Source: Andalucia godoyi And28 (taxonomy: Eukaryota; Protista; Jakobida). Taken from it: a DNA stretch of 64,000 bases. Shown here in pieces: positions 1-64,000 of the stretch; the stretch's first letter is position 1; the number at the start of each line of letters is the position of its first letter. A program made the translations under genes and the position numbers. The stretch lies in contig VRVR01000048.1 of NCBI GenBank assembly GCA_009859145.1, forward strand, positions 39,328-103,327, in the 5' to 3' direction. The notes beneath the pieces were generated by a model. That model was not told the origin of the DNA and made no database searches. It saw only the letters and a program-made list of their open reading frames with translations.

Positions 1-46
1 CGATGGTGATCAATCATGATTCATACTTCGGCGAGCGGCACAGAGA
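1..46 (-). repeat. Inverted copy of 26681-26726, cut off by the window edge
   Basis: Positions 1-46 are the exact reverse complement (46/46) of 26681-26726; the match breaks at position 47 / 26680. Confidence 0.95.
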
Positions 47-121
47 GAACAAGAACAGAACGCAAAGCAGATGAAAGGAAAGAAAAGGAAGGGAGGCGTT
101 ATTTTATTTTACGATTATTGT

Positions 122-1750
122 CTACAATTGCAGCGCCATGCCGTCGTTCAGCGGGAACATGGAACTGACTCCCGAGAGAAATGCTGTGGTGATGGACCCG
201 GTTCTGGACGCAACACTGAATTCAATAGCAGTTGGAAAGACGATGATGGGGGTGAGTACGTCTTGGCGCGGCGACGAGAGCAGCGATCCTGCAGCGTATG
301 AATTGGGATCGTATCCAACCTGTCCGCCGTAGGACGACCCGAACGCGACGATAAAGACTCCGATATCTGCCTTGTTTGGATTCATCTTTCCAGAAACGTG
401 CAGCATTGTATGGAAAGAGCCGCACGCAATGTCCACAACTTTCCATCCGTACCCTGCTCCATAGTACGTCGAGTTCAGCAGTTCAATGGGCTCTGCGAAC
501 GCACCCTTTGCTCCCACCCCAAGCTGGCCAAGATTCGAGCTTCCAAAACCCCATATTCTACCGTTCGTCATCAGAACCACCGAGTGTGCATAGCCTACAC
601 AAATTTTCTGGATTGTGACAGACGCCCGGGTGCGTGTACCGGCTGCCAGTTCATCAGCGGTTTGCGGCAGGAAGAATTCCACGAGTCCCGGAAAAGGGTC
701 GACATTGTAGATTCCGCGGCCCAACTGGCCCTCCGAAGAGAAGCCCCAGGAAAACAAGCGACCTGCATCGGTCACCGCCAGCGTGTGGAACAAGCCGCAA
801 GCAAGTTTCCGAGTGACTTCGTTCGTGCTGAGCTGGCCCTTCCAATCGATCGGCAGCGGGAACACAGACGACTCGGTCGATCCCGTTCCGAGCTGGCCCT
901 TATCCCCTCTTCCAAACGCGAACAGACGTCCGTCTTCGATCTGGACAATCGTATGAGAATACCCTGTTTCGGCATGCACAATGAGGGAGTTTGCTGGGAG
1001 TCCGTACTTTTCATTCTTCAAGTCCTGTGCAAGTGCGCACTTCACGGGAGTCTTGAACAGCGGGGGAATGACCGCTACAGCTCCCGTGGTATCTGCAACC
1101 CCCAGCTGCCCATTCTTGTTCGAGCCCCATCCATAAAGCTCCCCGCTTTTCGTCAGAGCAAGCGTATGATGCGCTCCCACCATGAGCCGGGAAATCCCCA
1201 GAGCAGCCGTTCCAGGAACAACCTGCGGAACGTCATTGTATGGCAAGTCTTTACCGTTCCCGAGCCACGCGCCCCATGCATAGACCGATCCGTCCTCCAT
1301 CAGCGCGCACGAGAAGGAGCCCAGCGAGGCATGAACCGACACCACGGAGTCGTGTTCAAAGGCCTTGGACCATGTTTTGATACGAGACTGCTTCCACGAC
1401 GCCACAAGGTCCGGGTAGTTCGAGTCGTCATAGTACCCGTTATACAGCCCAAGCTGCCCAACGTCATTCGACCCCCAGGCAAACAGCAGGCGCATTGTGT
1501 TCTCTGTAGCGTTCAGCAGCTTCGTCCCTTTGAACGCCGGCGAGTTCGGAAACTGAAAAACACTCCCATCTTCTGTAGACCTTGTAATCGTGTGCTCCAT
1601 CGACACCAGGACCATCGAGTGTGCGCCTCCCGCAGCCATCAGCAAGACCGAGCGCACGGGGATCACCGCGGTACCCAACAACTGCGCCGTCACCACTGCA
1701 TATAGCTCGCTCGACAGCACTACAGCAAAGCACAGCAGAAGTATGTTCAT
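122..1750 (-). CDS. RCC1/BLIP-II-repeat beta-propeller protein with a predicted signal peptide
   Basis: About 7 RCC1 repeats (e.g. VGAHHTLALTKSGELYGWGSNKNGQLG, ACGLFHTLAVTDAGRLFSWGFSSEGQLG); hydrophobic N-terminus MNILLLCFAVVLSSELYAVVTA. Confidence 0.88.
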   Translation of the reverse strand: MNILLLCFAVVLSSELYAVVTAQLLGTAVIPVRSVLLMAAGGAHSMVLVSMEHTITRSTEDGSVFQFPNSPAFKGTKLLNATENTMRLLFAWGSNDVGQLGLYNGYYDDSNYPDLVASWKQSRIKTWSKAFEHDSVVSVHASLGSFSCALMEDGSVYAWGAWLGNGKDLPYNDVPQVVPGTAALGISRLMVGAHHTLALTKSGELYGWGSNKNGQLGVADTTGAVAVIPPLFKTPVKCALAQDLKNEKYGLPANSLIVHAETGYSHTIVQIEDGRLFAFGRGDKGQLGTGSTESSVFPLPIDWKGQLSTNEVTRKLACGLFHTLAVTDAGRLFSWGFSSEGQLGRGIYNVDPFPGLVEFFLPQTADELAAGTRTRASVTIQKICVGYAHSVVLMTNGRIWGFGSSNLGQLGVGAKGAFAEPIELLNSTYYGAGYGWKVVDIACGSFHTMLHVSGKMNPNKADIGVFIVAFGSSYGGQVGYDPNSYAAGSLLSSPRQDVLTPIIVFPTAIEFSVASRTGSITTAFLSGVSSMFPLNDGMALQL

Positions 1751-2051
1751 CAGTGTTTTCTCGTCTTTGATGACTTGTTGTCGGCGGCAGTTGCAGTTGC
1801 AGTTGTGTTAGTAGTAGTAGTAGCAGTAGCAGTAGTGATATAATACTTGGAAGAAATTGCTCCCGCCTGTCTGATTGCAGGTGCCCGTTTTTGTACCGAG
1901 TTGAGGGACCAGACAGGTCCGCATTTGTTCGTTCGGGAAGGAGGGTGACGAAGCGGGAAAAAAAAAACGGATGTACATTTGCTTTTACAACTGCTGCCGA
2001 ACCCGTGGGGTACGTAAAAAACGGAGGGGAAATGAGGAGCCAGATGCTCGT

Positions 2052-3176
2052 CTACTCAAAGACAAAGTGTTCGAGGAGCGCAAAATGCATGTCCAGCGAA
2101 GCTTCTCCGGTTCTTTCCCATCGTTCTCTGTAGTACTCCCATCTTCTGATGCTTCCTGGTTCAAAGACTCGACGGAGCGCCGCGATCCACTCGTCGTGTT
2201 CTTTGCGGACGACAGGTCTCTTTTCGACGCCTGCGCCCAGCGTGTACGGCGTGACATGGACGTGGACTTTGACGCTGAGTCCCGCAAGCATCTCTGCGAT
2301 AAACTGCAGATTGTAGAATGGATATGAGCCCTTGAATGCCCAGTTGCCCGGATCAAGCATGATCCACGTCGTTACTCTCCACGGCTTCGCGCTCGAAACA
2401 GGACTCCAGAGCCGGTCCGCATTCGCCACGACGGCGTACCGCGGAAACATCGTCTCGTGCAGCGACTGCGACACCACACATGCACCCTTTGAAAATGACA
2501 CGATCATCACGTTTTCACTGAGCGTCTCGTTTGCGTAACGGCTCGAGTTACCACCACCATCACTGCTGCTGCTGCTGCTGCTGCTGCTGCTACTACTACT
2601 GCTGCTACTACTACTACTACTACTTCTGTTAGCACCCTTGTGCTTTGCCCCTTCCTCTTCCACAAGCCGCGAGAACTCGGTGCGAACAAAGTCTACAACA
2701 CGCGACAAGAACACACTCGCAGTCACCTCGCCCGTCGCGATGCATTTTTCTGCGTCCCAGTGTCCACGGTCCGTCGAGTGCACGGGGTCGGAGATAAAAT
2801 GCGGAATTGCCTGGGTGTAGCGTGCATAGATGCCATCGGACGACCACTCTGCAGGCTGCACACAAACAATCACCGACTGCGGAAACCGCTCGCGCAGCCG
2901 ATCCGACACCTGCGTCAACGAGTACCGTGAGTATTGGCTGTAAAGCGTAGACGACGGACTGCTCGACGAGTGCAGACGCGGATCCGAGTCGGGCAGCTGC
3001 AAGTCTCCTTGCAAGTACACCAACATATCCAGAGGGGGAGGCGGCTGCAGTAATGGCGACGATGACGATGACGACCGGGCAGTCGTCGTTCGTCGGCGCG
3101 GAAGATAGCTGATCAAGAGAGGATACGGAAACGTGTATTGGATCGTCCGTGCATCCGAGTGCTGGAAGGTCTCCAT
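2052..3176 (-). CDS. C2orf69/UPF0565-like protein with a poly-Ser insert
   Basis: Motifs VYLQGD, SFSKGACVVSQ, LDPG, VHVHVTPY, EH, SLDMHFALLEHF resemble the C2orf69 family. First in-frame ATG is at 3176; the track start at 3200 is GTG. Confidence 0.75.
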   Translation of the reverse strand: METFQHSDARTIQYTFPYPLLISYLPRRRTTTARSSSSSSPLLQPPPPLDMLVYLQGDLQLPDSDPRLHSSSSPSSTLYSQYSRYSLTQVSDRLRERFPQSVIVCVQPAEWSSDGIYARYTQAIPHFISDPVHSTDRGHWDAEKCIATGEVTASVFLSRVVDFVRTEFSRLVEEEGAKHKGANRSSSSSSSSSSSSSSSSSSSSSDGGGNSSRYANETLSENVMIVSFSKGACVVSQSLHETMFPRYAVVANADRLWSPVSSAKPWRVTTWIMLDPGNWAFKGSYPFYNLQFIAEMLAGLSVKVHVHVTPYTLGAGVEKRPVVRKEHDEWIAALRRVFEPGSIRRWEYYRERWERTGEASLDMHFALLEHFVFE

Positions 3177-3720
3177 TTGTGCCCTGCGCCGTACATACAC
3201 TCTTGGACGGCAATCGCGAGCGCTGCTGGAAATCAGGGAGAAAGCAAGGAAGGCAGAATAGGCAGCGCGACGGAGACTGCAGAATGAGTGAAAGACATGG
3301 GGCTTTCAAAGTGCCAAAAAAGAAAGGTCCGGCACTTTAGACATGTGAACAAACCCACAAGTGCACAAGTGATGGGGCTGGCACGCATTGATGAAGAACT
3401 CTGCTTCCTACGGGACCTTCGAAGGATTCCTGCAGCAACCCAACCCAGAGAACAACAAGTCGTTTTTTCACCCAGCCAAAAAAAATCCTGGCTCCCTAAA
3501 GCTACTTTTTTGTTTGTGTTTGTTTGTTTTCCCCATCCGCACCTCAGAAGTGCATCGTCAGACCGTTTTTTGCAAGCACAAGCTGCGACTACTGTATTAA
3601 AAAATAAATAAACAGCATGGACAGCACACGTTGCATCAACCACCCCCCAGCATCACTCCGAAAAGGGGTTTTTCCGTTCCGCCTCCAAAAGTCCGGCAAT
3701 GCGCAGCCATCGTTTCTTTG

Positions 3721-3790
3721 CGAATTGCGAGTTGCGGGTTACGGGTTACGGGTTACGGGTTACGGGTTACGAGTTACGAGTTGCGGCAAC
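3721..3790. repeat. 7-bp tandem array (CGGGTTA)5 with degenerate flanking units
   Basis: cgaattg cgagttg (cgggtta)x5 cgagtta cgagttg cggcaac. Confidence 0.95.
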
Positions 3791-3937
3791 GAACCTACTG
3801 ATCATACGACAGCGCAGTTTCTTATTTATTCTGGAGCAGAAGGGGAAAGGACGTGGCCTTTTTTTTGGTTCGGCTATCAATTTAGATTTTAGAATCCGCT
3901 TTTTTTTTTTGTGGTTTTATTTTTGTTGTTGGACGGA

Positions 3938-5635
3938 ATGGCAGAATCGTCCAGTCGCGAATACCAGGATTTGCTCGAGCGCTTGCAGCGGGAAATCCGA
4001 GAAGAAGCGAGCCTTTCGTTTCCAGCATCAAGCAGCAGCAGCAACAGTAGTAGTACTAGTAGTACTAGTAGTAGTAGTAGCAGTAGCAGTAGCAGTAGTA
4101 GAAGCAATGGCTCCAACTCTGTGTCCGTTGCAACATCCGCTTCTGGCTCTCCAATCGCCGACGCGCCATCGATATCGGCTTCTGTGTCTGCTGTAACGCG
4201 TGTGGATAATGAAGAAGAAGAGCATGCAGCGCTGCCGCGGTCCTACTCGCAGGCTTCGCAGACACCACCGCAGTCTCAATTGACGCCGCCGACAACCCCT
4301 AGACTACAGTCGCGCATCAACGAGATTGCCAGACGCTCGACGCCGTACGACAACTTGCAAAAGTACACGTACACCACCACGCCTGTTCCGATTCAGTACC
4401 TTTCACCACCCCCCAAACCAAAATCTGGAGCCCCGGGCACCAGTGGCAGTGGCAGCAGTAGTGGCAGTAGTGGAGTCGGCAGTAGGTCTTCTTCCTCTGT
4501 CTGCTGTACTTGCAGCTGCGGCAACCATAGGAGTGGCGGCGGTGCACACCAGACGAGAAGCGAAGATTTGTTGATTGGGGAAAAGTACAGAGCACTGTCG
4601 GAAAAGTACCATGCAAGTGTAGCGCGTGGACTGAAGTTCGAGAAGCGGATTGCGCATCTTGAGACGTTGTTGGCAGAAGCGGCGACCGAGTCTGAGGAGC
4701 TGCAGACAAGAATCATGCAGCTGTCAAAGACCGTCGTTCGAGAGCAAGAGCTCCGTGTCCGGACTGTTGCATCCGAGAAGAAGCGGCTTGTGGACGCACA
4801 TTTGGTGGCGGAAGAACAAATGTTGGTCGCGAATGCGCTGCTGGAGTCGCAGTGGAAATCTGCGGAGACGCTTGTGGCAGAAATGGCTTCGCAGGTGGAC
4901 AGTGCAAAGGCCGAGAAGAGTGCGCTGCAGATCCGAGTCAGAGAGGCGGAAGTCAGAGCAGCTCGGGTCGAGGCCCATGTCACGTTTCTCCGGGACGTCG
5001 TAGCCGCCATCATTGTGGATTCCACCGATTCGAGAACAGCTCTTGCGGGTGTGTTGGTGAAGATTGCAGACACTGCGCAAGCCGTGATTTTGGGAGATGA
5101 GAGATGGAAGCAAAGGAGGAACAACGGCAACGGCAGCAGCGGCGGCGGCAGCGGAAGCTTTGGTGATGATGAGAGGCGCGGGTCCAACGAGAACGCTTCG
5201 GGGAGTGAAGAGGGTATGCTGGAGACTGCGTTCAAGCGTCTTGTGCAGAGAGAGGTGGCGGCTGAGAGAGCTGTAGAGCAGGCGCTGCGCGATCGGATGT
5301 GCGTGGCAGAGGCGCAGACGTCTTCCGTGGAGAAGGTGAGCGTTCCGTCCTCTCCGATGAGCTTCGTGGATGTGAGTGCAGCAGTAAGCATCCCGTCGAG
5401 TCCAGTGAATCGCAGTTCTGAGCTCACGATCAGCGTCCCCGTCAGCGTTCCGTCGAGCCCAACTCCGAGTCCCGGTAGCGCTAGCGCCAGCGTCACTCTG
5501 AGTATCAGTTCTTCCATCAGTGTTCCTGCCAGCCCGTCTGCCAGCCCCCCTGCCAGTCCTACCACCACCTCCACCAGCAGCAGCAGCAGTATGCCCTCAA
5601 CTCCCTCGAGCATCGGGTCGTCTCCGCCCACGTAA
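3938..5635 (+). CDS. Ser-rich coiled-coil protein, function unknown
   Basis: Long ORF with ATG at 3938, a central heptad-like region (LEK...ELQTRIMQLSK) and Ser/Pro-rich termini. Confidence 0.75.
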   Translation: MAESSSREYQDLLERLQREIREEASLSFPASSSSSNSSSTSSTSSSSSSSSSSSRSNGSNSVSVATSASGSPIADAPSISASVSAVTRVDNEEEEHAALPRSYSQASQTPPQSQLTPPTTPRLQSRINEIARRSTPYDNLQKYTYTTTPVPIQYLSPPPKPKSGAPGTSGSGSSSGSSGVGSRSSSSVCCTCSCGNHRSGGGAHQTRSEDLLIGEKYRALSEKYHASVARGLKFEKRIAHLETLLAEAATESEELQTRIMQLSKTVVREQELRVRTVASEKKRLVDAHLVAEEQMLVANALLESQWKSAETLVAEMASQVDSAKAEKSALQIRVREAEVRAARVEAHVTFLRDVVAAIIVDSTDSRTALAGVLVKIADTAQAVILGDERWKQRRNNGNGSSGGGSGSFGDDERRGSNENASGSEEGMLETAFKRLVQREVAAERAVEQALRDRMCVAEAQTSSVEKVSVPSSPMSFVDVSAAVSIPSSPVNRSSELTISVPVSVPSSPTPSPGSASASVTLSISSSISVPASPSASPPASPTTTSTSSSSSMPSTPSSIGSSPPT

Positions 5636-5821
5636 CATTCTCCAAAAGCAGGCATACCTATATTTTATATACAACAATCACAGACATAATAATAATAATA
5701 ATAATAAAATAATGCAACACAATTCAAACCAGGATAAAAGGGCACACCCAGATATCATGACATCCCCTCACCCCCACTGCTAACACTTGCATACCGGTCC
5801 CGGTAAACAACACAGTCTACT

Positions 5822-6583
5822 CTACAGGGAGGTTGCTTCTTGTCTGAGCTGGTGCTGAAGCAACTCAACGTGTGACCGCAGGGTGGCCACCGATGCTTCC
5901 TCTGCCTTCCGACGAGCCTGTCTTTCGGAAAATGCCAGTTCGACAAGTCTCTGATGATTGCTGCTCATTGTGCTACTGCTCTTGCAGGTTCGACTTGTCG
6001 ACAACAGATTGGTCGAAGTGGGAAAGAGAGATCGCAGCGAAAGCGCATGGATTGCCTCGACTTGCTCCAGTCTTTCCCTGTTCACTTCCCGAGTCTTTCG
6101 AACCTCGCGCGCCGCTGCTGCCTTTTCTCTCTGCACCTCCAAGACTGCATTGCTTGCGCGACTCTCTCCATCCGACTTCCATTCATGCACCGACGTCTGT
6201 GCCGTCGCGAGGCTCGAAAGCGCTATCGACTCGAGCTCGTGCTGCAGCGCGTGCGAATAGTGCCGCGCAACAGTCGAATCGGCAAGCTTCGACTCGCATG
6301 CCTTCTCCACTGCAGCACGCGGTTTCCGAAGAGTCGTGACCCGCTGCGTCTGCACCTCCTTCTGCACCTGCTGCATCGTAGATCGGAGATACGATGCCAA
6401 ATCAGGAGTCTGCGTGACGGGAATCTGCCCCGATCGGGACGAGCACGAAGCAGTCGTAGTGGAAATCACCGCCAGCCGCTTCTTTTGTCTCACGTGATGC
6501 TTGTTTTCCAACTGCTGCTTCGTTTCCTCCAACTGCAGCCGCTCTCGATGTGCCCGAGCCAATCGCACAGAATCACTCTCCAT
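5822..6583 (-). CDS. Coiled-coil protein, function unknown
   Basis: ORF from ATG 6583 (MESDSVRLARAHRERL...), E/Q/R/A-rich helical composition; upstream of 6583 is AT-rich and looks non-coding. Confidence 0.7.
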   Translation of the reverse strand: MESDSVRLARAHRERLQLEETKQQLENKHHVRQKKRLAVISTTTASCSSRSGQIPVTQTPDLASYLRSTMQQVQKEVQTQRVTTLRKPRAAVEKACESKLADSTVARHYSHALQHELESIALSSLATAQTSVHEWKSDGESRASNAVLEVQREKAAAAREVRKTREVNRERLEQVEAIHALSLRSLFPTSTNLLSTSRTCKSSSTMSSNHQRLVELAFSERQARRKAEEASVATLRSHVELLQHQLRQEATSL

Positions 6584-6771
6584 GGGAAAAAAGCCTTTCA
6601 AAATTAAAATTAATAAAATAAAATAAAAATACCACGCATCGACAAAGTTGAAAACAAAATTATAAATATATAAATAATAAAAAATAATAAAAACTTCAGA
6701 ATTCACGCAGCACGGAGGAGGCTGATATCGGGGACTTCTTTAAATTATAACCCCTCCAACCCAAACGTCTG

Positions 6772-6824
6772 GTGGACGGCTGTAAAATCATCGGACAGCG
6801 TGGCTGAGTTTTACAGCCGTCCAC
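6772..6824. other. Perfect 16-bp inverted repeat (stem-loop, 21-nt loop)
   Basis: gtggacggctgtaaaa (6772-6787) and ttttacagccgtccac (6809-6824) are exact reverse complements. Confidence 0.9.
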
Positions 6825-7636
6825 ATCGCTGGTGAATGAAGGCCGACCTTTTTTCTTCCACAGATCGCTGCTGCTAGTTGCTGCCGTTTGTTGTTGTTGC
6901 TGTCGTTGTCGCGGCGGCGTAGGTGTGCAGATCGAGGCCCAATGAGACGCTGTAGAATGTTGACAACCGATCCCTTGTAATCGATGATTCCTCCGCCGCG
7001 GGGCCTCTCTCTCTCTCTCTCTTTTTTTGTGGCGCACTCCATTGCCAATCAACAATCAATACCATATCCGCTCGATTGAAACAGAGAATGAAAGATCGAG
7101 AGAGAATCAACAAGTTGATAAATTGCGCAATGGCAATAAAAAAGAAGCTCGTTGAAATCCCTAGTTTCTTCCTGGTTCCCAAGGTCCAAATGGTTCTAAC
7201 GAATGCACTGATTGCTCAGCTAGAGAGCTCTGAACGAAAAAATAGGATGCTTCTCTTTTGGGTGCGCGGACCCACGGATGTCCCACTCAAAAAAGGGGAA
7301 CCTCATTCGATGGCGCTGATGCGGATTGCAAAAATCGCTTTACGCCAAATAATCTGTTTTTGAGGCGCAGCATGCGAGCCAAATGTTTGGAGAGGCTTTG
7401 AGTTGGAGTGTAGTACTTTGCACTCAAATGAAAAACAAAGAGCAGCTTCAGTTGAGTACCACATGCCTCCCCTCCACTCACTGGAGTTGTTTGGCTGAGG
7501 GTTCCTCTCTTCGTGCGAATGCGCGCGTGCGTGTTTTTTTGTTTTTTGTGGTCTGTTTGTTTTCTGCTCAACCTCCCGGAAAACAAGAGTGGCAATATTT
7601 AAATAAAGGGGGTGCGAAAGCAGGCTGGAGAGGGAA

Positions 7637-7939
7637 ATGTCACGACTCCAGCTCAGGAGTGTGTACCGGCAATTGCTGCGAGCAGCCGACGCGATGCCGT
7701 TTGATCTCACTGCGTCGTCTGAGTCGCTAGGCCCCACCATCAAGCGAGCTGTGAAGCAGAGATTTCGACAATCTGCTGTAAACCCTGCAAGCGCACTACA
7801 ACTGGCCCAGCGGGAACTGGTCGCTCTACGGCAGATTGGTGGCAACCGTGTCAGCGATGCTGTCCGCGGCACCCAGACGGTCACGTACGATCCAAAAGAC
7901 TGGTCTCGAATGGTTGAGCTCGTTCGACAAAGGAAGTAA
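7637..7939 (+). CDS. LYR-motif (Complex1_LYR-like) mitochondrial protein
   Basis: LRSVYRQLLRAA near the N-terminus and a downstream RFR; 100 aa. Confidence 0.75.
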   Translation: MSRLQLRSVYRQLLRAADAMPFDLTASSESLGPTIKRAVKQRFRQSAVNPASALQLAQRELVALRQIGGNRVSDAVRGTQTVTYDPKDWSRMVELVRQRK

Positions 7940-8145
7940 ACAACGAAATGAAAATGAAAATGAAAATGAAAATGAAAATCAGGAAGAAAAACATGTTTTT
8001 TTTTCCTGCTGTATTCTGAACACTGCGTCGCACATCCAAATGGATGTGTCGGAAATTCCGCTCGTTTTGTTTGGTTCTCTTTCCTTATTTGCACAGAGCG
8101 GGAATATTCCAAAATACAGATATCGGCTAGTGGGATGGCCGGTGA

Positions 8146-11100
8146 ATGCAGCATCATCATCGTGGTGGCGTGCTGTCCTTGGTCCGGGTTGTACGCCTGA
8201 TTTCCATCTTGTGTGCGCTCCTTTGCTCCTGCAATGCAGCAGCACATCGCACTCTCCCGGCTTCTTCACCTGCTGCCATCGCGCACCGCTTACAACGACA
8301 ACGACAACTACCACTGCAGCCGGTCGCATCGTCAGTTGAGAGGAGGGAGGAGGATGGAAATGCGGATTGCCGTGTGTTGAGAGACGTGTATGCGAACCTG
8401 GGTGGACCGCAGTGGACCAATCGCACTGGATGGGACTCGGTGATGATGACGATGCTGGAGAATGGTGATGATGCGTGTTGCAGTGGACAGCTTTACGGAG
8501 TCGTGTGCAGTGGCAGCCGGGTGACCAAGCTCCTTCTGGGTTCCAATATGCTCTCGGGAACGATTCCTGCGTCGATATGCGACCTTTCAATGCTGACGCT
8601 GCTTGACCTGTCTGCAAATGCTGTGAACGGAAGCATTCCATCGTGCATTGGTCAGCTCTCGCAACTTGTTGAAATTGATTTTTACTTTAACAGCATTGGC
8701 GGCTCGATTCCGGACTCTATTGTGCAGCTGCGGGCGCTGCAGACGCTGAATGTACACTCGAATCGCATTTCGGGCCCGATTCCGGACGGCATTGGGTATC
8801 TCTCTGCTTTGCAGATGCTGCTTATAAATGCGAACCAGATCTCGGGATCCCTTCCTCGTTCGCTGTGCTGGTTGCAGAACCTTACGCGCATCGACGCGGA
8901 TGAGAATGCAATATCGGGACCAATTCCTGCCTGCATTGGAAACCTGTCGACACTCCTTTACTCGATCGACTTGTCATCCAATCAGCTATCCGGGGAAATC
9001 CCGTATTCTCTCTGCAGCTTATCAGTACTGACGACTCTTCGGCTCTTTGGAAATATGTTGCGTGGCGAGCTCCCAGACTGCATCGGCAACCTGACCGCTG
9101 TGAATAGCTTCGTTGTGTACTCGAACCAACTCTCAGGGCGATTCCCGCTGTCCATGAGGAACCTCTCGCAACTCGAGCTACTGGACGTCCACTTGAATAA
9201 TTTCGAGGGACCTGTCCCTGGATTCATCTTCACGGCGCTTCCCCGTCTCCAAACAGCGGATTTGCATCTAAACAGATTCTCAGGATCGCTTGTCATCGAC
9301 GAGTCGGCGATCAGTGCACTTCCAGCTGCTTCTTCGCTCAAGGCACTCTATCTTCAGTACAATAATGTGTCGGGGGATCTGCCTGCAAGCTTGTGTCTTC
9401 TGCAACGCTTGCAATTAGTTTTCTTGTCCAACAACCAAATCTCTGCATTTCCAAAGTGCGCATTTCCAAACTTGGTTGTTCTCGATCTCTCAAGCAATCG
9501 CCTTGTCGATTTTCCATTTTCGCTGATCGAGTCATTCCCGTCTTTGCAGTCTTTGGACCTCTCCTACAATTTGCTGAACGGATCGTATCCTGTGCGGCCG
9601 TTCATGGGTAACCTCAGCCTTCGCTCTCTTTCCCTCGCATACAATCAGTACAGTGGTGATTTTCCCTTTTATCCGTGCGGATACTACAATCCCATCACCA
9701 ATGTCAGCTATCCGACTGTTTCGGAATCCGGGCTTTCCGATCTTGATATTTCAGGCAACAGAGTTGATTCCATTCCAGGAGTCATAAATGCATTCTCGGA
9801 GTGCATCCTCTGCGATTCGCTTCCCTATGCATCGCTGACGACGCTGAAAATCGAAAACATGATGCTGCAATCGGTGTACGATGTGTTGATCACGTTGACG
9901 AACGGAGATACGTGCGGTGGTTCCGTTCCGTTTTCACAGATGTTGTTCCTGTTTCCTGGCGTGCGTGCACTTGACGTTTCGTCCAATGGATTTTCCAATC
10001 TCCTGGACGGGTTCATTGCATTTCTGCCGCTCCTTTCCAGTTTAGACTTTCGCAACAATCCGCGTGTGGAAATCTCCACGTCATTTTCATCCTCCGTGGG
10101 AAGTCTCTTCGTGCTGAACGCCACGACCGCGTACCCGTACAGTGTTTCGCTGATGTGCTATTTGCCAAACATTGGAGGTTCTCGCTTGCTTGCGCAGGTT
10201 GATCCCACGTTCTTCAGCTACAAGAACTGTGTCTGCCGCCCTGGCTTCTTTGGGAAGCCGCCTGATTGCCATCCTTGTTTGCAGAACGGAATTTGCTCGT
10301 TCTCCTCGGAGGACGTCATTACGCAGCTGAATCCAGCTACTGCATGGAACCTCAGCGGAAGTATCATTGCAGCAGACGGATACTATGCGTCGCCAGATGT
10401 TTCCATCAGCGATATGCAACATGATATTTCATATCCTCGGTTTCTGGAATCGTGTGCATATGCCGGCACCGACTTGACTCCTTGCAAGCCCTCAAGCTCC
10501 GGGGCGGACAGTTGTGTAGAAGGCTATGAAGGACGGTTGTGCTCCGCATGCTCTGACGGCTATTTCCGAAGCGGAGACTTGTGCGAAGCGTGCCCTGATT
10601 TCGCTGAACTGGTGCTGTTTGGAATGTTGGTCTTTTTCGTGGTGTGCTGCTTGTTCGCGTGGTCTTTCGTCGTGGACAATGCATCTTCCGGTTTGGTCAA
10701 GGTGTTTGTGTTCTTCTGGCAGGCTGTATTTTACATTCGCAGTCCAATGCCAAAGACCATGTATATTTTCACGCAAGAGACGTCTTCTTCCGTCAGCTTC
10801 ACTCTCGCTGGACCGGAGTGCTTTTTTGGCTCGTGGGGCTTTGTGGACCGATATGTGCTTTCCGTTGTCAGCCCGGCTATTGCGGTTGCTGTCGTATTCT
10901 TGATTTGGGCCGCGGGTGCCTTGAAGATGAAAATGTCGGAAGGCGCTGGTCGACCGGCGCCCGCATCTCAGTGGACAGCGTGGATCGATCGCTGCTGGAG
11001 ATCCGTAATATTCTGGATCATGTTGCTGCTGATGCCAGCCTTCAGCACAGTCTTGGCTCCGCTGTCTTGCGTGAAGGACGAGGGCGACCACAAGGAGTAT

Positions 11101-11751
11101 CTCGTCTACTACCCTTTTGAAGAATGCTCGGTGAATCTCCAGATCGCATCGTCATTTCTGCTACTTCTGTATGGAGTGGTAACACCTTGTTGTCTTTCGT
11201 ACTTGCTATGGAAGAGCGGTGCACTCTCCGAGCGCGTGCAGGTCGATCCGCGAAAGCTGCTCGTCTATTCGATGCTGTTTGGCTCGTATCGTCGCAAGTG
11301 CCGCTGGTGGGAAATCATGGTCACGGCACGTCGAATGCTGTTCGTTGCGTTTTTTGTCACAATTCCTCCATTATCGGAGTATCGCAGCTTGACGGTGTCG
11401 ATGCTCTTGGTGCTGTCGTGCTGCGTGCAAGCGATTACGTGTCCGTACCACAACGATCAGGAAAACTACGCTGAGATCTCCGCGCTGAGTCTGCTGATTG
11501 TGAATCTTGTCTGCTCGATCCAATCGCAAGTCATTCACGTTTCAGATGTCAATGGTGCCGGAGTCTTCATCTTTGTTCTCAACATGTTGTTCAGCGTCGT
11601 TGTCCTTTCCATGATCGCAATGCAGTTCAGAAGAAAATTCCTTCTGAAGCGCTCGGAATCCTACCGATCCTCTCCAGGCTTTCTCAGTGTGGAATCCGAT
11701 CTCTCGCTCACATCGTCGCTGGTTCCCGAGTCCACTGATCGTGCCCTGTAG
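8146..11751 (+). CDS. LRR receptor-like multi-pass membrane protein (signal peptide, LRRNT + LRRs, Cys-rich region, about 9 TM segments)
   Basis: Plant-type LRRs (LxxLDLSxNxLSGxIP), LRRNT (W..RTGW...DACC...GVVC), C-x-C-x-PGFFG and CSACSDGYF Cys modules, TM region with YRRKCRWWE and PYHNDQEN motifs. Confidence 0.88.
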   Translation: MQHHHRGGVLSLVRVVRLISILCALLCSCNAAAHRTLPASSPAAIAHRLQRQRQLPLQPVASSVERREEDGNADCRVLRDVYANLGGPQWTNRTGWDSVMMTMLENGDDACCSGQLYGVVCSGSRVTKLLLGSNMLSGTIPASICDLSMLTLLDLSANAVNGSIPSCIGQLSQLVEIDFYFNSIGGSIPDSIVQLRALQTLNVHSNRISGPIPDGIGYLSALQMLLINANQISGSLPRSLCWLQNLTRIDADENAISGPIPACIGNLSTLLYSIDLSSNQLSGEIPYSLCSLSVLTTLRLFGNMLRGELPDCIGNLTAVNSFVVYSNQLSGRFPLSMRNLSQLELLDVHLNNFEGPVPGFIFTALPRLQTADLHLNRFSGSLVIDESAISALPAASSLKALYLQYNNVSGDLPASLCLLQRLQLVFLSNNQISAFPKCAFPNLVVLDLSSNRLVDFPFSLIESFPSLQSLDLSYNLLNGSYPVRPFMGNLSLRSLSLAYNQYSGDFPFYPCGYYNPITNVSYPTVSESGLSDLDISGNRVDSIPGVINAFSECILCDSLPYASLTTLKIENMMLQSVYDVLITLTNGDTCGGSVPFSQMLFLFPGVRALDVSSNGFSNLLDGFIAFLPLLSSLDFRNNPRVEISTSFSSSVGSLFVLNATTAYPYSVSLMCYLPNIGGSRLLAQVDPTFFSYKNCVCRPGFFGKPPDCHPCLQNGICSFSSEDVITQLNPATAWNLSGSIIAADGYYASPDVSISDMQHDISYPRFLESCAYAGTDLTPCKPSSSGADSCVEGYEGRLCSACSDGYFRSGDLCEACPDFAELVLFGMLVFFVVCCLFAWSFVVDNASSGLVKVFVFFWQAVFYIRSPMPKTMYIFTQETSSSVSFTLAGPECFFGSWGFVDRYVLSVVSPAIAVAVVFLIWAAGALKMKMSEGAGRPAPASQWTAWIDRCWRSVIFWIMLLLMPAFSTVLAPLSCVKDEGDHKEYLVYYPFEECSVNLQIASSFLLLLYGVVTPCCLSYLLWKSGALSERVQVDPRKLLVYSMLFGSYRRKCRWWEIMVTARRMLFVAFFVTIPPLSEYRSLTVSMLLVLSCCVQAITCPYHNDQENYAEISALSLLIVNLVCSIQSQVIHVSDVNGAGVFIFVLNMLFSVVVLSMIAMQFRRKFLLKRSESYRSSPGFLSVESDLSLTSSLVPESTDRAL

Positions 11752-11972
11752 CACCAGCCAGTCGCGCAATTGTGGCAAGCCATCATTCCGTAATGTATCG
11801 GTATGAACCCGATCACTCTCTTTATTCTTTGTTACAGCATTTGGCTTTCTTTTTTTTTTTCATTTTATTAATAATTAAATTAAAGACCAATTCACACACA
11901 AACACATGCACGCACGCACGCAAAAAAACGAATATATACATGCTACACATTCTTCAAGCCACCGTTGCGTTG

Positions 11973-12371
11973 CTAGCAGTCCAAGTAATTGGCAGCCAGG
12001 AGCGTCTCGACGATGAGGCTTCGATGCGCAGGATTCTCTGGATCGCACTGCTTAAAAGGCGGGAAATCCGCCATTGGGCGTCCGGACCGTGACTTGTACG
12101 AAAGATACCGACAAACCATGTCGAGCACTGGTGCAGAGATGTCTCGCAACGGAATTCGCAAGACACCCGACGACGCGGAAGAACCAACGGTCGTCTTTCC
12201 ACTGCTCGACCCCTTCACCTGTCGTATTCCGGACGCAGGATGCGATGTGTACGACACCTGCTGCTCGGCAAGCAACATCATCTGCATGAGCAGCCCGGCG
12301 TGCGACGCTGCGGTCCGCGGCAGATAAAACTCGGAGCCATCCGCTGCCACCAGCACCACATACAAGTCCAT
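11973..12371 (-). CDS. ELOC: Elongin C (Skp1/POZ-fold)
   Basis: VVLVAADGSEF, IPLRDISAPVLDMVCRYLSYK and the C-terminal ETLLAANYLDC typical of Elongin C. Confidence 0.85.
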   Translation of the reverse strand: MDLYVVLVAADGSEFYLPRTAASHAGLLMQMMLLAEQQVSYTSHPASGIRQVKGSSSGKTTVGSSASSGVLRIPLRDISAPVLDMVCRYLSYKSRSGRPMADFPPFKQCDPENPAHRSLIVETLLAANYLDC

Positions 12372-12617
12372 CGCACTACAGCAACCCAGTCAAGCACATC
12401 ATTCCAGAAACCAACAGGGAATACGTATTTGGGCAAAGGAAGCAGCAGCACGTCGTGAGGACTGTCCGTATCAATACGTCTACGGTTGCTGGGGAAATCA
12501 TGACTTCGAGCATTGTCGACTCGTTTTTTGCTTTGCTTCACTATTGTATCCGCACAAGTTGGGCGACGTTCTGATTTTGGTGTTGTTTTTTAAAATGAAG
12601 ATGTAAAAGGAACGGAG

Positions 12618-13061
12618 ATGATTGTGGGATTAGGAACTGATTTGGTGTCTCATGCACGGATATCGGCGCTGCTGAAGCGGTACGGCGCGCGGTTCGTGCA
12701 GCGCATCCTTGCTGATTCCGAGCGTCAATTGCTCGAGTCGTTCTCGAGTGTGCAGGAAACAACAAACAAAAGGTCCTGCGAAGACAACGGCCGTACGGTG
12801 GAATTTGTGGCGGCGCGGTGGGCGGCCAAGGAGGCAGTCTGGAAGGCGCTTGGGCGCCGGACCCCCGCGCAGTCCGTTGCGGTGCTCAGGGACGCGGTGT
12901 CTGGAGCGCCGGTTGTCCATGTGTCGGGATTCACATTACAGCGAGCGGTCCATCGGGCGGGATCGGAACACAAGTTCTGGATAAGCATATCGCATGAATC
13001 GGGACCGCAAGCCCTGAGCATGGCGGTATGCGTACTGGAGGCGGGCACACATAGATCCTGA
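12618..13061 (+). CDS. acpS: Holo-[acyl-carrier-protein] synthase, AcpS-type phosphopantetheinyl transferase
   Basis: MIVGLGTDLV, ARWAAKEAVWKALG, GAPVV and ISISHE motifs of bacterial-type AcpS. Confidence 0.9.
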   Translation: MIVGLGTDLVSHARISALLKRYGARFVQRILADSERQLLESFSSVQETTNKRSCEDNGRTVEFVAARWAAKEAVWKALGRRTPAQSVAVLRDAVSGAPVVHVSGFTLQRAVHRAGSEHKFWISISHESGPQALSMAVCVLEAGTHRS

Positions 13062-13090
13062 CCCTACTCACGGTACATGACGATCTCGGT

Positions 13091-13963
13091 TTACGAAGTG
13101 CAGCACGCCTTTCGTTTCTTGGAGGTCGATGCCGCACCCATACTCATGCTTGTACTGCTACTGCTACTGCTACTGCTGCTGGCTCTGGTTCGGGCGGGAT
13201 CTGCAATAGATTGTGTCAAGTGGACTGTGCCCATCGTAGGGGTTGGAGAGTGTGCGAAATGACCTGCGGCAGAGGTCATCTTCACAATCTCTTCGACGAG
13301 GGATTGCATGGACAGCTCGACGTTGAGCCCCGTTTTGGCAGACGTTTCTATCCTTGCTGCAAAATTGGACTCTCGAATCCAAGAGTCAATCTCGGGAGAC
13401 GAGATGTGTGTTGCAGCCGGTAAATCCACCTTGTTCGCCAGCAGCAAACAGGGAATTGGCGTTCCATTAAACGAGACCTTTTCGTCAATCTCGTTCTTCC
13501 AAAACTTGGCACCTTCCAAGGATGCCATTGACGTGATGTCATACACAACAAGCGCCCCGAGAGCTTCTTTGAAGAACACCCGCGTCATTTTTCCGAACCT
13601 TTCCTGACCTGCATCACAGCCCCAGAACAACAAATACGACCCCCCCACAACGGGGACACTTCATAATTAAACAGAAAGCACACAAAAACATACGTACTAC
13701 GACGCAACAGTCGAGGTGAGGTAATAAATAAACATACCTGCTATGTCCCAAAGCTGCAATCGAACGGGTCGGCCGTCGCGGAGCACAAAGCTCTTGGATG
13801 CCAAGTCTGTGCCAATAGTCATCTGGTACTTTGCTTCCGTGAATGTATTGTTTGTAAACCGTCGGATCAGCGCTGTCTTGCCCGTTGAATAGCCGCCGAC
13901 AACGAGAATCTTGATGATCTTTTCCTTGACTGGCGTCGTTGGTGTGCCTGTTACAAGTGTCAT
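13091..13963 (-). CDS. RAB32: Rab32/38-like small GTPase, 2 exons, 247 aa
   Basis: Exons 13963-13738 and 13608-13091 joined by a phase-1 GTATGT..AG intron give WDIAGQERFGKMTRVFFKEALGA (Rab32 signature), NKVD, ETSAK and a CCTS prenylation end. Confidence 0.85.
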
Positions 13964-14305
13964 GGTTAGATAATCCAAAGCATGAAACAAAAAGAGGATG
14001 AAACACCTGAACAGGGTAGAAAACAATGTATATGATGATAAAGAAGGAGAACAAGGGAAACCCGCGGATCGAACGACGAACACGCTGGCTAGAAGGACTG
14101 GTCAGTGGTGCTATCCCCCTCCCTGTTTTGGGAAAACGACAAGCTTCTGCTGGTATCCATTGGAAACATCAAGCAGCGCAACAACAGCAACAACAACAAC
14201 AACAAAAGAGAAAAAGAAAGAAAAAGAAAAAGAAACCCTGACGAACTGCACTGGTAATTGAGGATTTGTTTTTTATGATGATGACGATGGTGATGATGAT
14301 GACCG

Positions 14306-17300
14306 CTATTTGTACAAGTGTCTTTGGCGGAGCGCAAATCCCTCCTTGAGAATCCGTTCGGGGACAGCATCGAACCCAACGCAAAGCTTCCACCAGACGC
14401 CCGACACTCGTGCGGCCATGAAATCCGACTCGGACTGGACCACATCTGGAATGCTTCCACGGATGAGCTGAATCCGGACGGCTTCGGGACCCTGGTCGCT
14501 TACTTCGGATGACACGGCGTGGACCAGTGGAGAGACCGGGGACTTGACAGTTACCACCAAGCTTGCCTCGTCTTCCTCGTCATCCCCGTCCGCTGGATCG
14601 ATGAAATCAGTACCGGAATGCTGTGGGTGAACGCTCGGTGCGCTCGACAACCGCAAGCGAGCTGCTCGCGGATTCGGTCTCCGAACAGACGCGTTCGCAC
14701 TCGAGGCACGCTGATGAGTGGGCAGCGTGTCTGTTGTGCTCGTCGATCCAATGGAATTGACAGTCGAGCCCAGATCCTGCGCGACGAACGAGCTGTGCTG
14801 TTTGGGTGCATTGACATGATTCTTTCGAACCAAGGATACTGCAAATTCCCTGGAATCGTACGCATGAGCCTCGACAAGACCGAATTTCAGCACGCTTGCG
14901 ACGCGACGTTTCCAGCCATCAAGTGCAGTAACAAACCGATCTTCATCTGATTTGGTCTCAATAGAAAATGGCGGGACAGACACATGGACGAGCAGCAAGG
15001 AAGACGTAAAGGCACCAAACAAGTTCGAAACTTCAGAAGAACGCGAGGAAATCGCAGCTTCAAGAGCAACACAAGCGTTCATCCATACACTCAAGAACGA
15101 CAAGAGTGAATCGCAACGTGAGGTGTGGTGCGGAATTGTCAATGACGGCAGCAGTAGATAGCGGTTTTCGGGCGACGTGGCCTCTGCAATGGAAATTGGG
15201 GGCGCCTTCTGCGCGCTCGAGGAGGAAGATGTGGGCTTCTTGGAATTCGCGGTGATGGGCACGGTGGAAGGCTTGGGGTCCTTCAACACGGAGGGGATTG
15301 AGAAGGCATCCAATGGGTGTTTGGCACAGTGATATCGATTCATCGGCAGGAGAATAGACTCCACAGCAAACTGCGGATATGATTCCAGATTCAACACGCA
15401 ACGCGCCATGAGGGACGAGAGGACATCGGAAAGGAGGCCCTCTTCTTCCGCAAGCCTAGACAAGAAGGTCGACTCTCCGATCACCGAGCCAGAAGACGAA
15501 GCTGGTGCGACGCTCTTCGCTGACTTCTGAGATGCCAGAATTGCAAACGTAGTGGACCATGCTTCAAAGGTCCGAATCACCAAAGACAGTCTCGGCGGCT
15601 TAGCAGGAGCCACACGTGCACAGATGTTCTTGTGGTCGTCCAAACACTGCAGCAGACGCCACCACTTGAATCTTTTCGAGACAGCCTGCTTCACAGAAAT
15701 GCAATTGCGAGGAGTCGCAAACAAACAAGGCTCTACAAGGCTGCGGTCGATTCGCTCAAGTCCAACACGGAGCAACGACGACCACAGTACGTTCCAAGCC
15801 GAAGGCGACGCGGCAAGCGCTTCGCCGACAAAAGCAGGCGGTACAAGCTTGACGATCGTTCCGAGTGCGACGACCGCCTTTTCCTGATCCACAGGTCCGA
15901 CAACAAGAGCATCCAACTGGTCCTCGGCGTAGAACGAGCGCGGAGCAAGCGGATCCACGAAATCCAGTTCGCGAAACCGGTGTTCGAAAGGCAGGCACGG
16001 GCGCTGCGATCCGGAAATCGGGTCCAGCAGGTCCAAACAGGATCGCACAAGGGGACGCAAAATGTTTTGCAAGAAGAAACGATACTGCGCGCTCATGACC
16101 TCTGCATGAGATCTCGCAACAGTGCGGCCGGCGACCCCGGATCTTCTCGCCGAGTGCTTAGAGATTGTCGATTTTGCCTCCTGCTCGCTGGTAGATTCCT
16201 CTGCATACGAGTTATCGACAACATCGTCATTTGCGTCTGCAGACGCATCGGAAGAGTACGAAAATTGCATTGCATGTGCAATCAAGATCAATGCTCCATT
16301 CAACAGTAATGCTCGAAGAGTTGTCCGCGGTTCGTGATCATCCCAGTGGGTGTTGCCAATTGAAAGCCGTTTGCAAATAAGCTGAAACACAGCAAAGGCC
16401 ACATCCAAGTCGCATACGAGGAGATCCGGGCGTGGGAAAGCGAGAAATAGGTCGATTCTGGATTGTCGGAGACGATCATCGCGACTTACTGCACAAAGAG
16501 CCGTGGCATCGGCCGGGCTGACAGCAAGTGACGGAGACAAATACGCGATAGTCGTCGTTGTTGACGCTGCATGCGGCTGTTGTTGTGAATTGCGCAGTGC
16601 GTGGATCGATCGTGGAGCGTAGTCCGAGAAGTTCCGTGTAGGCACAAACATGGCTCTTGCAAAGGGCAATATCCACGGAAAATCGCGGGACGGATACACG
16701 ATTGGCGTATGAGACGGCACCAAGCCCAGCATCGTCGATACCCACTCTACAATAGCACTCTCTTCCGCAACTGCTGTCGCTTCCGCTTCCTCTTCCTCTT
16801 CCTCTTCCTCTTCTTCTTCTTCTTCTTCTTCTTCGGCTTCCTGCTGCGCATGCTGCCGGTCTTTCCTACGGTCGCCTTGAGTGCCGCTCTCTGGTGGATG
16901 CCTGGCCATTTCCAGCGATTTTCCCCCCGACGAAAGATCTGCATATCGCCTCGTGAGAATGCCATCCAGTGCTTCTGAAATGTGCTTCAACGGTCCCTTC
17001 GAAGCCAGCACGCAATGTGCTACAAGTTTCTGGACGGTATCATTCAGCGACATGAACCGCGACTGAACCACGCTCCAACTGGACAGCCGTCGTTCTCGCC
17101 CAGCCTCGCCCTCGGCGTCGTTTTCATGGCCATTGTCGTTGGCATGATCATTGCCGCTACCTTTCGACTGACGCGCAGTGGGCGGAATCTTGTTATTGTG
17201 CAGCAAGGACGCTGGATGTGCGAGCGGCAACAACGAAGCAAAATTGGCTACCTCGCACAGTCCTTTTGTCCAGTTGTCCACCTCGTCCGTTGGCACCCCG

Positions 17301-17899
17301 TCAAGAAGGATTTCGCACTCTCGGTTCGAAAACGAAAGCAGCGAAGCAGATGACATTCTAGCGCGCAGAAAATTCGCAATCTTTAGCGGAATTGGGATCT
17401 GATCAGACTCCTCCTCGTGCTCCTGCATCTGCTTTTGTTGCTTCTTCTGCTGCAGTTGCTGTACTGACTCATACATTGGAAAGTTGTCGTGCGAAAGACC
17501 CTCCATGTAGTCCGAGGCGGCCGCCAGCATCTCCAGCTTATCCAGCACTGTGCATGCTCGCTGGAACCTCCTGACCGCAGAGATCCATTCTTTGTGCATC
17601 TTTTCTTCCACGCGCGCCATTTCCGACACAAACCACACGAGATCGTCCAGATTCCGATCTCTGTCGTAAACCACCCGCACGGCAGAGCAAAACTCATCGA
17701 ATGTAAGCTGCGAAAACGAGTGTGGGTGCACATGAGCCATCCCTATTGCATGCATCGGGATCTCCAGTGACCCCAAAATGCGCGCAAGGTCTGCCGCAGA
17801 AATCGTGTTCGATGACGATGAGGGACGAAGCAGCGGCCATGCATTGCGGCACTGTTGCTCAAACGAAGCCGCCGCATCACTCGTCTGGTTCCGCTTCAT
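14306..17899 (-). CDS. Large protein of unknown function with an N-terminal EF-hand-like region
   Basis: 1197-aa ORF with an ATG start; ISAADLARIL...LTFDEFCSAV resembles degenerate EF-hands; contains a poly-Glu tract. Confidence 0.75.
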   Translation of the reverse strand: MKRNQTSDAAASFEQQCRNAWPLLRPSSSSNTISAADLARILGSLEIPMHAIGMAHVHPHSFSQLTFDEFCSAVRVVYDRDRNLDDLVWFVSEMARVEEKMHKEWISAVRRFQRACTVLDKLEMLAAASDYMEGLSHDNFPMYESVQQLQQKKQQKQMQEHEEESDQIPIPLKIANFLRARMSSASLLSFSNRECEILLDGVPTDEVDNWTKGLCEVANFASLLPLAHPASLLHNNKIPPTARQSKGSGNDHANDNGHENDAEGEAGRERRLSSWSVVQSRFMSLNDTVQKLVAHCVLASKGPLKHISEALDGILTRRYADLSSGGKSLEMARHPPESGTQGDRRKDRQHAQQEAEEEEEEEEEEEEEEEEAEATAVAEESAIVEWVSTMLGLVPSHTPIVYPSRDFPWILPFARAMFVPTRNFSDYAPRSIHALRNSQQQPHAASTTTTIAYLSPSLAVSPADATALCAVSRDDRLRQSRIDLFLAFPRPDLLVCDLDVAFAVFQLICKRLSIGNTHWDDHEPRTTLRALLLNGALILIAHAMQFSYSSDASADANDDVVDNSYAEESTSEQEAKSTISKHSARRSGVAGRTVARSHAEVMSAQYRFFLQNILRPLVRSCLDLLDPISGSQRPCLPFEHRFRELDFVDPLAPRSFYAEDQLDALVVGPVDQEKAVVALGTIVKLVPPAFVGEALAASPSAWNVLWSSLLRVGLERIDRSLVEPCLFATPRNCISVKQAVSKRFKWWRLLQCLDDHKNICARVAPAKPPRLSLVIRTFEAWSTTFAILASQKSAKSVAPASSSGSVIGESTFLSRLAEEEGLLSDVLSSLMARCVLNLESYPQFAVESILLPMNRYHCAKHPLDAFSIPSVLKDPKPSTVPITANSKKPTSSSSSAQKAPPISIAEATSPENRYLLLPSLTIPHHTSRCDSLLSFLSVWMNACVALEAAISSRSSEVSNLFGAFTSSLLLVHVSVPPFSIETKSDEDRFVTALDGWKRRVASVLKFGLVEAHAYDSREFAVSLVRKNHVNAPKQHSSFVAQDLGSTVNSIGSTSTTDTLPTHQRASSANASVRRPNPRAARLRLSSAPSVHPQHSGTDFIDPADGDDEEDEASLVVTVKSPVSPLVHAVSSEVSDQGPEAVRIQLIRGSIPDVVQSESDFMAARVSGVWWKLCVGFDAVPERILKEGFALRQRHLYK

Positions 17900-18852
17900 T
17901 CAACAAACACCCCGTAAAAATAATGGTGATTATAATGATGAATATGATGCTGGTGGTAGTGGATGCGAGACTAACCAAAAAAAGGGGGAGGGAACTATGA
18001 GGAAGAAAAACACGGTTCAAACTTTATATATATACGCTTTGTGAATTCCTCATTTAAAGTAATGAAAAAAAGAACGGGGTCGTTTGAACGAAATTGGTCG
18101 AGAGGGGGAAATCGACAGATTTCGACAAGAACGTTTGCAAAGAGCACAACTTTGCGGGTGAACTACAGGCGGTGGAGGCGCTTTTTCGAGTTGAAAATTG
18201 CAGAGGGCGGGTATCCGTTATGGCCTGCTTGGACGTCACAACTTTCAACGATCCCGGTTTGCTGGATATGGACGCGTATCCGGGTTGCATGGTGCCCCGG
18301 CATGCAATCTGACGGCACGCGAAGGCCTAACGTTTTTCGGCGGATTCTTCCACTCTGGGCGTGTGCTCGGGCGACGGAGTCCGAGGGCGTGCATTTTTGT
18401 GGAGTGGGCAGAGCTGCGGGGTAGCCTTGTGCTCCGGTGGCGCACCCCCCGTGCGTTGTCTTGTGTCCGGGCGGGTCTCCGATGATCAGAAAACACGGTC
18501 ATCACCAACCATTAGCGTTCTGATCGGACTTCTGCCAGCTTCTTGTGCAAGCAAAACCACCTCGAGTGCAAAAATAACTCAAGATGTCGTAGCAGAACTC
18601 GGTGACGCGAACCCCGCACGGCGCACATTCATCTGGTCTCGATCGTTTGCTTCGCATCTCTCCGTCATCGTGTGTGTGCAACTTACAAGTTTGCACATTC
18701 TTACTGGACGAAACGGACGAGATGGCTGGCGATTCGTGATTGTGAGCGTTGGACAAGACACACATCAGGGAATACTAACGCACTGTTGGCTACATCACAG
18801 TTCCAGGCTCGAACGCTCTTCACCGTCTTACTTGTCGTCCGTTCTGTTCTTT

Positions 18853-18873
18853 CCCCCCCCCCCCCCCCCCCCC
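18853..18873. repeat. C21 homopolymer upstream of the adenylate cyclase gene
   Basis: 21 consecutive C, ending 83 nt before ATG 18957. Confidence 0.9.
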
Positions 18874-18956
18874 TCTCTCCTTTGCTCCTTTTGCTCTCTG
18901 TTCCTTACCCGTGTTTTTCCCAACAAAAAAGCAAGAAAGATTCTTGAGAAGAGCCC

Positions 18957-21900
18957 ATGGAAAACTCTGAAATTGGGTCCTCGACGATTGCTCTGGGAGA
19001 AGAAGAGTCTCTTCAGTATGGGCCGTTAGAAGAGTTCATCTACAACGTCACTCTGGATGCTGGTCGCTTGCGATTCCGGCGTCTGATCCAGTATTTTGGC
19101 GCATTTATCTGCTGGATGCAACTTTTATCCTTTGCTGCCTCCCCTTATCTTCCGTGGGATGGAAGCGGCGCAAGTACGTACAACTCCGGCTCGACGATCT
19201 CCGAAATCCTCTTTGTCCTCCGAGGAATACGGACCTTCACTCCGGAATCCTATTACGCAGACTACGCCGCAGTCACTGTGCATTTTTCGCTGGCGTGCAT
19301 CGCTGTCCTGTTTCTGCTGAGCTTGTGGTTTACTGTGTACCGGCTGAACGCAGGCGGAAACCCGCGACTATCCGCCGTCTACCGACCGATACTTCAAATT
19401 TTCAATACATACCCAGTCCTCTTTGCTCCTGTCTTCGCAGGACTCATGGCCGTGTGGAGATGCGATTTCAGTGTATCTGGAGCCGACGGAATTCCTCGAA
19501 TTGGCTTGCCATCGCAGTTGTGCTTTGCCACTCCGAATGTAATCCTCCTTGCTTTTTCGGCATTCGCCGCGATTCTGCTGATCCCCACCGTTTTCTTCTT
19601 TGCGCTCTTTTCGTACGACACTCGCCCGATTTCTAAAAATGACTTCGCAAGCATTGCAGGAATGCACCCCGCATTCTTCACTGCGGCGATTGCGACCCTG
19701 TCGATCGTGGAAGTGATTTCTGTACCGCTCACGTACTTTGCCTTGCCAGTCGCATCGATTCTGATGTTCGGTTTCCAACTCCGCAAGAGCTTGATTCGAT
19801 TTCCATTTTACTGCCCCCGAACGAACCATCTGTGCCACTCGGCGCTCTCCGTTGTGGTTTGTGTTTCATTCTTTGGACTGATTGCAGCCGGTGCACAGTC
19901 CACCTCCGTGTTTTATGTGATGATCGCCCTTGTTCCGTTCAGCGGTGTCGGTGGTTACTACTGGTCAAAACGGCAGCTGACGATTATCCGCACGCTTCGG
20001 ACATCGGCTTTCAAGTTTGAGGCACAAGCAGATGTTTTGGCAACTATGCCCTCGGGAATGTCCTCCGTGTGGGGAACCGAAGACGAAAATGCAATTCAGC
20101 TTCCTATTGCCAACGCGTTCCATGTGGAAGTGTATGCACGAACGACACAGCAGTCCGACTCCTGTGCATCCTCTGCTTGCGTGTCGCACTCCTCGATCGT
20201 GCCAGAAAACACAAATAGCGAGAACGGATCCGCTAGAAGTCGCACTCCGTCATTTGCCAAAAACGTCCCCATGTATGGACAAGGAGAGCACTCTCAGGCA
20301 GTCGAAGTGCTGGACCTCGTATTCAAACTTGGAAAGGACCTGTTTCCCAATTCTGCGTTTGTGGATTGTGCGCACGCGCTGTACGTCCTTGCGTTTTCGT
20401 CAAACACCAGACAGGCCTTTCGTTTGTCTTCGGATGCCGCGCAGCACACTACGACCCTCGTCGACCGGTACATGCTGTACTGCGTTCGGCGGCAGATTTC
20501 CGAAATTGAAGATGGTCGAGGAGGAGAAGACAACCTGCGCAGACGTCTTGCGGTTGCAAAAAAGCACCAAACCCTGTGTCGAGTGGCGCTGAGAAAATTC
20601 TGGTCCATGATTCTCAAGGAGAATGTAGACGAAAGCCAGCTGCCAAAGATCATCTCCTTGGTCGCAGAACACGAGCAGGAAGCGGAGAGACTATTTCGCA
20701 GAATCCTCGCCGAGTACGGGAATTCTCCGAGAGTGCTGCGCGCATACGGGGAATTCTTGCTTGAAATTCGCCAAGAGGAGATTCTGAGCAAGTTGTTCTT
20801 CCAAAAAGCCGAGGTCGCGGAGGAAAGCGGCGGAGATGCGACGGCAAACGAATCTGAATTCCAGAAGCGGTTGCGCCGTGCAGGAGCCATTTCCGAGTGC
20901 ATTGGCTCTCTCTCCGCTGGGCCCTATGATACGGAAGACGAAGACGACGAAGGGAGAGACTTTGAGCGCAATGGCACTGTCGATGTGGAGGTCGGGAAGC
21001 CTGGCTCAAAGTCTGTCATCGTGGACTCGGGCTTTGACAACTCCGTTGAAGCTGCATCGCCGCAGAATCCCCAAGGTCGAAAAACCTCCAAGGCTCTGGA
21101 GTGTGTGCATTCTGTCCAGCAAGGCTGGTCTTCGAGTTTCGTAGTCGGGGACATCCGCGAGAACGCGGAGCAAGCCGAGTCACAGAAACGCAGCTCCAGA
21201 CACCCCAGTTCCCCCGGGTCTTTTGAGTCTCGGAGGGTATCGATGGACAGTCCGGACAATGCAATGGTCGTGCTGGGGCGGAGCCGTCGTCGCTCTTCGA
21301 AAGGTGATGGTGGTGCCAGTGACAGGCACTGCAGTAACCACAACATCAGCAATAATGACGACAACCATTCTGTCGCCTCTGCGGGTGTCAGGAGCATTAG
21401 CGGCAGCAAACGTCAGTACTCAACAGCTGGGTCTTCCGTGGAATCGGACAGCAGCGTAACAGGACGAGCAATGGAGCGCCATATTCTGATGGGTGAAATT
21501 CGAAAGGGGTTTCACAAGCAAGCGCGAACGCTGCAGATTGCTTCCATTCTGATTGTCGTGGTTTTCGTAATCCTGCTGATTCTCTCGTATACTTTCTTCC
21601 AATCGTTCTTGACCACGATTACATCTCACGTGGCGAACTTGGAAGACCGCGGGAGTGCGCGCTCGGAGTCGCAGACGGCTCTGGTGTACGCAAAGTTGCT
21701 GCAACAGTATTCTGCAGCCAACGCAAACGGGAATCCGTCACCTTCGTATGTCGGCTACTTGGAAAAGGTGACAGGATCTTCTACGCACATGGCAACGTCT
21801 GTGACAGGCATCTTTGACTCGTTCTCAGGTAGTTTCTCCTCATCGGAACGTGCCTTCTGGACAAACAACGTAGGAAGCCGGAACTCCTTCTTTGTTCCTT

Positions 21901-24662
21901 TCGCTGCGAACGGAACTCTTTGGTACTCGCCGGCGAGCTTCTCCTTCCTCTCCATGACTGCGACGTACTCCAGCAATCTCAATTCTTTGGGAAGCATGAG
22001 CGCCTCCAGTATCGCCAGCCAGATGCAAGCGTGGTCCACGCGATCTACAAACTATGACTTCCTTGCTGTAATCAAGAACGGTGTGACATCTGTTTCCAGT
22101 GTGTTCAATGAGATGACCGCAAAATACGGTGTCCAAGCGCTTCGAGAGTATCTCTCGTCCAGCTTGCTCTTTCTGGGTGTGTTCTTTGCATGCGTGGTAG
22201 TAGCAATTGTGGCCCTTGGTCTCGCAGTATTCTTGCCGCTGTACCGAAGAGAAGTGAAGAACCACCACGCGGCGCTGCGGCTGTTTGGAATTGTTCCGAA
22301 GCCAGTCTTGAAAAGGATTGCAAAATCATTTAAAAAGGCAAAAACTGACGATGTCGAAAGCGCAGAGAAGGAAATCCAGATGGACATGGTGGACTTTTCC
22401 GAGCAGTCTTCCTCGTCCGTGCTGGACTCTCAAAGCGACGCATCCGTGGTGTCTGCTCTGTGGTTCCGATTTGGAGTGGTTGTGCTGTGGTTCATTTGCG
22501 CAGCGTCGAGTTTTATCGTAATTGCAGCAGTATCAGAAGGTACCCTGTCCTCTGCGGGTGCCGTCGCAAACCTGGCGGCGGAAAGAACATCGCTAGTTCG
22601 GCAGCTGCACTATCTCTCCGCAGAATGGTTCTCCCCTTCCGTTCCCATGGAGAACTCGACAACGTTCGATCTCAGTGGAGCATTTCCTTTTGCCAGTGTC
22701 GAAGGTCTGCAGAACACCATTGTTGAAAAGCTGCAGAGATTGCGGGCCGTGTACAATGCACTGAGTTATGGAGATGCCGCGCTTGACATCCCGTCGTCCG
22801 CGTCGTTGAGTAACTATGCAGAGCAGAAGTCCCTTATGAATGATCGTCGATGCTCGGTCGCTTCTGCCACGTTCACCGATGGCTCTGTTCCCATTGCAGC
22901 AATCCAGTGCATGTCGATGGACCAGTTGGTTTTTTCGTTTGCAGATCAGATTCAGCGCTTGATCTCGGCGACGTCGCCCTCGAGTATCATGCCATCGTCC
23001 TCTTCTTCTTCCTCGGCTGCATCGCAGGCGTACATGACGGCAATTGAATACATGAGCTTGAATGATTTGGCCACTCTTCTGCGCATCTCGACGGACAGGG
23101 TGGCCAAAGAGCGAAACAGTGCCCTGAAGACTTATTCGCTTATTGCAACCGCTTGCTTTGGTGTGATGCTGCCAGTTGGGATTGTCATTGCAGTCTTGTT
23201 GATCGGTCAAGGACTCTCGCGGCTCCAGGAGGACCACATTCACACAAAGAAGCTGCTGCTGCTGCTGCCTTCGGAGACTATCAACGGAACTCCCGTCATT
23301 CTGAACTTCCTGCTGTCAGGAAAGCGCGTCGATGAACTGAAACTGCAAGAGTCCTTGAAAGAGGAACAGGAGAAGACTAGAGCCATTCTACAAAACACTT
23401 CGGATGGTGTGGTGGTTGCAGATGATTCCGGAATGATTGAGATGGTGAACAATGCAATGTCCAAGATCTTCCAGTACAAACATGAGGATCTGATTGGTGC
23501 AAACATCAAAATCATTCTTCCCCAAGACCTGGCAGAGCGCCATGATCAGCTAATCAAGAACTACGTTGAAAATCCCAATCGCACGTCGAAGCTCGTTGGC
23601 CGGTCCCTCGAGCATCCTGCCGTTCGAATGGACGGTAGTGTTGTGCCGGTGCGAGTTACTCTAACGGAGGCGAACATCAACAAGAAGCGTTTGTTTTGTG
23701 CTTTCATCCAGGACTTGACAAACATTCAGAAAGAAAAACTTGAAATGCAGTCACAGCTTCTCCGCATCGAGACTGTGATGAAAGCGACCACGGAAGGAAT
23801 CTTCATCACGGACGAAGCAGGGAACATTCAGTCCATCAACGACGCAGCTTCCAGAATGTTTGGTTACTCGAAAGAAGAAATGTGCGGCCAGAACGTGAAG
23901 ACGCTGATGCCCGAGCCGCATCGCTCCCAACATGACAGCTATCTCGAAAACTACTTGGCGACCGGAAAATCAAAGATTATTGCAAATGGGCGAGAAGTGG
24001 TAGCAGTCAAAAAGAACGGAGAGCCGATCTCAGTTTTTGTGAACGTGCTGCACGGTAAGTTGGAGCAATCCAGGTATCTGGCAGACGGTTCATCCGACAC
24101 GACTTGCGCTGCCGCTGCCGCTGCCTTTTTTGCGGCGTTTGTTCGTGACCTCACCGAGACAAAACGAAAGGAGGACGATCTCATCCTGAACAATGAGAAG
24201 ATCCAGGCAGTTATCAAAGCGTCCAGAGACGGGGTCGTTGTCTGCGACGATCGCGGAATCATCGAATCCGTCAATCCGTCCTTCTCCGACCTTCTTGGCT
24301 ATTCTCGTGACGAAGTGCTGGGACAAAACATTCGCATGCTCGTTCCACTTGCGCATCGGATGGCACACGACGACTACATCAAGACATACCTCAAGACCGG
24401 CCAGTCGAATGTCGTCGGTTCCGGAAAGGACATTGAGGCGGTCACAAAGTCTGGTAAATCCATTCCCGTTTACCTCACAGTTCGCGAAGGTCGTGTTCGT
24501 GATCGTCGCTTCTTTGCAGCATTTCTGAGGGACACTCAGGAACAAGTGCGAGTGCTTCGAGAAAAAGAAGACAAACTGGACGTTTTCAAGAGCGTTCTCA
24601 CCAGTGTCGTCCCTCCCACTGTTGCAGAAAAGCTCATTCAGGATCTGGAATCGTCAGCGTCA

Positions 24663-24694
<32 letters not shown>

Positions 24695-25283
24695 CAGTGA
24701 ATCACTGGACAGGAGTGTGTCTTCGACAAATTCTTCAGTGGAAATCATTCCCTCTTGTACTGTTTGCTTTGCGGACCTGGTGAACTTCACTCGTATATCT
24801 TCTCAAAAGTCGCCGACGGAAATGATCGATCTGATCAGTCGCATTTTCAGCATCTTTGACGACCTTGTCGTGAAGCATAACATAGAAAAGATCAAGATTA
24901 TCGGTGATGCGTACATGGCAGTTTGCAACATGTTCAAAAGGCGAGTGGATCACGCGTACGTGATGTGCGAATTTTCCCTCGATCTTGTTTCAGAGATTCA
25001 GAAATTCAATCTCGAAACTGGACTGGACATTGGTGTCCGGATTGGTCTTAATTCTGGATCGGCAGTTGCTGGCATCCTCAAGACACGGTTCCGAACGTTT
25101 GACATTTACGGCGACTCGGTCAACATCAGTTCGCGGATGGAACACACGGGCAAGAGCATGCGCGTCCACATCTCCCAGAGCACGTATAATTTTGTGCGCG
25201 ACAAGTACCAGTTCGAAGAAGACACGCAGGACATCAAGGGCGTCGGTCGTGCAACTTGCTACTTTATCACCAACCGCATTTGA
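18957..25283 (+). CDS. Multi-pass membrane adenylate cyclase with TmcB/TmcC-like N-terminus and three FixL-type PAS domains
   Basis: About 8 N-terminal TMs; TmcB-like helical region (LRKFWSMIL...AERLFRRILAEYGNSPRVLRAYGEFL); further TMs; three PAS domains (about 23380-24540); class III cyclase (FADLVNFT, KIKIIGDAYM, FDIYGDSVNISSRME) with ATP-type K and D determinants. Confidence 0.92.
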
Positions 25284-25411
25284 CAACTTTCTCTCCGTCA
25301 CAAACGACTGACCTCGGGACGAGTGTGCGTGCGTGCTTCGATGTCATTAAACAAGAAAAGAAAAGGAGAGATAATAAAAATGATGTACATTCAATGCCAT
25401 TGTTGCAGTCG

Positions 25412-26356
25412 TCAAAACGACGTTCCGAAGAGCGGCATGATGTTTGCCATGAACCAATCCTTGTCGGGGGTGTGCGGATAGTCCGGATGCGTGCACGACG
25501 CCGTCAGGAACTTGAGTTTTCCTGCTTCGTCCAAAGTCTTGAGCCCAATCCAGTCTCCCTTGTACGTTTCCGATTCCTGCAGCGGAACGACCTGTCGATC
25601 CGCGACTCCAAACTGCAGATCTTGGACTTTCGCCGCAGACTGCGCGGCTTGCCAGAATTCAAACCAGCCTGACTCTACAGGAAACACGACCTTGTCTCCC
25701 GTCGACTTCACCATGACAAACATTTCGAGGGCGATCATGTTCTCTCTGTACTGCGGGTTCTTGGTCGGTCCTTCATTGTTGATATCCGGCAAGTACGACG
25801 CCTTTGCCAGGTACTTGTCATACTGCGCAGGGTCTTTCCAGTACCCCGCAAACGAATACGACTGCTGCATCCAGTCCTCATACACCACTGTCGACAGCAC
25901 ATTCCAGATCTCTGACGGCAAGAACGACACATACGGAGCCGAAAACACACCTTCGTGCACTCCCCCGAGCGTGACGTACCGCTTTACGCGGTGTTCGTTA
26001 TCGCACTTTTCAATGAATCCGCGCGTAACAAGCGAGCCCTGTGAGTATCCCAAAAGATGGAACCCACGCGCAAGTCTCGGGTCCTTTGCAGGCGACACCG
26101 CATCGCAAAACGCCTGGACTTGCTCCTGCATCGGCATATGCATTGAGTCATGGCTGCCGTCCCCGACTTCAACCGACCGCGTGTAAATCCCGGGATACGT
26201 CGAGTTGATCCATCCGAGCAGCTCGTCCATGTCACTCGCCTGCGCAGATATACCATGCATCACAACTACCGGAACATAGTCGGGCGCGCTTTGCACCCTT
26301 GAAATCCCTAAAATCACACACACCAGCAATACCACACTCCACCGAACCACACTCAT
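25412..26356 (-). CDS. Palmitoyl-protein thioesterase (PPT1/PPT2 family), secreted or lysosomal
   Basis: Signal peptide from ATG 26356; PVVVMHG, GYSQG nucleophile motif, GYWKDP, GDKVVFP, LKTLDEAGKL, CTH. Confidence 0.9.
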   Translation of the reverse strand: MSVVRWSVVLLVCVILGISRVQSAPDYVPVVVMHGISAQASDMDELLGWINSTYPGIYTRSVEVGDGSHDSMHMPMQEQVQAFCDAVSPAKDPRLARGFHLLGYSQGSLVTRGFIEKCDNEHRVKRYVTLGGVHEGVFSAPYVSFLPSEIWNVLSTVVYEDWMQQSYSFAGYWKDPAQYDKYLAKASYLPDINNEGPTKNPQYRENMIALEMFVMVKSTGDKVVFPVESGWFEFWQAAQSAAKVQDLQFGVADRQVVPLQESETYKGDWIGLKTLDEAGKLKFLTASCTHPDYPHTPDKDWFMANIMPLFGTSF

Positions 26357-26680
26357 CGTTTCCCCCTTCACACGCACTAAAACTGCACTCACTCAGACAC
26401 TCCAATTGTAATCTTTTAAATTTCAAACAAGTAAATTAAACCTTCTTTTTTTTTGAGTAATGAATTAATTAATTAAACAAACTCAATATAAAAACCAAAA
26501 CACCTTTTGATAGGAGTGCTTATATACCAAACCCAAAATGCCCAATGCGGGGGAGAGCTTTTGCAGAAACACAGACGTTGCTCCGCTACTAAAGTGAGTG
26601 CGTCTGCGGGATCATGAAATCCACCGTAAATTCTGCGGAGACTGCCCCCATGCTACAGTGGATTCTGTTGCTCTAACTTG

Positions 26681-27102
26681 TCTCTGTGCCGCTCGCCGAA
26701 GTATGAATCATGATTGATCACCATCGGCTAAGCTCCCACCGAAGACACATCCAATTTGGGGCGAGCACCGCCTCTTCAATGCAGATTGCTTAATTTCAAA
26801 GGGCCATCGCTTCTTCTTCTTGCTCTTTGCCTTCGACGAGAGGGGATCAGCAGGTTTCTTGGTTCTCGGCATCTCCGGGCATGGCCGGTTTGAGTTTGTC
26901 GGGAAGATCCCTCTCTTTGGAGCCATGGGATGTTTTGTCGATGTCTTTGACGAAAGGTGCTGCTTGAGGGTTCGATTATAATAAACACAAATAAACAGAA
27001 CAGAAGAAAAAGTGAGGAATGAAGAAATGCTGGACTTGACTACGGTAAGACAATCGTATTGCTTTCATGTTCAACATTGATACACAAAGCTGGGCGACCG
27101 TG
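26681..27102 (+). repeat. Central duplicated region: 26681-26726 is copied inverted at 1-46 and 26881-27102 is copied inverted at 39233-39454
   Basis: Direct sequence comparison: 46/46 and 221/222 identity. Confidence 0.95.
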
Positions 27103-27230
27103 CTGATAGGGTTTGCGTCCAGCGTGAAGTGGAGAGATCCTTCTTCTGTGGATTCTGAAAGTAGGGTTTTGTTGTTGTTTTCGTTTTTGGGAGAGGAGAG
27201 AGTGGGCTTGCAGAGGCTGGGAAGGCATTG

Positions 27231-30200
27231 ATGGAATCTCCAGAGGCCAAGTCTCGGCAAGCGACTCTTCGAAATGCCACGTTGAGGACGTTTCGCGATG
27301 TGTCACGCACATTGTTTACTGTGCGAACAGACGACGACGACGACGCTGGAAGTCAGCCAGTACCAAGACGTGGGTCGACGGCAATTCACAAACTGCTTTT
27401 TGAAGCATGCTCGGTTCTGCTGGCCGAGTCGTGTGTGACTGCAATTCGAACTCCTGTGGACGTCGCCCGGTTCATCAGCCGTGACATTCCATGTGAGCTC
27501 AATGCTCCGTTCCATTCTCATCCGGATTCTCCACGGACGGGATTGCAAGCTCGTCCGATCGTGCATACGGTTGTGCATACGGCTATCCATGGCGAACAAC
27601 CACGAGCGTCGACTGACCGAGAAAACGTGCGCTTCGGACTGCAGTTGATCGACACTGCGTTGCTCTTGTATCAGAAATACAAGGTTTCGGCTGCGCAATT
27701 GGCATCGTTTTGGAGGGATGATTGTCTGATGCGGGCTGTTCGGTATGGCCGGTGTGTGGTGATGGCTCTCAATTACATGTTTGTGTGGAGATGGATGAAA
27801 CTGTTTCCTTTGGACTTTGAAACGCACCAGAAGGCTCCCAACGGGAAAGAGAAGGAGCCTTTGCGGGACCTCATTGCGATGCTTGGGTTCTCATTCTCAG
27901 GAGTGGTTGCAACAACCGCAGCAGACGATGTCGATGTTGATGCAAAGTCCAAGTCTGCCGCATCAACGTCGACATCAAAGAGCAGAGTCGAAAAGATGGA
28001 TTTTGAATCGTTGTTTGCCGATTCGCTCGTCTCTGTTCTGCTCTCCACGAGCGACTACAGAGATGGTCATACCCTGTGCAGATCCGTGCTGGAGGTGCTG
28101 CGTGAGAGCTGGGTGTTCCGGACATCCAGCGTCAATCTGTCATTTCGCTTTTCGAACAACACTGACTCCAGCTTTATTCCCACGTCGTTTTCAAAACTGC
28201 TCGGACAATCGAACAGCGAGCCTTTGATCTCGACTGCCCTCACGTCTCTCACGTTCCTTCTCCACCGATCCATTCCACCCCGGGAAGCACTGTACTGGGG
28301 CTCTTCGCACCAGGCTGGAAACTGCCCAACACTTTCCGAGGCAGTAGAATACATCAACCGTCTGGGCACGTTTGTGAAGCACTCCATCTTGGCCGCAATC
28401 GACTTGCTTGCTGCGCAGACAATGTTCAGAAAATGGATGAATATTGCATTTTCGTTTTTGGAAGAGCTGCCCGTCGTCAATGAATGTGGCTTTGTGTGCC
28501 TTGCGATGGTGCTCTCCTGCCTCAAACTCGATTATGAAACCTTGCAACTCGACGCCTCCGTGATTGCCGGTCCCAGTGCCGCAAAGTGGCACTTTTGGTA
28601 TCAGCTTGCAATTAATTGCGTCCCGTTGGAGCCGTTTCTCGATTCGCACTATGCTGCACGTTGCGCTGGATGCATTCCGGAGTTCTACTCTCAGACCGCG
28701 GCGATCACGTCCAACATGAACTTGCTTGATATTGATGGGCTTGATCTCAACGATGCACTGCACTTCGCACGTGCACGAACAGAGGATGGTGCTGCGCCGG
28801 AAGCATTGCGCATTCGACCCATCTGGATCGCATGTTCGCAGTTTGCAAAGTACATTTCCTATGCAGAGGCGCATTGTGCTGACGATTTTTCGAAGTTCCA
28901 GTCGCATCTTCTCAAATTCAGCCAGTATGTTCGGGACTGTTTTCTGTGTGATACAGATCCTGTAACAGTACTCGGGAGGCTCTACTGCCATGTTGCGCCT
29001 GCAAATTCAGCGAACAACTGCGCTGCCGACAGCCCCGGTGATACCAGTGATGGTGTTGCAGCGCTCACGCCTTTGTTGTTTGTGACCGCATCTGCGCTCA
29101 TGATCCATCCGCTCTCTGAAAAGGAAGATCGTGCAATGACCGCCGATCTCGCTCTTTGCCCGCTGCTTCGACAGAGGCCTACCTCGCCGCACTTGTCCTT
29201 AAGCACCAAGGATCCGTCGCTCAAAACGTCCGCTTCTGCAAAACAGCACAAGCTCTCGTCTTCATTTACAGATGCGCAGTTTCACGAACAAGAACTCCGA
29301 CACGACCATCTCAAGACGTTCTGCGCTCTGCTGCAAACAGAAAATGCAAAGCTGCGAATTGAATGTGATTTCATTGAGCGGTCTCGCAAGGGCGTCAGTG
29401 AATTGCCTCATTTTACGCGGTACTTGCTGCACAAGCATACTGCAGGGCTGGACATGCTGCCGTGCCGAGGATCCCACAGACTTTGTGCCTATCAGCTGTT
29501 CTGCAACACGCTGGACGATGTGTCGATGCACGTGAATGCATCGCCGTTTCCCGACGAGTGCTCCTCGCTGCTTCTTGTCGGTTCGCTGCTGGCTCCATCT
29601 TGCATTGCTGATCTTGCACCATTGCTCGGCGAACCGGTCCAGCTCATTCCGTGCGCGAATCTGCTGACGCTTTCGACGACTGCTTCCGATGGTTCGTTCT
29701 CAGCACCAGGACAAGGAATCGTGCAGTGTCATTTTGATTCGATGATGTCTCCGCCGTGGTTCGAAGGGCGTCTCCGAATTTTGATTGAACGTCTTACGCA
29801 GTCTCGAATGACCATTCCAGTGCGCGTTGTCCTCGCCGTCGACTCGCTGTCCGTGCCACGGGACGCGTGGAAGGTCCTTGTCAATGCTGTTGAATCTGGA
29901 ATTTCCGTCTCGGTGGTCCTTTCCGCTTGCAACGCAGTACCAGCCGCAACGATGGCCTCTTCGATGTCGCTTCCACACACTCTTCACTCCATGCTGCAAT
30001 CGCGAAAGTGGCATCCAAGCTCCAAAATCTCGGTGCATCACCAATTCCATATCACGAGTCGTCCTCCCACCCGTCCCATCCCAGGCACAGGCACAGACGC
30101 AGGCACAGGCACAAGCACCCACGCAAGCGGCATCCAGTTCGCCTCCCTTTCTCTCATTTTTCCTACTTGCCATTCTTCAGCCGTTCCCGCACCAGCGCTG

Positions 30201-30323
30201 CCGTCGCCTGCACAATCGGCCACCTTGTCTACAGCCACCACAGTTCCCAAAAGCCGCATATTCTCTGCCATTTTCCCGTCGCGTGATGCCAGCTATGACC
30301 ACTGTCCATTGCCGTTGCCCTAA
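27231..30323 (+). CDS. Divergent RasGEF-like (REM + CDC25-like) protein
   Basis: YMFVWRWMKLFPLDF (REM-like); ALTSLTFLLHRSIPPREAL and INRLGTFVKHSIL...FRKWMNIAFSF, CIPEF resemble CDC25 helices; the C-terminal half is unassigned. Confidence 0.6.
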   Translation: MESPEAKSRQATLRNATLRTFRDVSRTLFTVRTDDDDDAGSQPVPRRGSTAIHKLLFEACSVLLAESCVTAIRTPVDVARFISRDIPCELNAPFHSHPDSPRTGLQARPIVHTVVHTAIHGEQPRASTDRENVRFGLQLIDTALLLYQKYKVSAAQLASFWRDDCLMRAVRYGRCVVMALNYMFVWRWMKLFPLDFETHQKAPNGKEKEPLRDLIAMLGFSFSGVVATTAADDVDVDAKSKSAASTSTSKSRVEKMDFESLFADSLVSVLLSTSDYRDGHTLCRSVLEVLRESWVFRTSSVNLSFRFSNNTDSSFIPTSFSKLLGQSNSEPLISTALTSLTFLLHRSIPPREALYWGSSHQAGNCPTLSEAVEYINRLGTFVKHSILAAIDLLAAQTMFRKWMNIAFSFLEELPVVNECGFVCLAMVLSCLKLDYETLQLDASVIAGPSAAKWHFWYQLAINCVPLEPFLDSHYAARCAGCIPEFYSQTAAITSNMNLLDIDGLDLNDALHFARARTEDGAAPEALRIRPIWIACSQFAKYISYAEAHCADDFSKFQSHLLKFSQYVRDCFLCDTDPVTVLGRLYCHVAPANSANNCAADSPGDTSDGVAALTPLLFVTASALMIHPLSEKEDRAMTADLALCPLLRQRPTSPHLSLSTKDPSLKTSASAKQHKLSSSFTDAQFHEQELRHDHLKTFCALLQTENAKLRIECDFIERSRKGVSELPHFTRYLLHKHTAGLDMLPCRGSHRLCAYQLFCNTLDDVSMHVNASPFPDECSSLLLVGSLLAPSCIADLAPLLGEPVQLIPCANLLTLSTTASDGSFSAPGQGIVQCHFDSMMSPPWFEGRLRILIERLTQSRMTIPVRVVLAVDSLSVPRDAWKVLVNAVESGISVSVVLSACNAVPAATMASSMSLPHTLHSMLQSRKWHPSSKISVHHQFHITSRPPTRPIPGTGTDAGTGTSTHASGIQFASLSLIFPTCHSSAVPAPALPSPAQSATLSTATTVPKSRIFSAIFPSRDASYDHCPLPLP

Positions 30324-30485
30324 TCCCTACTGGCTCCATAATCTTAATCATAAATTATCACATTTTTCATCATCGTCTGTTTTTCTTTCTTTCTTCTTTT
30401 TTTGATTCCTTCCAAACAACGTTTTATTTCCAATTTTCTTTCCTCACTCACGTCACTCGCCTCTCTCTGGGCTGTCTGAGGCGTG

Positions 30486-30851
30486 TTACATTGTCACGAA
30501 TCGGAACATGTTGTTCGAGACGCAGACGCTGTTTCCGGCCGGAACGAGATGGAAAATCTCTGAAAAAGGCAGTGGGTTCGCGCCATCGAGCGAGATGTGT
30601 CCCGAGACGAAGACGATGAGTCCGCCCGCAGGTGACGCCTGCGTGTCGATCGTCGAGATTGTGTGGACACACGAAGCAAAAGGCAGCGACGTAAGCTTCT
30701 TTGCAATGTCCTCGGGCCCCATGAACATCCGTCCTTCAAACGTCATCACAGACTGCGGTCCAAAAAGCGCACCAAGCTGGCCACGCGCATTCTCAAAGGT
30801 CTGGTAGTAATACTTCACAAACTCGTGTGCAATCTGGTCATTCGACGCCAT
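30486..30851 (-). CDS. NTF2: Nuclear transport factor 2
   Basis: FVKYYYQTF, SVMTFEG, KKLTSLPF, IVFVSGHI, PFSEIFHL; 121 aa. Confidence 0.92.
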   Translation of the reverse strand: MASNDQIAHEFVKYYYQTFENARGQLGALFGPQSVMTFEGRMFMGPEDIAKKLTSLPFASCVHTISTIDTQASPAGGLIVFVSGHISLDGANPLPFSEIFHLVPAGNSVCVSNNMFRFVTM

Positions 30852-31140
30852 TCTTTTTCTCTCGTTCGCGGACCGCGCTTTCTTTTGAAAATGGCCTTAT
30901 GCGTGTGTGCGTATATTATCTGCGGACACACAAAACTGCAGACAGACGATCCAAAGGAAAAACCGATGCAGCGTAGGTATCGGTGTCGGAAAATGTCGGG
31001 ATTTTCATTGACGCTTGACAGGCAAGGAAGCATCAAGGGGAGGATGCCAGAAAAGCCGCGATGGGGGGCATACGCGAATCGTAGATCGTCCTTTCTTGCA
31101 GTTTTTGCAGAAAAGGCCGTGTCTCCGGCGTGTGCTCGAG

Positions 31141-31154
31141 GCATCACGTGATGC
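31141..31154. promoter_or_regulatory. Perfect 14-bp palindrome GCATCACGTGATGC (E-box core) in the NTF2/dynamin divergent intergenic region
   Basis: The palindrome is seen directly; its regulatory role is inferred from position only. Confidence 0.4.
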
Positions 31155-31458
31155 TTGTTTTTATTAAAGTAAGAGAGAAACTTGAAATCCTTGTTCGAAC
31201 CAGTCGAACAGTCGATTAAGCAACAGCAAGCAGCATTTTTTTTGTGCGTCATTTTCCTTTCCTTTTCCCTTTTCCATTTCCTTTTCCCCCTTCATACTTC
31301 GTATTTCATATTTCATTTTTCACCGTTTTATTATCATATTGTCAAGTCTTTTTTCAAATTATTTTTGCAAGCTGCGATTCGCCGAGATAAGGGAGGCAGA
31401 GACTTGGGAAGGGAAAAAGAAGAAGCGAAATAACAGAGAGATACCAAAGAAACCCGAA

Positions 31459-33852
31459 ATGTCTTCGAATGTGGATGTTCCGTTTTCGTCCGTTCTAACG
31501 ATCGTAAACAGGCTGTCGGATGTTTTTCAGTCGCTGTCGCTGTTTGAGTCGATTGATCTTCCTCAGATTGCGGTGGTTGGATCGCAGTCGTCGGGCAAAT
31601 CCTCCGTGCTGGAGTCGCTTGTGGGAAAGGGTTTTCTTCCGCGGGGCTCGGGCATTGTGACACGCCGACCGACTGTACTGCAGCTGATTCACGAGCCGCC
31701 GGGTACGGCAGCTGCGACCGCTCCAGTCGAGTATGCCGAGTTTGTGCATCTGCCGAACCAGCGCTTTACAGATTGGGATGCAGTGCGGATAGAGATTGAG
31801 CGAGAAACTGCGCGTGTTGCAGGATCTGGAAAGGGTGTGTCTCCGTCCCCGATCACGCTGCGAATCCACTCTCCGTATGTGCTCAACCTCACGCTTGTCG
31901 ATCTGCCGGGACTCATCAAGATTCCCGTCGGCGACCAGCCGCAAAACATCGAGTCGATCGTGCGAGACCTGGTGCTCAAGTTCATTGCGCGCCCGTCCAC
32001 CATCATCCTGGCTGTCACGCCAGCCAATATGGATCTTGCCAACTCGGACGCGATCCAAATCGCGCGGCAAGTGGACCCCGAAGGCACGCGCACCCTCGGC
32101 GTGCTCACGAAACTTGACCTCATGGACAAGGGCACCGATGCAGCGGACATCCTCCGAAACAACCTCTTGCCTCTCCGACTTGGGTACGTCGGAGTAGTCT
32201 GCAGATCACAGGCGGACCTCGATGCAAAGACTCCGTTGGCTGTTTCCCGTGCTCGAGAAAACAGCTTCTTTGCCAACCATCCAGCTTACCAGGACCTTTA
32301 TCTCCAGCAGCAACAGCTGCAGACGGCCAGTTCTTCGCAGTTTGTCGATTCGGCAGCAGCTGGCTGGTTGGGAACAGAAGTGCTGGGTAAGAGATTGCAG
32401 ACCTTGCTGATGGGACACATTCGACAGCACTTGCCGGGGGTCAAGCAGCGGCTGCAGACGATGCTCACGACTGCACAGAAGCAGCTGTCTGTGCTGGGAT
32501 CCTCGCCGTTGGATGCGGTTGCCGTTAGTGCAAGCGCAGGCGGCGCTGGCGCTGGCGCTGGGGCATACGGGCCCGTGGTGTTGGATGCGATGACGCGGTT
32601 CGCAACGCTGGTGCGCGAAACGATAGAGGGCCGATTGGCGTCGAGCGATGCAACGAACTCGCGGCTGACGGGCGGTGCGCGAATCTCGCACTTGTTCCAC
32701 GGGGTGTTTGCGCCGTGTTTGCTGGCACTCGATCCGCTCGATAGCTTGACTGCGACCGAGGTGCGTGCGGTAGTCCGGAATGCAAAGGGAGCACGCTCGA
32801 CGGTGTTTGTGCCCGAGTCGGCATTTGAGATTCTCATTCGCCAACAGATTGCAAGGCTCGAAAGGCCTGCACAGCAGTGCGTTGATCTTGTGCTGGATGA
32901 GCTCGCGGCAATGTGCGAACACTGCGAAGGAATCGCGGGTGTCGCTCGGTTCCCCGCTCTTCGCCAAAAGATTCGAGGCGCGGCTGCCGAGGTCCTTCGA
33001 GATCGAGCTGTTCCGTGCCGGGCACATGTTGCAAGCTTGGTTCAGTGCGAGTGGGCATATATCAACACTGCCCACCCGGACTTTTCCATCGAAAACATGC
33101 CAATGCAGATCGCTCAACAGCAGACCAACCAGAATATTTCGCAGCTCGGCTTTGTCCCGCCCCCCGTTCCCGTTCCCGTCCACCATCTCCATCACCAGCA
33201 GCAGCAGCAACAACTGCAACAACTGCAACAACTGCAGTCTCTGCAACCACAGCAACCCCAGCAATCTCTTCCACTGCAACAGCAACAGCAGAGTGCATCG
33301 CAGGCTCCATCGACAAATTCGGCGTCGCAGCAACAGGAGTCGCTTTTAGATCGGTTCTTTGGAAAAAAGACTGTGCCCACTACCACAACGAGTGCATCCC
33401 GCACCCATTCTCACGCGCATTCTCAGTCTTCGCAGTCTAGTCATCCACAATCCCAACAGCAACAACAGCATAGTCAAAATATGCTGCAATCGCCGATGCT
33501 CTCGCATGATGAATTTGAAAGAGCGGTGCTGGATGCATCCGAGGATCCGTGGACGTCGCAGGAGCGCGCAGAAGTGTCGCTGATCCGAAGCATGATGTCC
33601 TCGTACTTTGCAATTGTGAGGAAGAACATCATGGACTCCGTCCCAAAGGCCATCATGCATTTCCTCGTTAACCACATCCGCGATAACCTGCAGACTGAAC
33701 TTGTCGCAAGAGTCTATCGAGAACAGGACTTTCCGGAACTGTTGCGAGAAGCTCCTGATGTCGAAGAGCGCAGGTCAAGAGCGCATCGAACTGTCATTGC
33801 ATGCCAAAAAGGACTGCAGCTCATCAACGAGGTCCGTGATTCGAGATTCTAA
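31459..33852 (+). CDS. DRP1: Dynamin-related GTPase (DRP1/Dnm1/Vps1-like; no PH domain, Gln-rich insert B)
   Basis: GSQSSGKSS, LPRGSGIVTRRP, DLPG, TKLDLMDKGT, middle domain, and GED (YFAIVRKNIMDSVPKAIMHFLVN); ATG at 31459. Confidence 0.92.
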   Translation: MSSNVDVPFSSVLTIVNRLSDVFQSLSLFESIDLPQIAVVGSQSSGKSSVLESLVGKGFLPRGSGIVTRRPTVLQLIHEPPGTAAATAPVEYAEFVHLPNQRFTDWDAVRIEIERETARVAGSGKGVSPSPITLRIHSPYVLNLTLVDLPGLIKIPVGDQPQNIESIVRDLVLKFIARPSTIILAVTPANMDLANSDAIQIARQVDPEGTRTLGVLTKLDLMDKGTDAADILRNNLLPLRLGYVGVVCRSQADLDAKTPLAVSRARENSFFANHPAYQDLYLQQQQLQTASSSQFVDSAAAGWLGTEVLGKRLQTLLMGHIRQHLPGVKQRLQTMLTTAQKQLSVLGSSPLDAVAVSASAGGAGAGAGAYGPVVLDAMTRFATLVRETIEGRLASSDATNSRLTGGARISHLFHGVFAPCLLALDPLDSLTATEVRAVVRNAKGARSTVFVPESAFEILIRQQIARLERPAQQCVDLVLDELAAMCEHCEGIAGVARFPALRQKIRGAAAEVLRDRAVPCRAHVASLVQCEWAYINTAHPDFSIENMPMQIAQQQTNQNISQLGFVPPPVPVPVHHLHHQQQQQQLQQLQQLQSLQPQQPQQSLPLQQQQQSASQAPSTNSASQQQESLLDRFFGKKTVPTTTTSASRTHSHAHSQSSQSSHPQSQQQQQHSQNMLQSPMLSHDEFERAVLDASEDPWTSQERAEVSLIRSMMSSYFAIVRKNIMDSVPKAIMHFLVNHIRDNLQTELVARVYREQDFPELLREAPDVEERRSRAHRTVIACQKGLQLINEVRDSRF

Positions 33853-33967
33853 ACCAAATTTTTAACAGATAGCAGAGGCTTGCAATAAAACAACAATGGA
33901 AAATAACAATTAAAACATGAAACGGGGGAAGAAAACATGAAATTCCGTATCCTTTAATGAATTGCAC

Positions 33968-34591
33968 TTAGATTGCAGTTTGGAGTTGTTTCTTTTCGAT
34001 CTCAAGGCGGTCCTTCCATTTTCTTCGTTCCTCTTCAATCATCGAATCAAGCTCTCTTATTTTCCCTCCCAGATCCGCATTTCGGCCCTGGCACTGCCTG
34101 ACCTCGTCTGCTGTTGCCTGCAATGACGCCTCCAGCTTGCGGAAGGTTTCTTCGCGTGCCTTGAGAATCTGGCGAAACTGGACCTCGTGCTGCGCAAACG
34201 TGTCCGAGACGCCCGTAGCCGTGAGAGACGATGTCACCGAGCGCTGTGAAACCGCCGAAGCAGAAGTCGGAACCGGAGTCCGATACTGATACGGCGCAGA
34301 TGATGCTGCGGTCGTAGGCGGACCGCCCGCCGCAACAGACGACGACTGCGACTTGCGAGGAGACCCGCTGGACGCCACAAGGTACGGCTTGGCTTCTTGC
34401 GGAGAAAGCTCCTCGACGTACTCGTACGGAATATACCCTTTGATCTCGGGCTTTGTAAACTTGGACACGTGGATCCACATGTCTTGCGGACTCTGCTGCG
34501 CAACCACTATCTCGCCCGCCGTCACCGTAATCTCCACATCGGAATCTGCTGTAAATCCGTAGTTCACTCGATACACTTTCGGATACGACAT
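33968..34591 (-). CDS. SH3-domain plus coiled-coil protein
   Basis: YRVNYGFTADSDVEITVTAGEIV...DMWIHV...GYIPYEYVE (SH3), followed by a C-terminal coiled coil. Confidence 0.88.
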   Translation of the reverse strand: MSYPKVYRVNYGFTADSDVEITVTAGEIVVAQQSPQDMWIHVSKFTKPEIKGYIPYEYVEELSPQEAKPYLVASSGSPRKSQSSSVAAGGPPTTAASSAPYQYRTPVPTSASAVSQRSVTSSLTATGVSDTFAQHEVQFRQILKAREETFRKLEASLQATADEVRQCQGRNADLGGKIRELDSMIEEERRKWKDRLEIEKKQLQTAI

Positions 34592-34967
34592 CCTCACCAC
34601 CACTGCCACTGCTCCTTAGTTTTTTATGAAAAAAACCCGCTGCTGCTGCTCTCTTATTTTCTAATCAGCGCACTCACAAAGTCGTATTCACAAGAAGACA
34701 AAAGATGCCGAGGAGAAAATAGACGATTAATGATTGGAAAATGAACATGATTTAGGATAACGGCTGACGAAAGGAAACACCAAAAAAAGGCCAGAAGAAG
34801 GCAGTTGCGCTTGGGGCGGAGAAGGAAAGAGCCGAAGCATCCAGCATCAAGCGCAGATCGGGGCAATTTCCCTGCTTTCGGAGAGCTGTTTGGAAGACCG
34901 TTAAAAACCTGAGCGCTTATTGATGGTGTTGTTTTTGCGAGTTATGGGTTCTGAGTTTTGTTTATTG

Positions 34968-35004
34968 TTTGACTGCTTGTTTGACTGCTTGTTTTGACTG
35001 TTTG
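34968..35004. repeat. 12-bp tandem (TTTGACTGCTTG) about x3 upstream of SPC24
   Basis: Two perfect units plus one degenerate unit. Confidence 0.8.
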
Positions 35005-35056
35005 TAAATTGATTTTTGATTTTGGTGATTAAAGAATCAGCTTGGAAGCGACGAGA

Positions 35057-35677
35057 ATGAGCGTGTTTGCAGAGACTGAGATTATCATGCAAGAGCTTGC
35101 AAACTTCATTAATTCTGATGAAGATGCAAAGCGGATTGAAGAGATTGGGACGTTTCATCGGAGAGTGTCGGCTACGATCTTGTCGGAGCGATCTGAAATT
35201 CAGGGGATGTTGGAAGCTGCGCGGACGGAGCGCGACTCAGTTGCGAAGCTTGCGGTCCGAGATCCGAGCGTCGAGCCGTTTGAGCGAACTCTGAAGAATC
35301 TTGAAATGCAAAAGGCGTCATTCGAATCCGAAACGCGCATTGCAGAAGGAAAATTAAAGGCTGCACAGATGAAGCATGCCCAGATTGAAGAGGCGAAGGA
35401 GCAGCTCAAGAAGCGAGAAGAGGATGTTGTTGCTGCGTCGAAATTCGAAAAGGACGGGGTGGCGCATTCACTTGGATTGCTCGACAAGGTTGGGCTCATT
35501 CGGTGGAATTACTCGGTTCCAAAGGAAATCGTTGCTGGAAGAGTCCGCGCAAAGAATGGGTCCAGAGTCTCAGAGTTTAGCTTGGATGCAACCCGGATGT
35601 CAGAGGTTCTTCTCGCAGATCGGCTGTGGGACGAGGTCGAAAAGCTCAACCCTTGCATGGTCCTGTCCTCGGCTTGA
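35057..35677 (+). CDS. SPC24: Kinetochore NDC80-complex subunit Spc24-like
   Basis: Coiled coil followed by an RWD-like head: LIRWNY...VAGRV...EFSLDATRMSEVLLADRLWD. Confidence 0.75.
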   Translation: MSVFAETEIIMQELANFINSDEDAKRIEEIGTFHRRVSATILSERSEIQGMLEAARTERDSVAKLAVRDPSVEPFERTLKNLEMQKASFESETRIAEGKLKAAQMKHAQIEEAKEQLKKREEDVVAASKFEKDGVAHSLGLLDKVGLIRWNYSVPKEIVAGRVRAKNGSRVSEFSLDATRMSEVLLADRLWDEVEKLNPCMVLSSA

Positions 35678-35780
35678 ACACTCCGACCGCGCACGCTCAC
35701 ACACACCCACTCACACACACTCTCTTACATACGTAGGCATGCTCTGTAAATAAAAATCCATTTTTAAAGATTTTTACGAG

Positions 35781-38700
35781 TCATCTTGCAATGCAATTCT
35801 GGAGAATTGTCGAGTCAGAGACAAAGTCAAGAACAATGGGGGTTGAGGACCATGCTGGATCAAACGCAGTTGACGCACGCAGGACGTAGGAAAGGTAGGC
35901 GGTTTCTGGTGTGGAGAAGCGCACGAGGAACGTAGGCGGGGATGCAGATTGCTGGACAACAGTCTCAAATCCTGCCGCGCCGGAAAACAAGAACCGAAAG
36001 TCGCGGCAAGTTGCGTCCAACGGCACGTTTCGGACACGCAGCGTTCTTGTCGCTGAGGTCGCAACACCCGGTTTGGCCTGATGCAGTGTCTGGCGACAGC
36101 GCAGAGAGAGAAGCGACTTGGCAGAGTCCACAAAAGCAATCGTCCAGCCTTGCTGCTTCTCGTGAATATTTCGCAAGAAGAAAGCCTCCGAAGGCGGGGC
36201 AACTTCGCAAAAGGGCCAGTCTGCCTCTTCGTGGCGAATGGCTTCCGTCGTCGGCTCGAAATCCAGTTCAGGAAAGCGCAGCTTGGCCTCAGAGGCACTT
36301 CGGTATGTCCCAAAGTAAAATTGAGATCTAGAGAGAATAGCAGAAGAAGGAAAGAAAACAAAACGTCGGGCATCAGAAAAAACGAAACTGCACACAGTGG
36401 CAAGAGAGGAAAGCAGGCGAAACACTTCGAATACATACCTAGAGCCGCCGAGATACCCTGGTACCATGGAACAGCAGTCCTCGATCACACTGAAACTAAT
36501 CGCGTTGTTGCTATGATTGGTGGAAGAGGGTTTTAGAGAAAAAGTGAGAACCAATTGTGAAGAAATACCAAATGGAAAGAAGAAGAAAAGAAGGGGAAAA
36601 CATAAAACCAAGAACCACGGCGACATACACAGTATGAACAGGGCACGCATCCGCAAAGGAGCGAATGAAGCACTGATTATTCTCTGTATAGTAGCGGCTG
36701 AGAAGCTCCAACTGCTCAGAAGACAGGCGCTGATCCGAACTCGACACGAACTCGAGATGCAATTTGGGGAACAGCATGGTTGCGTTATAGGCAGCTTGTA
36801 CACTCCGAAATGAGAGGAAGGGTGGTCGGGCAAATGCAAACCCGGGGAAATTGTTAAGCATCCTTTCTGCCTCCGCAACAGAACAGCCGCGAAACGACAC
36901 TTGCCACAAGTTCTTCCTTCTCCACTGTTCCAAAGTAGGCCATACTGAAGAAGAAGAGTTGGCAGAAGCAGCAGCAACCGGACCGGCAAATGCACGCTTT
37001 GCAGACCGCTCGGATTCTTCGAATTCCATGCTCGAATGACTTGCCGTCCGCTTGCGAAGTCCAGAAGCAGACGCTGGCACAGGCACGGGCACGGGCACAA
37101 GCAGAGGCACAGGCACAGGCACAGACGTCGGTGCTGCCCGCGGAGCAAGCTCGGGAACGGAAGCTACTTGTGCAATTGGTTCAGAAGTCTTGGTTGGTGG
37201 TCGAACAGGCCCGCCAGTCCGTGGGAGCGGATTCTCTAGGAACAATCGGACTTGCTCCTTTTCAGCAGGCGAAAACGCCCGTTCAGTTTCCGTTGCCCAA
37301 CAGAATTCGACCAGAATGTTGCTAGCTATCGCGGAACATGCTGATTTCAGCGAGTCAAACTCGAATGCGGACACTCGCAAGTTCTCTTCAAATCCAGGAA
37401 CATCAAACTTGCCAATGAAGCCAGGTGCGGCGCGGGCCGCGCGGTACGCATCTTCAAAGCGCGCGCTCTTGGCACGAATTGCTATTCGAAACCGGTTGAC
37501 TGGTTCTCTGAAACCACACGCAGCGTCAAGCCAGTCGGTCAGTTTCTGAAGTCCTTCGACACCGATCTTCGGGATCGTATGCGGAGAAAACTCCACCTTG
37601 ACTGGACAGTTCATCAGCGCCAGAAACGCATGAACGACACTGTCAAACACAAAGTACGATGTCCTGGAACCCAATTATTGCATTTAAAAAAAGCAGAAAA
37701 GCAGATGAGTAAAATGTCAGGTACATGCGAATACAGTGCAAAAAGAAAAAAGAAAAAGAAGGAAGGAAGAAAAAAGAAAAGTGAGAACGAGATTGGCAAC
37801 GAGAACGAAAGTACATACGACTTGACGGACTTGAATCCTGGCATCACATGCATGAACGATACAAGATCGAAAGACTCTTGTTTTCGAAAGGAGCATACTT
37901 CAGGATCCAACACATGATCAAACATTGGTGCGCTTGAAATGTCTGGCATAAATTCGGGCACGAACTGCTTTGGCGGAGGAGGCTGCTCGACGGTACGCTG
38001 TTCGACACAAGGCTTTGGCACTTCTGGCACCGGCTGGTCTTCAAACAGTGCCGAAACATTCGACTTTCGCAACTCCTTCTCCTTCTCCTTCTCCTTCTCC
38101 TTCTCTATTTCTATTTCTATGTAGCGCGTCTTTCCAAAGCTTTCAGTCTTGAGAGGTTGCGAAGACTGCTTCTTGGCAGGCGATGGCACCGGGGCAGTAG
38201 ACAGCACATCTGCCTCGTCGTCGTCTTCGTCCAGCAGTACTCTCTTCCTTTTTGCAAGCTGCGAAGCTGCGCTCTTTGCTGCTTCGGTTCCTGATTTACT
38301 CGCAGAGACCGCATTGCTGGACTTTCCTTCAGACTTCTCTTTGGAGCTGCTTCCTTCGCTCAATTCCTTGGGCTTTCGCATACCTGTCGCCTTCAATGGC
38401 TTTTCATCAGCATTGCGAGTGGCCAACTGCCCATCCGATCCATCAACCGACTTGCGAGACACGCTTCTATGCTCGACCGTTGTTCGCGACTCCTTGGCAT
38501 CCTCGGGTTCTGCAGCCACCGCCTTGCCTGCATTCTTTCCACTCGCAAAACTCTTCGATGCCGCCCTCTCTTCGCTCTTCTTGCCCTCTCCGCCCTCTTC
38601 ATTCCCCTCGCCCTCTCCCTCCTCCCCCTCCTCCTCCTCATCTTCATTGCCGTAAATCTGAAACGAGGCGTTCTTCAGCTCTTTCGCAAACACATTCTCA

Positions 38701-38951
38701 TCGATAAACGACCTGCATTGCTGAGAAACCTGCAGCCTTTCATTGCGGAAGGTCGACACTGCAAACGCCAGTGACTTTAGAGAATCAAACTGATACACTG
38801 TGGTTCGGTCTACAGGATCCTTTTGCGTCCGGACATACCCAGGAAGCTGAGCTATCCGCTCTTCAACCTCTGCCTTTTTGAATCCAGTGCTACCAAGGAG
38901 AACGAACACGTGAGCAAAATGCTGCAATATCACAAAAAGAAAAAAATGCAT
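35781..38951 (-). CDS. Multi-RRM-like protein (about 6 degenerate PG[FY]-type modules), at least 4 exons, about 928 aa; 5' end uncertain
   Basis: Exons 38951-37819, 37663-36629, about 36510-36439 and 36327-35781 join in frame through three phase-2 GTATGT..AG introns. Repeated module of the form PGF/PGY...F.F.S...A..A; the last module (TLRVRNVPLDATCRDFRFLFSGAAGF) is the most RRM-like. Confidence 0.72.
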
Positions 38952-38992
38952 AATAACAAACAACGTCCTCGGATGTATTGAGAAAAGGACGC

Positions 38993-39023
<31 letters not shown>

Positions 39024-39232
39024 AGACTGCTTACAATTTTGGAAAAAACGCAGAGTATGCGGGATTCGACGGTAGAGCTGCGGCAGCACTCACGTCAACT
39101 GAGCTTGAGCGACGCATACCATCCAGTCACACCACAAGAGGCTTCCAACAACCGAAGGATCAAAGTAAATACTCAGCAATGAAAAAAGGAGCTGATAACT
39201 AAATAACTGAAATGAAACCAAAAGGGAAAAAA

Positions 39233-39454
39233 CACGGTCGCCCAGCTTTGCGTATCAATGTTGAACATGAAAGCAATACGATTGTCTTACCGTAGTCAAG
39301 TCCAGCATTTCTTCATTCCTCACTTTTTCTTCTGTTCTGTTTATTTGTGTTTATTATAATCGAACCCTCAAGCAGCACCTTTCGTCAAAGACATCGACAA
39401 AACATCCCATGGCTCCAAAGAGAGGGATCTTCCCGACAAACTCAAACCGGCCAT
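39233..39454 (-). repeat. 222-bp inverted copy of 26881-27102
   Basis: One mismatch in 222 bp (tacacaaagc vs tacgcaaagc). Confidence 0.95.
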
Positions 39455-39571
39455 CCCCGCTCGAAGAGCATAACGACAGCAACAACAAAAACAAAAAATG
39501 ATAATTAAAAAAAAAAACAATTAACTGTCTCTAAAAACTAAACTCCAGAGATTGGCAACTTGCGCCGATGA

Positions 39572-42556
39572 TCAGGGTCGCTTGGATCTGGATGCCGGGC
39601 GGGTGGTAGACGAAGGAGAGCGGACTTCCTTTCGTTGATACATTTGGAAATACTCGGACTGTACTTCCTGGGCAAGGTCCGATTCTCTTGCTTCTCGTTT
39701 CAGCCTCTCGTTCTCGTCGCGTCTGGCATTGATCTCTTGGGCCCGCCGTTCTTCTTCAATGTTTCGGACTTTGTGTCCAAAAGTAGACATCGCAACCGCA
39801 TCATCTGGGGGAAGTCGCTGCGACACAACGGAACCCTGCTGCTGCGACAGCGAATCAGAGGTCAGGGGTGACCCAATGAAAAACGGATCGTCACGAACAG
39901 AGCTGCTCGCGCTCATTGTCGATGCCAATGAATTTGTAAACATGACTGTTGAATCACTGGACTGCTGCTGGAAATGCCGAGCTGCGCGCTGTTGCTCAAC
40001 GTGTTGTCCAAATGCATTGCGGGGGCGCGATTGTGAATTATCCAACTGTTGGGGGTGAAAAAGATACTGCGACTGTGGGAGTTGGGGTTTTGTAGAGGTT
40101 GGCAGTTGCTGCTGAGGAACCGGCTGTGGAGGAGAATGCTGCGGCTGCTGCGGCTGCGGGGGGTGAAATGTTCCTCCGACACCGACGTTCGGATTGGACA
40201 GCGCACGCGGCCTCTGGGCAAACGGTCCCTGTTGAGACGAAACACTGTCATCTGATTTCAGCCTCATCGTCGTCTTCAGCTCAATCTGCTGCGCAAGCTT
40301 CTGCGCGTATTGCGTAACGGTTGATTGGTCAGCAGCACGACTTGCTGCTGAATGTTCAGTCGCATCTGTTGTACCAGACCGGACCACAACCGGAGTCGGA
40401 CTGTCCTTCATCATGTCTTGAATTCGCTGAATCAGAGTTGCACCGTGGTCACCAGGACCCAAAGAAGGCTCGGAAACTGGATTGAAATCGGCAAAATCGT
40501 CGGCATCCAAAAATGATGGTTCTTCGTCCGGTTGCATATCAAACTCTTCGTCGTCTTCAAACGGAGCTCGTGAATCCACCATGACGCAGCCGTCGTCGTC
40601 GTCGTTGTTGTCATCGTCATCCCCGACGACTGGCAAGTTGTCGCTGTACGCGTAGGAACGTGGTGTTCCACGGACAGACGAAGAAGAGGTCGACGAAGAA
40701 GACGATGGACGATTCATAGGTACATTCGCAGCAGCCTGGGCTGATTTAGGGGTAGGAGAAATGACGGCACCAGCCAAGCTTCTCGCGCTGGGGGGCTTAT
40801 CGACTGCGGAGCGTTGGCCACCACGAGCGGATGTTGGCGTGGATTCGGTGAGAAATGGATGTGATGCCAAATCACGGACCAGCGCCCTCTTCTTGGGATC
40901 GCGGACAAAGCAGGCTGAAAGAAACGACTGCAACTGTGGGCTCAGATCGCTCGGGAGGGGTGGGCCGCCCTCCGCCTGCGCAATCTGCATTAGCGCCTGC
41001 ACAACATTCTTCCCTTGCAACATCTGGGACCAGGGTGGGGAGCCCGTCACCATTTCTAAAACGGTGCATCCGAGCGACCAGACATCAGCAGATCGGCCAT
41101 GCCCGGTCTGCAAGATTACTTCTGGAGCCATGTGGGACGGCGTTCCCGTGAACGAAAAGTTCTCCTTCGACATCGTGGCCATCCCGCTGATCTGCGTTGA
41201 TGCTCCGAAATCCGCAAGCTTCACCGTGCCAGAAGTGCAGTCAAGCAAGACGTTTGCAGCCTTGATATCACGATGCACGATTCTGTTCTGATGCAAATAC
41301 TGCAGCCCTTCGACCAACTGCTTCGTATACATCTTCACCAATGTTTCGTCCAATCTTCCAAACTGCTCGATAACCTGCGCAATCGACCCACCCGGGACAT
41401 ACTCCAAGAAAATATGGAGAGTCGATTTGATCCGCTCCGAACCGAGATACCTCACAACATTTGGATGCCTGTATTTCTGCAGCAATGAAATCTCCCGTTG
41501 AATGCTCACCAGTTGTGCTTTGATCTTTGGCAGCGATCCCGAGAATGTGATTTCCTTGATCGCCACAAACTCTCCGGATTGCTGATTCAATGCCAAGAAT
41601 ACCCGGCCAAAGCTGCCCTGGCCGATCAGCGCCCCCTTTTGATACGGGAACGGAGCTCCAGAAGCCGAAGACGGCGTGTTTTCACCAGGAATCGACCCTG
41701 GTCTAGGCTGTACAATTTGCACTTGATTTGCATTACTGTTGTGTACCACGGATCCCGTAGTTGCCACCGACGCTGTTGTTGCGGACGACGACAACGACGA
41801 CACCAATCCAGCTTGCGGTTGGTGTTGCGACGCCGGTGGCTTGTCCAGTGCCAACGGCGGAACCGGACGACTCGCAAGCAGCGAGTTTCCGGTCCCGCTT
41901 CCAATTGGGGGAGACGACCCTGAATTCCCGTTTCCAAACGAAAGCGCACGCTGTGTCCTTGACGACGGCTTGACGACCAATCCATGCTGACTCATGTTCT
42001 GCAGGGCACCCGGCGAGGGCATGAAACTAACTTCGCCCGCCGCGATCTCAAATTCATTTGGCGCCCCAAGCAACTTGCCCGGTGCCGTCTTCGGCGTTGT
42101 GATCATTCCTGACGAGCCAGACATTGACGGCTGGCGAACCAGCACCGAGTTGTTCGCATTGCTGCCCGTGCTGTGCGAGTTTGAAAAGGTGATGTTTTGC
42201 GCATTCACATGAACCACGTTATTATTACTCATTGATGCAAGCAAGCTCGAGCTGGAGCTGAAGCTGATGTTGGAATTGGAGTTGGTATTGAAGTTGGAGT
42301 TGGAGTTTGAGTTTGCATTGGCACTGGCGTTGGTGTTGGCGTTGGCATTGGCGTTGGAGCTTTCTCGAGACGGTGGCCGTCTGGGCGAAAGCGCCGATCC
42401 AGCGCGGATCACTCCACCTTCTCGTGACGGAGGTTTATTCGGAGGATACCTCGAGGCCGAAGCTGAAAATGCATCCGAAACGTGCGAATCAGACCCAAAC
42501 CGAATGTCCTCTTCTATTTCATCACTAGACGAAACAGCACCGGACCGCCGGCTCAT
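39572..42556 (-). CDS. STE11/NPK1-like MAP kinase kinase kinase
   Basis: IGQGSFGRVF, VAIKEI, FLEYVPGGSI, HRDIKAAN, KLADFGAS, GTPSHMAPE, DVWSLGCTVLEM; long disordered flanks. Confidence 0.92.
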   Translation of the reverse strand: MSRRSGAVSSSDEIEEDIRFGSDSHVSDAFSASASRYPPNKPPSREGGVIRAGSALSPRRPPSRESSNANANANTNASANANSNSNSNFNTNSNSNISFSSSSSLLASMSNNNVVHVNAQNITFSNSHSTGSNANNSVLVRQPSMSGSSGMITTPKTAPGKLLGAPNEFEIAAGEVSFMPSPGALQNMSQHGLVVKPSSRTQRALSFGNGNSGSSPPIGSGTGNSLLASRPVPPLALDKPPASQHQPQAGLVSSLSSSATTASVATTGSVVHNSNANQVQIVQPRPGSIPGENTPSSASGAPFPYQKGALIGQGSFGRVFLALNQQSGEFVAIKEITFSGSLPKIKAQLVSIQREISLLQKYRHPNVVRYLGSERIKSTLHIFLEYVPGGSIAQVIEQFGRLDETLVKMYTKQLVEGLQYLHQNRIVHRDIKAANVLLDCTSGTVKLADFGASTQISGMATMSKENFSFTGTPSHMAPEVILQTGHGRSADVWSLGCTVLEMVTGSPPWSQMLQGKNVVQALMQIAQAEGGPPLPSDLSPQLQSFLSACFVRDPKKRALVRDLASHPFLTESTPTSARGGQRSAVDKPPSARSLAGAVISPTPKSAQAAANVPMNRPSSSSSTSSSSVRGTPRSYAYSDNLPVVGDDDDNNDDDDGCVMVDSRAPFEDDEEFDMQPDEEPSFLDADDFADFNPVSEPSLGPGDHGATLIQRIQDMMKDSPTPVVVRSGTTDATEHSAASRAADQSTVTQYAQKLAQQIELKTTMRLKSDDSVSSQQGPFAQRPRALSNPNVGVGGTFHPPQPQQPQHSPPQPVPQQQLPTSTKPQLPQSQYLFHPQQLDNSQSRPRNAFGQHVEQQRAARHFQQQSSDSTVMFTNSLASTMSASSSVRDDPFFIGSPLTSDSLSQQQGSVVSQRLPPDDAVAMSTFGHKVRNIEEERRAQEINARRDENERLKREARESDLAQEVQSEYFQMYQRKEVRSPSSTTRPASRSKRP

Positions 42557-43129
42557 TCTGTACGCTTATATGATGCAATGCAATATCCTCGCTACCAATA
42601 AATAATATATATATATATAACACTCCCCACCACCCCCAAAAAAAAAATTTAACAAAAATAAACTTCAGAACCAAATAAATCCACAAAATAATTATTATTT
42701 CCAAAAAATTTGAAAGAGAAAAAATAATGAATTAATGAAAATATCAGAACTTTTAAATGTCAAAATTCTGATTTCAGAGAGAACGAGGTCATTAATGGGC
42801 TGGGGAAAATAGAGGGACGATGACAAGCCTTTCTTTCTGCGGACAAAATACCCACGGTGGATTCAATCTGCCCCGATTGGCACGCTTTCCCCAGCTTTCA
42901 CTTTCTTTCTCGTTCTTCATGAAAAGAATCACGTGATGCAACAACCAAAACACAATCTGCATCGGAGACTTACAGCAGGTTCAAGCAGACGGAAAAAACC
43001 GTTGAAAAAAAAAAACGAACACGTATACGATAATAAAATCATCTGAGAAGAACGTGCGCAGTTTGCAATGCAGATTGTTTTGGTTTTCTTACGGATTCTG
43101 TCTTACAAAGAAAAGAAAAGGGTACAAAG

Positions 43130-44752
43130 ATGGACGGTGCGATCGTTGAAGATGAGCAAAACAGCTCGGAGGGGGATTTGTCAGTCTGTCGCGAGGAGTC
43201 AGTGGTGATGAGTCCCCCAGCAATTGAGATCACTCCAGGAACCCCGGTAGCAGACAACAGCACCACGCTTTTTATGGATGGGCTGGAAAGGGGGGAGAAG
43301 GAGGGAAAGGAAGGAAACAATGATGGTAGTTGTGCGGCCGAAGAAATGCATGAAGACGCCCGACCGGCGGAACTGGGAGGCAGCGCGGAGGCTTCAGGAG
43401 TACTATCCGGTGCGGAAGCAGCGGAGGACATTCCAGACGCGGAAAGCGTGGTGGAAACGCAGTGCGGTCAGGAATCGGAGCTGTTGCTGTCTGAGAAGCA
43501 GGTTTCGGAAGGCCCGATCGTTGCGGAGGCTTTGACAGCTGGTGGCGATGCCGCGGAAGAGCATGGCACGGCTGAAGGAGAGGTGCGAGGAAGGGAGATG
43601 GAATGTACGCATCGTGCGCCAGCGGAGATCCAGGAAGAAGCCGGTGTCGAAGGAAGAGACATGAAGGATGAGTCGGAAATGCGTTCTCCGATCATCAACG
43701 GCGAACGAATTGCGCGAAGCATGAGCATGTCTCGTGAGTCAACATCCAAATCAAAGAAGACTCCAGCGACAAGTTCGGTTTATGCGCACAGAGTATCGAA
43801 TCGCGACAGGTTCATGGGATTGCAACGGCCACCGGCCCCTGCCAAGAAACTGCAGCCGCAACTGCAGCCGCTGTCAGGACCGCTGTCAGGACCGCTGATG
43901 GAACTAGCAAAGTACAATGCAAGGATAGCAGCCCTGCCGCCGGTCCCTGCGACACACATGGGAGTTGCCGCCAGCAGCGAAAAGGCGCCGGAGATCAGTG
44001 TACCAACAGCAGCAGGAGGATGTCTGCATCCAAGGTCCTCGGCCGTCGAAGAGCAGCCGTCGGTGGTCCAGTCGAAGCCAAGGGCACCCAGCGCAATGGC
44101 ATCCAGTCGACGGACAGGGACAGAAATATCAACCAGCAGAAATGCACACAACGGGGTGTCTGCAAAGGGGCGCGCAGAGAGCGCGATGGCTACAAGTAGA
44201 AGACTCGACACATCAAGAACAAGCCACGCCCAGCTCAGTAGCTCCAGGAGCTTTGCATCAACCAACGTCAAATCGGTACGCTTGCGCTCTCATCGTCCTC
44301 CCCACCAATATGGAAGACCAATCCCCGCATTCGGAGCTGTTTTCTCCCCGGGGCCAGTTCACAGTCTGCCATCCACGCTGGGCCAGGGAAGGAAATTCAC
44401 CTTGAAGTCCAGAATCGAAACGAATCCAAAAGACAAGGAGCTGTGCAAAATGCCAGGACCCGGACAGTACAATCCAAGAGAACCGAATGACGTGCGCAAG
44501 ATTTCCCTCCACGGCCGCATTCCGGTGAATCTACCTCGAGCACCAACACCGGGTCCCGGATCCTACAACATTGACGAGGCTACCGGAATTGGAAGCAGCA
44601 TGATTATGAAGAAACACGGCGTGACCCTCAAGAGTCGAATCCCACCGCAGGCCGCTGAGAATGGTGCGAAGTCAATACCTGGCCCCGGAACGTACGACAT
44701 TCCTTCCACTGTCGGTGACGGTCCACAATTTGTCTTTGGAACGGCTTGGTAG
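43130..44752 (+). CDS. SHIPPO-1/ODF3-like PGP-repeat (axonemal) protein with an acidic N-terminus
   Basis: SPGPVH, MPGPGQYNP, TPGPGSYNI, IPGPGTYDIPSTVG and [FI][TS]L[KH][SG]R linkers. Confidence 0.8.
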   Translation: MDGAIVEDEQNSSEGDLSVCREESVVMSPPAIEITPGTPVADNSTTLFMDGLERGEKEGKEGNNDGSCAAEEMHEDARPAELGGSAEASGVLSGAEAAEDIPDAESVVETQCGQESELLLSEKQVSEGPIVAEALTAGGDAAEEHGTAEGEVRGREMECTHRAPAEIQEEAGVEGRDMKDESEMRSPIINGERIARSMSMSRESTSKSKKTPATSSVYAHRVSNRDRFMGLQRPPAPAKKLQPQLQPLSGPLSGPLMELAKYNARIAALPPVPATHMGVAASSEKAPEISVPTAAGGCLHPRSSAVEEQPSVVQSKPRAPSAMASSRRTGTEISTSRNAHNGVSAKGRAESAMATSRRLDTSRTSHAQLSSSRSFASTNVKSVRLRSHRPPHQYGRPIPAFGAVFSPGPVHSLPSTLGQGRKFTLKSRIETNPKDKELCKMPGPGQYNPREPNDVRKISLHGRIPVNLPRAPTPGPGSYNIDEATGIGSSMIMKKHGVTLKSRIPPQAAENGAKSIPGPGTYDIPSTVGDGPQFVFGTAW

Positions 44753-44988
44753 CTCCTTTGTACATATCAGTATACAATAAAAGAAGCAAAACTCTTGCAT
44801 GTCGCACTGCTCGTTTCCACGGTGAGCAAATCGCTAAATACTTGTATTTTTAATGAATTTTCTTCTTCTTTCAATCAAACAAACAGAAAGGAAAGAAAAA
44901 AAAACAGCATCATGCTTTCATATTATACCAATGATGACGTCCATCATGTTGCCCTTCTCTTTTTCTCTCTTTTTTGGTCGAGATTCTG

Positions 44989-46594
<1,606 letters not shown>

Positions 46595-46760
46595 TAAAAA
46601 AAGTGGTCCTTTTTTTCCCGAGATAACAATCAATTAATATATATATATATATATATATATATAAAGAAAGAATGGTAAAACAGATAAACAGACTGAAAGA
46701 ACCGAAACGAAACGAACCAGCTTTTTTTGGGGGCAAAGCGTGGCATCAAGTGTGGCGGGT

Positions 46761-46789
46761 AGCGACTGGAGCGACTGGAGCGACTGGAG
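46761..46789. repeat. 9-bp tandem (AGCGACTGG)3 upstream of RUVBL2
   Basis: Three perfect units seen directly. Confidence 0.85.
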
Positions 46790-47121
46790 AGGGCGAGTGC
46801 ATCCGAGTACGGCAGGTGACCGATTGAAAGACTAACTACTGGTAGGTGCCTAGCTCCACAGGGGAGAGGTGCAAGAAAAACGTGGAGAAGAGGAAACGGA
46901 GGTCCCGAGGGCCGATGGGGAGTGCAACGGGCTGCTGCTGACGGCGAACAGGATGACTGGAGGAGGAGAAGACATGCAACGCCAGGAGGCTGGAGTACAT
47001 CAGCAGGAAATAGTCGGTGGTGACGGCGCAGCTTCCCAAGGTTGTTTTTGTTTGTTTTTTTTCCTTTGACGCTCTTTTTGTCTTGCATTATGTTGCTGCT
47101 CTATTGGGTGATTTGCTGTTT

Positions 47122-47835
47122 TCATCCAAAGCATATTGAAGAAATTTCAATGTTGTCAGGCTCTGAACGAAACGACAGTCGTCGAAGCATAGCAAAGTGA
47201 GCAGCACCGGGCGATGCAAACACCACTGTCCATGACGTCGATTCTGGCGGCGCAGGGCCTGCAGACGCAGGGCAGTCGATGTTACGAAATCCTGGTATTG
47301 AGTAAAACAGGAAGCGGACTTGGCGAGCGGTAACTGGTGCTGAAAACACTACTTGAAGCACCTTGGATGGGTGCTCGGTGTCGCGGGCACGAATGCGCGC
47401 CATCCCGTGAGACAAGACATGATCCACACACACCTGCACATCATTTCTGGAGTTAGGAGGGAAGAACTGCTGAAGAAAGATCGTTGACTCGAAAGCTGCA
47501 TCCTGGACACATTCTGCGGGTGTTCGATGCAACCCGGGGACAACCAGCCCACCTGAAGCGGTTCGTTCGCGCGGAACATCCATCTGCATCGAAGGGTTTC
47601 GTCTTTGCAGTCTCTGAAAGGGCAGCGTAGGGTTCTGGTACGCTGCAACTGCTTGTGCATACGACGCAAAACTAACGCTCGCACACGACCCCGGATGCAC
47701 GAATGACACGCTCGGCACATCGGACAACTCGACTCCGCTGTATCCGTCACACAGAAAAAAACAGTCTTCAATGTCCGGTAGCTCCACCGCGCTTGGAATC
47801 CCCTTCAGCGGAATCACTCCACTACCGCTAGGCAT
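47122..47835 (-). CDS. Two-module degenerate RRM-like protein, probable paralogue of the 35781-38951 gene
   Basis: IEDCFFLCDGY...SVSFASYAQAVAA and TARQVRFLFYSIPGF...WTVVFASPGAAHFA; ATG at 47835. Confidence 0.62.
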   Translation of the reverse strand: MPSGSGVIPLKGIPSAVELPDIEDCFFLCDGYSGVELSDVPSVSFVHPGSCASVSFASYAQAVAAYQNPTLPFQRLQRRNPSMQMDVPRERTASGGLVVPGLHRTPAECVQDAAFESTIFLQQFFPPNSRNDVQVCVDHVLSHGMARIRARDTEHPSKVLQVVFSAPVTARQVRFLFYSIPGFRNIDCPASAGPAPPESTSWTVVFASPGAAHFAMLRRLSFRSEPDNIEISSICFG

Positions 47836-48083
47836 TGTTCCTGGGCGTTTCACCAATTCGACGTTCAAAAACCGTTTCTCCTGCTCTGCTTTCGACGTTT
47901 TTGTGCGACCACTTCTGAACCTTCTTTTTGAATTTCTCGGTTGACAGCTTTTTGTGTATCACCACTGAACACCAAACAATGCGATTTTCTTACCGTCGCC
48001 AAGTCCAAAATTGAAATTCCTTACGAAAGTTCCCCGTCAAACAACTGCGTTCTGTTTTTCTGGTTTTATTCATTATTTTTCTT

Positions 48084-48114
<31 letters not shown>

Positions 48115-48270
48115 TTGTTATTATTATTATTATTATTATTGCAATTTTTAAACAGTATGCTTCATAGATATTTCATATTGATACCGTACGCCGTACCGGT
48201 ACTTACCTTTTTGTTGACAGTTTGTTTGGCATGTACACGGGAGGAGGGGGATTATAAGATGGACGGGTGT

Positions 48271-49368
48271 TCATGCCTTGAAACTGCGATGCCAAAACAT
48301 TGCATCCTCGCCGACCTTGGTCTTGAACTGAAATCCAAACTGGGCAAGATGCTCTTTGATTTCGGCGAGCCGTCCGTTTTCTTCCACGCCAATGACGTCG
48401 ACTCGAGTCTTGTCGAAGTCAATGCTCTTCAACACAGGCAATTCGTGGCCCTCGACATCGACTGACAGATAATTGACGTGATCGATGTTGTGCATGTCGA
48501 AGAGATACTGCGGTCGAACACAATGCACTGTAAGGATCTTGTCATCAGCCTTCTTTCCATGCTTGTTCGTCTCTTCCAGCCCAGAAAACTCATCATCGGA
48601 TTTGAACACAAACTTGCACATCTTGTTCTCTGTGGATGCGGCAGCATGGTAAACATGCGGCCTCGGTCGCCAGTTGAGAATTGTCTTCACGGCACTTGGA
48701 TTCGCCTCCACCAGAATACCGTTCCAGTTCAAACAGTGATCCAATAGTGCAGAATTCGAGTGTGTCTCCCCGTCATACGCACCAATATCTACAAAAACAC
48801 CGTTCTTCATCTTCTTGAACACATCCGCAATGTACAGGTCCTGTCCAAACTGCGAAAACCCATGCTCCCACATCAGATAATTCGAAGGATGCAAATTCGC
48901 AAGGAACTTTTTGCACAGCTTTCCGTTATGTTCCTTGTTTTCTGCAACCGTTCGTTGCGAAGGAAGCACATACGACTCTGCGAAGTTCGGGTGGACCTGC
49001 TCAACAAGTTGTGACGTCCATGTCGACCCCACTGCTGCCTCCTCTCCCTCTCCCTCTCCCTCTCCATTTCCGTCGGACGTCTTTGACTTTCGGCTCTGCT
49101 CCAAACTCGTCCTTTTCTGCTTCACTGGAAGTTTCACCGTTGCAGAGGCAGAGGCAGAGGCGATGGATGCCGAGGTTGACGATTCCGAGTCTTCAAGAGC
49201 GATTGAGAATGGCGGCGAACGGCTCCCTGTCGCACTCGGGACTGTCGACGGCGCAGCAGGCTTCGGTTGCGGCGTCACAATAATGCAAAATAAAATATTG
49301 AAAAATATCAGTGAAGCAATGATCACTGCAGTTCGGTTGTACTGACCAGGACGATCAGCATTCATCAT
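48271..49368 (-). CDS. FkbM/Methyltransf_21-family methyltransferase, type II membrane protein
   Basis: N-terminal TM (AVIIASLIFFNILFCIIV); SQFGQD, FVDIGAYDGETHSNS, WNGILVEAN, YLSVDVEGHE. Confidence 0.88.
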   Translation of the reverse strand: MMNADRPGQYNRTAVIIASLIFFNILFCIIVTPQPKPAAPSTVPSATGSRSPPFSIALEDSESSTSASIASASASATVKLPVKQKRTSLEQSRKSKTSDGNGEGEGEGEEAAVGSTWTSQLVEQVHPNFAESYVLPSQRTVAENKEHNGKLCKKFLANLHPSNYLMWEHGFSQFGQDLYIADVFKKMKNGVFVDIGAYDGETHSNSALLDHCLNWNGILVEANPSAVKTILNWRPRPHVYHAAASTENKMCKFVFKSDDEFSGLEETNKHGKKADDKILTVHCVRPQYLFDMHNIDHVNYLSVDVEGHELPVLKSIDFDKTRVDVIGVEENGRLAEIKEHLAQFGFQFKTKVGEDAMFWHRSFKA

Positions 49369-49753
49369 TCTAAGTAACGTTACCTGCCGGTTACCAGCCC
49401 GTCCAAAATGAAAAGCGTAAGGTGCAAGGTGCAAGGTGTGCGTGTGCGTGTGCGTGTGTATGGCTGTGTCCCCGTCGCCTATTGCCAGCGACCACACGTG
49501 TCCTTTCCTTTCAAGCCCCAACTTGCGAAGAAAACAACGAATAAAGCATCCAGTGCTGAACTACGGCCTCTCAAACGACGGGATCGATCGACCATCAAAG
49601 GCAGGGTGCTTGTGTATATATCAGTTATTTATTTATTATTGCATTTTTTTTTTTTTAATAGTCCGCGAATGCCTGAGAGGAGGGCCCGTCTCGGTTTCGA
49701 TTGAAGATGATGGGTGGTCTATGCGAGCTGGCGCGTTTGTTTTCTCGTCCAAA

Positions 49754-49761
49754 CAGCAAGC
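49754..49761. repeat. Left 8-bp target-site duplication CAGCAAGC
   Basis: Identical to 54823-54830. Confidence 0.92.
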
Positions 49762-52700
49762 TAGTCATGGGGCTAACGTAACGCATGTTAGGCTAACGTG
49801 CGATGCTGGCCACAGTTAATCTCCGCTAACTGGATGAGAGTTGACGCTAACGCCAGGCCGCCAGGCGTCAGCATCGGCGACTTGACGCTGTCTCCCGCCA
49901 AAATTCGGCGGGAGCACAAACAACACAAATCCCCAAGAGGCCGAGACCCTTATCTTTCGGTTTGGACATTTTGACCTTTCCAATTTCCATGATCATTCTT
50001 CTCTTTTCGAGAGCAGTCAAGTGTGTCTGTTTATCAAGATTTGGGTGTGCCTTGAATATTTCATGTCTAAAACTTCAGAATCTGTTGCTGATCTCAGGGA
50101 GAAGGCTCGTCAGATTTTAAAGAATCGCACTGTTTCTCAACGACAAACTGAACCGTTCGCCTGGTCTTTGCCGATAGTGCGTTGGCATGACAAATACCCG
50201 CTGGTTCCAGTTGATACTTCTTCGCGCTCCTCTCCTGTTTGGAATTTTTTTGGTGTTTCCCCCGAAAATGATTCTGAAATGATCCGTGACAGCAAGGAAC
50301 ATCCAGAAGTTTGTTGTGCACTATGCGTTTTCAGAATGAGCGAGAAGCCGAAGACGTATCCGTATCTAAAACCGACAACGGACAAGCTTCGAGATCATTT
50401 AGAATCGAAACATCTTTCGGACTGGAAAGCTGTTTCCTCGCCGCAAACAGGCGTCGTACCCTCTATCGGCAACTTCTTTGCCAAGCCTCTGACAAATAGT
50501 CGCAAAAAGGAACTCCGTGAAGCCATTGTTTATATGATCTGCCATGATATTCAACCTTTGTCTGTTGTGGAGAACAAAGGTTTCAAGCAGCTCCTCGAAA
50601 TGCTTGAGCCAAGATTTCAAATCCCGGATCGACAGCATCTGTCACAGACGTTGTTGCCTCAGATTGAAAAGGAGATTCATGATTTTGTCGGCGATTCTCT
50701 TTCACAGGAGGCATCAGGAGTTTCTCTGACGACAGATGGATGGTCGTCGAAAAATGGCCATCATTTTGTTGCAGTGACTGCGCATTTTGTGAATGAGGAC
50801 TTCCAAATTGTGAATGTTCTGTTGAGATGCCTGCCCTCAGGGGAATCCACGGACTCCTTGCGCACAAGCCTTTCCAAATGCCTGGAGGATTATGGAATTC
50901 GACATGATGCGATCGTTTCAGTAACGACTGATAACGCTGACGTGCAAGTGAACGCCGTTGTGAATGCCAGTCTCCCGCATCTTCGTTGTTTCATCCATAC
51001 TTTGCAATTAGCAGTCCAAGGATCTCTTAATAACCGAGTGTGTGATTTCGTCGTTGAAAAGGCCAAGAAAATAATGGAATTCTTCCATCGCAGCAATAAG
51101 GCAACTCATGAACTGGTAGAGTATCAAAAACGAGCCGGCATCGCCTCTCCTCTCACAATCAAAACTGAATGTAAGACGCGATGGAACTCTCTTCTGTATG
51201 CGCTTGAACGACTGCTGAAACTGAAAGACTTCATCGAACTTGTGTTGGTTGCGATCAAGCGTGAAGATCTACGGATGAATTCTGTTGAATGGTCGTTCAT
51301 TGAATCGTTGCTTCCTGCGTTGCGTCCTTTCGAACAAGCCACCCGTTGGTTCTCCATGAATCAAGAAACGGTTGCAAGCCTCGTTATTCCGACTGTTAGG
51401 ACGCTATTCAGTCTCTATCCCGATCACGATGAAAGAACGATCCGAGAGCTGCAAGCCAACATGAAGACAGTCGACAAAACTGACGTGATCGACGCATCCA
51501 TCGCTCCACTGGAGTTTATTTTTGTGGATGAATCTCTGGACTACGTAGGACCAACTTCCAAAAAATCTCGCAAGAGAAAATCGCAGTGTCCGCAAACGGT
51601 TGAAGCAGAAGTTTCATCGGTGACTTCCGAGTTGTGCAATGCAGCACTTTCTTCAATTCGTTTAGCTTTTGGAAATCACCTAAGGGCGCGTTTGAAAACG
51701 TTTCTGGATTCATCGATGCTAAAGATGTGCACTCTCCTCGACCCGCGAGTCAAAACAGGGTACATGCCATCGAGCGAAAGACGTGAGGTAGAACGGTTGT
51801 TATCTGATTTGTTGCGTCGAGAAGCAGGATTCGGGAATGATCCCGCTCCGTCTCCAAGGAACAATACTCCACACTCTCCATCCGATGCTTCTCAAAATTT
51901 CCGGCTCATAGGTCCGATATTTGAGGACGACGAGCATGTATCCAAAGATGCTTTTGAGTCAATTGTCACGTCTTATATGAATCATGCATGTCGTTGGCTT
52001 GGTGACGATCTTCCAACGTGGTCTGAAACGTGGAAATCGCTGCAGTCACTGTTTCCTCAAGTTGCTGCCATAGCCCGCAGATACGGAGGTGTTCAAGCAT
52101 CCAGCGTGAGCAGTGAGCGTGTGTTCTCCATTTCTGGATACACAATATCTGACCGACGTCGCCGTCTTCATCCGACCACTGTCAACAGTATGATGCTTAT
52201 CCACGCAAACTACGATTTTTGCAAGACGGACCGCAAAAGAAGGGCAGACGCTGGTTGCGAAGATGCGAGGCCTCCTAAACAGCCTGCAATTTCGCCTTCA
52301 GATCCCAGTCCATTGCATCGGAAATGAGTGAAGAGTATTTTCCAAGACAGGTTTCAGTTATTTAATGAATGTGTGTTTTGCAACATCCTGTAATACGTCC
52401 AAAAGAGCAAGGAATGAAATCATTGGATTATTTAACATTCATGTCCGGAAGTATATATATCTGTGTACAATAATCGTATGGCGCGAAAAATGAGAACGTC
52501 GTCTATAATACCCCTTCGCATATATATTACGCAGGACCCACGCACGTCATCACGTTCTCACGATAGCTTGATCCGCGACAAACTGTAATTTGTTTTTTCA
52601 AGTGAGACATGAGAGCAACAAGTGGAGAAATGTGCGTGAAAATGCGTAAATCGTAACACATGTGTGGTTGCCCATGTATCTTCGTCCCTGCACAATGTCG

Positions 52701-54822
52701 ACATCCTGATTTTAAATTCGTAAAGCAACAACCGGATCGATATTTTGTATTCCAAATTGCAAATCCCTCGATTCTTCGATTGCAGCGTGCCTCACAACAT
52801 GTGGCACTCAGGCTCTTAATTGACACACTCTTTTGAACTAACTCACAATTAATCTCCCACTTTGACACATCGAAACAGACAAATTCGATCATGGGTCAGC
52901 ATACGTTCGCTTGCACTTGCACAAAATCGTTCCCACTCCCTCTCCATTTTGCCCCATAGAAGGCATCGTCCCCTTTCTGGCAGGAAATGGCAGATTCCAA
53001 TATCATACTTCAATGGATCTTGCCACAACAATTCCAACACCTTTATTTTTGTCACACAAACAGATTTCTGTGGAAGAACCTCAACGATCATTTTCAGCTC
53101 ACAACGCACAAAATAGGTCTTGAACGACGGTGAGCCACAGGGCACAGAGGCCAAACTGTTCCGGGGAGGTATGGTCGATGGTCACGACGGAAGTGATGGT
53201 TGAAAATGCAATCCACTGGATGCCTGCCGTAGCATTACTCATTGGACAATCCACGGCAGTGTTGTGGCAGCGGATAACTGCTCGGTCGCTTTTTTTGCTT
53301 CTTGACTGGTACGCCCACACCAGACGATTTCAATTACATTTCCAGTGTAAGGCGTGACAGATTCTTTGGGATACTCTCTTCCGGAGACCTGCAGCCGCGT
53401 CGAGAATGGCAAATTCGTGTCTCCTTTGCAGTATCCGGACACCTTAGGATCAACTCGTCCTACTCCCGGAACAAAGCGAGACGTCCTGCATTTCAGGATG
53501 TCACTTATGACTTTCTTTGTTGAAACACTACATTGCGAATACACTAAAAATGCGTTTTGCGACCTGAGCAGTGTTTTCAGATCAAAACGCTCAAATTACA
53601 ATAATGAATGTTGTCAGTATGGAGGCATGGCATGGAGACTTGCGGAAACACTTAAATATCATAAATGCTTCATTAGCGATGCAATGAAAGTAATAGAAGG
53701 TCCTTTTTGGCAGCGTCAAGAAGATTATGGAGGCCACTGTGAACTGGGTACTGACAGCCAACGAAGCATGTTAATAACGAAGCTGCTGTAAATTGACCTA
53801 GTTGTAATATGAAATTGTGAATTGTTACGACCCAATTCCAAGTCGATTTTAGCCCCAAAAGCGACAATTTTTGGGTTACAAAGAGATCTTGTTGTGGATG
53901 TTGGGCTTATTCGAAATCGCGTCTTGGTAACGAGGTGTGACAGAAATGTAACAGAAATGCGCGGACATGCAAACTCACTCCGGTCGTCTTAGGGAATTAG
54001 CAACCAGCCACAACTACTGCGGTTGTCAACTTCCAAAATGAAGACTGCTGCCGAGGAGCGGCCGTCTTTCAACGGCTTATTGCATCCTGGAACAATCGGC
54101 GTCTCCACTCTCCAGCAGAAAGTCCAAAGATTTCACAAAGCAGGCTCGGAATCCTTCAGTGACATCCGCGAAAGCATTTGAGTTCAGTGCATTGCACTCC
54201 GATTATTGTTCCTAATGACCGACTGCGTTATACTGAACCGCATGTCTCTTGCTGAATTTAGAATCATAGAACTCAGTTAGTAACTAGAAATTGCTCCTGA
54301 AGAAGCGGTCTGTACCCGTCCCTGAGAGCACAAGATGCGACTCGTACAATTGCAAGAAGGATTCGTATGCACTCGGGGTTGCATCAGAATCAATGCATGG
54401 CGCATCTCCTTCGTGAGATGCAGAGAATCACTCGAGGAATAAGACCTTCGCTGTGTCGCTCTTTCAACATTCCTAGACGACGCACTGAGCAGACTAGAGA
54501 GTGGGTCAGTGGGGTCCTGATTCCTGATTCATCCCACATTACACAATACACACCAGTAGTAGAGTGATGTTTACAGTGATATATCCAAGAACAAACGTGC
54601 AACAGTACATTTTTTCAGTATGGAATATGGATGCACGGCAGTCAAAATCAATCTCATGTTTCATGATTGCAGGAACAGTGACACCTGGAGGCCCCGACAT
54701 AACTCCTAAGTCGCTAAACCACCGTAATCACGACAGAGCAACGGGCCAACGGCCGTTAACGCGCGTAGTTCATTTCTGTCGTACCTTCAACGGCGCAGTT
54801 TTTCAGCGTTACCCCATCACTA
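49762..54822 (+). mobile_element. Complete hAT-superfamily DNA transposon, 5061 bp
   Basis: Left end TAGTCATGGGGCTAACG; right end (reverse complement) TAGTGATGGGGTAACG; perfect 8-bp TSD; subterminal (T)AACG repeats; internal transposase ORF. Confidence 0.93.
50063..52327 (+). CDS. hAT transposase (BED finger, DDE core, dimerisation domain), uninterrupted
   Basis: VWNFF...CALC...HLESKH (BED); SLTTDGW, VTTDNA, CFIH, TRWNS, ASSVSSERVFS. Confidence 0.95.
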   Translation: MSKTSESVADLREKARQILKNRTVSQRQTEPFAWSLPIVRWHDKYPLVPVDTSSRSSPVWNFFGVSPENDSEMIRDSKEHPEVCCALCVFRMSEKPKTYPYLKPTTDKLRDHLESKHLSDWKAVSSPQTGVVPSIGNFFAKPLTNSRKKELREAIVYMICHDIQPLSVVENKGFKQLLEMLEPRFQIPDRQHLSQTLLPQIEKEIHDFVGDSLSQEASGVSLTTDGWSSKNGHHFVAVTAHFVNEDFQIVNVLLRCLPSGESTDSLRTSLSKCLEDYGIRHDAIVSVTTDNADVQVNAVVNASLPHLRCFIHTLQLAVQGSLNNRVCDFVVEKAKKIMEFFHRSNKATHELVEYQKRAGIASPLTIKTECKTRWNSLLYALERLLKLKDFIELVLVAIKREDLRMNSVEWSFIESLLPALRPFEQATRWFSMNQETVASLVIPTVRTLFSLYPDHDERTIRELQANMKTVDKTDVIDASIAPLEFIFVDESLDYVGPTSKKSRKRKSQCPQTVEAEVSSVTSELCNAALSSIRLAFGNHLRARLKTFLDSSMLKMCTLLDPRVKTGYMPSSERREVERLLSDLLRREAGFGNDPAPSPRNNTPHSPSDASQNFRLIGPIFEDDEHVSKDAFESIVTSYMNHACRWLGDDLPTWSETWKSLQSLFPQVAAIARRYGGVQASSVSSERVFSISGYTISDRRRRLHPTTVNSMMLIHANYDFCKTDRKRRADAGCEDARPPKQPAISPSDPSPLHRK

Positions 54823-54830
54823 CAGCAAGC
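54823..54830. repeat. Right 8-bp target-site duplication CAGCAAGC
   Basis: Identical to 49754-49761. Confidence 0.92.
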
Positions 54831-55463
54831 AGCGCGAGCTCCCGTGAAAGGAAGGTTTGATGGTTCCGGAGAACACCGTCCGGTCGCTCATGCGAGGGGA
54901 ACTGAACCGGCGCCGCAGCAAAAACACCTTGCATTTTCACAACGCGTCAAAGAGCGAGCTCTTGAGGAAAGCGAAGGGGCCGTCTTGTCATCAAAGATGG
55001 TTTGCAAGGAGGAGGACAAAGAGTCGCAGCGGGTGCACCTCTCTGAAGACGAGGACGACAAAAGAGAAGGGGGAAAAAATGTTGATCTTCCTCGTCTGTG
55101 TGTATTTCTTCTCCATCTTCTTCCTCTTCTTCTTCCTCCTCTTCTTCTTCTTCTTCTTCTTTCTATTCTTTTTATTCTTTCAAGTACGATTATCTCGCTT
55201 TTCTCTTCTTCTTCCTGTTCTTCTGTCTCTTGCTTTTCCTCGTGCTCTTCCTGTTTCTTCATTTGCAGAACAACAGCGGAGCCATTGTGAAAAGCGACAA
55301 TACGTTTACGTTTGGAAAGAAGAGAGACAAAGACGGGGAATCCATTACTTCTGGGACAAGACGGAATTCACACGTCAGAGAGCGAAAGAGCTTGAGAGAC
55401 GTCCCCCCCCCCCCCACCGGGAAGGAAGAACGAAAACAACCCAATAAAAGCGCATTGCGATAG

Positions 55464-57170
55464 ATGTTGTCCTCACAGCCAGCTGTTCTCGATCTTCGAT
55501 TCGAAGATCTCGAGCTTATGGAGCTAATTGGGAAGGGGGCGTTTGGAGAGGTGTACAAAGCTCGTCACAAGTGGCTTGGCTCTGAAATTGCAGTGAAGAT
55601 CTTCAAGGCAATCGGGGGAGATGACTCTGAATTGAAGGAAATGATGTCCGAACTTCGGACGCTTGCCGAGCTTCGTCACCCAAATATTGTTTCCGTGTAC
55701 GGCGCATGCTTCCAGCCGCCTAACCTTGCGCTTGTTATGGAGTTCTGTCCGAGAACACTTTACACTGCGGTGCACAAAGACCGGAATCTGCAGATGGACT
55801 TGCCGCTGCTGATGCGCTGGTCGAAAGACATTGTCTCCGGTATGCTGTACCTTCACGAAGGGAAGCAGTCCATTCACCGTGACTTGAAGTCAGGCAACTT
55901 GCTTATTTCCTACCAAGGATCTGTCAAGATCGCGGATTTTGGAGTGGCACGTGTGTGTTCTACGCTAGCGCCAGCTCCAATGACGATCACGGGAACAGTC
56001 GAGTACATGGCCCCCGAGGTCGCAGAGGGCGTGTACACACCGTCCGTGGACGTCTACTCTTTTGGGGTGATCTTGTGGGAAATGGCAACGCGAAAGCGCC
56101 CCTACAAGGACTTTTCGGGCCACCGAATGGCACTGATGTACAAGCAACACGAAGGTTTCCGTCCTGGAGGCTCATTTGTTCTCGGAGATGATCCAGACTT
56201 TTTCTCGTGGACGCATCCTATGCCGGACTGGTGTCCTCCTGAGCTTGGAAAGCTCGTGATTGCCTGTTGGAGAAGGGACCCTGCGAAGCGACCGACGTTT
56301 TCCGACATTCACGATGTCCTATTCAAGCTTGAGGGCTCCGAGCCACTCCGTGCGCCTGCCTTGATTACTCGCCCGGTTTCATCATCTTCTCTTGGTCTGA
56401 ACACACCGTCGCCCCTCGTCGTAAGCCCGCAGACATTTGGATCGAACAACGGCGGGACTCCTCTCCAAGTGAATTCTGTTGCTTCTGCTACACGGCCTCT
56501 GGCGCATCTCATTGATAAGTTCAACATTCTCGAAATCATCGTGCATACAGAACACGATAACAACTACAAGGTTCGGCTTCGCTCGGAACTGTCGCTCCAG
56601 GCTCTTCGAAACGCTCTCGAGTCCAAGACGAATGACAAGGTTGTCCATATCCGATACAAGGATGGTGGGAAAAAGAAGATTGAGATGCTTGATGACGACG
56701 ATCTTGCGGATGCGATTTTGTGTGCTGAAAAGAAGTTGGTTCTGTATGTGGAACTTGAGAATGAAGGAGACGATGATGATGACGACGATGACGACGACGA
56801 CGATGATGATGATGACGACGACGACGACGATGATGATGATGATGATTCGGAAGAGTCCGATGAGGATGTGAAGTCCCCCAAGAAGGGTGGGAGAGGCTCC
56901 ACCGTCGTGGCTGCGAAGGCAGTTCCCGCTTCCTCGAAAACCGCTACTGCTGCGCCGGCAGACCCGAAGAAGCGGTCTGCAACTCCAATTGTCACAGCTA
57001 CGAGTTCGTCAAGTTCTGGGCTCGGAGGCTCCGCAGCGTCTGCGTCTGGGCCACCCGGCACCGTTCGTCGGACAACTCCAACGAATTCATCTGCGAGCCA
57101 ACCGAAGCGTGCACTGAATTCTGCTCCACCTCCTCCAGTCCCCGCCGCCACTACAAAGAAGCGACCATGA
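55464..57170 (+). CDS. TKL (Raf/MLK-like) protein kinase with a C-terminal PB1-like domain and a 26-residue poly-Asp tract
   Basis: IGKGAFGEVY, HRDLKSGN, DFG, GTVEYMAPE, DVYSFGVILWE; YKVRL...IRYKD...LDDDDL...LVLYV (PB1-like); Asp codons at 56769-56846. Confidence 0.9.
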   Translation: MLSSQPAVLDLRFEDLELMELIGKGAFGEVYKARHKWLGSEIAVKIFKAIGGDDSELKEMMSELRTLAELRHPNIVSVYGACFQPPNLALVMEFCPRTLYTAVHKDRNLQMDLPLLMRWSKDIVSGMLYLHEGKQSIHRDLKSGNLLISYQGSVKIADFGVARVCSTLAPAPMTITGTVEYMAPEVAEGVYTPSVDVYSFGVILWEMATRKRPYKDFSGHRMALMYKQHEGFRPGGSFVLGDDPDFFSWTHPMPDWCPPELGKLVIACWRRDPAKRPTFSDIHDVLFKLEGSEPLRAPALITRPVSSSSLGLNTPSPLVVSPQTFGSNNGGTPLQVNSVASATRPLAHLIDKFNILEIIVHTEHDNNYKVRLRSELSLQALRNALESKTNDKVVHIRYKDGGKKKIEMLDDDDLADAILCAEKKLVLYVELENEGDDDDDDDDDDDDDDDDDDDDDDDDDDSEESDEDVKSPKKGGRGSTVVAAKAVPASSKTATAAPADPKKRSATPIVTATSSSSSGLGGSAASASGPPGTVRRTTPTNSSASQPKRALNSAPPPPVPAATTKKRP

Positions 57171-57400
57171 GCGAGTCCTTTTTTCTTCCCTCTCCCCTCC
57201 CTCCTTCTTTTGTTGTTGTTTGACCACTCGATTTGTTTTTCCTCTCTGTGAGCAAACGTGTAACAAATTACGTCGTATAGATTTGCTGCCTTTTTCTTTC
57301 TTTCTTTCTTTTCTTTTATTTTCTTTTTATTATTATTTTGGTTTCTTCGTTGCATTTGTTTGTGTTTCCTGCTTTCTTGTTTATCTTTCCAAGCCTATGC

Positions 57401-58465
57401 TCAACCGTGAAGTGGCGCGATAAAAGCAGCAGAGTGAGTTGCAAGGTATGCGTAAAAGTTCTTTCGAACCGGATCTTGCTGCTCTAGAACCTGAACGTGA
57501 TTCCCTACTTCGCCAAGACATACAAGGGTCAACCTTGCCCACCGAGCCGACAAGCCACCATCCTCCACCTCGATAACCTGTCTGCAGATATCGCGAGTTC
57601 TTTCTTCTTCAACGCCTGCTTCTTCTCCCACCGCCATTGCCGCCGCAGGAGTAGTAGTCATTGAAGAAGAAGAACAAGAAGAAGAAGAGGTTCGGGGCAG
57701 ACTGCGCAGGAGAAAAAGGTGATACACCCACGCAGCCTGATCCTTTGGCTCTGTAAACCATGCGTTCTGCAGCAGCTCGACCTCGCCTGCATACGTGACT
57801 CTTTCGACTCCGTGCTGGATGCACAGTGCTCGCTGGTGCCAAGCAGAGTAGTTTGAAAAGTTGGAATTGATCTTTGCACGCGCGAATGCCGCATCGAGAG
57901 GTGCATATGTTCTGCGGTGGTTCCAAACGTGAAAGTTGCGATCATCGGCCTTGAGAAGCTTATCACACAGTCCAATTTCTCGCGGGATCACCTCCAAATC
58001 GCCCAGCTGAGACAGTCTGGCGATGACCCACCGCCGATGATGCCACGTCGGATACGATTTAAAGTGCCGCTGAATGCACTTTTCAAGCAATGCCATCTCA
58101 TCATACATCAGCACACGCAGCGACCGATCCTCTGCCTCTGTCTCTGCCTCTGTCGCAGCTGCCTTGCTATCCGATGCAGCTGCAAATACAACTGCTTGTG
58201 GGCCGCATGCTTCAAAGGGCCGATGGAGCGCAAGTCGGGAAGCGAGAATGTCCTTCCTGAAGTTCCACATTGTGTAAAAATCCGAGTTCAGAAGTAGCAC
58301 CTGTGCAGAAACAGCCAGTGCATGATCGGAATAATCACCTGATTTTCGCATCGCAAGTGCAGTTTTGGACAGTTCAGTAAGCTTTGCAATCTTTTGCTGC
58401 GTCACTGCCTTTCTTGCCTCATCCTTGCTTGCCTCGATGTACTCGGATCGCTTCACACCGTGCAT
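57401..58465 (-). CDS. RABGGTA: Rab geranylgeranyltransferase (GGTase II) alpha subunit
   Basis: MHGVKR start; PPTA repeats FYTMWNFRK, KSYPTWHHRRW, DDRNFHVWNHRR, FSNYSAWHQR, EPKDQAAWVYH. Confidence 0.9.
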   Translation of the reverse strand: MHGVKRSEYIEASKDEARKAVTQQKIAKLTELSKTALAMRKSGDYSDHALAVSAQVLLLNSDFYTMWNFRKDILASRLALHRPFEACGPQAVVFAAASDSKAAATEAETEAEDRSLRVLMYDEMALLEKCIQRHFKSYPTWHHRRWVIARLSQLGDLEVIPREIGLCDKLLKADDRNFHVWNHRRTYAPLDAAFARAKINSNFSNYSAWHQRALCIQHGVERVTYAGEVELLQNAWFTEPKDQAAWVYHLFLLRSLPRTSSSSCSSSSMTTTPAAAMAVGEEAGVEEERTRDICRQVIEVEDGGLSARWARLTLVCLGEVGNHVQVLEQQDPVRKNFYAYLATHSAAFIAPLHG

Positions 58466-58476
58466 TCTTGCATGAA

Positions 58477-58478
<2 letters not shown>

Positions 58479-58562
<84 letters not shown>
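58479..58562. repeat. (CT)42 microsatellite just upstream of the RABGGTA start
   Basis: 84-nt perfect dinucleotide run, 13 nt from the ATG at 58465. Confidence 0.95.
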
Positions 58563-58565
<3 letters not shown>

Positions 58566-58993
58566 CACTGTCTCTGTCACTCACTCACTCGCGCACGCAC
58601 GCAGGCAGTCAGTCACAGTCGTCGGATTCTCGTTCCGCGTTCGACGTGCATCGAGTGCAAGAGAATCTGAATACAAAAGATCGTACAGCAGTTTCGAGCA
58701 CTTTGATGATCTATTGGACCTGCTAAGCGACAGCGAAGCGTCTATATAACGATTTTTATCAGCAGCACACACTATATCTACAGCAACAACAACGACGACG
58801 ACGGCAAGAAGACAAGAAGACAAGAAGACAAACCCCACCCAGCGATTCCAAAGACGATCATCCCAATCCATTACGATTCAAAAAAGAGAAGGTGGAAAAA
58901 CACAAAGAAGAAAAATGACAAATGAAAAGAAAGGCATCGTTTTTTTCTTCTTTTGTGGATTTGCTCGCTTCTTCTTCTTCTCTTCCTGTTCTT

Positions 58994-59549
58994 TTAGATT
59001 GCAGTGATTTTCGATGCGATGACGACTGGGTTTGCCTCTGCGAGCTTCCGTCTGTCTTCGGCCTTGTGATCAAACGAGCAGACGTGTGTATCCGGGTAGC
59101 GATGGGATCCACAAAAGAGGCCTCCGCACTTGCACTTGAATCCTGTTGCAAGCCCGACTTTCGCAGCACAGACGCCGCATCGAACGCCCTTTTTCTTCAT
59201 GGAAGACGGAGACCCGCCGAACGAAGACGGAGAAGAGCCCGAGTCCACGGACCCGTCCATCGCTCCCCCTTGGGCATTCGACGGCTGCGGAATCGGCACT
59301 GGCGACGACGGACTGTACACGTCCGACTGGTGCGTGCTCAGCGTATTTCTAAGGTTCATAACACCACGAAAAAAGAAGCACAAGAACAAGAACAAGAAGA
59401 AAAGTTAGCATACAGAATGAGAGTGTGAGAAAGGAAGAGAGGGAGAAAGGGAGAAAGGGAGAAAGGGAGAAAGGGAGAAAGGGAGAAAGCACATACGAAA
59501 ACGGATCTGATGAAGAGCGGATGGACTTGGTTTCCTTGTCAGAGTTCAT
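58994..59549 (-). CDS. AN1-type zinc-finger protein (stress-associated protein-like, no A20 domain), 2 exons, 135 aa
   Basis: Exons 59549-59497 and 59348-58994 with a phase-2 GTATGT..AG intron; RCGVCAAKVGL..FKCKCGGLFCGSHRYPDTHVCSFD...NPVV..KI. Confidence 0.88.
59441..59488. repeat. Intronic 8-bp tandem (GGGAGAAA)6
   Basis: Seen directly inside the AN1 gene intron. Confidence 0.85.
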
Positions 59550-60113
59550 TTCTTCTGTTTTGATCTTTTTGTTCTGGTCTTAGGTTCTGCAAACGGACGT
59601 ATGACGACGCAGGCCACGAGGGGGGATTATTTATATAAAAAAAAAATAAGAAAAAAGAAGGAAAAAGAGTTGCAGAAGAAACCAAAACAGAAAGTTAAAT
59701 TAATAATAATAAAAAGTAAAATAAAAAAACAAGAAAGAAAAGAACACACGTTTCACGTTCACGTCCGGGGTTTTATCAGCATACTACAAGAAAAAAAAAA
59801 GTGAGACAAAAAGACAGAGAGAGAAAGAATGGGGGAAAACGCAAAAAATAGGTTAGGAGAGGGTTCCATCGGTTCGAATAGGAGATTCGGTTTTGGCAGT
59901 TGATTTGAGCTGCTTAGGAGCGATGCGATGAAAAAGGACTTTGAGTATTGAGCTACTCAAAAGCAAGTTCAAGTCTGGTGGAAATGCGCCGATTCTGCTT
60001 CGTCACATTTCGGTATTGTCATATTATTTTTTTTTTGTTTTGTGTGTCTTGTGTTTTGGTTTTGGGTGTACACTTTGTTACGACTGTTTGAGTGTGCTTG
60101 CTGATTCACACAA

Positions 60114-60612
60114 TTACACTTTAAGGCCAAACGACGTGCCGCAAGAACAGGTGAAGTCCGCATTTGGGTTCACAGTGACTTGAAACGATCTGCTCTTCAT
60201 ATCCTCTACGAAATCCACTGTCGATCCACGAACAAGCGACATGGACCCTTCGTCCACCACGACTCTCGCGCCTTGTCGCTCCACAACACTGCAGCATCAC
60301 CCTTTCGTGAAAAGTACCCATCCGATTGGTTATTGCGCGTGCTTGTTAATCAAGTGTCTTTCAAAGAACCGCAATCGAGAACTTGGAGGTGGGAAAAACA
60401 TACATGTCATCGTCATTGGGCCCCTTCTCAAGAGAAAAGACGTAAGAAAACCCAGAACAGCCGCCACCCTGTACCGCCAGTCGCAAGTACTTGGTAGGTT
60501 TCAGCTCAGTGACTTTCAGCAACCGCTGTGCAGGACCTACAGTTAGAAAATCTCTTGGTTTTGGACTTGGCTGGAACACGTATAAAAAGACAGACAGACA
60601 GACAGACAGACA

Positions 60613-60652
<40 letters not shown>

Positions 60653-60760
60653 TTCAAGAAAAGAAAGAAACCAACATACAGAAACGCAATTTGGAGTAAG
60701 AACAATGTGGTCTGGCGAAGAAGAAACAAGAGTTGCAAACCTCCTTGAAAACCGCATCAT
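60114..60760 (-). CDS. ISCA2: Mitochondrial A-type Fe-S carrier (IscA2/HesB family), 3 exons, 125 aa
   Basis: Exons 60760-60680, 60525-60404 and 60288-60114 splice in frame; LRLAVQGGGCSGFSY, VVVD..S...GSTVDF, NPNA..CSCGTSF; Arg-rich presequence-like start. Exon 3 is not in the ORF track. Confidence 0.88.
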
Positions 60761-60896
60761 CCGAGTATTCTCGAACGCGAGAGAAAGGAGAGCCACTGCG
60801 CAGCTCAACGATAATACTGGTAATAAGTAATTGGTACAATAACCTATTGCAAAACACAAAATAAGAAAACAAAACAAAAGAAAGAAAAAATCGTTT

Positions 60897-60952
60897 TGAT
60901 CCTTGAAGCTTGATCCTTGAAGCTTGATGCTAGGAGAATGATGCTAGGAGAA
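60897..60952. repeat. AABB array of four 14-bp units, each starting TGAT
   Basis: (tgatccttgaagct)2(tgatgctaggagaa)2. Confidence 0.9.
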
Positions 60953-61201
60953 TGTTGTCTTCCGCCCTTTGGTTTGGGTTCCCCCCAAATCACCAATGAG
61001 CCCAGCCACAGGCCGCAATCGAACCATACTTTCTTTTGTCATTTACTATTGTTTTTCTTTTTCTTTTTCTTTTTCTTTTCCTTTTTCTTTTTTGTTTATT
61101 ATTTATTATTATAATTATTTGTCATTTTTGGTGTTTACTTCTCTTTTCTCCTCTCTGATTCTCTCGCGGGTTTCATTGTGGTACGTACCGTGGACCCGTG
61201 A

Positions 61202-61927
61202 ATGTCGTCGTCGCACCCGCCGCCATTGGCTGCTCTTCCTTCTGCCGCAGACCCGTCCTCGTCCTCGTCCTCATCCTCGTCGTCGTCGTCGACTGCTGGG
61301 AGTCCGGAGAAGCCGTCGACGCATGTGCTGGAACATGAATGGGAACTTTGGTATGAGGCGAGACAGGGTGAGCCGCTTCCCGGGAAAACGTGGTTTGACA
61401 ATATTTCGTCGGCCGGGTCATTCAAGACTGTGGAAGGGTTCTGGTCCTATTTCAACAATATGAAGGCGCCGTCGTCGTATGAGCATGGGATGCAGTACTT
61501 TTTGTTCAAGAAGGGGATCAAGCCCGAGTGGGAAGACCCGCAGAACAAACTTGGTGGGAAATGGGTGTGCGCATGGGACAGATCCTTGCAGAAACACTCG
61601 CATTTGTCACATTCACATTCACAGTCACAATCATCGTCGTCTCACGTGATGGATGCAGACCAGGCGTGGGAACAGGTTGTGCTGAATCTTATTGGAGAGA
61701 ATTTGGATGAAGGAAATGACTGCACGGGTGCCGTTGTCAGCCACCGCAAGAGAACAGACAAGATTCAGGTCTGGCTCAGAACAAACGACCCCGAAACAGT
61801 AAAGCATGTCGGCAAGCAGCTCCGAGAGATTTTGGGTAAGGATGGACCCGTTCTCGAGTATTTCGCACATGCGACGGTCATGACTCAGGGTACAGCGTTC
61901 CAGTCAACCTCGCTCTTCAAGGCTTGA
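61202..61927 (+). CDS. EIF4E: Cap-binding translation initiation factor eIF4E
   Basis: All eight conserved Trp appear present (EWELW, KTW, TVEGFW, KPEWED, GGKW, QAW, KIQVW); LIGE. Confidence 0.93.
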   Translation: MSSSHPPPLAALPSAADPSSSSSSSSSSSSTAGSPEKPSTHVLEHEWELWYEARQGEPLPGKTWFDNISSAGSFKTVEGFWSYFNNMKAPSSYEHGMQYFLFKKGIKPEWEDPQNKLGGKWVCAWDRSLQKHSHLSHSHSQSQSSSSHVMDADQAWEQVVLNLIGENLDEGNDCTGAVVSHRKRTDKIQVWLRTNDPETVKHVGKQLREILGKDGPVLEYFAHATVMTQGTAFQSTSLFKA

Positions 61928-62078
61928 TGATTGACGAATGTGCGTGTGTGCATGCGTGCATTCGCTTTAGAATTGAAAGAAGAAGAAAATACATTTTTTT
62001 AAAAATAATTAACATAAGTAAAAGTGAGAATAAGGGAGGAAATTGTACAGACGAAGAACAGCAAAACCAAAACCATGG

Positions 62079-63728
62079 TTACCGACGTTCAGGAGGCGGA
62101 GCGCCGTGTTGGAGATCGTGGATCTTGAGGCACATGCGGCACTGGGAGTGGACGTTATTGACAGCAATTGTGTCAACGAAGGACTGCTGCGGGCCCTCCG
62201 TTTTCCACGCCAAGTACTTGTTATACTCCTCTTCGTTCTCGTCCAGAAAATGGAGGTACTCTGCAAGGTCCTTAGCGGACGGAAAGTCCTTGACACTGAT
62301 GACACTTGTCGGAGACGGGGAAAAGTCATCAATGTACGGATCTCCCATTACAATTGGCACGGTGCCCGAGTCCAAAGGCTGATGGAACTTTTCGGTCTGG
62401 TACCATTCCGAGTTGGAATTCTCGAATGCCAGGTAAAACTTGTACGTCTTCATGACGTTCCACTTCTGGAACGGATCACCGTTGCTCTCAGGCGGCCATT
62501 CTGCAGAATGCACGCATTTGCCAAACGAATCCACTTTGATGTGCTTCATAAGCTCTGCCACGTAGTCGTCTCTTCCGTTCCGCGATCCGCAATTCGACGC
62601 AACGTACATGATTAGCCGACCAGGAACTTTGGGTTTTGGTTTCGACATGTACAAGTATTCGCCATTGGATCCGTAGCCAAGAGGCACCTCGGAGGACAAC
62701 CGGTACGAAGCTTCAAAATCGAATCTGCTGAGAAATTCGGGGTTCTCGAGCTGGCCATAGTACTTGTCGGACTCCATGGACCCCGCAATCCAGTACTGGT
62801 TCGATGGCTTGGACGTCGGGAAAGATCCAAAAGACGGAATGTGGAAAAACACACCGTCGGCCGTGGCAACCTTGGACTCGTCCGAGCTCCAATAGCAGGG
62901 AACTGCACACTTCACAGCCTGCCATTCCGCTGGAAGACTGCCCAAAAACGAGCAGCAGTCCTTGAAGACAATATTGATGCGATGTTTTTCCGTATCGGCG
63001 TACCGCTTTTCCACGGCTTCGTAGCTTGGATATTCGTTAATCGCAGGAAGGATGCGCTGATTCAGCACCCGATATCCATATTTGTACCCATACCGCTCTT
63101 CAACATCATTTTGGACAAGGACTTTGAACCGACTCGCCACTCTCTCGCGGATGCTCGGGTACTTGTAGCGTGGATCAGGAAGATAAGATTCTGGGTCTGG
63201 CGCATCAGAACTCGAATCGCCCTCAGCTGCATTCTTCTGCATCCTGTGCTTGCTACCACTGTTGTTGCTGTTGCCTGTTTCTTTTCCGCGGGACATTTCT
63301 TTGGAACCATCTCCCTTTTTCTTCCCGGTAGGAGCGTCGGCGTCGTCATGACCATCGTCCCTTCTCCGGGGAACTGCTTGCTTCTTGTCTGCCTCTGTAT
63401 TTTTCGATGTTCGCCCTGCTGATGCTGCTGTTTCATCATCATCCTCAGACTCCTGCATCAGCACCGATTCACGAGCCTTCCTTGCCTCTTCAACAGCATT
63501 CATGTCGCCAGAAACTGCAGGATGGTGGATTGCAAGGCCGCGAGCTTTCACAACCGCCGGGCCCGAAGAAGCGGTCCGTGTGAAGGATCCTCGCGATCCA
63601 CTTAAAGACAGGAAAACCACGAAAACAACCAGACATGCTGGAATCTGCACAAACCACCGATTCGAAAACAGGAATCTCAGCAATGGGTTTCGCGCCCGAT
63701 CGGAAACTCGGAAATACCCGGAAACCAT
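62079..63728 (-). CDS. Alpha-1,3/4-fucosyltransferase (GT10), type II membrane protein
   Basis: N-terminal TM and acidic stem; YVASNC, VDSFGKC, YKFYLAFENS..WYQTEKF, VPIVMG. Confidence 0.9.
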   Translation of the reverse strand: MVSGYFRVSDRARNPLLRFLFSNRWFVQIPACLVVFVVFLSLSGSRGSFTRTASSGPAVVKARGLAIHHPAVSGDMNAVEEARKARESVLMQESEDDDETAASAGRTSKNTEADKKQAVPRRRDDGHDDADAPTGKKKGDGSKEMSRGKETGNSNNSGSKHRMQKNAAEGDSSSDAPDPESYLPDPRYKYPSIRERVASRFKVLVQNDVEERYGYKYGYRVLNQRILPAINEYPSYEAVEKRYADTEKHRINIVFKDCCSFLGSLPAEWQAVKCAVPCYWSSDESKVATADGVFFHIPSFGSFPTSKPSNQYWIAGSMESDKYYGQLENPEFLSRFDFEASYRLSSEVPLGYGSNGEYLYMSKPKPKVPGRLIMYVASNCGSRNGRDDYVAELMKHIKVDSFGKCVHSAEWPPESNGDPFQKWNVMKTYKFYLAFENSNSEWYQTEKFHQPLDSGTVPIVMGDPYIDDFSPSPTSVISVKDFPSAKDLAEYLHFLDENEEEYNKYLAWKTEGPQQSFVDTIAVNNVHSQCRMCLKIHDLQHGAPPPERR

Positions 63729-64000
63729 ATCGCTGCCTGCAAAGCCAAAACAGTTGTTACAATGACAATTATTAATTATTATTACTACTATTTTTAAAAA
63801 AGGATAAATAACTCAAACCAACTGTTACCAGTAATACTACTCTGTCTGTCTGTCTGTCTGTCAGTGGGGGCGTTGTGCGGGTTTGCAATTAAGGAAACGC
63901 GGGATGGGGGGAGGCACTGACCATTTGGGCAACTCGGGAAATGTCGGGAGGTCGTTTCTGCCATCTGCGGAAGAAAAAGAAAAAAGAACCGCTGAATTAT

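Follow-up and report, generated by a model that had tools for sequence, protein, structure and literature searches.

Well-characterised sensors that bind O2 directly through heme are mostly bacterial, and the locus studied here raises the question of whether a eukaryote, the free-living soil flagellate and jakobid Andalucia godoyi, couples such a sensor to cAMP synthesis. An earlier note on the window (the whole stretch of DNA that was analysed, 64,000 nt) had seen in positions 23370-25283 a eukaryotic membrane sensor with three FixL-type PAS domains fused to a class III cyclase. We found this region to be the PAS-cyclase part (aa 1472-2108) of a larger ORF at 18957-25283 (+), and all of the quoted sequence and residues (H1529, H1659, R1679, H1804 and K1824) were recovered. 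The gene is eukaryotic as claimed, A. godoyi being the source.

We put the probability at roughly 55% that the protein is a class III (IIIa-like) adenylate cyclase that is anchored in the membrane, works as a homodimer, belongs to the TmcB-like family of protists and is controlled via three FixL/DosP-type PAS domains in a cytosolic chain, as judged from sequence and predicted models. Such a protein may turn an O2 signal, or that of another gas, directly into cAMP. If the PAS domains bind heme, it would be the first FixL-type sensor in a eukaryote to act on cAMP, would provide a simple testable model of O2 or gas perception in a free-living flagellate, and would open a family reaching 13 candidate heme-PAS units among the sequences examined. 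As a possible research tool, the soluble PAS1-3-cyclase arm could also be a gas-switchable source of cAMP.

Gene architecture, membrane modules and orthologue

The ORF runs from a TmcB-like polytopic membrane region through three tandem PAS domains and a transducer helix to a class III cyclase, and the Pfam scan of the whole protein returned three PAS domains and one Guanylate_cyc domain (E 4.7e-49). The A. godoyi genome paper (PMC7050145) likewise reports no introns for most of the genes it examined. The genes in the window alternate strands. The gene and the parts upstream of the PAS domains are as follows.

18957..25283, +, whole gene: intronless ORF of 2108 aa, stop codon included; predicted TmcB-like membrane adenylate cyclase
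19074..19946, +, N-terminal cluster of about 6-7 hydrophobic helices (aa ~40-330; Kyte-Doolittle scan)
20535..20828, +, TPR_TmcB domain, presumed cytosolic (aa 527-624; Pfam PF25474, E 4.7e-16)
21528..23207, +, second membrane module: four TM helices and two presumed extracellular loops (Kyte-Doolittle)
23208..23369, +, juxtamembrane segment into PAS1 (aa 1418-1471; 74% identity with the orthologue)

The membrane part of the proposed sensor was borne out, as the Kyte-Doolittle scan describes a polytopic protein. An N-terminal multi-helix membrane region followed by TPR_TmcB, here scoring 59.3 bits against a cut-off of 27, is the layout of the TmcB-like family and is common to the proteins P0054, P0142 and P0055. 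In the second module the predicted TM helices lie at aa 858-876, 1075-1093, 1174-1192 and 1399-1417, leaving two presumed extracellular loops of about 200 aa each (aa 877-1074 and 1193-1398). Neither loop had a Pfam match in the whole-protein scan, and when compared as possible internal repeats they were not repeats of each other. Because four TM helices lie between them, the TPR domain and the PAS-cyclase arm would be located on the same side of the membrane.

Neither the PAS-cyclase arm nor the full protein recovered an orthologue in word-indexed homologue searches, which yielded bacterial PAS proteins alone; an exhaustive search of representative sequences revealed P0054, a collinear metagenomic orthologue of 2040 aa with the same architecture and 43% identity overall. 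The best-conserved stretch is the juxtamembrane segment, at 74% against 43% for the whole protein. Identity amounts to 60% in PAS1, 51% in PAS2, 66% in PAS3 and 60% in the cyclase, to 64% in the TPR_TmcB domain and 31% in the N-terminal helix cluster, and to 25-40% in the extracellular loops. The PAS and cyclase domains are thus under stronger conservation than the rest of the protein.

The PAS domains and their putative heme pockets

The three PAS domains, the codons of their pocket residues and the best matches from phmmer searches of PDB sequences are listed below.

23370..23726, +, PAS1 (aa 1472-1590; best match FixL, 5e-13)
23541-23543, 23601-23603 and 23607-23609, +, PAS1 codons of H1529, R1549 and L1551
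23754..24161, +, PAS2 (aa 1600-1735; best match RmFixL, 7e-20)
23931-23933, 23973-23975 and 23991-23993, +, PAS2 codons of H1659, K1673 and R1679
24054-24137, +, PAS2 loop insert (aa ~1700-1727)
24189..24536, +, PAS3 (aa 1745-1860; best match RmFixL, 3e-19)
24366-24368 and 24426-24428, +, PAS3 codons of H1804 and K1824

By sequence and predicted fold, the three domains belong to the FixL/DosP heme-PAS clade. DosP/EcDOS was the phmmer runner-up for each of them (1e-9 to 5e-12), and other heme-binding PAS, such as FG214 for PAS1 (7e-9), ranked between FixL and the best non-heme matches. The latter reached 4e-8 (PAS3, LOV) to 3e-5 (PAS1), which is 10^3 to 10^10 times weaker than the heme-PAS matches and a difference far beyond chance. 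The best NCBIfam family was the FixL model sens_FixL_Rhizob, with 229.6 bits over 3 stretches, and DosP was the next specific model. For PAS2, which shares 40% identity with RmFixL over 88 ungapped residues, the fold was assigned from the FixL alignment, gap-free across 88-91 residues; AF2 models cover PAS1 (pLDDT 93.5) and PAS3 (pLDDT 94.3). The top 32 Foldseek matches of PAS1 in the PDB were heme-binding PAS (32/32), and the top 20 of PAS3 were FixL heme domains (20/20), with target-normalised TM-scores up to 0.95 and an rmsd of 0.8-2.3 A. Against FixL heme domains the two models together reached target-normalised TM-scores of 0.95-0.96; it should be noted that they were built without heme from a FixL-like sequence alignment, so these scores describe the fold and cannot speak to pocket occupancy. 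The comparison with FixL and EcDOS that had been suggested for these domains, run here by phmmer, the NCBIfam FixL model and the predicted folds of PAS1 and PAS3, hence led to the heme-PAS clade. Placement among non-heme PAS, which the earlier note had named as speaking against its proposal, was not seen, the closest relatives of all three being FixL and then DosP.

The putative proximal His is present on F-alpha in all three repeats, as first noticed (H1529, H1659 and H1804), in a column that is invariantly His across the 26-sequence PAS alignment; it was found in 934 of 1171 related PAS domains. The orthologue retains it in 3/3 PAS domains. Retention is not automatic, since the A. godoyi paralogue ANDGO_01376 has Ile in the His column, and the conservation of three His in a single orthologue at 51-66% PAS identity is weak statistical evidence alone.

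FixL requires the distal Arg to bind O2 and to signal, the O2 affinity of FixL and DosP depends on it, and FixL-type domains with the His/Arg pair have been O2 sensors where tested. At this position (BjFixL R220, DosP R97; G-beta strand) a FixL-type Arg is found in PAS2 only. The FixL-like spacing reported for PAS2 was verified, R1679 lying at His+20 in a gap-free alignment with FixL, whose own chain shows equal spacing; the orthologue retains the Arg, along with the residues matching H1659 and K1673. PAS3 has the Lys noted earlier (K1824), replaced by Asn in the orthologue. As for PAS1, R1549 is numerically at His+20, yet is likely not at the Arg220 position: the MAFFT, HMMER-RmFixL and DSSP registers place L1551 there and R1549 at i-2, whereas the HMMER-BjFixL alignment sets R1549 at the distal-Arg position. 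The 2-3-residue insertion of PAS1 was assigned to the FG loop by two of three alignments and by the predicted-structure register. Calling PAS1 ambiguous was therefore right, given that the registers disagree on R1549 and L1551. At the H1529, R1549 and L1551 sites the orthologue retains H, R and L/I.

The remaining pocket positions are less FixL-like. The propionate-binding Arg206 of FixL is replaced by N1535, N1665 and T1810 in PAS1-3; its equivalent is also missing from many bacterial FixL-like PAS in the 26-sequence alignment, and so not every member of the clade has it. Opposite His214 of FixL only PAS2 carries a basic residue (K1673, conserved), PAS3 having N1818 (Arg in the orthologue). 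In DosP the sixth heme ligand is a distal Met at His+18, and such a Met was found in 0/3 of the present PAS domains. We counted the Asn/Asn/Thr at the Arg206 position, the PAS3 Lys and the heme-free AF2 models against the main reading.

These residues bear on what the pockets would sense. It is an unlikely alternative that heme is bound and the signal is NO, CO, the redox state (ferric vs ferrous heme) or heme availability rather than O2. A distal Arg in the FixL register is missing from two of the three PAS domains, the output-adjacent PAS3 has Lys (orthologue Asn) where 8/8 other aligned PAS-cyclase fusions have Arg, and with no DosP-like Met at His+18 a five-coordinate heme open to small ligands would be expected. 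The full FixL-type His/Arg pair of PAS2, retained in the orthologue, argues for O2 instead.

Likewise we find it improbable that the PAS domains carry no heme and act as dimerisation or transmission modules, or bind other ligands, relaying a signal from the extracellular loops or the TmcB-like membrane domain. The two loops and the large membrane domain could in that case be the real sensor. TmcB-like cyclases with a non-His PAS do exist (the A. godoyi paralogue P0188 and Phalansterium P0186), and the cyclase-adjacent PAS is mostly non-His in the sampled bacterial cyclase loci. Many members of the FixL/DosP PAS cluster are heme-less, about 40% being without the His and presumably without heme, and the eukaryotic PASK PAS derive from this cluster with loss of heme (PMC10468136); both were counted against the main reading. 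Xing et al. was counted as a precedent for it, and so was the heme-based O2-sensing adenylate cyclase of Leishmania, another discoban (PMC7719234). On the other hand, the A. godoyi protein has the His in all three PAS and its orthologue has kept them, the top matches by sequence and by fold are all heme-binding PAS, and identity to the orthologue is higher in the PAS domains (51-66%) than in the extracellular loops (25-40%).

Transducer, cyclase and proposed signalling

The C-terminal features of the protein are the following.

24537..24644, +, linker helix and cyclase-transducer-like segment FKSVLTSVVPPTVAEKLIQD (aa 1877-1896)
24651..24698, +, (Ser-Ala)n low-complexity insert, from transducer helix to cyclase beta1
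24750..25271, +, class III catalytic domain (aa 1932-2105; Pfam PF00211, E 4.7e-49)

The segment at aa 1877-1896, which we take to be a cyclase-transducer element, aligns with the pre-C1 helix of AC9, and its Pro and Leu are invariant in an alignment of 9 PAS-cyclase fusions. Such an element was reportedly described by Ziegler et al. in 2017. An insert of 35 aa separates it from the catalytic domain; at the (Ser-Ala)n site the orthologue has a non-repetitive insert of comparable length, while the other PAS-cyclase fusions have none.

AC9 was also the best PDB match of the cyclase domain (1.3e-50). The metal-binding D1940 and D1984, the substrate-selecting K1980 and D2049 and the transition-state N2056 and R2060 all align to AC9 C1/C2 equivalents, in one chain, which confirms the metal Asp pair, the N..R pair and the ATP-selecting Lys and Asp seen earlier; R2028 is the phosphate-binding residue. 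These catalytic residues are invariant in the nine-fusion alignment and retained in the orthologue. Because the full catalytic set is present with an ATP-type Lys/Asp, we predict an active homodimeric adenylate cyclase. The Pfam family spans adenylate and guanylate cyclases, and rhodopsin-guanylate cyclases are among the structure matches; with six canonical catalytic residues in place, Lys/Asp and not Glu/Cys, and conservation in the orthologue, we nevertheless regard it as highly improbable that the domain makes cGMP or is an inactive scaffold.

How a gas signal could reach the predicted adenylate cyclase can be outlined by analogy. Each PAS, or at least PAS2, would bind heme b through the proximal His. 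Most plausibly O2 would bind at PAS2, with R1679 placed so that it could hydrogen-bond the ligand in the manner of FixL Arg220, and the binding would shift the FG loop and the heme propionates. This change could run through the helical linker located after each D-x-T motif and on through the transducer helix, re-orienting the catalytic domains and altering cAMP synthesis. The response of the cyclase to O2 could have either sign; O2 inhibits the FixL kinase and activates the DosP phosphodiesterase. The canonical Arg is missing from PAS1 and PAS3, which may be heme domains of weak O2 affinity, better suited to CO, NO or redox signals, or alternatively act mainly as transmitters. The two extracellular loops may give a second, independent input. 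The idea in the earlier note of three hemes of graded affinity is speculation.

Known systems and distribution among protists

The likeness to FixL, the O2-sensing histidine kinase of Bradyrhizobium and Sinorhizobium, comprises the PAS clade (28-40% identity, E down to 7e-20), the proximal His on F-alpha, the distal Arg at His+20 (PAS2) and a helical linker that connects a D-x-T motif to the output domain. FixL has a histidine kinase output and one heme-PAS, whereas the A. godoyi protein has a class III cyclase and three candidate heme-PAS in series. It differs also in its eukaryotic host and large polytopic membrane part, in the non-conserved Arg206 equivalent, and in that PAS1 and PAS3 are without the canonical distal Arg. 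DosP/EcDOS, the c-di-GMP phosphodiesterase of E. coli, is the second-best sequence and fold group, and in it a heme-PAS directly controls a nucleotide second-messenger enzyme, although its GGDEF/EAL outputs and its messenger are different.

Among eukaryotes, HemAC-Lm and the trypanosomatid O2-sensing adenylate cyclases likewise join a heme sensor to a class III cyclase in a discoban host, according to PMC7719234, which cites Sen Santara et al. 2013 for the globin-coupled O2-sensing enzyme of Leishmania. HemAC-Lm is soluble and has a globin heme domain, a sensor analogous but not homologous to the A. godoyi PAS; the Pfam scan of the whole A. godoyi protein gave no globin family. Soluble guanylate cyclase connects a heme sensor via a PAS and a helical linker to a homologous class III cyclase, but its heme sits in an H-NOX domain, its PAS is heme-free, and it works as an NO-sensing heterodimer with cGMP as its product. 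The Pfam scan of the A. godoyi protein gave no H-NOX, and the substrate pair of that protein is Lys/Asp, not the Glu/Cys of sGC.

The earlier note knew of no characterised eukaryotic protein with this arrangement. This agrees with the searched literature, in which we found no description of a heme-PAS/class III cyclase, nor of a PAS-cyclase of this kind in the oomycete, Naegleria, Dictyostelium and Acrasis papers. The statement needs qualification, as the globin-based O2-sensing cyclase of Leishmania is known (PMC7719234) and uncharacterised protist proteins of similar architecture exist. The Leishmania enzyme was the only characterised eukaryotic heme-based O2-sensing adenylate cyclase found in the searched literature.

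The TmcB-like proteins (Dictyostelium TmcB, ANDGO_01376, Phalansterium) share the TPR_TmcB domain and the N-terminal membrane region, and no described function was found for them in the literature. These relatives have one PAS or none, whereas the A. godoyi protein and its orthologue have three His-bearing PAS; the single PAS carries the His/Arg pair in Phalansterium P0142 and is of non-His type in Phalansterium P0186 and in ANDGO_01376 (P0188). After the orthologue, Phalansterium sequences and the A. godoyi paralogue are the nearest relatives of the cyclase domain. A diatom, the amoebozoan Phalansterium and metagenomic sequences also have His/Arg PAS-cyclase fusions, and related giant proteins bear 13 such PAS domains. 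A 3xPAS-cyclase protein, P0115/P0222, lies on a metagenomic contig. We tentatively speculate, while considering it rather doubtful, that unicellular eukaryotes (jakobids, kinetoplastid relatives, Amoebozoa, diatoms) possess a widespread and so far unrecognised FixL-type heme-PAS gas-sensing system of TmcB-like proteins with one to thirteen heme-PAS units, which here would convert O2 (or NO/CO) directly into cAMP, for instance in flagellate aerotaxis. If true, this would be a way of sensing O2 that does not depend on prolyl-hydroxylase/HIF-type systems, and three hemes in series would allow a graded or logic-gated response.

Bacterial PAS/LOV-class III cyclases, such as the LOV-cyclase mPAC of Microcoleus, have the same layout of PAS, transducer helix and cyclase. 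Many collinear PAS-cyclase loci at 27-33% identity were detected in bacterial genomes, mainly cyanobacterial. A His+Arg PAS beside the cyclase, as would mark a bacterial or archaeal donor of the module, occurred in 0 of the best 80 loci; in these the cyclase-adjacent PAS was mostly non-His, and two were LOV-type (NCRFL motif).

Layout of the cyclase gene

The cyclase gene is a single, uninterrupted ORF with an ATG start, and the interval 23370-25283 described in the earlier note covers the last 637 of its 2108 residues. The features referred to below are:

18957-25283 (+): cyclase ORF, 2108 aa
aa 527-624: TPR_TmcB domain (Pfam, whole protein)
23208-23369, aa 1418-1471: juxtamembrane segment KKLLLLLPSETINGTPVILNFLLSGKRVDELKLQESLKEEQ, C-terminal to the final TM helix
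between aa ~1470 and 1870: PAS1, PAS2 and PAS3 (Pfam, whole protein)
24054-24137, aa ~1700-1727: long H-beta/I-beta loop insert in PAS2, with a poly-Ala run (CAAAAAAFFAA)
24651-24698, aa 1899-1914: (Ser-Ala)n repeat inside a 35-aa insert
aa 1932-2105: Guanylate_cyc domain, one copy (Pfam, whole protein, E 4.7e-49)

A hydropathy scan showed about 6-7 hydrophobic helices clustered at the N-terminus, then a Ser-rich low-complexity stretch and four more TM helices, which flank two loops of about 200 aa. As an even number of TM helices would leave both on the same side of the membrane, we infer that the TPR domain and the PAS-cyclase arm lie together, presumably in the cytosol. The juxtamembrane segment gave no match to any known domain.

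An exhaustive homologue search with aa 909-2108 as query found one end-to-end orthologue, P0054 (2040 aa, on a 20-kb JGI metagenome contig), which has the same Pfam architecture. It carries a PAS2 loop insert at the same site, with a different sequence.

The PAS domains are members of the heme-PAS clade

Each PAS domain was searched singly against all PDB sequences, and FixL heme domains were the top match in every case (PAS1 5e-13, PAS2 7e-20, PAS3 3e-19). Heme-binding PAS domains came next as well (DosP/EcDOS, and also FG214 in the case of PAS1); non-heme PAS domains (FAD-binding, LOV, WalK/VicK) reached 4e-8 to 3e-5 at best. The three domains are 28-40% identical to their rhizobial heme counterparts, PAS2 can be aligned to rhizobial FixL ungapped over 88-91 residues, and the best NCBIfam model was rhizobial FixL (229.6 bits over three stretches), followed by a generic PAS S-box and then by DosP as the next specific family. 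Confident AlphaFold2 models of PAS1 (pLDDT 93.5) and PAS3 (pLDDT 94.3) were computed from an alignment that included bacterial FixL-like domains; they are heme-free and inform on fold and register, not on pocket occupancy. Their leading PDB fold matches were heme-binding PAS domains only: 20 of 20 were FixL heme domains for PAS3 (target-normalised TM-score up to 0.95, rmsd 0.8-2.3 A), and 32 of 32 were FixL, EcDOS/DosP or FG214 for PAS1. The HMM and structure comparison suggested in the earlier note hence ranks FixL and DosP best by sequence for all three domains, and by fold for PAS1 and PAS3. PAS1-3 are members of the heme-PAS clade.

The residues named earlier (H1529, H1659, R1679, H1804 and K1824) are all present in the ORF, and His occupies the proximal column in each of 26 aligned PAS sequences. 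On the BjFixL chain His61 leads to Arg81 at His+20 (His200/Arg220 in the earlier numbering), which confirms the claimed FixL spacing of 20.

Proximal His and Arg220 position in the three PAS domains and in P0054
PAS1: H1529; L1551 by most registers, R1549 at i-2; orthologue His, Ile, Arg
PAS2: H1659; R1679; orthologue keeps His and Arg
PAS3: H1804; K1824; orthologue keeps His, has Asn for K1824

PAS2 carries a canonical FixL-type His/Arg pair. The distal residue of PAS1 had been called ambiguous, and sequence alignments indeed disagree: HMMER against BjFixL puts R1549 on Arg220, whereas HMMER against RmFixL and a MAFFT alignment put L1551 there. In the model secondary structure PAS1 has an FG loop some 3 residues longer than PAS3 does, and a G-beta strand that begins at S1550; both point to L1551 as the Arg220 position with R1549 at i-2, and the model registers would resolve the ambiguity in this way. 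R1549 may then be equivalent to BjFixL Ile218, on the same strand face as L1551. The equivalent of FixL Arg206 is Asn, Asn and Thr in PAS1, PAS2 and PAS3, that of His214 is Lys in PAS2 only, and a DosP-type Met at His+18 is absent from all three. Alternatively, the proximal His residues could hold a heme that responds to NO, CO, redox state or heme availability; with the FixL-type pair present in PAS2 we regard this as rather unlikely.

Cyclase domain and proposed signalling

The catalytic residues were placed by HMMER alignments to the C1 and C2 domains of the adenylate cyclase AC9 and by an alignment of nine PAS-cyclase fusions.

Catalytic residues, by AC9 and the nine-sequence alignment
Metal-binding Asp pair: D1940, D1984
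Adenine-selecting pair: K1980, D2049
Phosphate-binding Arg: R2028
Transition-state pair: N2056, R2060

The ATP-type cyclase read earlier from its metal-binding Asp, N..R and K/D residues is thus supported by a complete set aligned to AC9 C1/C2. With this set in one chain, the enzyme is predicted to form a homodimer that has two active sites and makes cAMP. The segment FKSVLTSVVPPTVAEKLIQD (aa 1877-1896) aligns to the helix ahead of AC9 C1. All nine fusions have the same Pro and Leu there, and we take the segment to be the cyclase-transducer element reported for class IIIa/b enzymes (Ziegler et al. 2017). A 35-aa insert, partly (Ser-Ala)n, parts this helix from the first catalytic strand; only P0054 shares it, at similar length and non-repetitive, and the other 7 fusions are without it.

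Identity to the orthologue P0054 (43% overall)
Juxtamembrane segment, the protein's most conserved part: 74%
PAS3: 66%
TPR_TmcB: 64%
PAS1: 60%
Cyclase domain: 60%
PAS2: 51%
Extracellular loops: 25% and 40%

P0054 keeps the three proximal His, R1549, K1673, R1679 and every catalytic residue, with K1824 replaced by Asn. In this comparison with one orthologue, purifying selection is concentrated on the PAS-cyclase arm. The PAS domains might instead be heme-free transmitters, the true input being the extracellular loops that the membrane part offers; given loops this divergent and proximal His residues all kept, such a reading seems doubtful.

We favour a heme-PAS-regulated adenylate cyclase, with a probability of roughly 0.55. 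Heme b would be held through the proximal His residues, and ligand binding, most plausibly of O2 at PAS2, would shift the FG loop and the propionates. This shift may be relayed by the helices after the DLT, DLT and D-T motifs and then by the transducer helix, altering the catalytic dimer with a sign that is not predictable; O2 inhibits FixL and activates DosP.

The sensor part resembles FixL/DosP, the output part class IIIa cyclases and the membrane part TmcB. A Pfam scan of the whole protein found neither globin nor H-NOX. Having no globin, the protein is not one of the globin-coupled O2-sensing cyclases of Leishmania and relatives, and without H-NOX and with a Lys/Asp substrate pair it is not a soluble guanylate cyclase. 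The heme-based O2-sensing adenylate cyclase of Leishmania, a fellow discoban, is the nearest functional precedent (PMC7719234). In the literature searched, no organism was described as having a class III cyclase linked to a heme-PAS, and the A. godoyi gene was not discussed. Predicted proteins of similar architecture are already in public data, unannotated or generically annotated, so the protein is no new category.

Relatives and genome setting

Among 1171 FixL-like PAS domains from the 150 best matches, 934 have the proximal His, and 702 of these 934 have Arg at +20. PAS-cyclase fusions with the His/Arg pair were found in:

P0065, a diatom sequence (cluster member from Conticribra weissflogii)
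P0124, from MMETSP transcriptomes
P0142, with a TmcB-like N-terminus, and P0160, both from the amoebozoan Phalansterium solitarium
many metagenomic sequences

One paralogue at least is encoded by A. godoyi itself: ANDGO_01376, which carries the annotation 'Adenylate cyclase' and combines a TmcB-like N-terminus with just one PAS domain, where Ile takes the place of the proximal His. After P0054, the nearest cyclase domains are those of the Phalansterium sequences, of P0178 (another search match) and of this paralogue, and among the nearest PAS relatives those with a name are bacterial (Adhaeribacter, Limibacter, a Nitrospinae bacterium); together this fits a eukaryotic cyclase lineage carrying bacterial-type PAS domains. 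In the best 80 bacterial/archaeal loci that have a related cyclase, the cyclase-adjacent PAS has the His in 4 of the 38 with a detectable PAS and His plus Arg in none, counts that are indicative only, and is LOV-type in 2.

Among these loci, filamentous cyanobacteria (Microcoleus, Microseira, Coleofasciculus, Symploca) often have genes with a collinear order of PAS, transducer helix and class III cyclase, the adjacent PAS being mostly non-His. The searches also returned giant proteins of ~3000-4500 aa with 13 tandem FixL-like PAS domains (P0055, P0059-P0064, P0066 and others); nearly all of the domains have the proximal His and most have the +20 Arg. P0060 is from the prokinetoplastid Papus ankaliazontas, P0055 carries a TPR_TmcB domain as the studied protein does, and in the two giant proteins scanned with Pfam, P0055 and P0058, no output domain was recognised.

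The dynamin of the window is listed on contig VRVR01000048.1 of assembly GCA_009859145.1, and VRVR00000000 is the accession of the draft genome of A. godoyi, a jakobid flagellate (PMC7050145). The A. godoyi draft genome is compact (~20 Mb) and introns are absent from most genes examined (PMC7050145), which makes an intronless 6.3-kb gene credible; the genome paper makes no mention of cyclases. Strands alternate among the genes of the window, GC is ~51%, and the neighbours are eukaryotic genes (RCC1, LRR, palmitoyl-protein thioesterase, RasGEF, dynamin, kinases, hAT transposase). Genes of the window noted individually:

14306-17899 (-): divergent upstream gene, 1197 aa, with a long poly-Glu run and no Pfam match
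25412-26392 (-): palmitoyl-protein thioesterase gene, convergent with the cyclase gene
50021-52327 (+): ORF of 768 aa with a hAT-family transposase dimerisation domain and DUF659

The stop codons of the convergent pair lie ~130 bp apart, in keeping with the dense gene arrangement described for A. godoyi. The 768-aa ORF probably represents a hAT transposon or a domesticated version of one.
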